Source: an uncultured archaeon
Lineage (GTDB): Archaea > Asgardarchaeota > Lokiarchaeia > Sigyniarchaeales > SOKP01
Assembly (NCBI GenBank): GCA_964447495.1
Contig: CAYUTF010000014.1
Coordinates: forward strand, 1 to 57,966
Reading direction: 5' to 3'
Length of the DNA: 57,966 bases
The position numbers and the translations under genes were made by a program. Below are positions 1 through 57,966 of this stretch, piece after piece. Under the pieces are notes generated by a model. It had not been told where the DNA came from and made no database searches. It worked only from the letters and a program-made list of their open reading frames with translations. The stretch's first letter is position 1. Every line of letters starts with the position of its first letter.

Positions 1-147
1 ATTTCTTACTTGCTTGCTAGACTTTCACTTCAAATATTAAAAGGTTCTATTGCTTGTTAGTATTTATGAACAATAACCGTTTCGCGAAGATTCATATTCT
101 CTCAATATATATAGAGATATTATGCAGTATATTATGGTGAAGACGTA

Positions 148-933
148 TTAACCTTTAAACCTCTTTTGAAGTGTTTTTTTGTGTAATATAAAGGCAAGGA
201 AAAGAAAGCCAAATCCAAAAATCATCAAAAAACCAAAATCAATAAACAATCCTAAAGAACCAAATGCGCTCATTTTTCCAAGACCAATATTTAGAATATC
301 TAAGAAATATGTTAAAGGCGAGATAAACACATTTGGGGTTAATGTAATAGGCATAAATAATGGACTGATGAATATTAAGGGAAATTTAATTAAAATCGTC
401 AGAATCATAGTCGAGGCGGGTGTATCTGTTGGAGGTGCTGAAAGAATTAAGCTAAATGAAGAGAATGAAAATGCTGCCAAAACTATCCCAGGTATCAAGA
501 TCAATAAATTAATGCTTTTCCATAGCTCAAAGAACACTATGCCTAATAAGAGAGGAACTATGGAAAATATACATCCAAAGATGAATGAGCTCCAGACATT
601 TCCAAGGAGTATTGTTCTTATAGAAACGGGACAGGTTATTAATCGTTCCAGCGTTTTTTGTCTCGTTTCCCAGGGGAACACTACTGGACCAATAGAAGTC
701 GATGTTAAAAAAAGCACCATTGCCATTAAGCCTGAAATGATGTAAACTGGGATAATATGTCTTCCAACGGTAAATGCCAGAAAGAGCATAATTGGAAAGA
801 GAATCCCTTGGATGACCACTGGACCTTTATTATAATATATGCGTAAATCCTTCTTACTGATTGCGAAAGAGCGTTTAATTTGGATAGTAAAGTTTTCAAA
901 TTTAGTTTTTACTTCAAAAATCTCTTCTTTAAT
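148..933 (-). CDS. ABC-2 type transporter permease
   Basis: Multi-TM protein directly downstream of an ABC ATPase. The frame stays open upstream of the tracked GTG (819) through RSFAISKKDLRIYY, a typical ABC-2 N-terminus, to an ATT at 933 preceded by GGAGG; an in-frame TGA lies at 937-939. Confidence 0.85.
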   Translation of the reverse strand: MKEEIFEVKTKFENFTIQIKRSFAISKKDLRIYYNKGPVVIQGILFPIMLFLAFTVGRHIIPVYIISGLMAMVLFLTSTSIGPVVFPWETRQKTLERLITCPVSIRTILLGNVWSSFIFGCIFSIVPLLLGIVFFELWKSINLLILIPGIVLAAFSFSSFSLILSAPPTDTPASTMILTILIKFPLIFISPLFMPITLTPNVFISPLTYFLDILNIGLGKMSAFGSLGLFIDFGFLMIFGFGFLFLAFILHKKTLQKRFKG

Positions 934-1864
934 TGCTCATCCCTCCATTAATTGCGTTAATAAATACTTCTTCTAGTGATGGTTCTGGAGTATTGATCTT
1001 TTTAATCTTAATATTCTTTGATTTGGTAAGGTTAACTAACTGTTCAATCGCGTTATCTAAATCCTTGACGGTAATATGATAATAATCTTTTATTTTTTTG
1101 ACAGAATTAATCTCGGGTAATTGTTCAATTTCAGAAAGCGCAATATCTTTCGAAAGATGGAGAGTAATGGATTGGTATTCTTTTTCTATGGTTCGTAAAT
1201 TCTGAGGTGTATCCAGTTTTATGATTTTACCTTTATTGATTATTGCAATCCTATCACATAATTCATTTGCGATATCCATATTGTGGGTTGTTAAAAAGAT
1301 TGTTAAACCATTTTTATTATATTCTTTTATTAAATTTTTTATAATAATACTGGATTGTACATCTAAGCCAGAAGTAGGCTCATCTAAGAACAGAACCTTC
1401 GGTTCACTCATAAGCGCCATACATAACAGCAATCTCTGCTTCATTCCTTTCGAATATTTTTTTGCCAAGCTGTCTTTTCTCTCAAATAATTCAAATTTCT
1501 TAAGAAGATTCAAGGCTCTCTTTTTTCGTTGTTCTTTAGGAATGCTGTACAGTTCACCAATAAATTCAAGATTTTTTAATCCCGTTAAATCCATATAGAC
1601 ATTAGCCTCTTCTGGAACATTCCCAAGAATCTGTTTAATCAGAATCTGGTTTTTCCATATATTTTTTCCATAAATCTCTATAATACCTTGGGTGGGTTTC
1701 AATACTCCAGTCATCATTCGGATTGTGGTTGTTTTTCCCGCCCCATTGGGACCAAGAAATCCAAAAATTTCTCCTCCTTCTACAGAAAAGCTTACATCAT
1801 CAACAGCTTTAATTTCATCAAAATGTTTAGAGAGATTACTGACACGAATAACGCTTGAACTCAT
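929..1864 (-). CDS. ABC transporter ATP-binding protein (DrrA/CcmA-like)
   Basis: Walker A GPNGAGKT, signature YSKGMKQ, Walker B LFLDEP, H-loop TTH. Confidence 0.95.
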   Translation of the reverse strand: MSSSVIRVSNLSKHFDEIKAVDDVSFSVEGGEIFGFLGPNGAGKTTTIRMMTGVLKPTQGIIEIYGKNIWKNQILIKQILGNVPEEANVYMDLTGLKNLEFIGELYSIPKEQRKKRALNLLKKFELFERKDSLAKKYSKGMKQRLLLCMALMSEPKVLFLDEPTSGLDVQSSIIIKNLIKEYNKNGLTIFLTTHNMDIANELCDRIAIINKGKIIKLDTPQNLRTIEKEYQSITLHLSKDIALSEIEQLPEINSVKKIKDYYHITVKDLDNAIEQLVNLTKSKNIKIKKINTPEPSLEEVFINAINGGMSN

Positions 1865-2256
1865 TCATAGAACACCTCTTCTAAAATAATGTTTTAATAA
1901 TTTTAACTTTTTTCTATTCATTTGATTAGATTATATTTGTGCTATTCTTTATTTTCTTCTTCTATTTGAACATGCTTAATACACCATGAATTTTCCCAAC
2001 GGATTATTCTGGGTATTTGGAGCGCTTAATGATAGTATACGTCCCTAGCGAACTGAAAATTATAAATATTATAATATGGGTAAATGCGTTGCATCTCCAA
2101 ATATGGTCAAATACGGAAGAGACATATTCTTAGATAAGGCAAAAACCGCCAGAATAAACACGTAATTAAAATTAATTTTTTACAATTCTTTTTTTAATTC
2201 CAACGGGAATGAAACTAATTAACTTTATTTAAGTATGAAGTGAATATAAACTAATT

Positions 2257-3822
2257 ATGAATGAAATTCAAACCGAAGCTGAACGAGTAGTAGAATTTCG
2301 ATTATCAAAGAGGAAGTTTATTTTTAATTTGTTAAAGTTAATGCCCACAATGAGAAGGATTAGGAAAAGGGCTGAACAAATACTCCTTGAAACAGAACCA
2401 CAAAAGCTTAGAGCTGAAGTCCCAAACTCAGTTCAGATTCAGAAAGACCTAGAAGCTATATGTAAAGTTCCACACCGGAGAATTGGTACGGAATACGCTC
2501 ATGAGATTGAGGATTTTTTAGTAAATAAATGTAAAGAATTGGGATTGGAATCTGTTAAAAAGGAACCTGTGGACGTTATTAATTGGAGTGCTAAAAACTG
2601 GAAATTAACCATAACAACGGAAAGTGAGGAGATAGAAGTTCCAAGCTTTTACATGCTTAATTCTGGATTTACAGCGGAGGATGGTATAACTGCACCCTTG
2701 GTATATGTTGAAACGGGGGAAGAGAAAGATTTTAAGAAAAACGATGTCCGAGATAAGATTGTAGTCGCGGATATTGAATGTCCCAGCTTACCTTTAGGGA
2801 AATTATTAAAATTAACTAAGCTATTCTATTTATCGGATCCTTCAAAATCAATTGATGCTACCACTGAGCTCATCTTAACATTTGTATTAGCTAACTTACC
2901 TCCTCAAGCTTTAGGAGGAAAAAGACGAGAGGATTCGGTGTACTGGCGTGCGTATGATAGAGGTGCGTTGGGATTGGTATTAATTTTACGGGATTATCCC
3001 TCAAACATTAATAGCCATTGGGGTCCGTATGATGGGGTCATGAAACCGATTCCGGCATTATTTGTTGGGAAATATGATGGCATGAAGGTTCGGGAGATAC
3101 TAAGGGATGGAGGTGCTCAAAGTACATTAGTTTTGGAAGGATCTCAAGAACCAAGCGTTGCACATAATATTTGGGGTATTTTACCGGGAAATTCGGAGGA
3201 AATGATAATGATTTCAACTCATCATGATTCGGCTTTTAAGGGAGCCTCTGAGGATGGTACCGGAGTAGCGATGGTATTAGCTCAGCTAAGAGCATGGTCA
3301 AAAGTTCCGAAAGAAAAACGTCCAAGAACGCTGCTCTTTTGTTTAACAGTAGGGCATTTATATGGCGGGATAGGTGCTGAATCATTTGCCATTAAATATA
3401 AAGATACCCTATTAAAAAATGTACTTGTAGATTTAAACTTAGAGCATCTGTGTGCTAAAGAAGTTGAAGAAGATCCTATTAGTCATGATTTTAGACTAAC
3501 TAACAATTTATCTATCGGAGCTCTTTTTATCACCCGAAATGAACATCTTGTAGCCCCGGTTATTAAAGCCTGTAGAGATTATGATATTGAGAGGATGATG
3601 TTAATTCCTGATAATTTTTTCGCAACCCCTCCAATCGGAGAAGCGGGTCATTTTGCCATGAAAGCAGATTTAAACGTTATCCATTGGATTAGATCACCGT
3701 ATTATCTGTTGACATCAGAGGATACTCTTGACAAGATAGATATGGATAAACTCCATTCTACAGCACAATGTATATCTGATTTAATCGTTGATTTAATGTA
3801 TATCCCCAAAAGTTATTATTAA
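2257..3822 (+). CDS. M28 family metallopeptidase with PA domain
   Basis: HRRIGT N-terminal motif, PA-like segment, STHHDS, GASEDGTG and LNLEH metal-ligand motifs. Confidence 0.8.
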   Translation: MNEIQTEAERVVEFRLSKRKFIFNLLKLMPTMRRIRKRAEQILLETEPQKLRAEVPNSVQIQKDLEAICKVPHRRIGTEYAHEIEDFLVNKCKELGLESVKKEPVDVINWSAKNWKLTITTESEEIEVPSFYMLNSGFTAEDGITAPLVYVETGEEKDFKKNDVRDKIVVADIECPSLPLGKLLKLTKLFYLSDPSKSIDATTELILTFVLANLPPQALGGKRREDSVYWRAYDRGALGLVLILRDYPSNINSHWGPYDGVMKPIPALFVGKYDGMKVREILRDGGAQSTLVLEGSQEPSVAHNIWGILPGNSEEMIMISTHHDSAFKGASEDGTGVAMVLAQLRAWSKVPKEKRPRTLLFCLTVGHLYGGIGAESFAIKYKDTLLKNVLVDLNLEHLCAKEVEEDPISHDFRLTNNLSIGALFITRNEHLVAPVIKACRDYDIERMMLIPDNFFATPPIGEAGHFAMKADLNVIHWIRSPYYLLTSEDTLDKIDMDKLHSTAQCISDLIVDLMYIPKSYY

Positions 3823-4011
3823 ACTAATTTTCGCTTCAGAAATCTGGTAAGAATTCAGTATTAACTCTATATAAACAGTTATTATCGTATTGAGAATTAT
3901 AATTACATATTTATATTTGGGTTACTATATTAAAACATAGAAGCGCATCTAAGCGCGATAAGTTGTTCTTTAAGTTTTTCTAAAAACCGAAGTAGAATAC
4001 TAATATTTTAA

Positions 4012-4609
<598 letters not shown>

Positions 4610-4762
4610 ATATTATTCCGTTAATATAATTAGCATTGTGCTAATCTCGGAATTAATTCTTCAATAGTCATTTGAATGAGATGAAAAATGCAATCCATAA
4701 ATAATAATAGTAATACTAAATTATGAAATAGTATGAATTATTAAATGTTAATAAAGAGCACT

Positions 4763-5371
4763 ATGTCTGAGTATATAATAAGACCAATTGGTATCGTAAA
4801 GAGTAAAGCAGATAAGGAAGTCCTAAAATATTCAAACAAAGACATCAAATTAGATTTTGATGCTGCCGTAAGTCAAGGAACTGATTTGCAAAAATCTGAG
4901 ATTATAATAAATAAAGAATACGTAGACTGCTTAGATGGGATTGAAGAGTTTTCTCACATCGTTGTATTGTTCTGGACTAATAAAGTTCCTGATAATGCGC
5001 GCCAAATTAAAAAAGTACATCCAGCAGGATTAAAAGAAATGCCAATTAAGGGAATCTTTGCCACACGATCTCCTGTAAGACCAAATCCAATTTGTAAAAC
5101 AACTGTTAAACTAATTGAAAGAAAAGGGGCAACATTAATTGTGGAGGGATTAGATGCCATAGATAATACACCTGTGGTTGATATAAAGCCCCATATCCCG
5201 TTTTATGATTCCCCTCTAAATGTCAAATTAGCAGATTGGATGTATCATTTGATGCAGAATTTGAAGAAATTAACAAGTTCCCTAGAGTTAAACGAATCTT
5301 CAAACCCATATTCTATTGATATTCGCTTACATCCTTGTATAAGTCCCGAACAACAAAGAAGTGAACAATAA
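4763..5371 (+). CDS. tsaA: tRNA (N6-threonylcarbamoyladenosine(37)-N6)-methyltransferase TrmO/TsaA family
   Basis: IRPIGIVKS, GIFATRSPVRPNPI and GLDAIDNTPVVDIKP motifs; start could also be 4745. Confidence 0.9.
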   Translation: MSEYIIRPIGIVKSKADKEVLKYSNKDIKLDFDAAVSQGTDLQKSEIIINKEYVDCLDGIEEFSHIVVLFWTNKVPDNARQIKKVHPAGLKEMPIKGIFATRSPVRPNPICKTTVKLIERKGATLIVEGLDAIDNTPVVDIKPHIPFYDSPLNVKLADWMYHLMQNLKKLTSSLELNESSNPYSIDIRLHPCISPEQQRSEQ

Positions 5372-5399
5372 TTCTAAAATTTAAGAAAATATATATTTT

Positions 5400-5543
5400 C
5401 TAGTAAGAGTTATACTTTCTTAGGAAGAGATACTTTCTTTTTAATTTAAGAGTAATGATGTTTCCTAAGGAATCATTTAACTTCTTATCGGGATTATAAA
5501 TAGCATCAATTATATCTTCTTTTGTAATTCCTCTAATTCTCAT
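5400..5543 (-). pseudogene. Fragment of DUF4258-like toxin gene
   Basis: Manual translation MRIRGITKEDIIDAIYNPDKKLNDSLGNIITLK resembles the DUF4258 core but lacks the N-terminal HA motif and a normal C-terminus. Confidence 0.55.
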
Positions 5544-5856
5544 TCGGACTTAAAGCAAAAAAATTTCCTTATTTGAACAGGGTTTACCACAGAAAGGGAT
5601 TTATATTGAAAGAAAAGTGAATTCCCTTGGTATTTGCTATTGTGAATAGGAAAAATTTATAGGGGCAAGAACTATTTTAACTATTAGCCGATGATGAAAA
5701 GGCATTTGGGTGAGAACTTGACATGGACGTGTTAAAAGTTCAATGATATGGAGTTATACTTCTGAGGCGATTTTATTTTAGGGAAGGTTTTATCTGTTAC
5801 AGTCCCTAATTATAAAGGGAACATGGTTGATGAAGGTTTTAAAAAGTAAATTTTTA

Positions 5857-6993
5857 TTATTTTTTTTGAATACATCGAATTTTACCTTGAAGAATACTTC
5901 CCACACAACCATTACACGAAATGCATTCAGATTTTAATTCACCAATTCCTTTAAACCACTTATTTGGGAGATCTGGTTCTCTAATTAGTGGGCGACTGAG
6001 TGCGATAAAATCCACATATCCTTCTTTTAAGATATCTTCAATTACTTCTAATGATCTTAATCCTCCGACCAAGATTAAAGGTTTATTAATTACTGGCTTA
6101 ATTTCCTTAGCGTATGGTAAATGATATGCCTCTTTATTTTTAGATAATATATCAACGCGACTTTCTGGTAACATTGCCGGCATCCATCCTAGTTCTTCTT
6201 TACTCTTTAATGCCACTTCCCACATTCCTCCACTAATTTCGATGGCTGCAAACCCCATTTTTGAGAGGATCGATGCAATCTTCTTAGAATCATGTATATT
6301 GATTCCATCTTCTATATAATCAACAGCATTTATCTTAATCATAATTGGAAAATCTTTTCCAACTCGTTTTACAATTTCATTGTAAATTTCCTTTATAATT
6401 CTCGTCCTATTTTCAATCGATCCTCCATATTCATCTGTTCTTTTATTTGTATGGGGAGATAAAAATTCACTTAAGAGATAACCATGAGCTGCATGGAGTT
6501 GAATCGCATCAAAACCCGCTTCCTTTCCTCTTCTTGTAGCTTCTGCAAAAGCTATTATAGTTTCCTTTATTTCATCGATTGTCATTTTGCGGGGCATATT
6601 GTTGCTCATAGGTTCTAGAATTGCAGATGGAGCAATAGGTTCTAGACCTATCGTCATTGATTGACGACCATTATGAGCAAGTTGTATAGCTGCTTTACAT
6701 CCATCTCCATTTTCATGAATGGTGTCAGCAATCCTTTTTAAACCTGGAATTAAATCATCTCTATCTATACCTAATTGATTTGGATATCCGTGTCCACTGG
6801 GGTGTACGTAAGAAAGTCCAGTCACAATTAATCCCACTCCACCTTTAGCCAATACTTTATAGAATTCGACAAGTTCATTATTAACATTACCATCTTCTGA
6901 AGCCATGCGGGTAAATGTTGCTGATCTCACTAGCCTGTTTTTAATTAAGATATTCCCAATTTCTTTAGGTTCCTTAATTAGGAGTTTAGACAA
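5857..6993 (-). CDS. NADH:flavin oxidoreductase, Old Yellow Enzyme family
   Basis: KNRLVRSAT, QLAHNGRQ, HAAHGYLLSEFLSP, NKRTDEYGGS, C-terminal CISCNGC...C. Confidence 0.95.
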   Translation of the reverse strand: MSKLLIKEPKEIGNILIKNRLVRSATFTRMASEDGNVNNELVEFYKVLAKGGVGLIVTGLSYVHPSGHGYPNQLGIDRDDLIPGLKRIADTIHENGDGCKAAIQLAHNGRQSMTIGLEPIAPSAILEPMSNNMPRKMTIDEIKETIIAFAEATRRGKEAGFDAIQLHAAHGYLLSEFLSPHTNKRTDEYGGSIENRTRIIKEIYNEIVKRVGKDFPIMIKINAVDYIEDGINIHDSKKIASILSKMGFAAIEISGGMWEVALKSKEELGWMPAMLPESRVDILSKNKEAYHLPYAKEIKPVINKPLILVGGLRSLEVIEDILKEGYVDFIALSRPLIREPDLPNKWFKGIGELKSECISCNGCVGSILQGKIRCIQKK

Positions 6994-7204
6994 TTAAGAT
7001 AACCTCATTATCCTTTAAAAAATAAATTTTAATTTTTTTTAAATATTAATCGATGTTAAACATTTTAACCTCATTGTATATAAAATTTAACAAGATATTT
7101 TTAAATATATTTATCATTCTTCGATTAGATTGGCTAAGTTTAGGAGAAATATATGATATTGAATAACTTTCTTTAAATACATCTTTTTCTGGCGCAGTTC
7201 CTAA

Positions 7205-7795
7205 TTATAAAGTGATTTGTCCTGGACTAAACACCGTTTGATTTGCGATTAACTGTTCAGGTACTCCAGCTCCAAGCATAAGGCAAGTTAATATATAGAA
7301 ACAATTCTTAACACCATCACCAGTTTTTGCTGAGGTTTCCATATAAAAGAGATTGAAAGCTCTAGTGAAATTATTAATTTCTCCTATAGAAACCGATCTC
7401 TGGTCAGCTAAATCGCTTTTACTACCTACCAACAATAGGGGTATTTCAAATTTTATATTTGTACGCACTTCTTCAATCCATTGAGGAAGATGCTCAAAAC
7501 TAGCATAATTTGTAACATCGTAAACTAAAACGGCTCCTAAAGATCCCTGATAATACATAGGTCTTATATGACCGAATCGTTCCTGTCCCCCCGTGTCCCA
7601 TAGTTGCAATTTACACGTAATTACGCCTTCAGTTGTTTCTATGGTTATAGTTTTAACATGGAAATCTACTCCAATGGTCATTTTATAATCTTCGGTAAAA
7701 ATACCTTTTGAAAATCTCCGAGATAGAGATGTTTTACCTACTCCTCCATCTCCTATAACAATCGACTTAAAAAGATAATCATACTCTTCAGACAT
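7205..7795 (-). CDS. Rab-like small GTPase
   Basis: G1 GDGGVGKT, G2 TIGVDF, G3 WDTGGQERF, G4 SKSD, G5 SAK; no C-terminal prenylation motif. Confidence 0.95.
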   Translation of the reverse strand: MSEEYDYLFKSIVIGDGGVGKTSLSRRFSKGIFTEDYKMTIGVDFHVKTITIETTEGVITCKLQLWDTGGQERFGHIRPMYYQGSLGAVLVYDVTNYASFEHLPQWIEEVRTNIKFEIPLLLVGSKSDLADQRSVSIGEINNFTRAFNLFYMETSAKTGDGVKNCFYILTCLMLGAGVPEQLIANQTVFSPGQITL

Positions 7796-7994
7796 TATAC
7801 ATCAACAATAGAGATTTCTTTTGTTTAATAAATTAAGTTTAGATAATATTGATTTATAATTTTTTATTTAAGAGATAATACTTATTTTTAAGTTCTACAA
7901 ATAGGATTCAATCTTTTAATCTCAGTTATTTTACGAAAAAAGAATGTCTTTATTTTTTCTAATCTTACTTCTTTTTTTTATTATGATCCCCAAG

Positions 7995-8306
7995 CTATAC
8001 TTCCTTAGGAAATGTTCTTAATTTTAGAATAGTTTCATCTCCCTTGGCCCAGTTCTTCAAATTAGCCAATCTTTCACCATGATCACCATGTTCTGGATGA
8101 TCGAATGCTTGTTGAAGCTCCGTACAGGGTAGATCTGGGCAAAAACCACAATGAAGATATCCTTTATTATAACAACATTTTGCTACCGCACATTCTCCAT
8201 AGAACATCTCGCCTTTACATGCTTGGCATCCCAAGCAGTTAACTTTTTCTTTCCATTCGCATATCCCACAATATGCTCCACACATACCTATTTGTTCCTT
8301 ATCCAT
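7995..8306 (-). CDS. DUF3795 family Cys-rich protein
   Basis: CGAYCGIC, CLGC, CAVAKCC and HCGFCPDLPC pattern. Confidence 0.8.
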   Translation of the reverse strand: MDKEQIGMCGAYCGICEWKEKVNCLGCQACKGEMFYGECAVAKCCYNKGYLHCGFCPDLPCTELQQAFDHPEHGDHGERLANLKNWAKGDETILKLRTFPKEV

Positions 8307-8449
8307 TAGTCAACAACACTTCTTTCAGTTAGTATTGGGTAGTATTTACTTCCATAATTATATTATTGATTTTTTAAAATCTATTTTTTGAGTACATTTA
8401 GCATTAATTCTTAAAATTTAACTTTAACGCTTAGAGAAAAGCTTATTAT

Positions 8450-9232
8450 TCACTGAAAATAAATTGTTTTAGGAGTAGTTCTTGTACGAATTGATTTGCT
8501 TAAATTTATAGCAAAAGACCATATATCCTCATCCCTGGATGTGTCTTTTTCTGCTAGTTTTAGTGATTTTTTAATCGCTTTAATTGTCGTAGCGCGAGTT
8601 ATCTGTTTGTTTGTTTTAGATTTTTGATTTAAATAGCTTTGAACACTTTCTTTCATTTGTTCTAATCCAATTTCAACAATAACAGCAGGTTTAACTTCTA
8701 CTGTTGTTGTTCTGGCATCATTTAACATTAATCTTGTTAGCGCTTCGAAAGCCGCTTCGACGTTCTCTCCCGTTTTAGTGCTAATTTCAATAAACCCATC
8801 AACTCCCCTTGATTTCGCAATTTTTATTCCTTCCGAACCAGATACTTCTCGGTTTTCTGCCATATCTGCTTTTCCCCCTACAACAATTATAGGAAATGTA
8901 TCCTCCTTTCTGATTTCTTTTTTTATTACTGTCAACCAATCATCTATATGAGCAATTGAAGAGTAATTTGTAATATCATACATAAAGATTCCCCCTCTTG
9001 CGCCTCTTACATAAGTGGGTAGTAAAAATCGGAATCTTTCTTCTCCACCAAAATCCCATATTTGTAACTTAACTTTTTGTTTATCCACAATTAGGCTTTT
9101 AACTTCAAAATCTACACCTATTGTCATTTTGGAGTCTGAAGCAAATAAATTTGTTACAAATCTCTGAGCAAGCGTCTCTTTTCCCACATCTGGGTCTCCA
9201 AATATTACAATTTTAAAAGTTGCATCGTACAT
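8450..9232 (-). CDS. Rab-like small GTPase with variant motifs and C-terminal extension
   Basis: GDPDVGKE, TIGVDF, WDFGGEERF, GKAD, STK; about 85 aa basic tail. Confidence 0.9.
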   Translation of the reverse strand: MYDATFKIVIFGDPDVGKETLAQRFVTNLFASDSKMTIGVDFEVKSLIVDKQKVKLQIWDFGGEERFRFLLPTYVRGARGGIFMYDITNYSSIAHIDDWLTVIKKEIRKEDTFPIIVVGGKADMAENREVSGSEGIKIAKSRGVDGFIEISTKTGENVEAAFEALTRLMLNDARTTTVEVKPAVIVEIGLEQMKESVQSYLNQKSKTNKQITRATTIKAIKKSLKLAEKDTSRDEDIWSFAINLSKSIRTRTTPKTIYFQ

Positions 9233-9575
9233 TCGTTCAAACTTCCTCCATGCTTATTCTTCCTGCTTAAAAATTTTTTATTTGGAACGGGACATGTTTT
9301 TTTGATTCGTTCACTGAATATTTACGAAAAAGATTCATAAATTCTTCGGTCATTTTTTTAACCCTTTTTTCTCTAATTGGAATAGTGCTCTGTAATTAAT
9401 ATTAAAAAACGAATATATATATTCTTGCTCAAAGAATATTCTTGTATGGAGGATATGTTTTACTTTCTAAATTTAGCAATTCCATTTATAAATTAAATGG
9501 TATATTAGAATTCTAATACTTTAGAAGTATTATCTGAAACCTTTTTTAATTCTTTTATGTTAAGATTTTTCTCAA

Positions 9576-9854
9576 CATTCTAGATTAAAAAAAAATTTAT
9601 ATTGCTTTAAAGCGTAATGAGTATTATAAATAGAATCCATATAACGTATTATGCAAAATGATCCTCAACGGGCAAAAATAAAATGTCCTGTATGTAGTAA
9701 AAAATTTATTCCTAAGTCGTTTCACATTGAAAAATTAATCATGGATACGAAAGAAAGTATTATAGGAACTAGGATAGTTCCAGAAAAAAATGCATTGGAT
9801 CAAACCGAAATTAAACCAATGAATATAGTACGTAAAGTGTGGGTTACTTTTTGC
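9576..9854 (+). repeat. Direct repeat copy 1 (promoter plus 5' end of Zn-ribbon/HEPN gene)
   Basis: Aligns by eye with 13449-13726, including the upstream non-coding sequence. Confidence 0.92.
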
Positions 9855-10574
9855 CCTATTTGTGGCTATACTTTAAGATTTATTGCGGAAATTGCTAAAA
9901 AAGAACTAATTGAAAAAGAAGGTAAAAGTCTCTTGTCATTTAATGAGTTTGGGACGCATTATTTCTATAATCTCTATAGTTTTCCGAAGCCATATATGGA
10001 TTATACAAACTATTTTGATGAGACTATCAAAGATATTATTTCTGACATCAAACAGTCATTAACTAATATTCATATTGAGAAATTAGGTTCCTTATCTCGT
10101 GGATTTTATACAGAAAAAGTTGATCCGTTCAAATCATTAATACGCTTTTACGCAAATTTAAAAGAGTACTGTGTTGCTAGCAATGATAATCCCAAGAAGG
10201 AGGATTTGGACCAAAAAGTTAATGAATCCCCCTTTCCTGACCAACTCGAAGATTTACTAAGAGAGACTCGTAAATTACGCAATAAAGTTGTTCATGAAAG
10301 TTATGATTTGAACCAAGATGATATAGAATTAATAAAGGGCGCTTTTAAGTCCTTCGTTTATTATTTAGTTTCAGTTGAATTAACCAAATTGAATTTGAAA
10401 AGCCGAATTGATAATATAGAAAATGGTATTATTAATAAGGAGAATGTGTTCTGGGCAATAAGGAGATTTCTGAGTGATGAAGTGGGCAAAATATTGGAAT
10501 TCCCAGATTATTCTAATAAGATTCTAAACCCATTATTGGAAGCTTTAAAATTTCCAAAAAAGTTTTATAGTTAA
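9651..10574 (+). CDS. Zn-ribbon plus putative HEPN domain protein
   Basis: CPVC...CPIC at the N-terminus; helical C-terminal half with LRNKVVH (RxxxxH) at 10278-10295. Confidence 0.6.
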   Translation: MQNDPQRAKIKCPVCSKKFIPKSFHIEKLIMDTKESIIGTRIVPEKNALDQTEIKPMNIVRKVWVTFCPICGYTLRFIAEIAKKELIEKEGKSLLSFNEFGTHYFYNLYSFPKPYMDYTNYFDETIKDIISDIKQSLTNIHIEKLGSLSRGFYTEKVDPFKSLIRFYANLKEYCVASNDNPKKEDLDQKVNESPFPDQLEDLLRETRKLRNKVVHESYDLNQDDIELIKGAFKSFVYYLVSVELTKLNLKSRIDNIENGIINKENVFWAIRRFLSDEVGKILEFPDYSNKILNPLLEALKFPKKFYS

Positions 10575-10853
10575 TTATCTTCAAAATTAACCCGATGATA
10601 GATCATATATAATATTCATCTTCTAATTCATGAGAATTCCTAAAACATTCGATTCAATGTGTTGAATTTATAAGGTATACGAGATATGAAAACTAGAATG
10701 AGAACCATACGAGTTGTTATCTTTCTCTTCCGTCCCATTGCAAAACTTATAATTGTTCGCTCGTCTCCTTACAGATAGATATCTATCAGAATAAAAGATG
10801 TGTATAACAACAATAATAATAATAAATAATATAAAATAAAAAAGAAAAAGTAA

Positions 10854-13100
10854 TTAGATTATCTTCTTACGTTTATACTTGACTGATATTAGCAGAAAAG
10901 CAATGCTTAACGCGCCAACAATGAGATAGAAATTGCCAAATGGAATTGCTGGTGTTGTGTCTGGTAAATTTTCTTTTATTACGGTCACACTGGCTGAAGC
11001 TAAATTTCCCGCGGTATCATTTACGTACACTGTGAAATTATATGTCCCTGCTGGTAATGCGTTCCATATGGATTGATCAACAGATCCTGATAAACTGTAG
11101 ATGATTTGAATTTTGTATACTGATGGTCCTGAAATTACATAGTAATAGGTATCAAGATTTAATTCAGTAATGGTGATTGAGTAAGTAGGTGCAGTTGTAG
11201 AGTATTTTGAATTATTAAGAGGACTAATTATGATTATTATTGGTGCTATATCGTCTCCGTCATCCCATATTGGAAAATGATCGACTCCCGCGTCTATACC
11301 GGGAATAAAGTATTCAGAGTCACCTCTTCCATCATCATTAGCATCAACTCCACCATAATCGCTCCAATAGTTACCGATGGTGTCATTATCCCAAATAGTA
11401 GCAGTTCCATTGTCAAAAGCATTTTGCGTTGATGGGTTATCGAATGAATTCAAATAAAAGTAATTATCGTGGCTTTCTCTAGTATTGGCTACTACGAGTG
11501 CACCATAAACCGTATTGTCATGGATGGTGTTATTAATTATTCTGTTATAATTAGAATTATCTCGAATATATATCCCTTTATCATTATAAATAAGGAAATT
11601 ATCAGTGACATTATTACTTTCACTGTCTAAAATTCGAATTCCATCGCCATAAGTTGGTTCTCCTGTATTATCTTGAAAATAATTACCGCTAACCAAGTTA
11701 TTATCGCTACCAGCATTAAGGAATAAACCGTAATATAAGCTTCCACTTTGCTCATTGTCTATAATTTTATTATTCTTACTTTGGTATAGGACAATTCCTT
11801 GACCGCCATTGTCATCCAGGCTAGTACCCTTGATTGTTACATTTTCTGAGTGAGATAAGTAAATGCCAACATAATTTTCCGTTATATCACAATTTAGGAT
11901 GGTCCCGTTATGAACCCAGTCTAATTTTATCCCGGCGTCATTTCCAGAGGCTTCAGCATTCATTAGGAGACAACCATCTATGATAAAATACTTACTATAA
12001 GAGTTTTTTATTCGAATACAGGATCCTGCTGATTGCGCATCTATCACCACACTTGCAATTCTATAAGGATTATTATAGCTTCCATCACCCGAGCACCACG
12101 CGAATTGGGAAACTTCCTCCCAAGTGAAATTCCCACTTCCAAGCTCATCGATAATAAATGGATCTAACACATAATCCAAAGCATTCCATTCTTGTATCGT
12201 GTTTAAACTTGAAAGAATAACAATGCTTCCGTGAATTACATTACCTATAATTGAAATATCATCACTATCATCCAAAGAAATGGCATTTTGCACGTTATTT
12301 TCAATAATGTTTCCAAAAATCTTATTGTCGTCACAAGAATTAATGCGAATTCCGCTTAACCTATTATTATGAATGTAATTATGTTTTATGGTATTATTGG
12401 TACTGTCAACAGAGCCTTCAGTAATGTAGATTCCGTGTTCTATAGCGTAGAATCCGTTATGGTTTACTTCATTCTCTATGATTAAATTATCATCACTTTG
12501 ATAAATATATATTCCATATCTGCCGCTATCTTGTATATAATTATTCGATACAATGTTTCCATCGCTATATGTTAAAGTTATGCCATAACCATTATTCACC
12601 ATATGATTATCTTCGATAAATATGTTTGTAGTATCATATAGATTGATACCACGACCAGCATTATTCGTAATATTATTATCAAGGATTTTACCATTGCTTG
12701 AGGAATCCAATCGGATTGCACTATTGGGAGATGCTTGTGAATTTATTAAGGTGCAATTTTGGATTTTGAAATGATCGTTTGTATTCTCTATTAAGATGCA
12801 GTTTCCAGAATTTTGAGCATCAATAGTCACATTCTCAATAATATAAGGGTTTAGAGCAGTTCCTAAACCGGAACACCACTCATAGGTGCTCGCTGTAGCA
12901 GACCAATTGTTATCGATGTGAATCGGTGAAGATAAAATCCAAAACCCCGATTCTTTAAGATCTTTAAATTCGCTATCTACTGCTGAGTACTTATTATCCA
13001 TCCTAATCCATGATTGAATAAAGAATGATGGAGTTAATAGTATTATTGTAGCTAATACCAGTATTATAATTGATTTATTCTTTATTAGTGTAGATCTCAT
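10854..13100 (-). CDS. Cell-surface right-handed beta-helix (NosD/pectin lyase-like) protein with C-terminal sorting tail
   Basis: Signal peptide, two WCSGxGxxxNPYxI-headed beta-helix modules, GNYWSDY...DDGRGD, Ig-like VNDTAGN, tail IPFGNFYL-TM-KRKK. Confidence 0.9.
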   Translation of the reverse strand: MRSTLIKNKSIIILVLATIILLTPSFFIQSWIRMDNKYSAVDSEFKDLKESGFWILSSPIHIDNNWSATASTYEWCSGLGTALNPYIIENVTIDAQNSGNCILIENTNDHFKIQNCTLINSQASPNSAIRLDSSSNGKILDNNITNNAGRGINLYDTTNIFIEDNHMVNNGYGITLTYSDGNIVSNNYIQDSGRYGIYIYQSDDNLIIENEVNHNGFYAIEHGIYITEGSVDSTNNTIKHNYIHNNRLSGIRINSCDDNKIFGNIIENNVQNAISLDDSDDISIIGNVIHGSIVILSSLNTIQEWNALDYVLDPFIIDELGSGNFTWEEVSQFAWCSGDGSYNNPYRIASVVIDAQSAGSCIRIKNSYSKYFIIDGCLLMNAEASGNDAGIKLDWVHNGTILNCDITENYVGIYLSHSENVTIKGTSLDDNGGQGIVLYQSKNNKIIDNEQSGSLYYGLFLNAGSDNNLVSGNYFQDNTGEPTYGDGIRILDSESNNVTDNFLIYNDKGIYIRDNSNYNRIINNTIHDNTVYGALVVANTRESHDNYFYLNSFDNPSTQNAFDNGTATIWDNDTIGNYWSDYGGVDANDDGRGDSEYFIPGIDAGVDHFPIWDDGDDIAPIIIIISPLNNSKYSTTAPTYSITITELNLDTYYYVISGPSVYKIQIIYSLSGSVDQSIWNALPAGTYNFTVYVNDTAGNLASASVTVIKENLPDTTPAIPFGNFYLIVGALSIAFLLISVKYKRKKII

Positions 13101-13448
13101 GATTAAATTTTATAGATTAATTGATCTTTACATATAGTAAAATAATTATCAATTTAATATTTCGGGGTAATTTTGTACAATAAAGTAGCAAATCTGGTGA
13201 ATTTGTGACATTTTAGGCAAGAAAAGAATTTACAATTCAAATTTTCAATTCGTTCAATTTTCTTACTTAATTTATTTGCTAAATTCGAATTTGAAGAACT
13301 ACATATTACCAAAATTAATTTAGCAAAGTTTGAATTCTTTAAATTTTGAAAGTTCAATTGCATCAGAAACAATTTTACAATTGCACTTTAAAATAAAAAA
13401 GACTATTTAACACTGATACTATTGGGAACTTTGAATGTAAGTCTCTAG

Positions 13449-13726
13449 CATTTTAGATTAAAAAAAAATTATATTGCTACAAAGCGTAATAGGTATTATA
13501 AATAGAATCCATATGAAGTATAATGCAAAATGATCCTCTACGGGCAAAAATAAAATGTCCTGTATGTAGTAAAAAATTCATTCCTGAGTCATTTCATATT
13601 GAAAAATTAATCATGGATACGAAAGAAAGTCTAATTGGAGTTAAGATAGTTACAGAAAGAAATGCCCTGGATCAAATCGATATTAAACCAATGAATATAG
13701 TAAGGAAAGCGTGGGTCACTTTTTGC
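13449..13726 (+). repeat. Direct repeat copy 2
   Basis: Diverged copy of 9576-9854. Confidence 0.92.
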
Positions 13727-13735
13727 TTTTTTTAA
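13523..13735 (+). pseudogene. Truncated paralog of the 9651-10574 gene
   Basis: First 68 codons closely match the gene at 9651; similarity stops at the third Cys, followed by a T-run and stop. Confidence 0.88.
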
Positions 13736-13775
13736 ATCTCATTATAATTAAGCTTACTTATATCCAGCTTGTTTT

Positions 13776-15056
13776 CTAAGAAATATTTTGGGTCAAATAT
13801 AAGAATCTCTCTAGGTAATATATCCAGACTTGCCCTATATTGGTACTTAAAACAAAATCATTGGCATGACCTGCGAATGGAAACTTAAGGAGACAGCAAT
13901 CTACTCCTTTAGACTCTAGACCCGTTTCTAATGCCATTACTTCTTCAATCCTAACCTGACCATCGCTTGTACCTTGAAAGATAAGTACTGATGGATCAAG
14001 AGCGTCAGCTAAATGAACTAAATCATATGCATCATAGAGATCGGGATTTGTGCTCCTATTTTCTTTAAGTAGTAATTCTGGAGCAGCAGAAGGTGGATAT
14101 AATGGAATTACCCCTTTAATTACCATATTAGAACTAAAAGTCGTATTATGATAATCATAATTGTAGCCTAAACCTGCCACACCTGCTAAATGTGCGCCCG
14201 CTGATCGACCCATAAAGTATACAGAGTTTAAATTTGCTCCATAAGTCGCTGCAAATTCGCTTTCACATCTATTTGTGAAAATACCAATATGTCTAATTTG
14301 ATCTTCTATCGTAAAATTCCCCATTACATATTCAGGGGTATCGGGAGCCTCTGCACCGTACTCAAACCAATCAATTAATCCATACTCAATATCAAACACA
14401 ACATATCCTTGGCCAGCTAAATACTTGCTAGTAGATATCATATTCCAAGTCCCTTTTCCTCCAGACATCCAAGCACCTGGATGTAGATTAATGATGATAC
14501 TTCCATTGCCCGGTAATTGAGAAGCTGGTTTTACAGGGGTATATACATCGAAATATAAAGTGATATTTTCTCCTTCATAAAATAGAATATCCGTTTCTAA
14601 GTTAATCGCTTGCTCTGGAATTGAAAGAAAATGAGATGAGAAAAAGTAAGGGGTTGGTAAAAAATAATTTAGCACATCTGGAGGGATAGAACTCTCCCAA
14701 TTAGGACCAAAGGCATCTTCAAACTCAAGATCCGCATTGATTATAGTATAAGGCGTTGCTAGTAAAGAACCTGCATTTAACCCTGAAATCGTTAAGCCAA
14801 TAAGTATAATTGTATAATATTGCTTCGGATGTTTAGCTCTTCTTGAGGCTAATAATTTCAGCAGTAAAATCGTGACAGTAATACATAGAGCCAACATTAA
14901 AACTGAACTTTGAGCTACGAATTCTTCTATGACTATAGTAATCCCTCGCAAGACTCTCCCTCCAAAGAAGAGTAAGTACGCCCAGAAAGCTCCAACAATT
15001 AACACCAAAATAGAAAGAAACCCCAAAGTAACCTTAACAATTATGAGTTTATTCAC
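13776..15056 (-). CDS. Membrane-anchored alpha/beta hydrolase (esterase/lipase)
   Basis: N-terminal TMs, oxyanion HPGAW, nucleophile GRSAG, GTSDGQV and AGH; GTG at 15056 overlaps the upstream gene's end. Confidence 0.88.
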   Translation of the reverse strand: MNKLIIVKVTLGFLSILVLIVGAFWAYLLFFGGRVLRGITIVIEEFVAQSSVLMLALCITVTILLLKLLASRRAKHPKQYYTIILIGLTISGLNAGSLLATPYTIINADLEFEDAFGPNWESSIPPDVLNYFLPTPYFFSSHFLSIPEQAINLETDILFYEGENITLYFDVYTPVKPASQLPGNGSIIINLHPGAWMSGGKGTWNMISTSKYLAGQGYVVFDIEYGLIDWFEYGAEAPDTPEYVMGNFTIEDQIRHIGIFTNRCESEFAATYGANLNSVYFMGRSAGAHLAGVAGLGYNYDYHNTTFSSNMVIKGVIPLYPPSAAPELLLKENRSTNPDLYDAYDLVHLADALDPSVLIFQGTSDGQVRIEEVMALETGLESKGVDCCLLKFPFAGHANDFVLSTNIGQVWIYYLERFLYLTQNIS

Positions 15057-15483
15057 CCTTCCACACCTCCCGATTATCAAGAACTCGAAGATTTAAATAC
15101 GAAAATACACTTCCATAGGCAAAAAAACTAAAATATCCAATCAATATTAATGAATATTGCATGAAAGGACTAAACCAGTTTGCATTTAAGAGAAATAATC
15201 CCCCTACTAACAGAAAAATTGCAATGATTTGCACACCAAGAAATCCATACCCAAGTCGGTTAATTTTTTTCCCTATACTATTGGATTTTTCAATTTTAAA
15301 ATCATTAATTACAATTAAAATACTATTCAAAAGCCAAGATAGAACTATAGCAATACTCAAGATTGTTCCAATTACAATGTTTAAACCAATAATATAATGT
15401 AAACTTCCTAATATCATTGAAGAAATATTCGTCCCAAACGAGATTGTGAACAAAAATTTGATTTGTTTCTTTCCAATTTTCAT
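15049..15483 (-). CDS. Hypothetical 4-TM membrane protein, coupled to the hydrolase
   Basis: Hydrophobic ORF; ATG at 15483 after GAGG; stop overlaps the hydrolase start. Confidence 0.75.
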   Translation of the reverse strand: MKIGKKQIKFLFTISFGTNISSMILGSLHYIIGLNIVIGTILSIAIVLSWLLNSILIVINDFKIEKSNSIGKKINRLGYGFLGVQIIAIFLLVGGLFLLNANWFSPFMQYSLILIGYFSFFAYGSVFSYLNLRVLDNREVWKGE

Positions 15484-15776
15484 GGTTTTCCTCAATTTTT
15501 TTAATTTTCTTTAAACGAAAATTTACTATATTATTTAATCGTCCTAACAATATTTAAACCTTTAAACTAACACTTACAATCCTTGTTTTAACTTCAGTAA
15601 GAATAAAATTAACCATTAGGACGAAATTTAAGTGTTTTAGATAATGGAAATTCAACATTTATTATTTTCAAATAATTCCTTTCTATTATCAATCTAGCCA
15701 TCCTAAGCTTAAAAGATAGATTTCCTAATGAAGTATAATATCAACCTTTTTTAAGCAAGCTCTCCTCCATGATAGT

Positions 15777-16145
15777 ATGACACTTGAAAGAAAGGATGCT
15801 CCTAAAAGTTTCATCCCTACTTTTGTAATATGGATTGCCATATGTAATATAGTGGCAATAATCTTAGCAATTGTTTGGAATATTCAATTTCCTCAGAGTT
15901 TTTATTTCGATGCGACAGTTTCAATGTATATCATTATTGCGATCAATATTCTAAGCCTCATTCTATTATATCCGTTGCGTCGTATGGATCCAATAACTCC
16001 ATTTCTAAGGAGTGCGCTCATTTGGTATGTTGTAATAACGATAATATATATCATCTTGGGTGCTTATTTTGCACTGATACCTGGAACAGTTCAACTGCTA
16101 GGTGACCTTTGGTTTCATTGGAAGCGGAAAAAGCTAATAGGATGA
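15777..16145 (+). CDS. Hypothetical membrane protein
   Basis: 122 aa with 3-4 hydrophobic segments. Confidence 0.65.
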   Translation: MTLERKDAPKSFIPTFVIWIAICNIVAIILAIVWNIQFPQSFYFDATVSMYIIIAINILSLILLYPLRRMDPITPFLRSALIWYVVITIIYIILGAYFALIPGTVQLLGDLWFHWKRKKLIG

Positions 16146-16373
16146 ATCTTAAAATATTATTATTTTTATTTTGGTAGAATTCCCTTGTCCTAATTGACTA
16201 GATTGTTAAATGGGAATATTTATACTTTTTTCTTTATATTCATGCCTAAGTAAATTTCTAACTATGAGAAACACTTTTGTTTACGAAATTAATAAACAAA
16301 AAATTAGCCCTAATTTACTTAATTTTTATTTGAAAAAAGTATATAAGATTGATCATTCTTCTTAAACCTACAT

Positions 16374-17000
16374 ATGAGTGAACAAAAGTTAAAAGTTATA
16401 GCCTATTCTGACTATATTTGTCCATTTTGCTATATTGGGTATCATCGAATAGAGCAACTCAAAAAAGAGTACGATCTTGATGTTGAATGGAAGCCATTTG
16501 AGATTCATCCAGAAACTCCAAAGGGAGGCGCATTAACAGAAGAATTGCCCTTTCCAAAGGGATATTTAGAAACGGCGTTCGCTAACGTTAAACGTCTTGC
16601 GGATGAGGATGATTTAAAGCTCAAATTTTCAGATAAATTACCGAATTCGCGATTGGCGCTCTATATTTCAGAATTTGCTCGAAAAAAGGGGAAATTTGAA
16701 GAATTTCATAAATTCGTAATGGATGCTTATTGGTTGGAAGGTAAAGATATTGGAGATAAAAGTTTATTATTAAATCTTGCTGAATCAGTGGGATTAGACG
16801 AGGATGAGATTTCGAGTTACTTGGATACCAATGAACCTTTCGAAGTGGTTCAACAATCCTTAAAAGAAGTAAAAAAGTATGGTATAAATGGTGTTCCTGC
16901 CTTTATTGTTGAAAATAGGTTGATTTATGGAGCTCAACCTTATACGGTATTTAAAAAAGTTATTAACGACATAATGGCTCAGAAATCAATAAGTAATTAA
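16374..17000 (+). CDS. DsbA/FrnE-like dithiol-disulfide oxidoreductase
   Basis: YSDYICPFCYIG and GINGVPAF...GAQP motifs. Confidence 0.93.
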   Translation: MSEQKLKVIAYSDYICPFCYIGYHRIEQLKKEYDLDVEWKPFEIHPETPKGGALTEELPFPKGYLETAFANVKRLADEDDLKLKFSDKLPNSRLALYISEFARKKGKFEEFHKFVMDAYWLEGKDIGDKSLLLNLAESVGLDEDEISSYLDTNEPFEVVQQSLKEVKKYGINGVPAFIVENRLIYGAQPYTVFKKVINDIMAQKSISN

Positions 17001-17122
17001 TTAATTTGCCAAAAGTGCGTTAAACCACTATTATAATAACAGAATTTCATGAAAAAATTTAATTATTAAGTTTAATTAGTAATGTTGAATTTAAACAATA
17101 TTTTTAAAAGAGGTGTATCAAA

Positions 17123-17584
17123 CTGAAAGTTCTAATAGTATATTATACAAAATATGGAAATACTGAAAAAGTAGCTAAATTAATAGCAGAAGGGATTAGT
17201 TCTATTGAGGGTAATGAAGCAATAGTTAACAATGTAAAAGATGTAGACCTCAAAAAAGAAGCTTCTTATGACTTAATTTTAATAGGCTCCCCGAATCATT
17301 TTGGCAAGCACGTAGGCTCGATAAAGAAATTTATCAATAAGCTTCCAAAATCCCAAATAAAAGCAAATGCGTATGCAGTATTTGATACCTATATAACAAA
17401 AGATTTTGAAAAAGCTGTGAAAAAGATGGAGGAACAGATCAGTGAAGCGTTGCCGGAGTTACCAAAAGCAAGTCCTGGATTGTCTATAAAAGTGGAGGGT
17501 GCCGGTACTTCAAAAGGTCCTATAACAAGTGAGGACCTTCCAAAATGCAAAGAATTCGGTATCAAATTAACACAAGACTTATAA
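17123..17584 (+). CDS. Flavodoxin-like protein (absent from the ORF track; CTG start)
   Basis: GAGGTG, then CTG AAA GTT CTA ATA GTA TAT TAT ACA AAA TAT GGA AAT ACT = (M)KVLIVYYTKYGNTEKVAKLIAEG...YDLILIGSPNH...AVFDTY; open to TAA at 17582-17584. Confidence 0.9.
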   Translation: MKVLIVYYTKYGNTEKVAKLIAEGISSIEGNEAIVNNVKDVDLKKEASYDLILIGSPNHFGKHVGSIKKFINKLPKSQIKANAYAVFDTYITKDFEKAVKKMEEQISEALPELPKASPGLSIKVEGAGTSKGPITSEDLPKCKEFGIKLTQDL

Positions 17585-17738
17585 TAACTTTCTTTAAATT
17601 AGTGGCTTTTCTTTTTCTGGATACTTATTAGGTTTAATTATGATTTATTATTTTATAAAAAGTTTTAAATATCAATATTATCTAAATAAATCCTAGGGTA
17701 AGTTATATCTTAATAATCCAATGAAGAAGTGAGAAAAA

Positions 17739-19280
17739 ATTAGAGAAAATAGATTATATAATTTTACACATATAAAAATCAGAGAGTTTGTTATTGGGAT
17801 CATTTGCCTCCTACTTTTTATGAGTTTTATTAGTTTAAATACAACTTTTCCACGATTACTCGATAATAATTCTGTCAAGGAGGATTCTATAAATCAAGAA
17901 GGAAAGCAAGAACATTTTCCATTAACCTCAGATTATACTGTGGTTGCTCCTATTAATATCAGTTCACCGAGTGATTGGGCTCATTATTCCTTTATAACTG
18001 GTAGTGGGAGCGATATTGATCCATACGTGATTGAAGATATAGAAATTCAAGGAAATGGTGTAAAAGCTATGGAAGAATCTGGTTTTAATCATTTGAATTA
18101 TTCGGACGTGGGAATTTATATTGATGCGGCAGGCAATTTTACGATTCGTAATTGCAGAATTTCCTCCATTTCTCTTGGGATTTATCTAGATATTGGATGT
18201 TTTGTTGATTATATGCATAGTATTCAGGGTGTAGAAATTGACAATTGCGGAATAGGTATTTTTGTGTTTGGATTTGGTGTTGGAGGGGTTATTACGGTCA
18301 ATATTTCAAGATGCAACATTTCAAATTGTAATTGGATTACAGTAAAAGTTCCTGAGGATTTGCAATCTTCGAATTATGGAGGTTTTGGTATGTGGGTAAA
18401 AGGCGATGAGGGGTCTATTATTGAATTTTGTAAGATTCAAAATTGTTCCATAGGAGTATTCGCTGGTCCCACAACATCTATTGTTAGCAATCAACTAATA
18501 AATTGTGGTTTCTTATTTGATTTTCAATTTTTATTCGTCTACTATGAAATATTTAATAATACGATAAATGGAAAACCACTAGGTTTATTCTTGGGTGAGG
18601 ATCATTTAACTTTATCGGGATTAGAATCATCTCAGTATGGGCAATTATTTTTCGCAGCGTGTCATTATATTCATCTTTCTAACATCCAAATTAAGGAATC
18701 ATGCAGTTTTGGATTGATACTGCATTACTGTAACCATCCCGTCTTAGAAAATATTCTCTGTGAAAATCAACAAATTGGCTTCTTAATACAAACTGATGAT
18801 ATGACAGCAGATAATTTACAGGCTAAAAATTGTATGGCTGGCTTTTGTTTTTTCCGTATAAGAAATAGTGTATTGACCCAGCTCTTGATAGGCGATACTG
18901 ATATACCCGTTTACGGATATGAGTTCATGAATACAAATATTGAAATTGAAATGTCGACACGAGTCTATCTTATTGATTTTTTAGGTATTGCTGAAATACA
19001 GTTAAATTCCTCAATTTCTTCAAGTATGGTGCCCCGAACAAATTTAACTGAGTTTGATGTGGAAGGCTTTATAATTCAACTGGATGCGATAGATACCTAT
19101 CATATCACTGGTTTAGAACCAGGAACTCAAAACCTGATTTTTGATTTCATAATTGTTATCTTTGAACCTTCTATAGCTGGAGCGATTCCTGGATTTCCTT
19201 TAATTTGGTTCTATACAGCAATTCTGCTTGGAATATCCGTTTTGAAATTTTCAATGCGATATAAAAAAGAGGATACTTAA
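17739..19280 (+). CDS. Cell-surface beta-helix protein with C-terminal sorting tail
   Basis: ITGSGSDIDPYVIE motif, Cys-rich beta-helix repeats, NNTINGKPL, tail AIPGFPL-TM-RYKK. The signal-peptide hydrophobic core lies upstream of ATG 17820, implying a start near ATT 17739. Confidence 0.8.
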   Translation: MRENRLYNFTHIKIREFVIGIICLLLFMSFISLNTTFPRLLDNNSVKEDSINQEGKQEHFPLTSDYTVVAPINISSPSDWAHYSFITGSGSDIDPYVIEDIEIQGNGVKAMEESGFNHLNYSDVGIYIDAAGNFTIRNCRISSISLGIYLDIGCFVDYMHSIQGVEIDNCGIGIFVFGFGVGGVITVNISRCNISNCNWITVKVPEDLQSSNYGGFGMWVKGDEGSIIEFCKIQNCSIGVFAGPTTSIVSNQLINCGFLFDFQFLFVYYEIFNNTINGKPLGLFLGEDHLTLSGLESSQYGQLFFAACHYIHLSNIQIKESCSFGLILHYCNHPVLENILCENQQIGFLIQTDDMTADNLQAKNCMAGFCFFRIRNSVLTQLLIGDTDIPVYGYEFMNTNIEIEMSTRVYLIDFLGIAEIQLNSSISSSMVPRTNLTEFDVEGFIIQLDAIDTYHITGLEPGTQNLIFDFIIVIFEPSIAGAIPGFPLIWFYTAILLGISVLKFSMRYKKEDT

Positions 19281-19439
19281 ATTTTTATTTAAAACTTTAA
19301 TAAAAAAAATATTTTTTCTTATCTCTTTCTCATTGTAGTTAGATAAATTCTCACATAACATTTTCAACTATATTTAGAACTCCAAAAATGTAAAAAGAAA
19401 ATAAAAAAAATTCAAGATTAGAATCTCGGAATTAATGGG

Positions 19440-20738
19440 TTAATGAATCTGGAGTCGTTTTTTACTGAGTAAGATTAACCCCACTACACTAATTAGTGCA
19501 ATCATGATAAAACTCATCCCGAAAGGAATTGCCGGTCCTCCATTTGGAGGTAATGGGAGTTCGTTATATAGAAGGTATACGCCTCTATCTATAGAACCTG
19601 CCACGATATAAGCACCATCTGCCGACATCGCTATACTAGTAATTTCTCCGCTTGTGGTGTAATTAAATAGTGGTGTAGAGCTGGTTCTTTCAAATACATA
19701 GACTTTAAAGTCGTAACTTCCGACTGCGAGGTACTTACCATCCTCTGAGATTGCGATGCATCGTGGGTGGGTAGAATCAGATATTGCTCCTCCCGCAGTA
19801 AAGTTCCATAGAGGATTCGAGCTTGATCGTTCAAAAAGATAGGTTCTATTATCCTCCCCTCCTGCCACAATATAAGCCCCGTTGAAACTTATTGCGACAC
19901 TGTTTATCTGGTCATCGGCGGTATAGTTCCATAAAGGAGTGGAGCTGGATTGATGGAAGAGAAAAACTTTAGTACCGCTTGTCCCTACGACGATATAATT
20001 TCCATCAGTCGAAATTGCTACCGAATGGATATCTGAACCCACAGAATAATTCCATAATGGTGTAGCATTATTTTTATCAAAAAGATACACTCGATTGTCA
20101 TGACTTCCTGTCGCAATATAAGTACCATCCCCGGAAATAGCTACAGACCACACAGCACCACCGGTAGCATAGGTCCATATTTCCGGGTTTGGGCTAATAA
20201 TTGAATTATTCAGAAGAATAATCGATCCATCGTATCTAGCAGCGATAACGTAATTTCCATCGGTTGAAATGGCAACATCATTCATATAATTCCCCGTTGG
20301 GTGATAATCCCAAATAGGTTGTTTTGGTGAAGTAATCGAATTATTAAGCATGTATATGTGCTCATTATCGTTAACTGCCGTGATAAAATTTCCATCACCA
20401 GAAATGTCCGTCCCGTAAACATTCGATGATGTGTTAAAAACCCATAATGGCAACTTTGAGTTAGATGCTGTATTATTTAATAAATACACACTCCCTTCAG
20501 AGCCAAGCGTAGTTGCGCTGATCAAATTACCATTAGCAGAAGTAGCTACACATCGGACTTCCTCGTTTGCGGTAAAATTCCATAAAAGGTGATCAGAAGA
20601 ATCATTAGTCTTGAGTAGATTTTTTTCATTTGATGTTAAAGCCATCGTATTCCCACCAATTAAAACCACTCCAAAAAAATTGGAGGCAGAAAAGGCCAAC
20701 AATAAAAATATAACTGCATGCATTAATTTCTTTTTCAT
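19440..20738 (-). CDS. Extracellular WD40/PQQ-like beta-propeller with C-terminal sorting tail
   Basis: About 8 repeats of PLWNYT...SVAISxDGxYIVAGSxDxxVYLF; signal peptide; tail AIPFG-TM-KKR. Confidence 0.9.
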   Translation of the reverse strand: MKKKLMHAVIFLLLAFSASNFFGVVLIGGNTMALTSNEKNLLKTNDSSDHLLWNFTANEEVRCVATSANGNLISATTLGSEGSVYLLNNTASNSKLPLWVFNTSSNVYGTDISGDGNFITAVNDNEHIYMLNNSITSPKQPIWDYHPTGNYMNDVAISTDGNYVIAARYDGSIILLNNSIISPNPEIWTYATGGAVWSVAISGDGTYIATGSHDNRVYLFDKNNATPLWNYSVGSDIHSVAISTDGNYIVVGTSGTKVFLFHQSSSTPLWNYTADDQINSVAISFNGAYIVAGGEDNRTYLFERSSSNPLWNFTAGGAISDSTHPRCIAISEDGKYLAVGSYDFKVYVFERTSSTPLFNYTTSGEITSIAMSADGAYIVAGSIDRGVYLLYNELPLPPNGGPAIPFGMSFIMIALISVVGLILLSKKRLQIH

Positions 20739-20983
20739 TAGATTCAACAAATTTCTTTTTTATAACTCTATATACGCACCCACCAATTTAAATCCTATAT
20801 ATGTAAAAATTCGAAAAGTAACACCTAAAAGAAATTTAATTTGATTCCTAAGATATTATAACAAAGAAGGTTATACTAAACTTAAATAAAATAAATTATA
20901 TATAATCTATAAGGAAATTCCAATTAGAAAAGTATCTTCCAAGCGATAAACCATTAAGGATGAAAAATTTAGAAGTTTAAAAA

Positions 20984-21502
20984 ATGTCAGAGAAGAATCA
21001 AAAATCAAGGTTAAGAAATATCTTCTTTACAACGATCTTTACACTCGCTTTTTTTACTCAAATTATTTTGATGTTTGTTATCGAAAATAATTCAAATCTC
21101 CCAATTTTGGCGTATATCGGATGGATTATTTGGGTCTTCAGCCTTTATTTTGCCTTCATTCCTTTCATCACGTTCAAGAAACGAGGGGATATTGAAGAGG
21201 GGAAAAGTTATCTTCATACCACTAAGGTTGTTAAAAATGGTGCGTATGCCATCATTCGTCATCCTCAATATTTAGGAGGTATTCTATTTACCATTAGCAT
21301 TACGTTATGGAATCCCGAGTGGTTTAATTTTGTTCTCAGTAGTATAATCATCATTTTGACCTATCAATGGACTTACGTTGAAGATAAAAAGCTTCTCGAA
21401 AAATTTGGGGAAGAATATGGGATCTATAAAGAAACTGTCCCTCGCCTCAATCCAATATTAGGGATTGTCCGATATTTATCCCAAAAGAAGAAAAACGGAT
21501 AA
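20984..21502 (+). CDS. Isoprenylcysteine carboxyl methyltransferase/PEMT family membrane protein
   Basis: GAYAIIRHPQYLG and ED..L.EKFGEEY..Y...VPR motifs. Confidence 0.88.
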   Translation: MSEKNQKSRLRNIFFTTIFTLAFFTQIILMFVIENNSNLPILAYIGWIIWVFSLYFAFIPFITFKKRGDIEEGKSYLHTTKVVKNGAYAIIRHPQYLGGILFTISITLWNPEWFNFVLSSIIIILTYQWTYVEDKKLLEKFGEEYGIYKETVPRLNPILGIVRYLSQKKKNG

Positions 21503-21651
21503 AATTTTTTCTTTAGGTTCAATCTCTGCTATTATCTCAAGAGTGATTTATAAGATATAGGTGGTATTTTGATAAAATATGAATGATTTACTCATAGTGA
21601 ATCTATTAAAAATTAGATTACAATTGTTGAGATTGAGTTGAAGTAAAAAAT

Positions 21652-22488
21652 ATGAGTATGGAAGGAAAAATTTGTATGATCACCGGAGCAAATTCGGGTA
21701 TTGGAAAAGTTACCGCTATAGGATTAGCCGAAATGAATGCAACTGTGGTGATGGTCTGTAGAAATAAGGAACGAGGCGAGTCCACGCTAAATGAGATAAC
21801 TCAAAGAACTGGAAACAATAAAGTGGATTTATTATTATGCGATTTAGCCTCTTTAGAATCGATTCGCAATTTAGCAACTGAGTTCAAGAAGAAGTATCAG
21901 AATCTGCATGTGCTTATAAACAATGCTGGAGTCATGCTCTCGAAACGAGTTTTATCGGCTGACGGGTTCGAAATGAACTTTGCGGTAAATTTTTTAGCGC
22001 CATTTTTATTGACAAATTTATTACTTGACGTCTTGAAGAAGAGCGCCCCAAGCAGAATAATAAATGTAGCTTCAGCGGCTCATAAATATGGAACCATTGA
22101 TTTTGAGGACCTACAAGGTGAGCATAAAAAAAGTCGTTTTATGGGATTATATGGAGATTCAAAGTTGGCCTTGCTTTTAATATCATATGAATTGAGCAGA
22201 AGGCTAGAAGGTACAGGAGTCACTTTGAACACGATCCATCCGGGATTGGTAAACACCAATTTAGGTGTCGATAGATCCAATCCTAAAAAAGGGATTGTAA
22301 GACACCTTTTCAAAAAGCCTGAAAAAGGAGCTGAGACTTCGATATATTTAGCCTCCTCACCAGAAGTAGAAGGGATAAATGGGAAGTACTTTATTAATAA
22401 ACAAGAGCAAAAATCGTCAGAAGATTCCTACAACGAAGCCCTTGCTAAAAAATTATGGGATGTAGCTATTCAAATAGTTGGGTTATAG
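21652..22488 (+). CDS. Short-chain dehydrogenase/reductase (retinol dehydrogenase-like)
   Basis: TGANSGIG, NNAG, YGDSK, HPGLVNT. Confidence 0.95.
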   Translation: MSMEGKICMITGANSGIGKVTAIGLAEMNATVVMVCRNKERGESTLNEITQRTGNNKVDLLLCDLASLESIRNLATEFKKKYQNLHVLINNAGVMLSKRVLSADGFEMNFAVNFLAPFLLTNLLLDVLKKSAPSRIINVASAAHKYGTIDFEDLQGEHKKSRFMGLYGDSKLALLLISYELSRRLEGTGVTLNTIHPGLVNTNLGVDRSNPKKGIVRHLFKKPEKGAETSIYLASSPEVEGINGKYFINKQEQKSSEDSYNEALAKKLWDVAIQIVGL

Positions 22489-22550
22489 GGTATTCATTTG
22501 AAAAAACTTGTTGTGCAAATATTTTAATATCATAAAAATACTTATGATTA

Positions 22551-23909
22551 TTAAAACATGCATTCTTCGGGAATGGTGCTTTTTTCTGGTCTGATATTGA
22601 CTCCCCCTTTCTCTAATGCCTTTCGGACGTGCTTACCATCTAGTTCCCGGGGTTTCAATTTTTCATCGATCGAGATTGCAGCAGCTGTACCTGCAGCTTC
22701 ACCAGTACTCATACATGTACCACCAATCCGGAGCGCAGATTGAGTATATCGATCAGATGAGATGCATCGTCCTGCTATTAACAGATTGTCAATTTTAAGC
22801 GGTACAAGACTCCGATAAGGAATATCAAAAGGCGGATGATTTTCATATCTGCCGGTTTCGTTCTTATCAAGGGGATGAACATCTATCATGTATCGACATG
22901 ACGTAATCGCATCCTCAAAATGCTTGCCCTCAACTGCATCCTCTTCGATAAGATAATATTCACCCTTAATCCTTCTTGTCTCTCGAACATAGATATGTGT
23001 TCCTGTAGCCGCAACATACGAGGAACTGAAATAAGGATTATGTCGCAGGACATCTCTTGCCTCTATAATCTGTCTTCGCAAAATAATATGTGCGCGGGTA
23101 AGATCCTCTGCCTTTGTCCCATCGATACCCTTCACATGAGCGAGATTTACTAGAAGCATCCTTGGACTCACCGGCATAGGCACCAAAAAAGCTACATCGT
23201 AGGGTAATTTGTATTTAATACCCGCTCTCCTCGCTGTTTTTTTCATGATTGGGCTGAGGAGAAAAATACCCCCCAATGGTGTCGCGGGCAGGTTTTTCAG
23301 CTCTTCTTCATTATGAAGATGAAAGAGCAGTGAAACCGAGGGCATTAGACCATCCTTCTTCCTTCCTTTTTCATAAGGTGCTCCTGAACGAGCAGCAATG
23401 TCCCCATCACCGGTACAATCGATCACTCTCTTCGCAAGTATTGCTTGTCTTCCCGATTTATTTTCAATTATTACTCCTTGTATATTATTATTTTCCATTA
23501 CTGGTTTTACAGCAAGTGTATGCAACAGCATCTTAACACCCGCTTCATCCAACATTTCTTGAGCAATAAATTTGAAGATCTCCACATCATAAGTGTTTGC
23601 AAGGGAGAAGTCATATTTAACCTCGGAGGGATCATGTTTGATATATCCTCCTCTTTCCGCCATTCGATCCATGAATTCTTGGATAAGTCCGCCCTTTCCC
23701 ATCATCTCAGGAATAGGATTAACCAGATAGGCTGTAGCAGTACCACCAAGAAAACCTTCCTGCTCAATTAAGAATGTATCGGAACCATGTCGTGCCGAAG
23801 CAAGGGCAGCAAAAATTCCTGATGATCCTCCTCCACAGACAAGTACATCAACGCTATCGAATACCTTTATCTCACGTGCTTCTTCAAAAATCGTTTTTTC
23901 CATGTTCAT
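22551..23909 (-). CDS. FAD-dependent oxidoreductase (FAD_oxidored family)
   Basis: DVLVCGGGSSG, IDCTGDGD, RETRRI, NLLIAGRCIS, GEAAG. Confidence 0.9.
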   Translation of the reverse strand: MNMEKTIFEEAREIKVFDSVDVLVCGGGSSGIFAALASARHGSDTFLIEQEGFLGGTATAYLVNPIPEMMGKGGLIQEFMDRMAERGGYIKHDPSEVKYDFSLANTYDVEIFKFIAQEMLDEAGVKMLLHTLAVKPVMENNNIQGVIIENKSGRQAILAKRVIDCTGDGDIAARSGAPYEKGRKKDGLMPSVSLLFHLHNEEELKNLPATPLGGIFLLSPIMKKTARRAGIKYKLPYDVAFLVPMPVSPRMLLVNLAHVKGIDGTKAEDLTRAHIILRRQIIEARDVLRHNPYFSSSYVAATGTHIYVRETRRIKGEYYLIEEDAVEGKHFEDAITSCRYMIDVHPLDKNETGRYENHPPFDIPYRSLVPLKIDNLLIAGRCISSDRYTQSALRIGGTCMSTGEAAGTAAAISIDEKLKPRELDGKHVRKALEKGGVNIRPEKSTIPEECMF

Positions 23910-24248
23910 ACCTTCCTTAAAAGATATTTCAAAATTTATTTTTTTATATATAAACTTTGGAGCCTTCCTTATAATAAACCTATTTTTTTTAACATTCTCG
24001 AAATATGTAAATTAATTTATTATAAACAGATATTCCTTATATTAAACATTACTGTTTGAATTTAATTTACTAATATAGATTTTAAAGAACCTAAAATATT
24101 CAATATTTTTTAAATGGTTCCAATTTACGATAATTAATCCCTTAAGTCATTGATTTATCGACATTTATTGGTACAAATTAGGAATGCCTAAATTTAAATA
24201 TGAACAAACTTTTAACAATTATAATAAAATAATTAATAACTATAAAAA

Positions 24249-25013
24249 ATGAAGCAAACAGTAAATTATGGAAATTGGGTCCCTCGCAATTTCTTATATC
24301 TCTTTATAGGTGTATTTTTAATTCTATTGATTCCTACGTTATTTTCAATAATTCCCTTAGCTAAAATCATATTATGGGTGATTGCAGGAGTATGGGCTCT
24401 GCCTTCCGCATTCATGTTTTATTTATACTATTATTTTTCTACAAATAACAATGAGATACAATATAAGATTTGGGATTTAGTGATTCAGAAATTACCGTGG
24501 AATGGGAAAGGAAAAGCACTTGATGTTGGAACAGGAGCAGGAGGCTTAGCAATTGAGCTTGCTAAAAGATATCCTGCCTCTGATGTATGCGGAATAGATT
24601 ATTGGGGAAAAACATGGAATTATTCAAAACAGCAGTGCGAAAAGAATGCTGAATTAGAAGGGGTGGCAAACCAACTTATGTTTCAGAAGGCGACTGCCTC
24701 AAAATTACCCTTTAAAGACGGTGAATTTGATGCGATTGTGAGCAATTTTGTCTATCATGAAGTAAGAGACACCAGGGACAAAAGTAAACTCATTAATGAA
24801 TCTTTACGGGTCTTAAAAAAGGGAGGTTCCTTTTCTTTACAGGATACGTTTAAAAATAAGAGACGATATGGACAATATGAGGATTTAATAAGGCAAATGA
24901 AAGAATGGGGTATTCAGCAAATTAATTTTGTTGATTCAATAAATGAGCTAACAATGCCCAAATTGGTGAAAACTGAATTGAAAACCATGGGTTTAATATA
25001 TGGAATAAAATAA
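24249..25013 (+). CDS. Class I SAM-dependent methyltransferase with N-terminal TMs
   Basis: LDVGTGAG, LPFKDGEFD, RVLKKGG. Confidence 0.9.
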   Translation: MKQTVNYGNWVPRNFLYLFIGVFLILLIPTLFSIIPLAKIILWVIAGVWALPSAFMFYLYYYFSTNNNEIQYKIWDLVIQKLPWNGKGKALDVGTGAGGLAIELAKRYPASDVCGIDYWGKTWNYSKQQCEKNAELEGVANQLMFQKATASKLPFKDGEFDAIVSNFVYHEVRDTRDKSKLINESLRVLKKGGSFSLQDTFKNKRRYGQYEDLIRQMKEWGIQQINFVDSINELTMPKLVKTELKTMGLIYGIK

Positions 25014-25092
25014 TAGAGTATTAAATACCTTTCTATCTAAAATAGCAATATTTTAAGAAAAAATAAGCAAAAAAAAAAGATAAAAACCTAGG

Positions 25093-25740
25093 TTAAATTT
25101 TTGATTCTTCCATAACTTTAATAGCATCAGCTTTAGTTTTTACGGTTGCGACGGAATCAAGAATCTTTTTATGAAACACCGTTTCAATGTCCACCAAATT
25201 TTTAATAACTTTTTGCATAGTTTCTAATTTTATTTTATTAAAATCTACGGTAGCTACTTTTACATCGTTCTCTTCTTTCGCAGCTTTTTCCTTAGCAGTT
25301 TTTAATTCCATTTCAGCAGTTTGAATTTCATTCGGTTTTAATTTTTCTTTTGGTTTACTTTGGACTTTGCTTAAATGCTTTTCAGCTTTTTCTAGCTCTC
25401 TCGTAGCTTTTTGTGCCTCGTTCTGTTCCGTCTGAAGTTTTTGTAAGCCAACCAACAGTTCGTTTAGCGGAGCAATATATTCTTCTCGGAGTCTTTTGAC
25501 TTTTTCCGTGCTTTCTTTTTCAATAATTTCAAATGTGGACGCTAATGAACTTACCGCTTGTCCTAAGGAAGGAGTCTCCGTCTCAGCATAACCTTTTAAT
25601 GCAGTAACCGTCTTTTTAATATTGGTTGTGACGTTCTCTTCTGCATTAATATAATGATTACTTCCTTTAATTAACTCATTTATTTTATTGCTGGTTATTC
25701 CTAAGGCATTTGTTAAATTATCCATAAATTTCTTAAACAT
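25093..25740 (-). CDS. BAR-domain-like helical protein (FAM92/CIBAR-like)
   Basis: All-helical 215 aa protein with YAETETPSL, the IAPL helix-2 kink, IQTAEMEL and IETVFHKKIL, recalling FAM92/SNX-type BAR domains. Confidence 0.7.
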   Translation of the reverse strand: MFKKFMDNLTNALGITSNKINELIKGSNHYINAEENVTTNIKKTVTALKGYAETETPSLGQAVSSLASTFEIIEKESTEKVKRLREEYIAPLNELLVGLQKLQTEQNEAQKATRELEKAEKHLSKVQSKPKEKLKPNEIQTAEMELKTAKEKAAKEENDVKVATVDFNKIKLETMQKVIKNLVDIETVFHKKILDSVATVKTKADAIKVMEESKI

Positions 25741-26037
25741 TTTTAAACATCTTCGTTATAATTCGGGATCTAAATTATGTAAGAGTTTATAACGTTATTG
25801 TTTATAAAAAATCAATAAAATTTCTTTAGCTAAGAAATTTAACTCTCCTTATCAGCAGAAGTACATTAATTCATGGATGTGAACTATAAATTTTTAAATA
25901 TATTTCTTGAATAATTCTTAACTAATGATTATTTTTTTTTAACATCTAGAAATTTACTATGAGAAGGATGAAATTTTAAAATCCAATAAAAAAATACAAT
26001 CAGACCTCAATTTACTTGAACTTTTAGTGGTAAAAAT

Positions 26038-27909
26038 ATGAAATGGCGCTATGTATTAATTGGCATAGGGTTAGTGATTGTTTTAATTTCACTCTTTTTT
26101 ATCGAATTCTTCATATTTCATTCGATCTTCTGGAGTTTCTTAATTTCAGCAGCAGCGATGTTGAATTATGCTCACATCCTTACTCATAAGTTAAATTGGG
26201 AATTAGATCCGAAAAAGGTAATTGCCCTCTATTTCATTCTCTCCTCAGCATTGATAGCAACCGAATTTCTATTAACAGGAAATGTAATTTGGAGCTTTTC
26301 TTTAACGGTTATGTCACTTTTTTTTATAGGTCATTATTTATCAATTGGGTTTAACATTCTTTTCAAGCAATTTCATATAAAAGAAGTCTATCGGGGCTTA
26401 ATTAGCTTTTATTTGGTATTTGTGTACTTTTACATAATAATGTTTATATTTCTCCAGAGTATCAATCAAACTTCTATTTTAATTGAATTTACGTTTATCT
26501 TTTATATTTCCCTTATCGCAATGATTTTATTTACTATAAATTCGTTAATTAGAATTGTTGCAGTCAGTTTTCATCGAAGAAAGTACGATATATTTCCTAT
26601 TAATCGGATAGAATATGCTGCCTTATACTTTTTAAGAAGGGCAGAAAATAATCACCTCACTTTTTCGGAATTAAAAAAACAACTCAAGGGAATATTTAAT
26701 ATCTTCACAGAAAATATCTATTTTGACGATAAAACAGCCAAATCTAGCATTTATTATTTATGCGCACTTGGATTTGCAGATATTAACGGCGATGAGGTGT
26801 ATCTGAACGATTTGGGCAAACAACAAGGAGAAGTATGGAATGAAACGCTAAATAGTCAAATGAAGAATTTTAACAAAATTTTAACCAGAAAAACTGTACT
26901 AATTCGGTCATTTTTAGGATTATTTTTCCTGAGCCTCCTTAAAATCTTTATAGGGTTTTTCAATTCAGAATCACTGTTCGCAGAAGGCTTTGAGAATTTA
27001 TTGGATTGTATCGCCGTCATATTAATTGTAATTGGCATCAGATTTAAACAAGAAAAAGTAGTAAATATCGTCATCATCAGCTTAATGACCTTTACAGGAG
27101 GCTCTATCATGTTGAATTCAGTTCAATCTTTATTCTATGGTCCCGAACCCATATCCAATGTCATATACATCGTGATAATCGCTATAATCTCGATATTTTT
27201 AAATACATATTTACGCATTTTGAAAAATTTTGTGGGGAAAAAAAATCGGAACTCTTCCCTTATCGCGAGTGCTATAGATTCGAAAGTAAACATTATATTA
27301 TCCATTAGTATCATCATTGGTGCTCTTTTATCCAATCTCGGGACAGCACTCGGAATGCCCTTATTTCATTATTGTGATCCAATTATCGCCCTCTTTGTAT
27401 GTGCTCTCATATTTAAAGAAGTTATTGAAATTTTACGCGATCTAATTGCCTCGAAAGAAGAAGAAATTGAATATGAGAAATTCCAGATGAAATATGAAAA
27501 GAATTTCATGGAATACATAACCAAGTGGATATTTACCGTTTATAATGATAATATAAATTTGAAATTCACACCCATACAATTATCAGAATATTTCCTGAAA
27601 TCTCTGAAAAAAGGCGAAGAGGTATATACAGAGTTCGCTTCTTTTGGACTATATTTATTTAAAGAAAAAGGAGTAATATCGGTAATAAATGACTTACTTC
27701 ATGAAAACTTTTTGTCGCTGTCAAAAGAGGGATTAATTACATTGACAAAAAAAGGTGAATACTTTTATGACCACCTCTACTCTAAAGAATTACTGAAAGA
27801 TCTCAAAGATCCGTTTGATTTCTTTTTTGAAGAACAAATTAGTTTTGATAGTATAGAATCCAGAAAGCTCGAGATATTGGAAAATTTTCAAATCATTAAG
27901 AGTAATTGA
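26038..27909 (+). CDS. Cation diffusion facilitator (CDF)-like transporter fused to extra TM and winged-helix-like domains
   Basis: SESLFAEGFENLLD, SLIASAIDSKVN and DPIIALFV CDF-like motifs; flanking LNDLGKQ and LTKKGE wing motifs. Confidence 0.75.
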   Translation: MKWRYVLIGIGLVIVLISLFFIEFFIFHSIFWSFLISAAAMLNYAHILTHKLNWELDPKKVIALYFILSSALIATEFLLTGNVIWSFSLTVMSLFFIGHYLSIGFNILFKQFHIKEVYRGLISFYLVFVYFYIIMFIFLQSINQTSILIEFTFIFYISLIAMILFTINSLIRIVAVSFHRRKYDIFPINRIEYAALYFLRRAENNHLTFSELKKQLKGIFNIFTENIYFDDKTAKSSIYYLCALGFADINGDEVYLNDLGKQQGEVWNETLNSQMKNFNKILTRKTVLIRSFLGLFFLSLLKIFIGFFNSESLFAEGFENLLDCIAVILIVIGIRFKQEKVVNIVIISLMTFTGGSIMLNSVQSLFYGPEPISNVIYIVIIAIISIFLNTYLRILKNFVGKKNRNSSLIASAIDSKVNIILSISIIIGALLSNLGTALGMPLFHYCDPIIALFVCALIFKEVIEILRDLIASKEEEIEYEKFQMKYEKNFMEYITKWIFTVYNDNINLKFTPIQLSEYFLKSLKKGEEVYTEFASFGLYLFKEKGVISVINDLLHENFLSLSKEGLITLTKKGEYFYDHLYSKELLKDLKDPFDFFFEEQISFDSIESRKLEILENFQIIKSN

Positions 27910-27916
27910 CTTGATT

Positions 27917-28291
27917 TCAGATTCTTATTGTATTTAAAATTACTAAAGAAACTGAAGCGATAAGAATGATTCCAAACATAATGACAAATGACCACTGCTT
28001 TTTTTGTCCATAATAGCCTGCTGAATTGATTACGGCATAAATCACTAATCCCATTGCCAGAATAAAGAAATTAGATGCCCAAGGGAGCCCTATAAGAAGT
28101 AAAATTCCACTTATAAGGGAGAGAAGTCCCATAGTCATTTCAGCAGTTACATGAAACCGTATTGCTACAGGCTCGGTTTTTGATTCGGGTATCTGTTTAG
28201 TAACATACAACATCGTCCAAAGACCTATAATCCCAATTCCGATAACTATGGCATATATTCCACTAATTAGTAAAAGTACTATTTTTCTCAC
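27917..28291 (-). CDS. Hypothetical 4-TM membrane protein
   Basis: Hydrophobic ORF with FHVTAE and NSAGYY; GTG at 28291 is the likely start. Confidence 0.7.
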   Translation of the reverse strand: MRKIVLLLISGIYAIVIGIGIIGLWTMLYVTKQIPESKTEPVAIRFHVTAEMTMGLLSLISGILLLIGLPWASNFFILAMGLVIYAVINSAGYYGQKKQWSFVIMFGIILIASVSLVILNTIRI

Positions 28292-28594
28292 ATCATTACG
28301 CAATTTGGTTTGAGAAGAATAGAACGTAATTCAATAAAAGATTTAGCATTCTTAATCGTTTTAATAAACTCAGGAAAAATTACGTAAGGGATAAAGAGTC
28401 CCTGACCATAAGGGAATTTAATGTTAAAACAAATAAAATAGCTATGATGAAATGGTGAAAATTTATTTTTAAAATGTTTTTTGGGAATCAAATTTTATAA
28501 ACAACCTATTTGATTATAATATATAGAATAGAGTATTTGATTTATTTATAATTTGTTAAGGCAAATTCTATCATATCAATGGAAGTGAAATTCA

Positions 28595-30355
28595 ATATCT
28601 TCTGCTAAAAACAAACTAAGAACACAAATTCTAAGATTAGAACAAGGTTTTCCTCAAAATTGGTTATACATTGAGCGAAAAGTCAAATATACACATAATA
28701 AAAAAGAATCTGAGGGTGTAAAGGCGAGTGAAAATTTTGTTGGAAAATATATTGATGAGATTTTTCAAAGAGACATATTAGATGTATACAATGAAAGGAT
28801 AACTAAAATTAGACCTATAATCGGGCCTAATGGGGCGGGAAAAACTACTCTTCTAAAATTTAAAGTTAAAAAAGCTGCAGAAGAGATTGCTTTTGAAAAT
28901 CTAATATATTTATTTTTTGATTTTAAAGGAGTGACAGATAATATAGAAGAATTTTGGCCTATTTTTCTACAGAAATTCCTTTCACAATTAACAGAAGCCG
29001 ATAGACCAATATTAGTAGAAATCTTAAACAGATTAGATCAAGTAAATAGAGAATTAGAATTAATGAAAATTTTAAAAAATCCAGATTTAGTTAATAATAC
29101 TTTAAAACTTATTTCTAATTCTTCAAGAGAAAGGCAATCTGCATTAAGCTATTTTTATAATATGCAATTAGATAATAAGACTATAGGTGATTTTTTCTAT
29201 GGAATTTTGAATTTAGCACTCCAATTAGATATTCTTGTGGTAATAGCTTTTGATGAACTTCAATTTCTTGATGAAATTGATGAGTCAAATAAATTACTGA
29301 AATTATTTTTAGAGAAATTTATCAGACACTTAATGGAACAGTTCCAAAATCAACGTCTTTATATTGCTATTTCATGCCTTGAAAATCCAAAAGATGAAGA
29401 ATGGACAAGATTAAAAACCCAAAGCAAAAGTTTTGCTAGTATTGTGGCTAATAAAGAAATCATACTTGGAAACTTAATGGTTAATGAAAAAAATGAAATT
29501 ATAGAACAAGTAGCGGATAAAATAGGTTTTGACAGAAGCAATCAGAAAATATTTTATTCTAAAATTAAAGAATCTTTACTATATTTTTTACCAAGAGATC
29601 TATTGAAACAAATCGCTTATGTGTTAGACACTATGGATTATATGGGATATACAGAATATGAAATAAGAACTATTTATGAAGAGAATGCTAGAGAATTTAT
29701 GGAAGAGAAACTTAGAAAAAAAGGATTTAAACATTTGCTCCCTGAAGTGAAAAATGTAGGAGGATACAATATAGATATTTATGCTACTGGAGCTACTAAT
29801 CGTTCTGGTTATATTCCGAAAGCTTTTGGGGAAGTGACAATATCAGGACGCTCAAAGATGAAGCAGAAGGTAGAAAAATTCTCAAATTGGTTATTTAGAA
29901 TGAGAGGGCGAGAATATAACCCTGAAAAAAATGATTATGCTTTTTTTGTCTGTCCTCCAAATTCTATTACTGAAGGGACACAAAAAGTGTTAAAGGATAA
30001 TATTATAGAGCTTTTCTATTTTAATTCTCCAATTGTTGAGCAAATTCAACGTCAGCGGAATAAAGATGTACCAGAAGTCAAAGAAAAACCAAGTGACATC
30101 ATGGGATTAATAGATATAAAAAAAGGAAAAAAATCAGAAGTAGGATTAATATTTGTCAAAGAAGAAAAGTATAAACTTGAACATATTCCCGGTATAGGTC
30201 CCGCTTTTGCAGAAAAATTAAGAAAAGGAAAAATTTTTACAGTAAAGGATTTGCTAAATTGCAATGTTAAGATGAAATCGAAAGAGATTAAAGGAATTGG
30301 TGAAGCTCGTTTAAACACGTGGAAGCAAAATGCCAGACAGATATTAGAAGATTGA
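28595..30355 (+). CDS. P-loop (AAA+/STAND-like) ATPase fused to a PD-(D/E)xK-like domain and C-terminal helix-hairpin-helix domain
   Basis: Frame is open from 28589. Walker A GPNGAGKT at 28823-28846 is upstream of the tracked start 28931; Walker B IAFDE; LPR; IDIY...FGEVT; IPGIGP...IKGIGE. Start (ATA 28595) is inferred. Confidence 0.75.
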   Translation: MSSAKNKLRTQILRLEQGFPQNWLYIERKVKYTHNKKESEGVKASENFVGKYIDEIFQRDILDVYNERITKIRPIIGPNGAGKTTLLKFKVKKAAEEIAFENLIYLFFDFKGVTDNIEEFWPIFLQKFLSQLTEADRPILVEILNRLDQVNRELELMKILKNPDLVNNTLKLISNSSRERQSALSYFYNMQLDNKTIGDFFYGILNLALQLDILVVIAFDELQFLDEIDESNKLLKLFLEKFIRHLMEQFQNQRLYIAISCLENPKDEEWTRLKTQSKSFASIVANKEIILGNLMVNEKNEIIEQVADKIGFDRSNQKIFYSKIKESLLYFLPRDLLKQIAYVLDTMDYMGYTEYEIRTIYEENAREFMEEKLRKKGFKHLLPEVKNVGGYNIDIYATGATNRSGYIPKAFGEVTISGRSKMKQKVEKFSNWLFRMRGREYNPEKNDYAFFVCPPNSITEGTQKVLKDNIIELFYFNSPIVEQIQRQRNKDVPEVKEKPSDIMGLIDIKKGKKSEVGLIFVKEEKYKLEHIPGIGPAFAEKLRKGKIFTVKDLLNCNVKMKSKEIKGIGEARLNTWKQNARQILED

Positions 30356-30406
30356 GATATATAAGAATTCTTCTGACTTTTAAAAGTAAATTCTTCCATA
30401 CTATAC

Positions 30407-30560
30407 TTATAAAGAGTAAAAAGATTCGAAAAATCTTATAGGATACCAATTGAAAAACTCTTGAATATAATCACCGATCACTTCTATACCTTTTCGACTT
30501 TCTGGAGCAAGAGTAGCAGATATAGAAAAAATGTGAATCATATCTTGCCATATTTTTAGT
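30407..30560 (-). pseudogene. C-terminal remnant of an alpha/beta hydrolase (GDXG lipase-like)
   Basis: LKIWQDMIHIFS...APESRKGIEVIGDYIQ resembles the catalytic-His C-terminus of Abhydrolase_3 enzymes; the rest of the gene is absent. Confidence 0.5.
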
Positions 30561-30645
30561 CTCCAAATCCTTTTGATTAAAGCAAAATATAAATTAGGTG
30601 AATCCATATTAAACTAAATAATTTTGTTTATTTTAGGTGTATTAA

Positions 30646-31461
30646 GTGGATGAGCAATATTTTCAAGCAAATCAAAAGATGTGGGATGAATTTGCTAAGG
30701 AGCACTTTCAAATTGAAAGTGAATGTTATAGTGTGAATTCGTTTCTTGAAGGAAATACTGCGCTAAAACAATTTGAGCTAGAGGAAATGGGTAATGTAAA
30801 GGGAAAAAAGTTATTGCATCTTCAATGTCACTTTGGACTAGACACGCTTTCTTGGGCACGAGAGGGGGCAATGGTTACCGGTATTGATTTTTCTGGTGAG
30901 GCTATACGATTAGCAAAAATATTAGCGAGCAAGGCGAATCTTACAGGAAATTTTATTCAAACCAACCTCTATGATTTACCAAACGTTCTTTCTGAGAAGT
31001 TTGATATCGTATATGCCTCAATCGGGGTTTTGTGCTGGCTTAATGATCTCAAAAAATGGGCAGAAATCATAGCTCATTTCTTAAAAGCAGGAGGTTTCTT
31101 CTATATTGCAGAAGAACACTCCGTCTCAAAGATGTTTGATAATGAGCATCCAGAGGAATTACAACTCAAATACAATTATTTTCACAGACCAGAGCCAATA
31201 GAATTTACTGCTGAAGGGTCTTATGCATCAGATGCGTCTCATATGAAATCCCAAAAAGAATATGAGTGGGATCATAGTCTATCCGATATTATTAATTCAT
31301 TAATCCAAGCAGGATTAAAAATTGAATTCTTTAATGAATATCCGTTTACTTCCTACCAAAGATTTGCCTTTTCAGAAAAGGATACTAAGGGGTATTATAG
31401 ATTGAAACATCAAAAAGCTGAAATACCTCTTCTGTTCACATTAAAAGCGTCGAAAATGTGA
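30646..31461 (+). CDS. Class I SAM-dependent methyltransferase
   Basis: LLHLQCHFGLDTLSWAR, VTGIDFS, FDIVY, FLKAGG. Confidence 0.92.
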   Translation: MDEQYFQANQKMWDEFAKEHFQIESECYSVNSFLEGNTALKQFELEEMGNVKGKKLLHLQCHFGLDTLSWAREGAMVTGIDFSGEAIRLAKILASKANLTGNFIQTNLYDLPNVLSEKFDIVYASIGVLCWLNDLKKWAEIIAHFLKAGGFFYIAEEHSVSKMFDNEHPEELQLKYNYFHRPEPIEFTAEGSYASDASHMKSQKEYEWDHSLSDIINSLIQAGLKIEFFNEYPFTSYQRFAFSEKDTKGYYRLKHQKAEIPLLFTLKASKM

Positions 31462-31536
31462 GTTGAAATTAAAAAAAAAGAAAAAATCAATTTTGTCCTC
31501 TACTTACAATATAAATTATATTAGAAAAAATAATAT

Positions 31537-33063
31537 TTAATCATATTTGCACAATTTTACTAACTTCCCTTTCTCTGATAAGTTCAATACGATGACTTTC
31601 GGTCTACTCATCGCCTCAATCGAATACTTTATTCCTTGTGTTCCTAAGCCTGATGATTTGGTGCCTAAAAAGGGAAAATGATCTGGACCTCTCTCACTTT
31701 TTCCGTTTATTTGAACCGTACCCACTTCTAACTCCTGTGCAATGTTAAAAGCTAAATCGATGTTTTCTGTGAAAATCATGCCTTGAAGGCCGTATTCTGA
31801 TTTATTAGATATTTCTATTGCTTCTTCAGCACTGCTAACTCGTATAAAAGGTAATATCGGACCAAAAGGTTCTTCCCAGGCAATTCTCATATCAATTGTC
31901 ACATTATCTAACAATGTTGGCCACATGATGTTGCCTTCCCTCTTATTTCCGCATAGTAAAGTGGCACCTTTATCTAAAGCATCGTCTATTAGTCCTTGAA
32001 CGAAATCACATTGTTTTGAACTTATGAGGGGTCCGATAGTAGCATTCTTTTCGGGATCTCCAATAGATAAATTCAGTGTTTTCTTTTTTACTAATTCTAT
32101 TAATTTATCAGCAATTCCGGGCATTGGAAGAACTCGTTTTACCGCAGTACATCTTTGCCCACTGTATGAAAATCCACCCGAAACAATTGCGTTTGCAGTT
32201 AATTCTAAATTTGCATCGTTTAGTACGATAGCCGCATCCTTTCCACCTAATTCTAACAATAAGGGTTTCATTCCAACAGCACTTGCAAGATGCTTACCCG
32301 TTTCAGAAGATCCGGTGAAACTCACCATACTAACCAAAGGGTGTTGTACTAAGTAGTCACCGATTTCAGATCCCTTTCCAGTGATTATATTAAAAACGCC
32401 TGGAGGAACTCCCGCTTTTTCTAAAATTAATCCAAAGAATAAGGGACTGATTGCTCCTTGGGAAGGTGGCTTGACTACAACAGTATTTCCTGCCATTAAA
32501 GCAGGAGCGATTTTAGATCCCGTAAGATTAAACGGATAGTTAAAGGGACCAATGCATAGAATCACTCCTAAAGGAACTCTATACGTCATTGACATTTTTT
32601 CTTTACTAAAACCTTTAAACGCATCTCCGTAGATTGCTTCCCCTTCTTGTTGTAATCCCGCTTCGGCTGTGGCTTCAAATAGTTCGCCAGTTCGGATTAT
32701 TTCTGATACCGCACTTTTTAGGGGTTTAGCTATCTCTTTCATCATAATATATCCTAAGGGATTAGCCCATTCATTCATTAATTTAGCAGCTTTCATTAAT
32801 ATATCCGCTCGTTCTCTCTGAGTCTTTTCTCCCCAACATTCCAAATTTTCTTTTGCAACAGTTATGACCTGATTAGCTTCTTCAATGGAACAAGCTTGCA
32901 CAGTTCCAACTATCTCATCATTATAAGGACTTTTAATCGGTATAGTTTTTCCCGAAGCTGACTTTTTCCACGTGCCAGATACATAATATTTAAACTCTAA
33001 ATCATCTCTCATTATGAAAGAATTAGGAATTTTTTCGATTTCTTCTATCATGATTTGCTTCAT
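31537..33063 (-). CDS. gapN: NADP-dependent non-phosphorylating glyceraldehyde-3-phosphate dehydrogenase
   Basis: PFNYPFNL, KPPSQG, LELGGKDAA, FSYSGQRCTAVKR, RIAWEEPFGP, RGPDHFPFLG. Confidence 0.9.
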   Translation of the reverse strand: MKQIMIEEIEKIPNSFIMRDDLEFKYYVSGTWKKSASGKTIPIKSPYNDEIVGTVQACSIEEANQVITVAKENLECWGEKTQRERADILMKAAKLMNEWANPLGYIMMKEIAKPLKSAVSEIIRTGELFEATAEAGLQQEGEAIYGDAFKGFSKEKMSMTYRVPLGVILCIGPFNYPFNLTGSKIAPALMAGNTVVVKPPSQGAISPLFFGLILEKAGVPPGVFNIITGKGSEIGDYLVQHPLVSMVSFTGSSETGKHLASAVGMKPLLLELGGKDAAIVLNDANLELTANAIVSGGFSYSGQRCTAVKRVLPMPGIADKLIELVKKKTLNLSIGDPEKNATIGPLISSKQCDFVQGLIDDALDKGATLLCGNKREGNIMWPTLLDNVTIDMRIAWEEPFGPILPFIRVSSAEEAIEISNKSEYGLQGMIFTENIDLAFNIAQELEVGTVQINGKSERGPDHFPFLGTKSSGLGTQGIKYSIEAMSRPKVIVLNLSEKGKLVKLCKYD

Positions 33064-33355
33064 CCTAAAGATTCTTTTTATTAAAAAATCTCCTTAGAAT
33101 TTTTAGACCATTATCATTATTAAATTTAATATTAATAATTCAAATGCCTTCCTTCTTTTAGCTAAAATCCTCTGGGAAGGATTAGTTTAATTTCAAGTAT
33201 TAACAAGGAGCAGTGAAAAGTGTAAAAATCCTACAGTTAATTAGGTATAAAAGGAATAGAATAGCATAAATTATCAAATAAGTAAATTCTGATTCTTTAT
33301 AGATATATTATCAATAAGAATTCATAAATGAAATGGAGATTATTGATGTAGATAT

Positions 33356-33766
33356 TTAAGATGTATATATTTCAGGGCGGTCTGTATATAGTTCGATTAA
33401 ATTACCATCAGGATCTCTAAGATGTGATGTTCTGAGCCCCCAAGCAGGACGATCGGTAGGTTTAGTTAGAAATATTAACCCTTTTCTTTTAAGTTGGGAA
33501 TAAATTTCATCAATGTCTTTCGCCTCGAAAATTAATGCCACCTTATCTTGGCAATCAGCGTCTATAGGTTTCTCTCTTGTTCCTATCACGTCAGAAATGC
33601 GTTGACGGTCAAATAAGGCAAGTAAATGATTGCCCGTATCAAATTCGGCATATGGACCATTTTCATTACCTCCAACATGAGATAGCTTTAAAACATCGCG
33701 ATAAAATTTAAAGCACGCCTTAAAATCCTTCACAAGCAAGCGAGTATGAGTAAGTTTAAATACCAT
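33356..33766 (-). CDS. VOC/glyoxalase family protein
   Basis: HTRLLVKD...FYRDVL; WGLR...RDPDGNLIEL. Confidence 0.93.
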   Translation of the reverse strand: MVFKLTHTRLLVKDFKACFKFYRDVLKLSHVGGNENGPYAEFDTGNHLLALFDRQRISDVIGTREKPIDADCQDKVALIFEAKDIDEIYSQLKRKGLIFLTKPTDRPAWGLRTSHLRDPDGNLIELYTDRPEIYTS

Positions 33767-33896
33767 GGGAGTATTCCCTCATAATTTAAATTTAGTTTTA
33801 AGTAATGTACTAATTAAGTATAAATTAAGGAAATTATTAAAATCTAAGTGAGTCTGAAAATATTTCAATAACTTAAGAGCTATTTCAATTACTATT

Positions 33897-34358
33897 ATGG
33901 CGAAATTTAAAATAAGTGCAATTATTACCCAACCACTCGAGATTGTCTGGAAATCGTATATAGATCCTCAGAATATGATGCAATGGATGCAATATTTAGA
34001 AAAAGTGGAAGTGGTTAAGGGCAAATTTGGAGAGGTGGGGGCGACTTCTCACTTGCATTATTTAGAAAAAGGCCGTCCCTACATTTTAGAAGATAATTTG
34101 CTCTCTTATGAAGAAGGCAAGAGAATAAAATCCCAAGTGTCTGGACAGGGGATGATTATTGAAGTTGAAACCACTTTTGACGTTCTTTCGGATGGCACTC
34201 AAATTTCAATGGTGTGGAATGGTACCAGTAAATCAATTTTTGCGAGGGTTATTCTTAAACTAATGCGGGGTAAAATTGCTAAACAAGCTCAGGCAGAATT
34301 AGATACATTTAAAGGTCTGGTTGAGACTTATGGAGTTAATTTCCCTGTAAAAGATTAG
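33897..34358 (+). CDS. SRPBCC/START family protein
   Basis: I.QPLE.VW...DP.NM.QW N-terminus and C-terminal helix ELDTFKGLVE. Confidence 0.85.
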   Translation: MAKFKISAIITQPLEIVWKSYIDPQNMMQWMQYLEKVEVVKGKFGEVGATSHLHYLEKGRPYILEDNLLSYEEGKRIKSQVSGQGMIIEVETTFDVLSDGTQISMVWNGTSKSIFARVILKLMRGKIAKQAQAELDTFKGLVETYGVNFPVKD

Positions 34359-34719
34359 ATTATTGATGAATTAGAAAAAAGCATCTGGTGTGTTGAATTT
34401 CCAATATAAGATGATATAATCATCAATAATATTATTTTAAAATATCAGAGAAAATAGCGATTATTGGAACGATAACTGATAATATCATTATGCAAATAAT
34501 GATAATAGTAATTAATCTCTTTCTTCTTAATTCATTGCGACGTTTATTTTTCATCTTGAATGGAACTCATTTTAAAATATTTAAAAAATTAAACTTAAGA
34601 ATAAATAAGAACTCATTATTAATTTAAAATTTGTATTGAATCCCATCAAATTAGTTAAAAAAATTATCATTAAATGCAATAGAAATTATGATACTTCACA
34701 AAAATGAAAAATAGTATTA

Positions 34720-34878
34720 ATGATTAGTTGGTCCTTCTGGGTACCATTGACTTTAGCTAAAATTACAACGACCTACATTTATATAAATTCAAAAAATTGG
34801 TGGGTAATATTAGTGCTTTTTTCTGCTATGATGATATTAAGAATCTTAGTATGGCGAAAAACGCACACAACAATTTAG
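34720..34878 (+). CDS. Possible small membrane protein (52 aa)
   Basis: Manual translation MISWSFWVPLTLAKITTTYIYINSKNWWVILVLFSAMMILRILVWRKTHTTI; below the ORF-track cutoff. Confidence 0.25.
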   Translation: MISWSFWVPLTLAKITTTYIYINSKNWWVILVLFSAMMILRILVWRKTHTTI

Positions 34879-35325
34879 TGTAAATCTTTATTCTAAGAAG
34901 CGGAATAACTCATTTCAAATAAGGAATTCATCTAATTGTTCCTCTTTGAGTTTTTCTGGTGAGTCTAATTATGTTCAAGAATCTCAACAAAAATATAAAA
35001 TTAGTTGTTTTCTAAAAGTAATCGTGTGAAATCTTTAATTTTTAAATTAAAGTATTTATAACATTAAATTATTATACTAAAAGTTAAATAAAATCGCTCA
35101 TATATTTATATTAGTAGTAGAAAATATTTGAATCTCTTATAACTAAAATTTTAATTAGGATTTTAGCGTAAAATACAACGATATAAAAGAGATTTTCCTT
35201 ATAATACTTTTTCTTACTTTAGAAAAAAAGTTGATTTTAAATGAAAACACTGATAAAAAAGTATCAACATCAGAGAAGAAATTCATACTCGTAATTTAAA
35301 CAGCTTATTTAAGGGATTTATACAA

Positions 35326-35589
35326 TTGGAAAAATATTATTGTACAAAATGTAGGAAATACCATCATCGAGGGAAAATTTATACAAATCACTTGAACTTC
35401 AAAAGAAAGGAAGTTAAGGTGGATGACAGTCAATTAATTGACCCTGAAGATGTAAATTTTGAGGATCTTAGTCCAATCGCTAAAAGACAAATCCTCAGTT
35501 TAATAAAAAGGATGAAAAAAAATTATTATCCTGAATTTTATAAAAACCGAATTATGAACGTGATTAAGTATGAGAATAAAAATAATTGA
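35326..35589 (+). CDS. Small putative zinc-finger protein
   Basis: YYCTKCRKYHH...H at the N-terminus; TTG start; overlaps the next gene. Confidence 0.7.
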   Translation: MEKYYCTKCRKYHHRGKIYTNHLNFKRKEVKVDDSQLIDPEDVNFEDLSPIAKRQILSLIKRMKKNYYPEFYKNRIMNVIKYENKNN

Positions 35590-36877
35590 AAGATTAATAC
35601 CTATTAGTGAGATTTATTCAACAGTTCAAAAAGTGTTGAACTCTCATTTTACGATATCTGAGAATTCTATTATTTCTCAAGATTATCTGTTAATTTTAGC
35701 AGTTAGTGAAACCAGTTTTGTTTCCGTCATCCATGCATCGCTGGATAAGAATTTTGAAAGGACATATCTCTCCACCATGCTACTCAAAATTCAATCCTTA
35801 GCCAAAATATTAGACATCCAATACAATTCAAAAGAAGATATCAATGATATTGAAGATAAATTAATTCAAGCATTAAATATAGAGGAAAATGATAAAATTC
35901 TCTATCCGTTTACAGAGTTCTCTAAGTTTCAATTGGTACAAGATCAAGAAAATAGGGACATTTCTACACTCGAGAGTAAGATAATTAGCACACTCCTAAA
36001 ACATCTCTATACTAAAATTGGTTATTCCGATGAAATTATGAAATTTCCTTTTTCCATAACGTACATGGATGGGAAACGGGAAGAATGGGAGGAAAAATAT
36101 CATCCCTATATTAATTCAATCGAAAAAAGAATAAAAGAGAATAGTGAAGATACCACTAAAATATATCGCAATTATGATTTTGCGCTTGATAGTGATATCT
36201 TTCAGAGAATGTTTGATTTATTAATATTAAGTACTTATGAAGCTGAAGCTGAATTAAATGGTGCGGAAGAAGATGAGGGCACTCTTTATAACTATGAAGT
36301 TACTTTTATTTATTGTAATAAAACCTCTCAACCATATACATATATGAATTTACTAAAATTGATGAATGAAATTAACAAATTTGCGGATAAATTTAAAAAA
36401 GACAAAAGTAAGAAATGTAATATTATCCGATCGCAAATAATTTTAATTTCCTTATCTGGGTATGAACTTAAAATTAAGAATTACTTGAGAGATCATCTTT
36501 TCAGGGAATCAGATCATGCAATACCCTTATTAACGGTACCTCCTATTAATAATGAAGTATGGCATAACTTATTTGATTATGATGATTTAATTAATTCCAA
36601 ACAAAAAAAGAGAGAAGAATTAGGGAAGATAATAAACATCAGTAAACAGCAGCAAGTTTCTAACTCATTTCGAGCTACTCGATTGAAGAATGCAACAAGT
36701 GAATATGAAGAAATAATTGAACGAGAAAGAATAGCTAAATTGGATAAAGACTTTTTAAAAAAGTGGTATTGGATATTAAATGTTCCGGAATCATGCGAAA
36801 TTTTAAATCTAAAGAAAGAAAATGGAAAATTGAACAATTCTATGAAACTTATGAAAGAAAACTTAGAAATTTATTAG
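35570..36877 (+). CDS. Hypothetical protein, possible degenerate restriction-endonuclease-like fold
   Basis: 435 aa ORF; FDLLIL...TFIYCNK...IILISLSGY is weakly Mrr-like. Confidence 0.6.
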   Translation: MRIKIIERLIPISEIYSTVQKVLNSHFTISENSIISQDYLLILAVSETSFVSVIHASLDKNFERTYLSTMLLKIQSLAKILDIQYNSKEDINDIEDKLIQALNIEENDKILYPFTEFSKFQLVQDQENRDISTLESKIISTLLKHLYTKIGYSDEIMKFPFSITYMDGKREEWEEKYHPYINSIEKRIKENSEDTTKIYRNYDFALDSDIFQRMFDLLILSTYEAEAELNGAEEDEGTLYNYEVTFIYCNKTSQPYTYMNLLKLMNEINKFADKFKKDKSKKCNIIRSQIILISLSGYELKIKNYLRDHLFRESDHAIPLLTVPPINNEVWHNLFDYDDLINSKQKKREELGKIINISKQQQVSNSFRATRLKNATSEYEEIIERERIAKLDKDFLKKWYWILNVPESCEILNLKKENGKLNNSMKLMKENLEIY

Positions 36878-37219
36878 ATATTGTGAAATTAATTTATAGA
36901 AAAAGTGGGTTTTTATCTAAATACTGTATAAAGGGTTGCAATTGCATTTATCTTGTACTTTTATAACCACTTTTCCTTTTAAATGGCTATTCTCATAATA
37001 TTTATAAGCTTCTGCTAGTTGGTTTAGAGGAAAAACCTTATCAATAATCGATATAATTTTTCTGGTATATATTTTCTAATTGCTTTTAATCAAATATTAT
37101 ATTAAATTCTAGATTAGTTTCAGAACAATATCACAAATAAATAACGCTACTAATAACAGAAACTTATTTTCAGAAATAAAAAAAAAAAGAATATTAAATT
37201 TATATTATTAGAAATAACC

Positions 37220-37546
37220 TTAAGTATGCTTTATTCCCATCATTTGATAGCTTTCCGAAAGAGTAGCCCATACTTCTACAGATGATTCAAAACCCTCAAT
37301 TTCTGAAAAATAGGCCATTTGTTTTGCAATTACCATTAATGCCTCTTCAAGTTTTCCTTCTTTTACACGAGTGACGGTTAAAAGTTTTACTCCATCTTCA
37401 GAAAATTTAGCCGCTGATGATACAAGTATTTCTTGGGTAAGATCTTCATCAGGGAGCAATTTTTTCGTCCTAGCTTCAGCACTTTTTTTTATAACTGTAC
37501 TCGCAAGATGACTGGGGTATTTCATATTCAAAACGATATGTGGCAT
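37220..37546 (-). CDS. Hypothetical protein (108 aa)
   Basis: ATG preceded by GAGG; alternating beta/alpha pattern; function unknown. Confidence 0.75.
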   Translation of the reverse strand: MPHIVLNMKYPSHLASTVIKKSAEARTKKLLPDEDLTQEILVSSAAKFSEDGVKLLTVTRVKEGKLEEALMVIAKQMAYFSEIEGFESSVEVWATLSESYQMMGIKHT

Positions 37547-37642
37547 TATTTTTTCCTCTTATTTTTATGACTTATGATATGATCAAATTATTATGGATTG
37601 ATTCCAAAAATAGATTATTTCTAATCATTAAAAAAGATTATA

Positions 37643-37671
37643 TTCTTGACAAATAAGGTATTTGTCAAGAA
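37643..37671. promoter_or_regulatory. Perfect 13-bp inverted repeat (operator or hairpin)
   Basis: TTCTTGACAAATA-agg-TATTTGTCAAGAA, between the GRE stop and the 108-aa gene start. Confidence 0.6.
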
Positions 37672-37703
37672 ATGGTAAAGTTAAGAAATTTACTTGGTAA
37701 AAC

Positions 37704-40286
37704 CTATACTACACTATGTTCTGTCCTAGAAATAATTTCATCTTGAATCTCTTTCCCTAAATCAGTAAAATATGCTGAATAGCCTCCGACTTTAACTACT
37801 ATATTCCTGTACGGTTCTGGGTTTTGTTGAGCTGCTTTTAGAACTTCTGTAGATACAACAGTAGGTTGAAGTTGTTGACCTCCTAAACTAAAGTAGGTTT
37901 TTATAAGAGAAATCCATTTATTTCTGGTTTCTTGTGTTTTTCCAATGCCAGAGGGATGCATTCGTATGTTAACTGCACAACCACAAACATGTTGAAAATC
38001 AAGCGCTGCTACAGATCGTATGACGCCGGTCGGCCCATTTTTCTCGACATTATAAGGATTGCAGCTGGCGGCAAATGGCTTTCCTGCAAGCCTACCATCG
38101 GGCGTTGCGATACCAATTCGCCCATCATAGGTATGCGATGTCATTGATATAATAAACGGAGCATAAACTCCACCCTTGTAGGTTTTATATTTATAGGTTT
38201 CTTCAAATATATGGGTAGTAACTTCTCGAGCAAGTTCATCACATTCAGGGTTTCCATTTCCCCATTTTCCATCGAGATCCAGAATCATCTGATGGATTGT
38301 GTGATATTTGTCAGTGTAATTCTCATCAATTGCGGCGATTAACTCCTTAAAATTGAATTTTCCTTCCTCAAAGATGAGTTTTTTAATTACATATAACGAA
38401 TCTACTGTATTTGCAATACTGTTCATTATGAGAATACCTTCCGCATCGTAAAACGCTCCTCCGTGAGTTACATCTTTTTTTCTTTTAATACAACCCCCCA
38501 TGAATGCCGATATAAAAGGAGCAGGAAAATACTCGGCAAATAGCCTATCACGTATATTAGTGGCTTCTACTATTTTCTGAATAACAAAATCTACTTGTTG
38601 GTAATAGGCATCGAGAAATTCTTCAAATGTAGCAAACTTATTCGGGTTTCCTGTTTTCAATCCCACATCATTAACTAAACCCCCGATTGTCATGCAGTTT
38701 CCATTTCGAAGTGTCATATCGAGAGTTCGACAGAGTAAAAGAGCTGAAAAACTTATTCCACCTGTCTTCCCCGGACTACACATATCAACACATCCGGTAA
38801 TGGAATACGCATTTGCATCTTTTTCTTTAATTCCTCGTTTCTTTAAGGCTTCAATACACACATTATCATTTAATATCGAAATACTAGAATATCCGTTGTA
38901 CTGTATTTCTGCTACCTTTAAATATAAATCTTCAGGAGTGCGATCATGATAACGAACCGCAAAATTAAGGGATGCTTTTGATCGGTCTGCTGCTTCTAAT
39001 ATTATGTACGTGAGATCATTTGTGGCATCTTCTCCCTCTTCAGTTAAGCCTCCTAGCGTCACCGGTTCTGAACCTTCAAATCGTTGGCTAAAATCACTTA
39101 CAGCGTTAGAATAAGGACGAATATTATGGCTCATTATGTTTAAAACCAATTCTTCGAATAATTCTCGTGCCTCTTCTCTAGTGATAAGCCCTTTTTTAAG
39201 ATCTGATCGATAAAAAGGGTAAAATATCTGATCTAAACGACCTGGACCATGCACATTAAAGGGTACTGCTAAATCAACAACTGTTTTCACAATCCAAAAA
39301 GTCTGTATTGCCTCACGAAGCGTAGTAGGAGGAGAAATTGGGATTGTTTTACATGCCTCATATATTTCTGATAATACTTTCTTCCTCTCAGCGTTGCTAG
39401 TCTTATAAAGTTCTTTTTTCACTTTATCTGCTAATCTTTGCGAAAATATCAACACCGCTTCAAATGTAATTTCAACAGATCGTAAGAACTCTTTCTGATC
39501 ATCAGTTAGATCGTTATTTTTTTCAATTTCCTCTTGAACCTCCTTGAGCATATTCAAGAAACCTTTTCTTAAAATGGTGACATAATCAAGAACTAAATGC
39601 CCTTGCCAGGTACCTATCACCGCACAAGGGGATATTACTATATCATTTTGAGCTGTTTTTAAAGGTAAATGCGATAAAAATGCATATGATTCTCCCGTAT
39701 ATACAGTAGAGTTGGCATATTCTTTTTCAAGCATATCTGCGAGAGTTTTAGTTTTCCAATAAGGTATGAGTTCCTCCAATAAAATTATTTTATTTTCTTC
39801 TCCAATTTGATATGGATTAATTTTTCGTTTATCAAGTGTATCCGTTCCAAGTGTCGTAATTGGCGCCCCTATTTTTTTGGTTTTTTCCAATAATTCGCGA
39901 ACACCATCGGGTCCGATTTTATTAATCATATATGATAAGTAGTTGTTATTACTTTTTTTCATATATTTTTTCATTGTTTTTTCATCAAGTTCCACTTCAA
40001 AAACATTGTTCCATATTCCGCGCTCTATGTCAATAGGTATTCCGATAAAATTTTCTGTCCATTTTCCTGCGATTCGATCATTAGGATCTATATAGATTGT
40101 CATATTCTCAAGCACATGTTTCATTGAAAGTGCAACCCTTACTCCAAGCGATAACCCTCTATCTTCAGTCTCCTTCCATTTCTCTGTGTAGAGCTCTGCT
40201 CGCTCTATAGAGATTATAGGAGTATCATCAAGGAGTCTTTTTCTTATTCTTTTTATTCTTTCACTCGCATTATCAATTAATTGCAT
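37704..40286 (-). CDS. Glycyl radical enzyme (PFL2/GRE superfamily)
   Basis: GRLDQ, VTLGG, Cys loop ITGCVD, ATPDGR, Gly loop VKVGGYSAYF; ATG 40286 preferred. Confidence 0.93.
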   Translation of the reverse strand: MQLIDNASERIKRIRKRLLDDTPIISIERAELYTEKWKETEDRGLSLGVRVALSMKHVLENMTIYIDPNDRIAGKWTENFIGIPIDIERGIWNNVFEVELDEKTMKKYMKKSNNNYLSYMINKIGPDGVRELLEKTKKIGAPITTLGTDTLDKRKINPYQIGEENKIILLEELIPYWKTKTLADMLEKEYANSTVYTGESYAFLSHLPLKTAQNDIVISPCAVIGTWQGHLVLDYVTILRKGFLNMLKEVQEEIEKNNDLTDDQKEFLRSVEITFEAVLIFSQRLADKVKKELYKTSNAERKKVLSEIYEACKTIPISPPTTLREAIQTFWIVKTVVDLAVPFNVHGPGRLDQIFYPFYRSDLKKGLITREEARELFEELVLNIMSHNIRPYSNAVSDFSQRFEGSEPVTLGGLTEEGEDATNDLTYIILEAADRSKASLNFAVRYHDRTPEDLYLKVAEIQYNGYSSISILNDNVCIEALKKRGIKEKDANAYSITGCVDMCSPGKTGGISFSALLLCRTLDMTLRNGNCMTIGGLVNDVGLKTGNPNKFATFEEFLDAYYQQVDFVIQKIVEATNIRDRLFAEYFPAPFISAFMGGCIKRKKDVTHGGAFYDAEGILIMNSIANTVDSLYVIKKLIFEEGKFNFKELIAAIDENYTDKYHTIHQMILDLDGKWGNGNPECDELAREVTTHIFEETYKYKTYKGGVYAPFIISMTSHTYDGRIGIATPDGRLAGKPFAASCNPYNVEKNGPTGVIRSVAALDFQHVCGCAVNIRMHPSGIGKTQETRNKWISLIKTYFSLGGQQLQPTVVSTEVLKAAQQNPEPYRNIVVKVGGYSAYFTDLGKEIQDEIISRTEHSVV

Positions 40287-40557
40287 CAATTTTACCACAA
40301 CTTTTGTTAAATTGATAGAGATTAGAAATATAAAAAAATGGTTAAAACATATTATATGTTTTATTAAAATCAATTAAAAACTATAATGTAGGAATATAAA
40401 TAATTTACTATTTTGGAAATAACAAAGCGAATAGTTTTCTAGTAATTAAAAGCCACATGCTTTCAACAAAGAAAATTTACCTAGGCCTTAATTTTTCTTT
40501 TAAAAGCTCTTAGGAATACCTACTTCAATAAAACCAATAAAATTAAAAAATAATTTG

Positions 40558-41091
40558 TTAATTTCTGATATTAAACTGAAAATTCCGCTTTTCATTGATA
40601 AGATTACAGATCCTCTCAGGATTTTTTGTTGAGAATGCAAATGGCCGATCATTTTGAAGAGTCAATTTTACTATTTTCCCAAAATCAGTGTTATACGCCC
40701 ATGAACCGTCAAATCCATATCGAATTCCAACTCCCCCGTATGTTCGAAAATGTGCTTTATCCACTTCACAATTCGTAATTTCTGTTAAATGAATCCTTTT
40801 ATGATTAAAGATACCATAATTTACTTCAAGTTGGTGATTAGTTAAGGTAATTTGAAGTCCTCTATAGTTCCAATAGATAAGAAAAATAATTGCACTAAAA
40901 CCAACTAAGATCAGGCCAATAAACGCTAATTCTTCAGGTATAGCAACAGATATAATAATCCCGAGAGAAATAATTAATATACACACAAATAATATTACTC
41001 TTTTTACAAATTTTCCCGCGGGAACCCATTCTGCATACATTACATCATCATTTTTTTCTCCTTTATCGACACTAATGTTAATACTCACCAA
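40558..41091 (-). CDS. Membrane protein with bacterial PH-like domain
   Basis: Two TMs, then a beta-rich region with YGGVGIR and FSTKNPE. Confidence 0.7.
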   Translation of the reverse strand: MVSINISVDKGEKNDDVMYAEWVPAGKFVKRVILFVCILIISLGIIISVAIPEELAFIGLILVGFSAIIFLIYWNYRGLQITLTNHQLEVNYGIFNHKRIHLTEITNCEVDKAHFRTYGGVGIRYGFDGSWAYNTDFGKIVKLTLQNDRPFAFSTKNPERICNLINEKRNFQFNIRN

Positions 41092-41216
41092 TTTAATTTT
41101 GTGGCTTTCTCCATGCTAAATATAAAAAATCACCGATTTAAATTTTGCTAAATTTCATATCTACTTAAATTTGGAATTTCAAAATAAAAAAAGATAAAAA
41201 AAGTACATAAAATAAA

Positions 41217-41669
41217 TTAATCATTTCTTTTATTTTTTCTTTGCATGACGAGATAATAAATCAAAGTACCCAAAAAAGCCCAAAAAAAGAATGAAACAAT
41301 CCATCCCAAAGTCCTATTGATTGCTAAAGCACCAAACACGAAGGAAAAGCACGCGGCATATTCTAAGATAATATAAGGGACATGTGTGATCGCTTTCGAT
41401 CGAAAATCAAATTTGAAAACCGTGTCAAGTAAGAATTCTGCCATTAAGTAACTTATGATTAAAATACAGTAAATTATTAGCATCAGATCTTTTCCAACTA
41501 TTATAAAATTAATCAAAATTGCGATAATGAAAAACATCAGAGCTATAAGAATCCAACCAAATATTCTAACAGTCTTCATCTTATTATTAGCCATTAAAAT
41601 CAGAGCATTCATCATTGAAACAAAAAATACAAATGCTGAAATAATAAACATCCATTCAAATGCTTCTAT
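41217..41669 (-). CDS. Hypothetical multi-TM membrane protein
   Basis: Hydrophobic ORF; GGTGA seven nt upstream of an in-frame ATA at 41669 (alternative ATG 41651). Confidence 0.7.
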   Translation of the reverse strand: MEAFEWMFIISAFVFFVSMMNALILMANNKMKTVRIFGWILIALMFFIIAILINFIIVGKDLMLIIYCILIISYLMAEFLLDTVFKFDFRSKAITHVPYIILEYAACFSFVFGALAINRTLGWIVSFFFWAFLGTLIYYLVMQRKNKRND

Positions 41670-41781
41670 AAAATTATCACCCTAATTTGAATTTTATAAG
41701 TCTATTTATCTTGCATCTTTTTTAAATATATAAGATAAGCAGGTTTTAATACATTTCATTCAATTTTTCTCGTATAAAAAT

Positions 41782-43194
41782 TTAATGAATTCGAACGCCT
41801 TGCTCTATTAGATGTTCTTGAACTTTTGCTAAATCAACCCTTCTACAAGTGGTATTTTCTTTTAAAGAAACGGCGGCAGCTATACCTGCACCTTGCCCTG
41901 TTACCATGCAACAGCACATCTGTCGTGTAGCGGCGTGTGAAATCTTATCTCCCGCTACGGCTCTACCTACTATGAGTAAGTTTTCGATATTTTGAGGAAC
42001 ACAAATACCATAAGGAACATGAAAGTATCTTCCTGTTGTTGGTACGATTGCGATACCATAGCCATCAATGAATTCGGGGCAAATACCGATGGAATCTTCA
42101 AAACGTGCTTGATTGCGAATATCATACTCTGTAATATTATACTCTCCGATTATTTTTCTTGACTCTCTTGTCCCTAAGGAGGCACCGATATTACGTAATC
42201 GGGCTTTTTTAAACCCAGGTGTATATTTTTTTAAGGCGTTTACCGCTAATATTACTCGTTTCCTCCCTTCAATTTCTGCTCTCGTAAGATCCCACACATT
42301 TGTGGGGTCGATATTATAGAGATGAATGCCATCCATGGAAGTTATTTCTCCCGCATCTGTATAACTCGACCAGTAACTCTCTATTTTTATGTCATTATCT
42401 TTAGGAATCTCACCCGCTTCCTGAGCTTTAAGAAAAGGTTCTACTAAGTAGGTGCTGAATCCGTCCTTATCTGCGGTCTCACCCCAATCTCCTAATTTTC
42501 CTGGATTTAAATAGACATACATTAAGAATTTTCCAATATTTACCCCACTGCATCCAAAATTTACGGTAACCTCCATTAATTCATCTTTAGGGCTCTTGTG
42601 AAATGGTGCGCCAGCAAAATAGGCGAGATCAGCATCTCCTGTGGCATCAATGATACGTTGAGCTATAATTGCTTGCCTTCCGGATTTACTCTCAGTAATT
42701 ACGCCGATAATGGTATCTTCCTCAATGATTACATCTACAACAGTGCAATGTAATAACACTTTCACTCCTACCTCTTCAAGCATCTCATCAATCAAGAATT
42801 TAAACATTTCCGTATCTAGAATTTCAAATGTAGGTTTACCATTCACCATCAATCCTTCTTGCTCCAACGTCTTAACCATATCTTTATTCTTCACATTCCC
42901 AAGAACATCAATTGTTGCATTTAATCCTTTCGCTCGACGCTCAAACTCTAACGCTATCCCTTTTGCATCAACCGTATTAGCATAACGGTACCATGCAGTC
43001 GTTCCTATCATGCATTGGGTGATCACTCCCCCACAATAACCATATCGCTCTATGATCATAGTATTTACTCCTTCTCTTGCCGCAGCAATTGCAGCAGATA
43101 TCCCTGCAGGTCCTCCACCTACTACTAAAACTTCGGTCTCAGCGATGATTGGAACCTTTCGGGATGATTCTGTAACATATTTTATGTCCTTCAT
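41782..43194 (-). CDS. FAD-dependent oxidoreductase (FAD_oxidored family), paralog of 22551-23909
   Basis: VLVVGGGPAG, IDATGDAD, RESRKI, NLLIVGR, GQGAG. Confidence 0.9.
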   Translation of the reverse strand: MKDIKYVTESSRKVPIIAETEVLVVGGGPAGISAAIAAAREGVNTMIIERYGYCGGVITQCMIGTTAWYRYANTVDAKGIALEFERRAKGLNATIDVLGNVKNKDMVKTLEQEGLMVNGKPTFEILDTEMFKFLIDEMLEEVGVKVLLHCTVVDVIIEEDTIIGVITESKSGRQAIIAQRIIDATGDADLAYFAGAPFHKSPKDELMEVTVNFGCSGVNIGKFLMYVYLNPGKLGDWGETADKDGFSTYLVEPFLKAQEAGEIPKDNDIKIESYWSSYTDAGEITSMDGIHLYNIDPTNVWDLTRAEIEGRKRVILAVNALKKYTPGFKKARLRNIGASLGTRESRKIIGEYNITEYDIRNQARFEDSIGICPEFIDGYGIAIVPTTGRYFHVPYGICVPQNIENLLIVGRAVAGDKISHAATRQMCCCMVTGQGAGIAAAVSLKENTTCRRVDLAKVQEHLIEQGVRIH

Positions 43195-43408
43195 TATATA
43201 TTCGAGATAATAGTTCTTTTTAAAATACATGTGGATTAAATAGGCATTTTTAATAAAATTATTTATTATATCGTTCTTGAGAAATTCTAAGATAAGGATA
43301 ATGGTTTAAATTTTTAGTATTAATATTAAACTAATTCCAAACAAACATTCGCCAGCAAAATTTAAATAATGAAAACTATATTTAACAAACTTATCGATTT
43401 GATACTAA

Positions 43409-45190
43409 TCAATGAATACTTTGATGCTCAAAATATTGCTTGTACAGGTGAGCATACTTCCCACCGTCGGTAAGTAGAGAATCATGCGTTCCTTCTTCTA
43501 AGATTTTTCCATGATCTAAAACAATGATTCTATCCGCATTTACAATTGTAGATAATCGATGGGCAATTATGATTGATGTACGGTTTGCCATTAATTTTTG
43601 AAGTGCCTCTTGGATTATTGCTTCGGTATAAGCATCTACACTTGAAGTCGCCTCGTCAAGAATAAGAATTTTTGGATCACTTAGGATTGCTCGAGCAAAA
43701 CTAATAATCTGCTTTTGCCCTACGGATAATCCTTTGCCTCTTTCTCCCACTCTTGTATTCAAACCTTCGGGTAAATATTTGATGATCTCTTCAGCATGAA
43801 CGGTTCTAATTGCTTTTTCCAGTTCTTCTTCAGAGGCATCAGGGTTTCCGTAGCGGATGTTTTCTTCTAAAGTGCCTGAAAATAAAAAAATATCTTGTTG
43901 AACCATAGCGATATTTCTTCTAAAGGAATCTAAAGTCATATCTCTAATATCAATTCCATCAATTTTAATAGTACCTTCTTGAAAATCATAAAATCGAGCT
44001 AAAAGGGATACTAATGATGTTTTTCCGGCTCCAGTATGACCAACAATTGCCAATTTCTCTCCTTTAGGAATTTTAAGATTGAAATCTTTAAAAACCCACT
44101 GGTTATCGTTGTATCTGAAGTTTACATGTTGAAATAAAATTTCACCGTTTAGTTCTCCTACTTCAATCGCATCGCTATTTTGTAAAATCGTTGGTTTGGA
44201 GTCAAGAATTTCTAAGATTCGCTCGTATGCCGCCATACCAGTGCTTAGTTGTGGAAAAAAGGTAGCAAGAACGATAATTGGTCTAAAAAAACTTTGCAGA
44301 TAAAGAACAAAGGTAAATATGGTTCCAGTAGTTAAATTCCCCTCTAAAAAGATTTGGGCTCCATAATAAATTATTAATAAAATTGTAATTGAGGCAATTA
44401 TGTTTAATAGATGTCTCCATAAATGTGTGATAGAAGTTAATTTAAAGTCTGAGCGAAAATAATCCCTATTAATTTCATTAAAATGATGTGAGATGGTAGA
44501 TTCTTGGCCGTAACTTTTAGAAACATGAATTCCTTCTATTGATTCCACCATTGCATTGTTCACATTCTCAATCGATTTTCTATAAGCTCTACTCACAACT
44601 CTGGCCCATCTCCGTAAGGAAAACATTAACAGCAAGACTATTGGCACGGCAATTAAGGTAATTAGGGCTAAGAATAGGTTTAATATCATTAAAATTGTAA
44701 ACGTCAATATACTTATAAGAAAATTCCCTACGGTTTCCGAAATTAAGGAGGTAATATCACCAAAATCCAAGGCATCATTCGATACTCTTGTGTTTAAAGC
44801 TCCACTTTGATACTTATCAAAAAAATCTATACCTTGTTCCTGCAATTTATCAAAAATGTCCATGCGTAAGTATTCTAAAAAGAAAGGAACAAACTTACCG
44901 TACTCTTTCCTCCGTAAGAAGAACATGATCCATTGAATAGCGGAAATAACAACATAACTCACCGCAAAAAATACTATTAGAATAAATTGACTTGAAAAAG
45001 AGGTTATGTGATCAACGGTAAATCCCACTATTAAAGGACCAAGAATTTCTGCGATTGTCGATATAAAAATAAATAATGCAATTAACGTTATATTTTTTTT
45101 AAAGGGTGCTAGTCTTTTAACATATCTACTGAATAATTCTCGATCAGAATATTTCCGTTTAGGTTTTTCTTCCATTATGCTACTATACAT
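43409..45190 (-). CDS. ABC exporter, fused TMD-NBD (half of heterodimer)
   Basis: GHTGAGKT, LSVGQKQ, ILDEATS, IAHR. Confidence 0.95.
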   Translation of the reverse strand: MYSSIMEEKPKRKYSDRELFSRYVKRLAPFKKNITLIALFIFISTIAEILGPLIVGFTVDHITSFSSQFILIVFFAVSYVVISAIQWIMFFLRRKEYGKFVPFFLEYLRMDIFDKLQEQGIDFFDKYQSGALNTRVSNDALDFGDITSLISETVGNFLISILTFTILMILNLFLALITLIAVPIVLLLMFSLRRWARVVSRAYRKSIENVNNAMVESIEGIHVSKSYGQESTISHHFNEINRDYFRSDFKLTSITHLWRHLLNIIASITILLIIYYGAQIFLEGNLTTGTIFTFVLYLQSFFRPIIVLATFFPQLSTGMAAYERILEILDSKPTILQNSDAIEVGELNGEILFQHVNFRYNDNQWVFKDFNLKIPKGEKLAIVGHTGAGKTSLVSLLARFYDFQEGTIKIDGIDIRDMTLDSFRRNIAMVQQDIFLFSGTLEENIRYGNPDASEEELEKAIRTVHAEEIIKYLPEGLNTRVGERGKGLSVGQKQIISFARAILSDPKILILDEATSSVDAYTEAIIQEALQKLMANRTSIIIAHRLSTIVNADRIIVLDHGKILEEGTHDSLLTDGGKYAHLYKQYFEHQSIH

Positions 45191-45208
45191 TCTTTTTATT
45201 TCTCTCCC

Positions 45209-46987
45209 TTATTGGTTTTTAACATTAATATTGGGTAATGGAATGAATCTTCCAAATATTCTTCTATAGTCTTCCGATCTTTTTAGTAATTCTTGGTGAT
45301 TTCCTTGGGCCACAATCATTCCTTCTCTAAGGACTAAGATTTTATCAGCAGATCGTATCGTATTTAGACGATGAGTTATAATTATGGTAGTTCTTTTCTT
45401 TAAAACATTTTCAATAGCTTTTCCTATTTTTTCTTCTGTTTCACTATCTATAGCAGATACGGAATCATCAAGAATAATTATATCTGGGTCAGTCAACAAT
45501 GCACGAGCAATTGCAATACGTTGGCACTCTCCTCCAGAAAGTCTTGTTCCGCGTTCGCCTACAATCGTCTCATAACCATTTGGAAAATCTTTAACAAAAT
45601 CATCAACTTGAGCTAAACTCGCAGCTTTTTTAATTTCTTCATCAGAGGCATCAGGCTTGCCGAATGAGATATTTTCTTTAATAGATCTTGGAAAAAGATA
45701 AATATCTTGTTCTATGTAGCCTATCCGTTTTCTTAATGTTTCAAGAGGATAATTGTTGATGTCTCTATCATCAATATAAACGAATCCATCTTGTGGTTTA
45801 TACAAAGATAAAATTATCTTTGCTAAAGTTGTCTTCCCGCACCCTGTAGGACCGACTAAGGCGACTTTTTGGAGGGGTTCAATAACAAAATTAAGATTAT
45901 TAAAAACAAGCATGCTTTTGTTATTCTCGTCCTCATAAGAAAAGGATATATCTTTAAATTCAATTTTTCCTTTCAATTTTTTGGGAGATTCCTCGGTATA
46001 ACAATTAACATCCTCGCTTTCACCCTTTGAAAGGGCATTAAATACACGCGAGCTAGCTGCAAAACCACTCATCATATCATTTGTAGCCCAAAAAATTAAA
46101 TTTGTTGGATCGATCAGCGTAATCAATAGTAAATTAGCAGCTACTAATCCGCCAATAGTAAGTGTGTTAAAATATACAAAAAAACAGCTAATTAAGAACA
46201 AATTACTTATAGCCAGGTATAGAATTAATAGAGGATAATATTTTGATTGAACATCGTTTTCTCCAATCCAATTATCTCTAAATGCTTGGACTACTGATTG
46301 GAATCTTCGTCTTTCAAATTTCTCTGTAGTAAAAAGTTTGATTACTCTAGAACCACTTATATTGTCTTGAAGTGTTATTGCTATATTGGAGTGTTTTTCC
46401 ATACGTCCTCTCACAAACGGAACGAGCTTCTTTCGATAATACAAAATAAAATAACAATACAATATAAGAAATGGTAGAAAGAATAAGGCGAGCCTTAAAT
46501 CAAGATTGCTGAATAAAACAATCATCACGATAAACACTTGTATAAACGGATAAATGTAAAATGCCCCATGGGAGATCATGGTATTTACGATTCTTAAATC
46601 ATATGTCGCAAGAGCTTGTAAGTCCCCCGTTCTTGCACTATCATGATATTTCAATGATTTCGATTGCATAACATCGAAAAATTCCGTCCGCATATTTCTT
46701 TCTATTTTTAAACCCAAAAAATGCCCTACCATCATAGAACCATAATCTAACGCAATATTAGACAAATAGATTGATAATGCGATGAATATTAAAGGCAAAA
46801 TCTCCGAAAGTACAGTAATCATTGGAATTTTATTAATAATATCTCCTAAAATTAGTGGGATTAAAGTTCTAGTATAGGTAACAAGAACAATTCCAATTAT
46901 TACACCTAAAACTAAATATTTTTGTCTGAAAAGATGATGAGAAAGCCACCATAAATAATTTTTATACCTTTTCTTTTCAATGCTCAT
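45209..46987 (-). CDS. ABC exporter, fused TMD-NBD with degenerate Walker B (partner half)
   Basis: GPTGCGKT, LSGGECQ, ILDDSVS; TM287/288-type asymmetry. Confidence 0.93.
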   Translation of the reverse strand: MSIEKKRYKNYLWWLSHHLFRQKYLVLGVIIGIVLVTYTRTLIPLILGDIINKIPMITVLSEILPLIFIALSIYLSNIALDYGSMMVGHFLGLKIERNMRTEFFDVMQSKSLKYHDSARTGDLQALATYDLRIVNTMISHGAFYIYPFIQVFIVMIVLFSNLDLRLALFFLPFLILYCYFILYYRKKLVPFVRGRMEKHSNIAITLQDNISGSRVIKLFTTEKFERRRFQSVVQAFRDNWIGENDVQSKYYPLLILYLAISNLFLISCFFVYFNTLTIGGLVAANLLLITLIDPTNLIFWATNDMMSGFAASSRVFNALSKGESEDVNCYTEESPKKLKGKIEFKDISFSYEDENNKSMLVFNNLNFVIEPLQKVALVGPTGCGKTTLAKIILSLYKPQDGFVYIDDRDINNYPLETLRKRIGYIEQDIYLFPRSIKENISFGKPDASDEEIKKAASLAQVDDFVKDFPNGYETIVGERGTRLSGGECQRIAIARALLTDPDIIILDDSVSAIDSETEEKIGKAIENVLKKRTTIIITHRLNTIRSADKILVLREGMIVAQGNHQELLKRSEDYRRIFGRFIPLPNINVKNQ

Positions 46988-47195
46988 AAAATTTGACAAT
47001 GTAATTAATATTCCATATTTATTTATACCGCGAAATCTACTATTATACGTTCTAAAAGACATGAAACAATAAAAGAGTATATAATTTTAGCTTTTTACTG
47101 ACGGATTATTAAATTTCTGATAATATAATTATTATGTATTAAACCTTAATCAATAAGTATAAAATAATGATTCAACTTTATTATTAGGACCAACA

Positions 47196-48149
47196 TTGAA
47201 CGAGATTTGGCAAAATAAGTATTTAAATAAGATAATAAACGGAGATTGCATCAAGTTATTAAAGGATATTCCTAATGAGGCAATTGATTTAGTAATTGCA
47301 GATCCTCCCTATTTTAAGGTAGTTGGACAGAAATGGGACTATATTTGGAGAACCTTAGAGGACTATCTTGATTGGTCAGTGCAATGGATAAGAGAAATCT
47401 CCCGAGTATTACGAATGGGAGGAAGCTTTTATCTCTTCGGTTATCTTCGAATATTAGCCCATATTATTCCTAAACTCGATTCCAATGGGCTGGAATTCAA
47501 ACAACAAATTATCATCGATAAAGGGATGCAAGCAGTGTCAGGGAGAGCTACTAAAAATTATACAATATTCCCAAATACCACTGAAAGTGTGCTATTGATT
47601 ATTAAAGATAATAAAAAATGGCTAAAGGAATTCTTAAAAGAAAAGCAAAAGCAAAAAGGTTGGAATTCCAAGGAAATCAATGAAAAATTAGGGGTTAAAA
47701 GCAATGGTGGCGGAATGTGGAGTATTTATACAGGTCAGAATGTGTGTGAGCAATTCCCTACAAAAGAGAGATGGTCTCAATTTGAAGACTTATTTAAGTT
47801 TTCTTTAGAGTATGAAAAAGTAAGCCAAACCTTCAACCCTATTATGGGATTTACAAATGTGTGGACAGATATTGATTTTTATAAGGAAAAAAGGATTCAT
47901 CCCACCCAAAAACCTCTAAAACTAATTAAAAGATTAATTGAAGCGAGTAGTAATCAAAATAATATCATTTTAGACCCTTTTATGGGAAGTGGAACCACTG
48001 CAATAGCATCTAAATTGTTAAACAGGAACTATATTGGATTTGAAATAGATGAGAACTATATTGAGCAAAGTAATAAACGAGTAACAACATTTAACTATAA
48101 ATATGATATGGAAAAGAAGAGAGATGTACCTTTAGATAAATTTTTCTAA
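47196..48149 (+). CDS. Orphan N6-adenine/N4-cytosine DNA methyltransferase, beta class
   Basis: IADPPY near the N-terminus, HPTQKP, LDPFMGSGTT near the C-terminus; no adjacent endonuclease. Confidence 0.93.
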   Translation: MNEIWQNKYLNKIINGDCIKLLKDIPNEAIDLVIADPPYFKVVGQKWDYIWRTLEDYLDWSVQWIREISRVLRMGGSFYLFGYLRILAHIIPKLDSNGLEFKQQIIIDKGMQAVSGRATKNYTIFPNTTESVLLIIKDNKKWLKEFLKEKQKQKGWNSKEINEKLGVKSNGGGMWSIYTGQNVCEQFPTKERWSQFEDLFKFSLEYEKVSQTFNPIMGFTNVWTDIDFYKEKRIHPTQKPLKLIKRLIEASSNQNNIILDPFMGSGTTAIASKLLNRNYIGFEIDENYIEQSNKRVTTFNYKYDMEKKRDVPLDKFF

Positions 48150-48238
48150 TTATCAAAAACAGATGATAATTATTCTCTTTTCAATAAAAGAAAAGAAAAG
48201 TAAAATTGAAAATTACGATATTTTTACAGCATTTTCTA

Positions 48239-48619
48239 TTATAAACCAAGAGCGGTTAGAGCTTTATCTATATTATCAACACCAAGGATAATACGATTAT
48301 TTTCTGCCATATAGATTAAATCAATATTCACTCCAGCATTCCCGATCTTACGGGCCATTTTTCCACCTGAACCCGCTTTTCCAGCAAGATCTGCAATATC
48401 CAAAACAATTACATCACGTATCGCACTAACAGCAAAACCTTCTTGTTCCAGGACCCATTTAGTAGTAGTGTCATCTTCAACCACTATATGTAAAATACTT
48501 TCATTATTCATTGGGATTCCGCATAATGCTTCCATATTGATGTTATGTTTACCTAGCAATTCTCCCAAATCCGCAAGAATGCCGGGTTTATTTTTCAAAA
48601 CGATTGTTAAATCTTTCAG
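48239..48619 (-). CDS. ACT domain-containing protein
   Basis: AGGAGG, then CTG at 48619 giving (M)KDLTIVLKNKPGILADLGELLGKHNIN; second ACT repeat AGVNIDLIY. Confidence 0.88.
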   Translation of the reverse strand: MKDLTIVLKNKPGILADLGELLGKHNINMEALCGIPMNNESILHIVVEDDTTTKWVLEQEGFAVSAIRDVIVLDIADLAGKAGSGGKMARKIGNAGVNIDLIYMAENNRIILGVDNIDKALTALGL

Positions 48620-48855
48620 TATAGTATACCTCCTATTTAGATTATTCTCAATTTTAATTGTATAACAATTCCTTTACACGTGATTTCATTACAAAGTATA
48701 TTTATGTCGTTACTATATTTAAGCTTTCTTTTGAAATCCTTGTCTTTTACTCTGAAAATATCAATAAAATAAAGAAAGAGGTCCTTCGGCCAATATAGAG
48801 GACAGTTTGGAAAATATCTAAACTCTACTAATATAAAGAAGGGGTATTGAGAATA

Positions 48856-51075
48856 TTATAAATTAAGCTTCTTTTTCCAGAATTCAATTTTACTCATAAT
48901 TCCCTGCCGTACTAAAAGAGGGACGAATTCCGGGTTTAAATTCAATTCTGCAATACTGATCTCAATTGGACTTAAGAGGCTTACATAGCCAATCTCATTT
49001 TGGATTCTTATTTTAATATTCTGTAGGATTGCTCCTAATTGTTGGCCAGTTTTTTTATCAAGGTTATTTTTCAAAAAATCTAATTGTTGGCTGATTGTTA
49101 GGCTTTCAAAGGATTCTGCTGATGGAGTTGGCGAAACCTGCGGGATACTTGGTATAGTTGGACTAATTTTTAGTTCAGAAGGTTGTATTGGGGTTGTTTG
49201 ATAGCTTTGCACATTGGGTTCAGTAAGTTCTTTATCTAAACCATATTTCTGAGGTGATTGTAAGGTTTCAATAGGTTTTATGGCTGGTTTGTTTATTTGA
49301 GGAATCTCAAATTGGCTCGTAGATTGTGAAAATTCTGTAGGTCTGGAAGTTGGCACATTTTTCTGCATATAAGACGCTCTAATTAAAGGAGACATTGCCT
49401 TTTGAGCACCAACCCATGCTTCTTCTAATACAGGCACGAATATCTTGATATGTTGTTGAACAATGCTTCCGATACCTCCTATTTCTATTCCCTCTTGTTC
49501 TCCAAATGTTGTTTTCGAGAGGATACATAAAATAACCTCCTCATAGTCGCGATTAATCCCCCACAAATCCTGCGCTTCCCGATTTCGATAGCTCACATTC
49601 TGCATACTTTCTAATAATTGGAGCATATCTAAATGCTCAGGATTATTTGCGTCGATATATGTAGCAATACGAATATTTATGTGTTTAGGCAAGGATTGGA
49701 GTAGCGGAACATTAATATCAATAAGAGTGGGTGCCACAATCAACAATCTCATCTTCGTTTTTGAGATCTCTTCATTAATATGAGCTTTTGCACCTTCAGT
49801 TGAACGTATAAACCAAATATCTCTCATAGACATTAAGCTTTTCTTTTTTGCTTGCTCCCAGAATTCATTGGTAGTTATTTGACTAATTTCTAACCGATTA
49901 AGAATTTTTAATAATTCTTGATTAAGTGTATTGACAACTCTCGTTGAGAAAGTATTTCTCAAATCTTCAAAAGACGTTAAAATTTGATTAGAGATGCCTT
50001 CAACCTTTTCTTCAGCATACGTTACACTATTGCTAAATTCATTGGTAATCGTTGAAAACGTATCTTCCAAAGTTTCTCCTGTTTTTGCTGATGTAACTGT
50101 AATTTCATTAACATTTTCGACGATATCTTTAATAAGCTCTCTAATCTTTGCTATCAATTTTTTGTTAAATCCCTCTACGATAATTTTCATTCTTGCATTT
50201 AATACACTATCTATAATTTGATGAACAGTTTTACTGATTACTCCTAAATGTAGTTCTTTTAAGTTATTTCCAATCAATACTTTTATTTCTTCAAATTGTT
50301 TCTCAATATCTTTCACTTCTTCATCAATAATTACCTTGGTATCATTTTCAAGATTAGATATTACCGCATTGATTTTTTGTATTTGTCCAATTATTTTGAT
50401 TGCATTGTCAACTTCCACCTTTTGCGTTTCCATTTGTGTTTCAATTTTTTCTTTTAAGTTTCTAATAAAAGTAGTATACTCATTAAGTTCATTAATTCCT
50501 TTAGTTTTTGCTTCAAGTTGGGAGAAAGACTCATTTAGTTGAGCGGGAGCGACTTCTTTTATGTTTCGTATATATTCATCAAAATTAGAAAGTTGTTTAA
50601 TTAATGCCGCATAAGGCGGTAAAGGAGCGTAATGAGGCGTCGCTCCTATGATTTCCTTATATAATCCTTTTGTTACAAATTTATCCGCAATTATCTTACA
50701 CTCTTCTTTTGTCTTATTAATAAGTATTGCCATTTCTCCTAATGATATTGCGTCTCGTCCTGTGGTTAAAAAATACAATTTTATCTCATCTTCATTTAAT
50801 TGAATATCACTTAATACCTGATATGTCAACTCTTTAGAATACGAGACGTCCTTATCTATTATATCCTCAATCGTAAATTCGCTGATCTCTAAGTTTTTGT
50901 CTAAATAGACAATTAATTTATGGGGTGGAGTTCCATGTATTGATTCTTTGACTAGCGGAAATTTGCCCGTACTTTGATAATCTGCAAGAGTAACGATAAA
51001 TTTGACTTCAGATAAACATAATTTACACGTGGTGCGTATTTCTTTTTCAGTTTTGCCTTGAAATAAGAATGCCAA
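48856..51075 (-). CDS. TrmB-like HTH, long coiled-coil and TrmB/PLD-fold-like domain protein
   Basis: N-terminal CKLC...H..PPH, LNEDEIKLY...KGL...PHYAPLPP (TrmB wHTH), about 250 aa of heptads, WFIRSTEGAKAHI...LLIVAP, Pro/Ser-rich linker, helical tail. Confidence 0.7.
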   Translation of the reverse strand: MAFLFQGKTEKEIRTTCKLCLSEVKFIVTLADYQSTGKFPLVKESIHGTPPHKLIVYLDKNLEISEFTIEDIIDKDVSYSKELTYQVLSDIQLNEDEIKLYFLTTGRDAISLGEMAILINKTKEECKIIADKFVTKGLYKEIIGATPHYAPLPPYAALIKQLSNFDEYIRNIKEVAPAQLNESFSQLEAKTKGINELNEYTTFIRNLKEKIETQMETQKVEVDNAIKIIGQIQKINAVISNLENDTKVIIDEEVKDIEKQFEEIKVLIGNNLKELHLGVISKTVHQIIDSVLNARMKIIVEGFNKKLIAKIRELIKDIVENVNEITVTSAKTGETLEDTFSTITNEFSNSVTYAEEKVEGISNQILTSFEDLRNTFSTRVVNTLNQELLKILNRLEISQITTNEFWEQAKKKSLMSMRDIWFIRSTEGAKAHINEEISKTKMRLLIVAPTLIDINVPLLQSLPKHINIRIATYIDANNPEHLDMLQLLESMQNVSYRNREAQDLWGINRDYEEVILCILSKTTFGEQEGIEIGGIGSIVQQHIKIFVPVLEEAWVGAQKAMSPLIRASYMQKNVPTSRPTEFSQSTSQFEIPQINKPAIKPIETLQSPQKYGLDKELTEPNVQSYQTTPIQPSELKISPTIPSIPQVSPTPSAESFESLTISQQLDFLKNNLDKKTGQQLGAILQNIKIRIQNEIGYVSLLSPIEISIAELNLNPEFVPLLVRQGIMSKIEFWKKKLNL

Positions 51076-51319
51076 TTTTAATATTCATCTCTTTGGAAAT
51101 ATATTTATGAATTTTTTATTCCTAATCTACTGTTATTATTTCTAATTAAACAATAATAGAACTTGTTAATAAAATTATTTTATGGTTTCAATAAATAAGT
51201 CTAGAATCGCTAATATTTTTTAAAACAAAATTATTAATATTAAGATTGCAATCATTTTACTAATTATCACCTTTAGAAAGAATGTAAGGGTTCATCTTGA
51301 TCTATGGAGTGGTTTTAGG

Positions 51320-52957
51320 CTGTCCGTAAATAAAAAGCAAATATTTGGAAATCTGTTTAATAATTTTCTCAATCAAAATACAGATGTTGAGGCTATAATC
51401 GTTTCAGACGAAAATGCATTTATTATCGCGGGTGAAAAACGTATGGATATCGATATCGAAATTGTCTCATTTTTAACGGCGGTAATCAACCCTCTTATCG
51501 AAAGGGTACGAGATGAGTTTTCTTTTAAAAAATTTGGAACTGCAAGTATTGATACAGAAGAACATAGATTGCTTTTTGTGTTAATTAATGAAACCACGAC
51601 ACTAAGCTTAGTAATTAAGAGCATGGGATCAATAGATGATATTGCTCCTTATGCCTACTTTCTTGCTGAAAAAACAGCACAAATTCTTGATGCAAAAGAA
51701 GTGGAGTTGGTGGAAATAACCATCCCCGATTTTAAATTCACGGGGGGAATATGTAGTACTGAAGATAGAATGAAAAATATCTTATACAAATCTAAAGTAG
51801 AGCAAGGAGGTATCTACCGATTTAAATTCATTGTCATTGGCGATCATAATGTGGGAAAAACCTCACTTATTAGGAGATTTGTAGAGGATAGTTTTTTGGA
51901 AAAATATCGTGCTACCATTGGATTAAATATTCTTTCGCATGATTTTGAGGCCTTTGGAAATAGGATAAGCATTATGCTATGGGACATTGGTGCTCAAAAA
52001 TTCTTTAAAAGATATCGAAAAACATACTATAACGGGGCACAAGCAGCCTTTATCGTATTTGATTTAACAAATAGAGACTCTTTTAATAACGTGACATATT
52101 GGCATAACGAACTGAAAGATTTTATTGATAATAAGGATCTGCCCATAATAATTGTTGGAAATAAAACCGATTTAGCTGAACAGCGGGCTGTTACAAATGA
52201 AGAAGGACTCCAATTAGCAACAGACCTATCGAAATTAACAGGACTCGCAGAGAATACGAATTTATCTGACTATTCTGATCTCTCATCTATTGAAAATAGT
52301 TCCCATACAAAAATATCATATATTGAAACAAGTGCTAAAACGGGCAATCGCGTCCAGGATGCGTTTAATCTAATTTCTTATAATTTTATTCTACGGTGTG
52401 AAGAAAAAGAACAATCATTATTAGAAGAAAAAATCTTAGATGAGATTAATTCCATTTTAGACATAAATAAACATCTAACGCTCACTTTTTTAAATAATTC
52501 TGAACTATGGAACCCGACTTTAAGAGTTTTATCTGAAATTAATAATTTAGGAAAACCAACGGATGTAAAAGATAAAAAGAAACAAAAGCAATATGAATAT
52601 ACCAATGGATTGGTTTTGAAAAGTTTTATTTTTGAATCCTATAAAGTCTCTGATTCTGATGGGGTTATATGTATTTTCGATGCAAGGAATAAGACAAGTA
52701 TTGATGAGTCCTGGATTACTATCCTTTCTGATATCATTTATAATTTGAAGAAAAACAAAGTGGTATCGGTAGGAATTAGGGTGTCTGATGAGAAATATTG
52801 GTCTAAATTGATAGAGAGTTTTAAGTTAGATGAAGAAGCTGAAAATCGCTTAGTTTCATTATTATTTTTCAGGATTCAAGATGATTCTATATTAGATGTG
52901 TACGAATTGCTGTCAGTTACATTAAATACTATTAAAAATCTTAGTTTTAGTTATTAG
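51320..52957 (+). CDS. Roadblock/LC7 - Rab-like GTPase - degenerate GTPase fusion
   Basis: Frame is open upstream of ATG 51443 through DVEAIIVSDENAFIIA (Roadblock strands), with CTG at 51320. GDHNVGKT, TIG, WDIGAQ, NKTD, SAK; C-terminal SDGVICIFD. Confidence 0.85.
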   Translation: MSVNKKQIFGNLFNNFLNQNTDVEAIIVSDENAFIIAGEKRMDIDIEIVSFLTAVINPLIERVRDEFSFKKFGTASIDTEEHRLLFVLINETTTLSLVIKSMGSIDDIAPYAYFLAEKTAQILDAKEVELVEITIPDFKFTGGICSTEDRMKNILYKSKVEQGGIYRFKFIVIGDHNVGKTSLIRRFVEDSFLEKYRATIGLNILSHDFEAFGNRISIMLWDIGAQKFFKRYRKTYYNGAQAAFIVFDLTNRDSFNNVTYWHNELKDFIDNKDLPIIIVGNKTDLAEQRAVTNEEGLQLATDLSKLTGLAENTNLSDYSDLSSIENSSHTKISYIETSAKTGNRVQDAFNLISYNFILRCEEKEQSLLEEKILDEINSILDINKHLTLTFLNNSELWNPTLRVLSEINNLGKPTDVKDKKKQKQYEYTNGLVLKSFIFESYKVSDSDGVICIFDARNKTSIDESWITILSDIIYNLKKNKVVSVGIRVSDEKYWSKLIESFKLDEEAENRLVSLLFFRIQDDSILDVYELLSVTLNTIKNLSFSY

Positions 52958-52980
52958 AGAGGAAATTTTTAAATATTTTT

Positions 52981-54234
52981 TTAAAGATTTATTTTCTCGG
53001 GGTACGCAATTTCAAGTAAGTCTAAAGCTAGCTTGGCTACTTCGAACGGAATTTTTTTAGTACTATCATCACTATGATATGCATTTTTTATGTTGTCTAA
53101 TAAGTATTCTGGAAAGAATATGATAGGCTCGATATCTGTTAATAAAAGTAACCACTCTTTTCCTTTCTGATCCTTAATTTCAGTTATAATATTAAGTTGG
53201 ATCAAATCATCCAAAATAAGGTCAATATCTGCAAATTCAGAAAAGATGTTAGGGATTTTATCTTTAGGATAAAATTTATTTCTTAACATAGCAAATAGAT
53301 CATAGATATCGGGATTTAGTAATAGGGAAGCAATTTTCTTTTTATCATCAACGGATTGGGCTTTATGATTATATTTGGAGAAGAAATCAACTACTTTAGC
53401 CTCATATCTTGGATACAATTCACTTTTCGTCTGCTTCAAATGCTCTAATAAATCATAATTAGGCACACGTAATATTTCAATATCTTTTATTAAAAATAAA
53501 TATTCTCCTTGATTTTCTATCAACCCTGTCCTTTTATCTCTTTTTCCTTTAATCCAATCACGACGAATAAGGTTCAATTCTAAAAAGGGTTCAAGCAATA
53601 CATCCATATCTGGGTTTTCTCTTATCTTTTCTAGCTTCTCCCTTACATCTTTTTTTGATCTTGGACTCTCTCGCAAGATGTTTAAAATTTCTAAACGTTC
53701 ATAACTATTAAATATTAATGCTGCTTTCTGAATTTTATCGAGACTGGTTAACCGTTTGATCTGAAAAATAGCATACTTTAATTCAGTTTCAATATTATCA
53801 TGAATCTTACTTATCAAGGAAATTTGATTGGTTTTCTTTGTCGTCTCGTTAGTCTCAAATAAGTAATACATTTTCTTTGCTACATTTTTTATGATATCTT
53901 CATATTTGCCGAGATCCTCATCTAGAGTGAAAATTAATAAGGTTAGGTATTGCGTTCCACTCTCTGCTTGCATAAAATATGAACTGACTTGATACGGTGT
54001 TTCTTTTAATCTCCCTTCGTAGAAATTACTAAATCCCCCCACGATTTCATGAATGCTTGTAGTATGATGATAGAGTATGGAAAATAAATCACTCGTACTT
54101 ATTAACTCCGAAAGGTTATTATCGGAGAAATCTTTGTTTTCAAACGTAAATACAATTGGTTTGAAATCAGGTTTCACCTCTCCCGTTGGTTTTTGGACCA
54201 AAACAAATTCAAAGGTCAATATTGCTTCTATCAT
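52981..54234 (-). CDS. Longin/uDENN-like domain plus tandem winged-helix protein (NPRL2-like architecture, tentative)
   Basis: N-terminal beta-beta-alpha-beta-beta-beta-alpha-alpha pattern; two wHTH-like units ending LEPFLELNLIRRDW and LDDLIQLNIITEI. Confidence 0.55.
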   Translation of the reverse strand: MIEAILTFEFVLVQKPTGEVKPDFKPIVFTFENKDFSDNNLSELISTSDLFSILYHHTTSIHEIVGGFSNFYEGRLKETPYQVSSYFMQAESGTQYLTLLIFTLDEDLGKYEDIIKNVAKKMYYLFETNETTKKTNQISLISKIHDNIETELKYAIFQIKRLTSLDKIQKAALIFNSYERLEILNILRESPRSKKDVREKLEKIRENPDMDVLLEPFLELNLIRRDWIKGKRDKRTGLIENQGEYLFLIKDIEILRVPNYDLLEHLKQTKSELYPRYEAKVVDFFSKYNHKAQSVDDKKKIASLLLNPDIYDLFAMLRNKFYPKDKIPNIFSEFADIDLILDDLIQLNIITEIKDQKGKEWLLLLTDIEPIIFFPEYLLDNIKNAYHSDDSTKKIPFEVAKLALDLLEIAYPEKINL

Positions 54235-54482
54235 GATGAAATTTTTTTTTTGTTTAAATGATTATAAAAGAATTATTATTTAATTCTTCTTCAAAAATAT
54301 TATTTGACATCTCGATTAAAAACTATAACCCATCGCAAATTATTTCATTAAAGGTTAATGGAATGGTTATAATATAATTTTCATAATTTTGAAAAGTGTA
54401 TGAAATAAAGTGCAAGAGATTAAATTATAGTAGTATTTTCATATTATTAATTATAATTTTGTATTTACTACAAGTGTTATAT

Positions 54483-57400
54483 ATGATAATTAATAATCTA
54501 AATAGATTTAAACAAAGAAGAATCTTAGTTTTAACGAGCCTTTTAATTAGCTTCATTTTAATGGCTTCTATAAAAAATCTTGATATAAATGCTAATTTAA
54601 TAATTGGAGCTCAAAAATATGATAAAAATGAGGCCTTTCAGAATGACATTTTAGAAATTCAAGATTTAGTTTCTGATAATACCTTCACGGGTATAGGTGC
54701 TCCCTGGAATGTAACTCATTATGCTAACCAAACAAAAACTAATTTAGATGTTAGTTTCAATAACAATTCCCATGATGATACTCACGCGCAAGTAAGTTTA
54801 TATGGATGGAATGGATATCAATTAAATTCTACAATAACAAATTTATATGATACACGGAATTGGATTAATGGAACATTTAATGCGGGTTTTTTTAGTGGTT
54901 CTCCTTCAGGTTCTAATGATAGTGCATATATTGATGGTTGGACATTTAAAACGAGTGACATAGGAACATATACTAATCCTATGAGTGGAAATTATTATGA
55001 TGGTTCAAATGATGATGGTGATTCTGATTATGAAAGTAGTTTGGAATTGTTGATTAATGAGGACACCGGGTATAATGGTCGTTATGACATTGGGGATAAA
55101 TGCTGGTGGGAATCTGTTTTTGATATTGATAGAGGGGATGTAGATGAAGCTTGGTTATCTTTTGCAGTTCGTCCAATATATGGTGATAACTTTAATAATC
55201 ATATGGTACTCCAAATTTTAGTAAATGGCAAAATAGTATGGGGTAATGGTCTTCAATCAATGTTAGATGCATCTGGTAATTCTAATGGTCAATGGTATAA
55301 TCCATATCCTATTTACTTAGATGGTAATGATGCACAAATATTTCCTGAAGGAATTAAAAATATGAATGTTACTTTAGAATTTAAAAGAGTTAGTGGAACT
55401 GCTTCTGGTTATGCATCTTCCTATTCTGTCCTTTTTGATAATGTTTCGTTAATAGTGAAATCTAAAGCAAAACCAAGTCAACTGGAATTGCAACTAAATG
55501 ATGAAGATGTGAATGATAATGCCAATTACGGTGAAGGCAACTTAGTTATTATCGGTAATTGGAATGGAAGCCTTCAATCATCAGTAATTGCTAATTTTAG
55601 CAGTGATTCGAACTGGCCGTATACATATCAAGATGACGGAAAGTGGATAAGTTATATGATCGAACTTACTACCAATTTAAATCTATACACAACAAAATCT
55701 ACTCCAGAAACATATTATACTGTTGATCCAAGTTTGGAATATCAAGGATCATCGTTTACAACATCTAATAATAGTAATACTAATTGGACAACATATGCGC
55801 ACATGGAGGTTCCAGCAGGATACGAAGAAACAAATATGACTATAGAATATCCCTCAGATTATAATTTAACGGGATTGTTCTTCTCGCTAAATCCTGACTC
55901 TCTTTCTCAAGCTTCGATCACAGAATATGGAAATAAAAAAGTTATAAATGTTCCAGTAAGTTCCATAACAAGCAATACAAACGGATTTTGGAAATTAACT
56001 GCAGTATCTCCGAATTACTGTAAAGAAATGGATATATATAATAATGTAACAGGCGATTGGGAGCTTAACAATGAATTTATAAGTGGAGAATATATTAACA
56101 TTACTGGAAAGATCGATAATTCTCAATTAATTTCTGGATATATCCAACAAACAAAAGCTCAGCTTCAAATAAGGTTCCCAAATGGTACAATTTGGTCAAT
56201 ACAAAAGCAAATAAAATTTATTGATAGTAATGGTATGGTGTATTTTGATCCTATCAAAATACCTGATGATGGACCAAATTATAAAGCAGGAGAGTATGAG
56301 GCAATTATTACATGGAATAATTCCTATTCATCTTTTGGAACAAATGAAACAGGGATTATTTATAAAAAGTTTGCTGTAATCCATGATTCTTTGCTATATC
56401 CTGAACAAGGCGTCTTTTTCATCGATAATGTAGCTGAGGATAGCATCATTAATATAAAAGTCTCATTTAACGATTTAGTAGATAATGAAGCAATAGATTA
56501 TGCATCAGTATATACAGATTTTACTGGAACAATCGAAACATTAGATAGAATAAGTCCAGGTTTTTACTTGTACGAATTTAATGCTAGTAAAGCCAATGCT
56601 GGAAATAATACTGTAACAATTTATGCCAATCATTCATTTTATCTTAATAAAGGTGTAAATATTACAGTTTATGTCATTAAATCCACTGTCCTTACAGCAG
56701 AGGAATATCCAAGTCTAGAGATTGCTTGGAATAAAAATTTTACCATCCATCTTAATTACACCTATAAATCAAATGGAATTGGTATTGAAAATGCAGATTT
56801 AACAATTGAATGGAACGGAGCGAAATCTTCAATGTCAAGCAATGGATTGTATAATATCACGTTTAATAGTTCCCTTTATCAGATAAATAAAGCATATAAT
56901 CTCAAAATTAAATTCGACAAAACTGGATGTGAGGAGCAGACAATGATAATATCCGTTGAAATAGTTCCAAGAGAAACTTATATTGAGAGCATTTTGATTA
57001 ACAATATAGACTGCACAGCTAACAAAACTTATAACATAAAATCTGGAAAATTGTTAAACTTTAAGATTACATATAACGATCTTGAATCTTCAGGAGCCTT
57101 TATTAAGGGAGCCATAGTTTCCCTAAATAAGAGTACTGAAATTGGAAAGATTTTCGAGGAAAATCCTACATATTATAATCTTACTTTAAACTCAATATAT
57201 TTAGGAGTTGGGACATCTTTTATTAGCATAATAGCTGAAAAGGTAAATTATACCTCTACAACTGTAATTCTTACTATAAATGTTTACGAAAGGGAGACTG
57301 AATATAAAATTTTTTTAGATGGAATAGACTATACGTCCAATCCGGCAATAACTACCTATACTAATCAAATAATCAATCTTACTGTTTCCTATAAGGATTC

Positions 57401-57966
57401 AATTACAACACAGTTTATAGGTGAGGCTACCGTCGATGTGAACGGCTCCGGCGTGTCTAAAATCCTTGTAGAGAGCTATGGTAATTATACGGTCTTGCTG
57501 GACACGACTGATCTAAACTTTGGGATTAACTTTTTAACTATTTACGCGAGAAAAGGGGGATACGAACCTCAATCGATCACACTTGCAATTCAAATAGTAC
57601 AAATAGAAACCGAGTTGGATTTGTACCTCAATGGTCAAGATAAAACCTTAAATCCTGCAATAACCACCTATACTAATCTAATCATTAATCTTACCGTTTC
57701 TTATAAAGAATTAATTTCAACACTGTTTATAGGTGGGGCTACCGTCGATGTGAACGGCTCCGGCGTGTCTAAAATCCTTGGAGAGAGCTATGGTAATTAT
57801 ACAGTCTTGCTGGACACGACTGATTTAAACTTTGGAGCGAATTTTCTAACTATTTACGCGAGAAAAGGGGGATACGAACCTCAATCGATCACACTTGCAA
57901 TTCAAATAGTACAAATAGAAACCGAGTTGGATTTGTACCTCAATGGTCAAGATAAAACCTTAAATC
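54483..57966 (+). CDS. Very large secreted/cell-surface protein with Ig-like repeats (runs off the window; absent from the ORF track)
   Basis: ATG 54483, MIINNLNRFKQRRILVLTSLLISFILMAS signal peptide, many NxS/T sequons; the same frame reads sensibly at the window end. Openness was spot-checked, not verified codon by codon. Confidence 0.88.
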   Translation, partial: MIINNLNRFKQRRILVLTSLLISFILMASIKNLDINANLIIGAQKYDKNEAFQNDILEIQDLVSDNTFTGIGAPWNVTHYANQTKTNLDVSFNNNSHDDTHAQVSLYGWNGYQLNSTITNLYDTRNWINGTFNAGFFSGSPSGSNDSAYIDGWTFKTSDIGTYTNPMSGNYYDGSNDDGDSDYESSLELLINEDTGYNGRYDIGDKCWWESVFDIDRGDVDEAWLSFAVRPIYGDNFNNHMVLQILVNGKIVWGNGLQSMLDASGNSNGQWYNPYPIYLDGNDAQIFPEGIKNMNVTLEFKRVSGTASGYASSYSVLFDNVSLIVKSKAKPSQLELQLNDEDVNDNANYGEGNLVIIGNWNGSLQSSVIANFSSDSNWPYTYQDDGKWISYMIELTTNLNLYTTKSTPETYYTVDPSLEYQGSSFTTSNNSNTNWTTYAHMEVPAGYEETNMTIEYPSDYNLTGLFFSLNPDSLSQASITEYGNKKVINVPVSSITSNTNGFWKLTAVSPNYCKEMDIYNNVTGDWELNNEFISGEYINITGKIDNSQLISGYIQQTKAQLQIRFPNGTIWSIQKQIKFIDSNGMVYFDPIKIPDDGPNYKAGEYEAIITWNNSYSSFGTNETGIIYKKFAVIHDSLLYPEQGVFFIDNVAEDSIINIKVSFNDLVDNEAIDYASVYTDFTGTIETLDRISPGFYLYEFNASKANAGNNTVTIYANHSFYLNKGVNITVYVIKSTVLTAEEYPSLEIAWNKNFTIHLNYTYKSNGIGIENADLTIEWNGAKSSMSSNGLYNITFNSSLYQINKAYNLKIKFDKTGCEEQTMIISVEIVPRETYIESILINNIDCTANKTYNIKSGKLLNFKITYNDLESSGAFIKGAIVSLNKSTEIGKIFEENPTYYNLTLNSIYLGVGTSFISIIAEKVNYTSTTVILTINVYERETEYKIFLDGIDYTSNPAITTYTNQIINLTVSYKDSITTQFIGEATVDVNGSGVSKILVESYGNYTVLLDTTDLNFGINFLTIYARKGGYEPQSITLAIQIVQIETELDLYLNGQDKTLNPAITTYTNLIINLTVSYKELISTLFIGGATVDVNGSGVSKILGESYGNYTVLLDTTDLNFGANFLTIYARKGGYEPQSITLAIQIVQIETELDLYLNGQDKTLN
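57343..57966 (+). repeat. Intragenic tandem repeat, 312-bp (104-aa) unit, at least 2 copies
   Basis: ACCGTCGATGTGAACGGCTCCGGCGTGTCTAAAATCC at 57429 and 57741; 57601-57654 recurs at 57913-57966. Confidence 0.95.

Follow-up and report, generated by a model that had tools for sequence, protein, structure and literature searches.

A stand-alone BAR-domain protein resembling animal CIBAR/FAM92 in a Lokiarchaeia-class Asgard archaeon

The BAR gene and its neighbourhood

The window, i.e., the whole stretch of 57,966 nucleotides that was analyzed, is a contig (C14) of an archaeal genome of 3.81 Mb that is 98.4% complete. The 58-kb contig carries ordinary prokaryotic genes without introns. On the minus strand, an ATG-to-stop open reading frame at 25093..25740 yields a protein of 215 amino acids (215 codons, followed by a stop codon at 25093-25095). 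We regard it as a complete BAR-domain coding sequence, based on the open reading frame and its translation, a Pfam FAM92 match above cut-off and dN/dS ratios of 0.06-0.16. These ratios compare the window gene with orthologues from named MAG contigs, using 19 of 21 loci; L027, a partial locus, and L031, where the match begins at residue 6, were left out. The ratio was 0.061-0.158 in 16 of the 19 pairs, and synonymous sites were saturated in the other three. We therefore conclude that the BAR gene is real and constrained.

An existing gene call (P0002, 210 amino acids) begins at M6, i.e., the sixth codon, and our frame has extra codons at 25726-25740. Many orthologues start with MFKKLTDALG and lack a second methionine, with MFKK kept, and in four orthologues the upstream start is read from TTG. 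Because MFKK is conserved in orthologues, some of them without the second methionine, sequence comparison indicates that M1 is the true start rather than M6 of P0002.

The BAR gene lies between a convergent methyltransferase gene (24249..25013, plus strand) and a divergent gene of the cation-efflux family (26038..27909, plus strand). From ORF layout and sequence, an A+T-rich spacer of 297 bp (25741..26037) separates it from the divergent gene and is presumably the promoter region. When we clustered the ORFs of 12 related loci and the window, the BAR genes of 12 of the 13 sources fell into one cluster, and no further family, i.e., no candidate operon partner, was common to more than three of them. 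The description as stand-alone given in the first-pass annotation thus holds for the gene, which has no conserved neighbour, and for the protein, which carries neither a Vps28 nor a PX domain in its 215 residues.

In a same-genus genome (G248), the flanking methyltransferase and cation-efflux genes are 96 bp apart on one strand, in swapped order with the efflux gene first, and there is no BAR gene. Nucleotide identity of these flanking genes is 77-79% (window 24175-25024 and 26030-27909 versus 558-1404 and 1501-3380 of locus L035). The swapped order in the BLAST alignments rules out a clean empty site or a simple insertion or deletion and points to a local rearrangement. Repeats around the BAR gene were also considered as insertion scars and rejected, as they were short A+T-rich matches only.

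Parts of the ORF are covered by metatranscriptome contigs, i.e., 236 nt at 25508-25743 with three differences and 151 nt at 25149-25299 with one difference. Further such contigs over the ORF were more distant; the source was two sediment runs from two studies. The contigs stop at 25743-25749 and cover neither intergenic flank. As they show neither strand nor transcript ends, and as DNA can occur in RNA libraries, they give a weak hint of BAR gene transcription.

Elsewhere on the contig, a 436-residue WD40 β-propeller protein (19440-20750, minus strand) matches many eukaryote-type propeller models. Three ORFs of 435, 122 and 128 residues (35570-36877, plus; 15777-16145, plus; 27917-28303, minus) had no Pfam match at E up to 1e-5, and the sole match of a 474-residue ORF (28931-30355) was a C-terminal helix-hairpin-helix motif.

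Sequence relationship and predicted fold

In eukaryotes, the BAR domain is a paired-helix module for membrane sensing and bending, and BAR proteins link the cytoskeleton to the shape of membranes. In Pfam, the window protein matched FAM92 (PF06730) with an E value of 2.1e-8 and 34.4 bits, compared with a gathering cut-off of 23.6; the match aligned residues 9-199 with positions 20-210 of the 225-position model. No other BAR model and neither PspA nor Snf7 appeared among the Pfam matches at E up to 10, a range in which the HMMER filters drop many weak ones, and an NCBIfam search returned nothing meaningful. The first-pass annotation had proposed an affinity to FAM92/SNX-BAR proteins, to be checked with FAM92 and Vps5 profiles. 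The FAM92 part of this proposal stood. The specific SNX-BAR part did not, since the Vps5 profile gave no match at E up to 10 and the likeness to SNX-BAR is at the level of the fold only.

A single-sequence search of the PDB placed two CIBAR1 entries on top (E 2.1e-8 and 5.7e-7), with the best non-BAR chain at E 0.084; together with the Pfam score, this places the likeness above what chance would give. With a profile built from 55 single-domain relatives of the window protein (alignment A1), CIBAR1 was found at 4e-22 and 1.3e-20, followed by amphiphysin (1.1e-4), IRSp53, endophilin, arfaptin and SNX1 (0.04), and non-BAR chains began at E 0.089. Profile-profile comparison of A1 with 15 animal FAM92 proteins (alignment A2) gave a probability of 98.9% and an E value of 2.8e-17 over 194 columns. 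A phmmer search of 1.84 billion representatives reached two animal FAM92 clusters (P0189, E 1.9e-4; P0190, E 4.6e-4); P0190 comes from Lottia gigantea, and animal CIBAR/FAM92 proteins make up its best 120 relatives. All proteins with a name in the top 120 of 907 matches were animal, and the accessible text of an eLife paper (PMC6904220) holds no statement on FAM92 outside animals.

When the relatives were searched singly with Pfam, FAM92 was the most frequent match (31 of the 55, at E up to 0.01); BAR_3 was found in 20, BAR in 14, BAR_2 and Arfaptin in four each, and Vps5 and IMD in three each. In the ESM Atlas, the nearest cluster carries the automatic name 'FAM92 protein domain-containing protein' and 93% of its members are archaeal; eukaryotic FAM92 clusters (0.92) and then BIN3 (0.91) come next. 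Overall, FAM92 was the best match, well ahead of the other BAR families. Judged by sequence, the window protein is closest to CIBAR/FAM92 outside the archaea, and we hold homology to eukaryotic BAR domains, together with a BAR fold, to be nearly certain in silico.

All six sequence strings quoted in the first-pass annotation are present in the protein: MFKKFMDNLTNALG (residues 1-14), YAETETPSL (51-59), RLREEYIAPL (83-92), SKPKEKLKP (128-136), EIQTAEMEL (138-146) and LVDIETVFHKKIL (182-194). Its statement that animal FAM92 motifs line up with them in order and spacing was borne out by the HMMER alignment to CIBAR1 chain 9uhd_A, in both order and register. YASTETPNL, RLEAKVVEPL, ISQAETEL and IEMLFHGKAL of CIBAR1 stand opposite YAETETPSL, RLREEYIAPL, IQTAEMEL and IETVFHKKIL of the archaeal protein. 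The YAETETPSL motif (25564..25590, minus strand) forms the turn between helices 1 and 2, is aligned to YASTETPNL and is the strongest motif common to the window protein and animal FAM92. The position of Y51 is 100% hydrophobic in the family, and E55, T56 and L59 are invariant in nine sequences of the archaeal family (alignment A3). P91 and H190 are invariant in A3 as well; they align to the kink proline P167 and the zipper histidine H264 of FAM92A.

AlphaFold2 modelling with A1 gave a mean pLDDT of 93.8 and a pTM of 0.80, with helices at residues 2-53, 57-127 and 138-205 and a short helix at 209-214. The three long helices read from the sequence in the first-pass annotation thus reappear in the model, and the monomer has the three long antiparallel helices, about 200 residues in all, of a BAR domain. 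In Foldseek, the top match was the BAR domain of FAM92A (9uhd, TM 0.84/0.85, rmsd 2.1 Å), followed by 8ceg_B. The remaining matches listed were BAR-superfamily domains, with no PspA/ESCRT-III entry among them.

On the minus strand, modelled helix 1 is encoded at 25582..25737 and supplies half of the predicted dimer interface (residues 15-56); its positions 30, 33, 37, 40, 44, 48 and 51 align to helix 1 interface residues of FAM92A. Helix 2 (25360..25572, minus strand) contains Pro91 (25468-25470), aligned with P167, which kinks helix 2 of FAM92A (PMC12269497, section 5). Helix 3 (25126..25329, minus strand) contains the LVDIETVFHKKIL zipper with His190 (25171-25173) on the predicted two-fold axis.

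A homodimer was predicted with an ipSAE of 0.78 (0.78, 0.77 and 0.78 in three runs), while the best of three controls reached 0.00; the runs agreed in 100% of the contacts, and partner pLDDT was at least 89. In calibration, 20 of 30 solved homodimers but only one of 23 proteins solved as single chains reached this mark. The predicted interface is symmetric and comprises residues 15-70 and 165-215, with His190-His190 as the lowest-error contact, and helices 1 and 3 are predicted to pair antiparallel in a six-helix bundle. For mouse FAM92A, 19 interface residues including the zipper H264 are listed (PMC12269497, section 7). All 19 map inside the predicted interface, in ungapped stretches of the 9uhd_A alignment, and we infer that the predicted dimer of the window protein uses FAM92A-type interface positions. 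The predictor may remember solved FAM92A dimers, and with this in mind we consider a homodimer very likely from the models.

Candidate membrane-binding surfaces and proposed function

When the basic residues in the centre of FAM92A helix 1 (R108, K109, R112, R114 and K116) were mutated, about 90% of liposome binding was lost (PMC12269497). In our alignment, these residues correspond to N32, A33, N36, T38 and N40 of the window protein. Among the 55 relatives, position 32 is acidic in 44% and position 40 in 69%, and position 36 is basic in 44%. Going by the alignment, the central basic cluster of FAM92A is missing, with neutral residues in the window protein and acidic ones in much of the family. 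The first-pass annotation had expected an AlphaFold dimer in the form of a six-helix bundle with a basic concave face. The antiparallel bundle was indeed predicted, but the alignment gives no support for the basic face, the central patch positions being neutral or acidic.

Two other surfaces are candidates for lipid contact. The first is a Lys-rich tip region (25330..25371, minus strand; residues 124-137, SKVQSKPKEKLKPN) in the bend that joins helices 2 and 3, outside the predicted dimer interface. No part of the family is better conserved than the helix 2-3 loop, and among surface features the Lys-rich tip ranks first in conservation. Basic residues occupy position K125 in 98%, K129 in 89%, K133 in 91% and K135 in 78% of the 55 relatives, which confirms the Lys-rich tip loop of the first-pass annotation. 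Within about three residues, depending on the alignment, this loop coincides with the distal lipid-binding region 2 of FAM92A (R201/R203/R205).

The second candidate is the basic amphipathic start of helix 1 (25699..25740, minus strand; residues 1-14, MFKKFMDNLTNALG), assigned from its hydrophobic moment, the charge of the relatives, the model and the alignment with FAM92A. Its moment of 0.56 ranks 11th of 202 windows and was matched by 0.4% of shuffles, and of the 46 relatives that allowed scoring, 34 carry a net positive charge at the N-terminus. In the alignment, residues 1-209 of the model correspond to residues 8-214 of FAM92A, in the ordered part of its chain. The N-terminus is thus amphipathic, as had been suggested earlier, but it does not appear to form an additional H0-like helix, because in the model it runs without a break into helix 1, and the FAM92A segment that it matches is ordered.

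Overall, the locus is in our view probably best explained by a stand-alone, membrane-binding classical BAR homodimer of a Lokiarchaeia-class (Promethearchaeia) Asgard archaeon. Helix 1 and the C-terminal half of helix 3 would hold two antiparallel chains together as a six-helix bundle whose symmetry axis passes through His190. This would place the conserved Lys-rich loops (K125, K129, K133, K135) at the two distal tips of the dimer, which may bind anionic membrane through these tips and the basic amphipathic start of helix 1. Once bound, the dimer could sense or stabilize curved membrane, plausibly at archaeal protrusions. From homology and the pattern of conservation, we rate membrane binding or curvature sensing as such as somewhat likely. 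Four points count against the mechanism: the central basic cluster is not kept, the net charge of the protein is only +3, the gene is absent from many close relatives and no neighbour indicates a pathway.

Because the central basic patch is missing, a BAR-fold dimer that acts mainly as a protein-binding scaffold is plausible too, e.g. as an arfaptin-like effector of a small GTPase, of which Asgard archaea have many, or as a cytoskeletal adaptor, with weak or indirect membrane contact. However, the Lys-rich tip loop, conserved best of all surface features, fits lipid contact, and there is no GTPase or other partner gene among conserved neighbours. Moreover, both roles can coexist, since arfaptin also binds membranes. 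We thus consider a mainly protein-binding scaffold clearly less likely than the membrane-binding dimer, while giving it some weight.

The host genome has four actin-family matches, the best with 442 bits. Cultured Lokiarchaeia form dynamic, actin-filled protrusions, and co-immunoprecipitation with Lokiactin in L. ossiferum detected two BAR proteins below significance (PMC13716822). We found no link between these two proteins and the window protein in the accessible text of that study. A connection of the membrane-binding dimer to protrusions or to Lokiactin is speculative and we consider it rather doubtful.

As a compact, very well modelled, single-copy gene, the BAR gene is a convenient candidate for a first biochemical analysis of an archaeal BAR protein. 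The tip lysines, His190 and residues 1-14 are clear mutational targets, and the lack of the central basic patch makes an informative contrast with FAM92A. A literature search found no published biochemical study of any Asgard BAR protein.

Occurrence, origin and relation to known BAR proteins

FAM92 (PF06730) gave a single match in the host genome and none in 14 control genomes. Searches of the host genome with Pfam BAR (PF03114) and Vps5 (PF09325), run without a positive control, gave no match. The Pfam model of Chibby (CBY1), the partner of CIBAR/FAM92, matched neither in this 98.4%-complete genome nor in any control genome.

We searched 400 genomes with the A1 profile, scoring seven candidates per genome, and found matches in 62. 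All but one of these belong to the order or class of the window (61 of 62); one weak match (E 8.3e-4) lies elsewhere in the phylum. Beyond the window's own genome (G000), the matches comprised 45 of 134 genomes of its GTDB family, one of one, nine of 14 and three of four genomes of three other families of the order, and both genomes of one family of the class. A search with the window protein itself, in which as many as 22 candidates per genome were scored, recovered an identical set of 46 out of 135 family genomes, among them 13 of 36 high-quality ones; within the genus, 11 of 41 genomes besides its own matched. In five same-genus genomes of 99-100% completeness, three different queries including Pfam FAM92 missed the BAR gene. 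From its absence in many close relatives we therefore conclude that the BAR gene is accessory and not a core function. Its patchy occurrence bears on the question of which eukaryote-like genes of Asgard archaea are core and which accessory.

Sequence identities run against taxonomy, with 87-88% to some copies from another genus versus 67-68% to some from the same genus. Taken with the patchiness, these values point to gene loss, to lateral transfer within Lokiarchaeia or to effects of binning. Close relatives carry the labels Lokiarchaeota, Promethearchaeota, Promethearchaeia, Hermodarchaeota or Thorarchaeota. A contig search based on A3 located 21 loci on named archaeal MAG contigs of up to 3.3 Mb, and the archaeal family is deep, with identities down to 20-25%.

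Some Lokiarchaeia of another GTDB family have tandem two-BAR ORFs of 448-553 residues with two matched stretches each, e.g. L009 (5986-7362, minus strand, 458 residues) and L010 (6001-7356, plus strand, 451 residues); P0129, P0147, P0163 and P0186 are further examples. By sequence, such an ORF would amount to a ready-made single-chain 'dimer'. The 467-residue protein P0158 combines about 240 residues of HEAT/PBS-lyase-type repeats with a C-terminal BAR domain of this archaeal family, a fusion that hints at a protein-binding partner module. Three divergent family copies (E 1.7e-14 to 3e-11) occur in a genome (G128) that is more distant but of the same class. Two of them, at 38970-39605 and 40751-41392 of contig C3 (locus L012), are about 1.1 kb apart and flank a 253-residue ORF.

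In a tree of the 55 archaeal and 15 animal sequences, the two groups are split by a single branch with a support of 100 and about 2.4 changes per site, and neither nests in subclades of the other. The tree was computed with a quick method and has no outgroup, three long-branch rows and animals as the only eukaryotes, with other BAR subfamilies left out; the archaeal origin of its distant representatives is deduced from genome searches and the ESM Atlas cluster. On a far-reaching reading, the CIBAR/FAM92 lineage would predate eukaryotes and the Lokiarchaeial family would be the ancestral stock of ciliary and mitochondrial CIBAR. Its Lys-rich tips and amphipathic helix 1 start would bind in a simpler way of their own, without a central basic patch, and the protein would be a laterally mobile accessory module that shapes or senses actin-filled protrusions. 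We consider this combination improbable.

Still less probable is that the BAR gene was acquired horizontally from a eukaryote or entered the bin as eukaryotic contamination. The near confinement of the family to one Asgard class, its patchiness even inside one genus and the incongruent identities would fit a transfer. Contamination, however, is excluded by the 58-kb contig of intron-free prokaryotic genes and by recurrence of the family in 62 genomes and on 21 archaeal MAG contigs, and the fully supported split without nesting in either direction speaks against transfer, within the limits of a tree that has no outgroup and only animals on its eukaryotic side. Since the archaeal family is deep, any transfer would have to be ancient.

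That the protein is a generic Lys/Glu-rich coiled coil or PspA/ESCRT-III-like, with a convergent or compositional likeness to BAR domains, is hardly credible: PspA and Snf7 profiles gave no match at E up to 10, non-BAR chains start only at E 0.084 and 0.089, and motif-level identity runs in the same order through all three helices, kink proline and zipper histidine included. Taken as a whole, the first-pass interpretation is partly supported.

Asgard BAR proteins have reportedly been known since about 2015, when the Lokiarchaeum genome paper is said to have recorded a BAR-domain protein. The earlier remark that BAR-like proteins have been reported in Lokiarchaeota agrees with the record: a review mentions 'a putative BAR domain protein' of Lokiarchaeum (PMC4917890), and the Asgard COG cog.007079, 'Bin/Amphiphysin/Rvs (BAR) domain', includes two Lokiarchaeia in culture, L. 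ossiferum and P. syntrophicum (Supplementary Table 2 of PMC9834061). BAR is nowhere mentioned in the main text of the asCOG preprint. The window protein has phylum, class and superfamily in common with these recorded proteins. Its orthologues P0069 and P0113 (79-81% identity) bear the NCBI name 'BAR domain-containing protein', and PF06730 is already assigned to all relatives listed, at least 120. In our literature search we found no published statement that links Asgard proteins specifically to FAM92/CIBAR.

Asgard 'Vps5-BAR' homologues, in Thorarchaeia often fused to Vps28, have also been described (PMC10307638). They are BAR-superfamily proteins like the window protein, and three of its 55 relatives match the Vps5 Pfam model. 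In contrast, the window protein itself has no Vps5 match, no Vps28 and no PX domain, and its host genome is without a Vps5 match. A PX domain combined with a Vps5-type BAR domain, which would define an SNX-BAR protein, is thus not found in its 215 residues at E up to 10. From N-BAR proteins (amphiphysin, endophilin, BIN1-3) it differs in that its amphipathic stretch is modelled as the uninterrupted beginning of helix 1 and not as a separate H0. BdpA of Shewanella oneidensis, a protein with BAR-like activity that is proposed to sculpt membranes through a BAR-like domain (PMC8687657), is bacterial and was absent from the matches of every search in this analysis.

The closest comparison is with animal CIBAR1/FAM92A and CIBAR2/FAM92B, classical BAR proteins of Pfam PF06730 with structures 9uhd and 8ceg (PMC12269497, PMC11266426, PMC6314547). 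They agree with the window protein in BAR-domain length and three-helix layout and, in the same order, in the YA-x-TETP-x-L turn, the (I/V)-x-PL kink proline, the AE-x-EL motif and the I-E-x-x-F-H zipper. Common to both are also an antiparallel homodimer, predicted for the window protein at homologous positions with a conserved histidine on the axis, and a basic cluster at the distal tips. On the other hand, identity is only about 20%, the branch between archaeal and animal sequences is long, and the window protein lacks both the C-terminal extension (215 residues compared with 261-391 in most animal proteins listed) and the central basic lipid-binding cluster of FAM92A. Its cellular role must differ from that of animal CIBAR, because its host lacks both cilia and mitochondria. 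The family was already known and annotated, and the window protein is a solid but expected example of an archaeal BAR protein.
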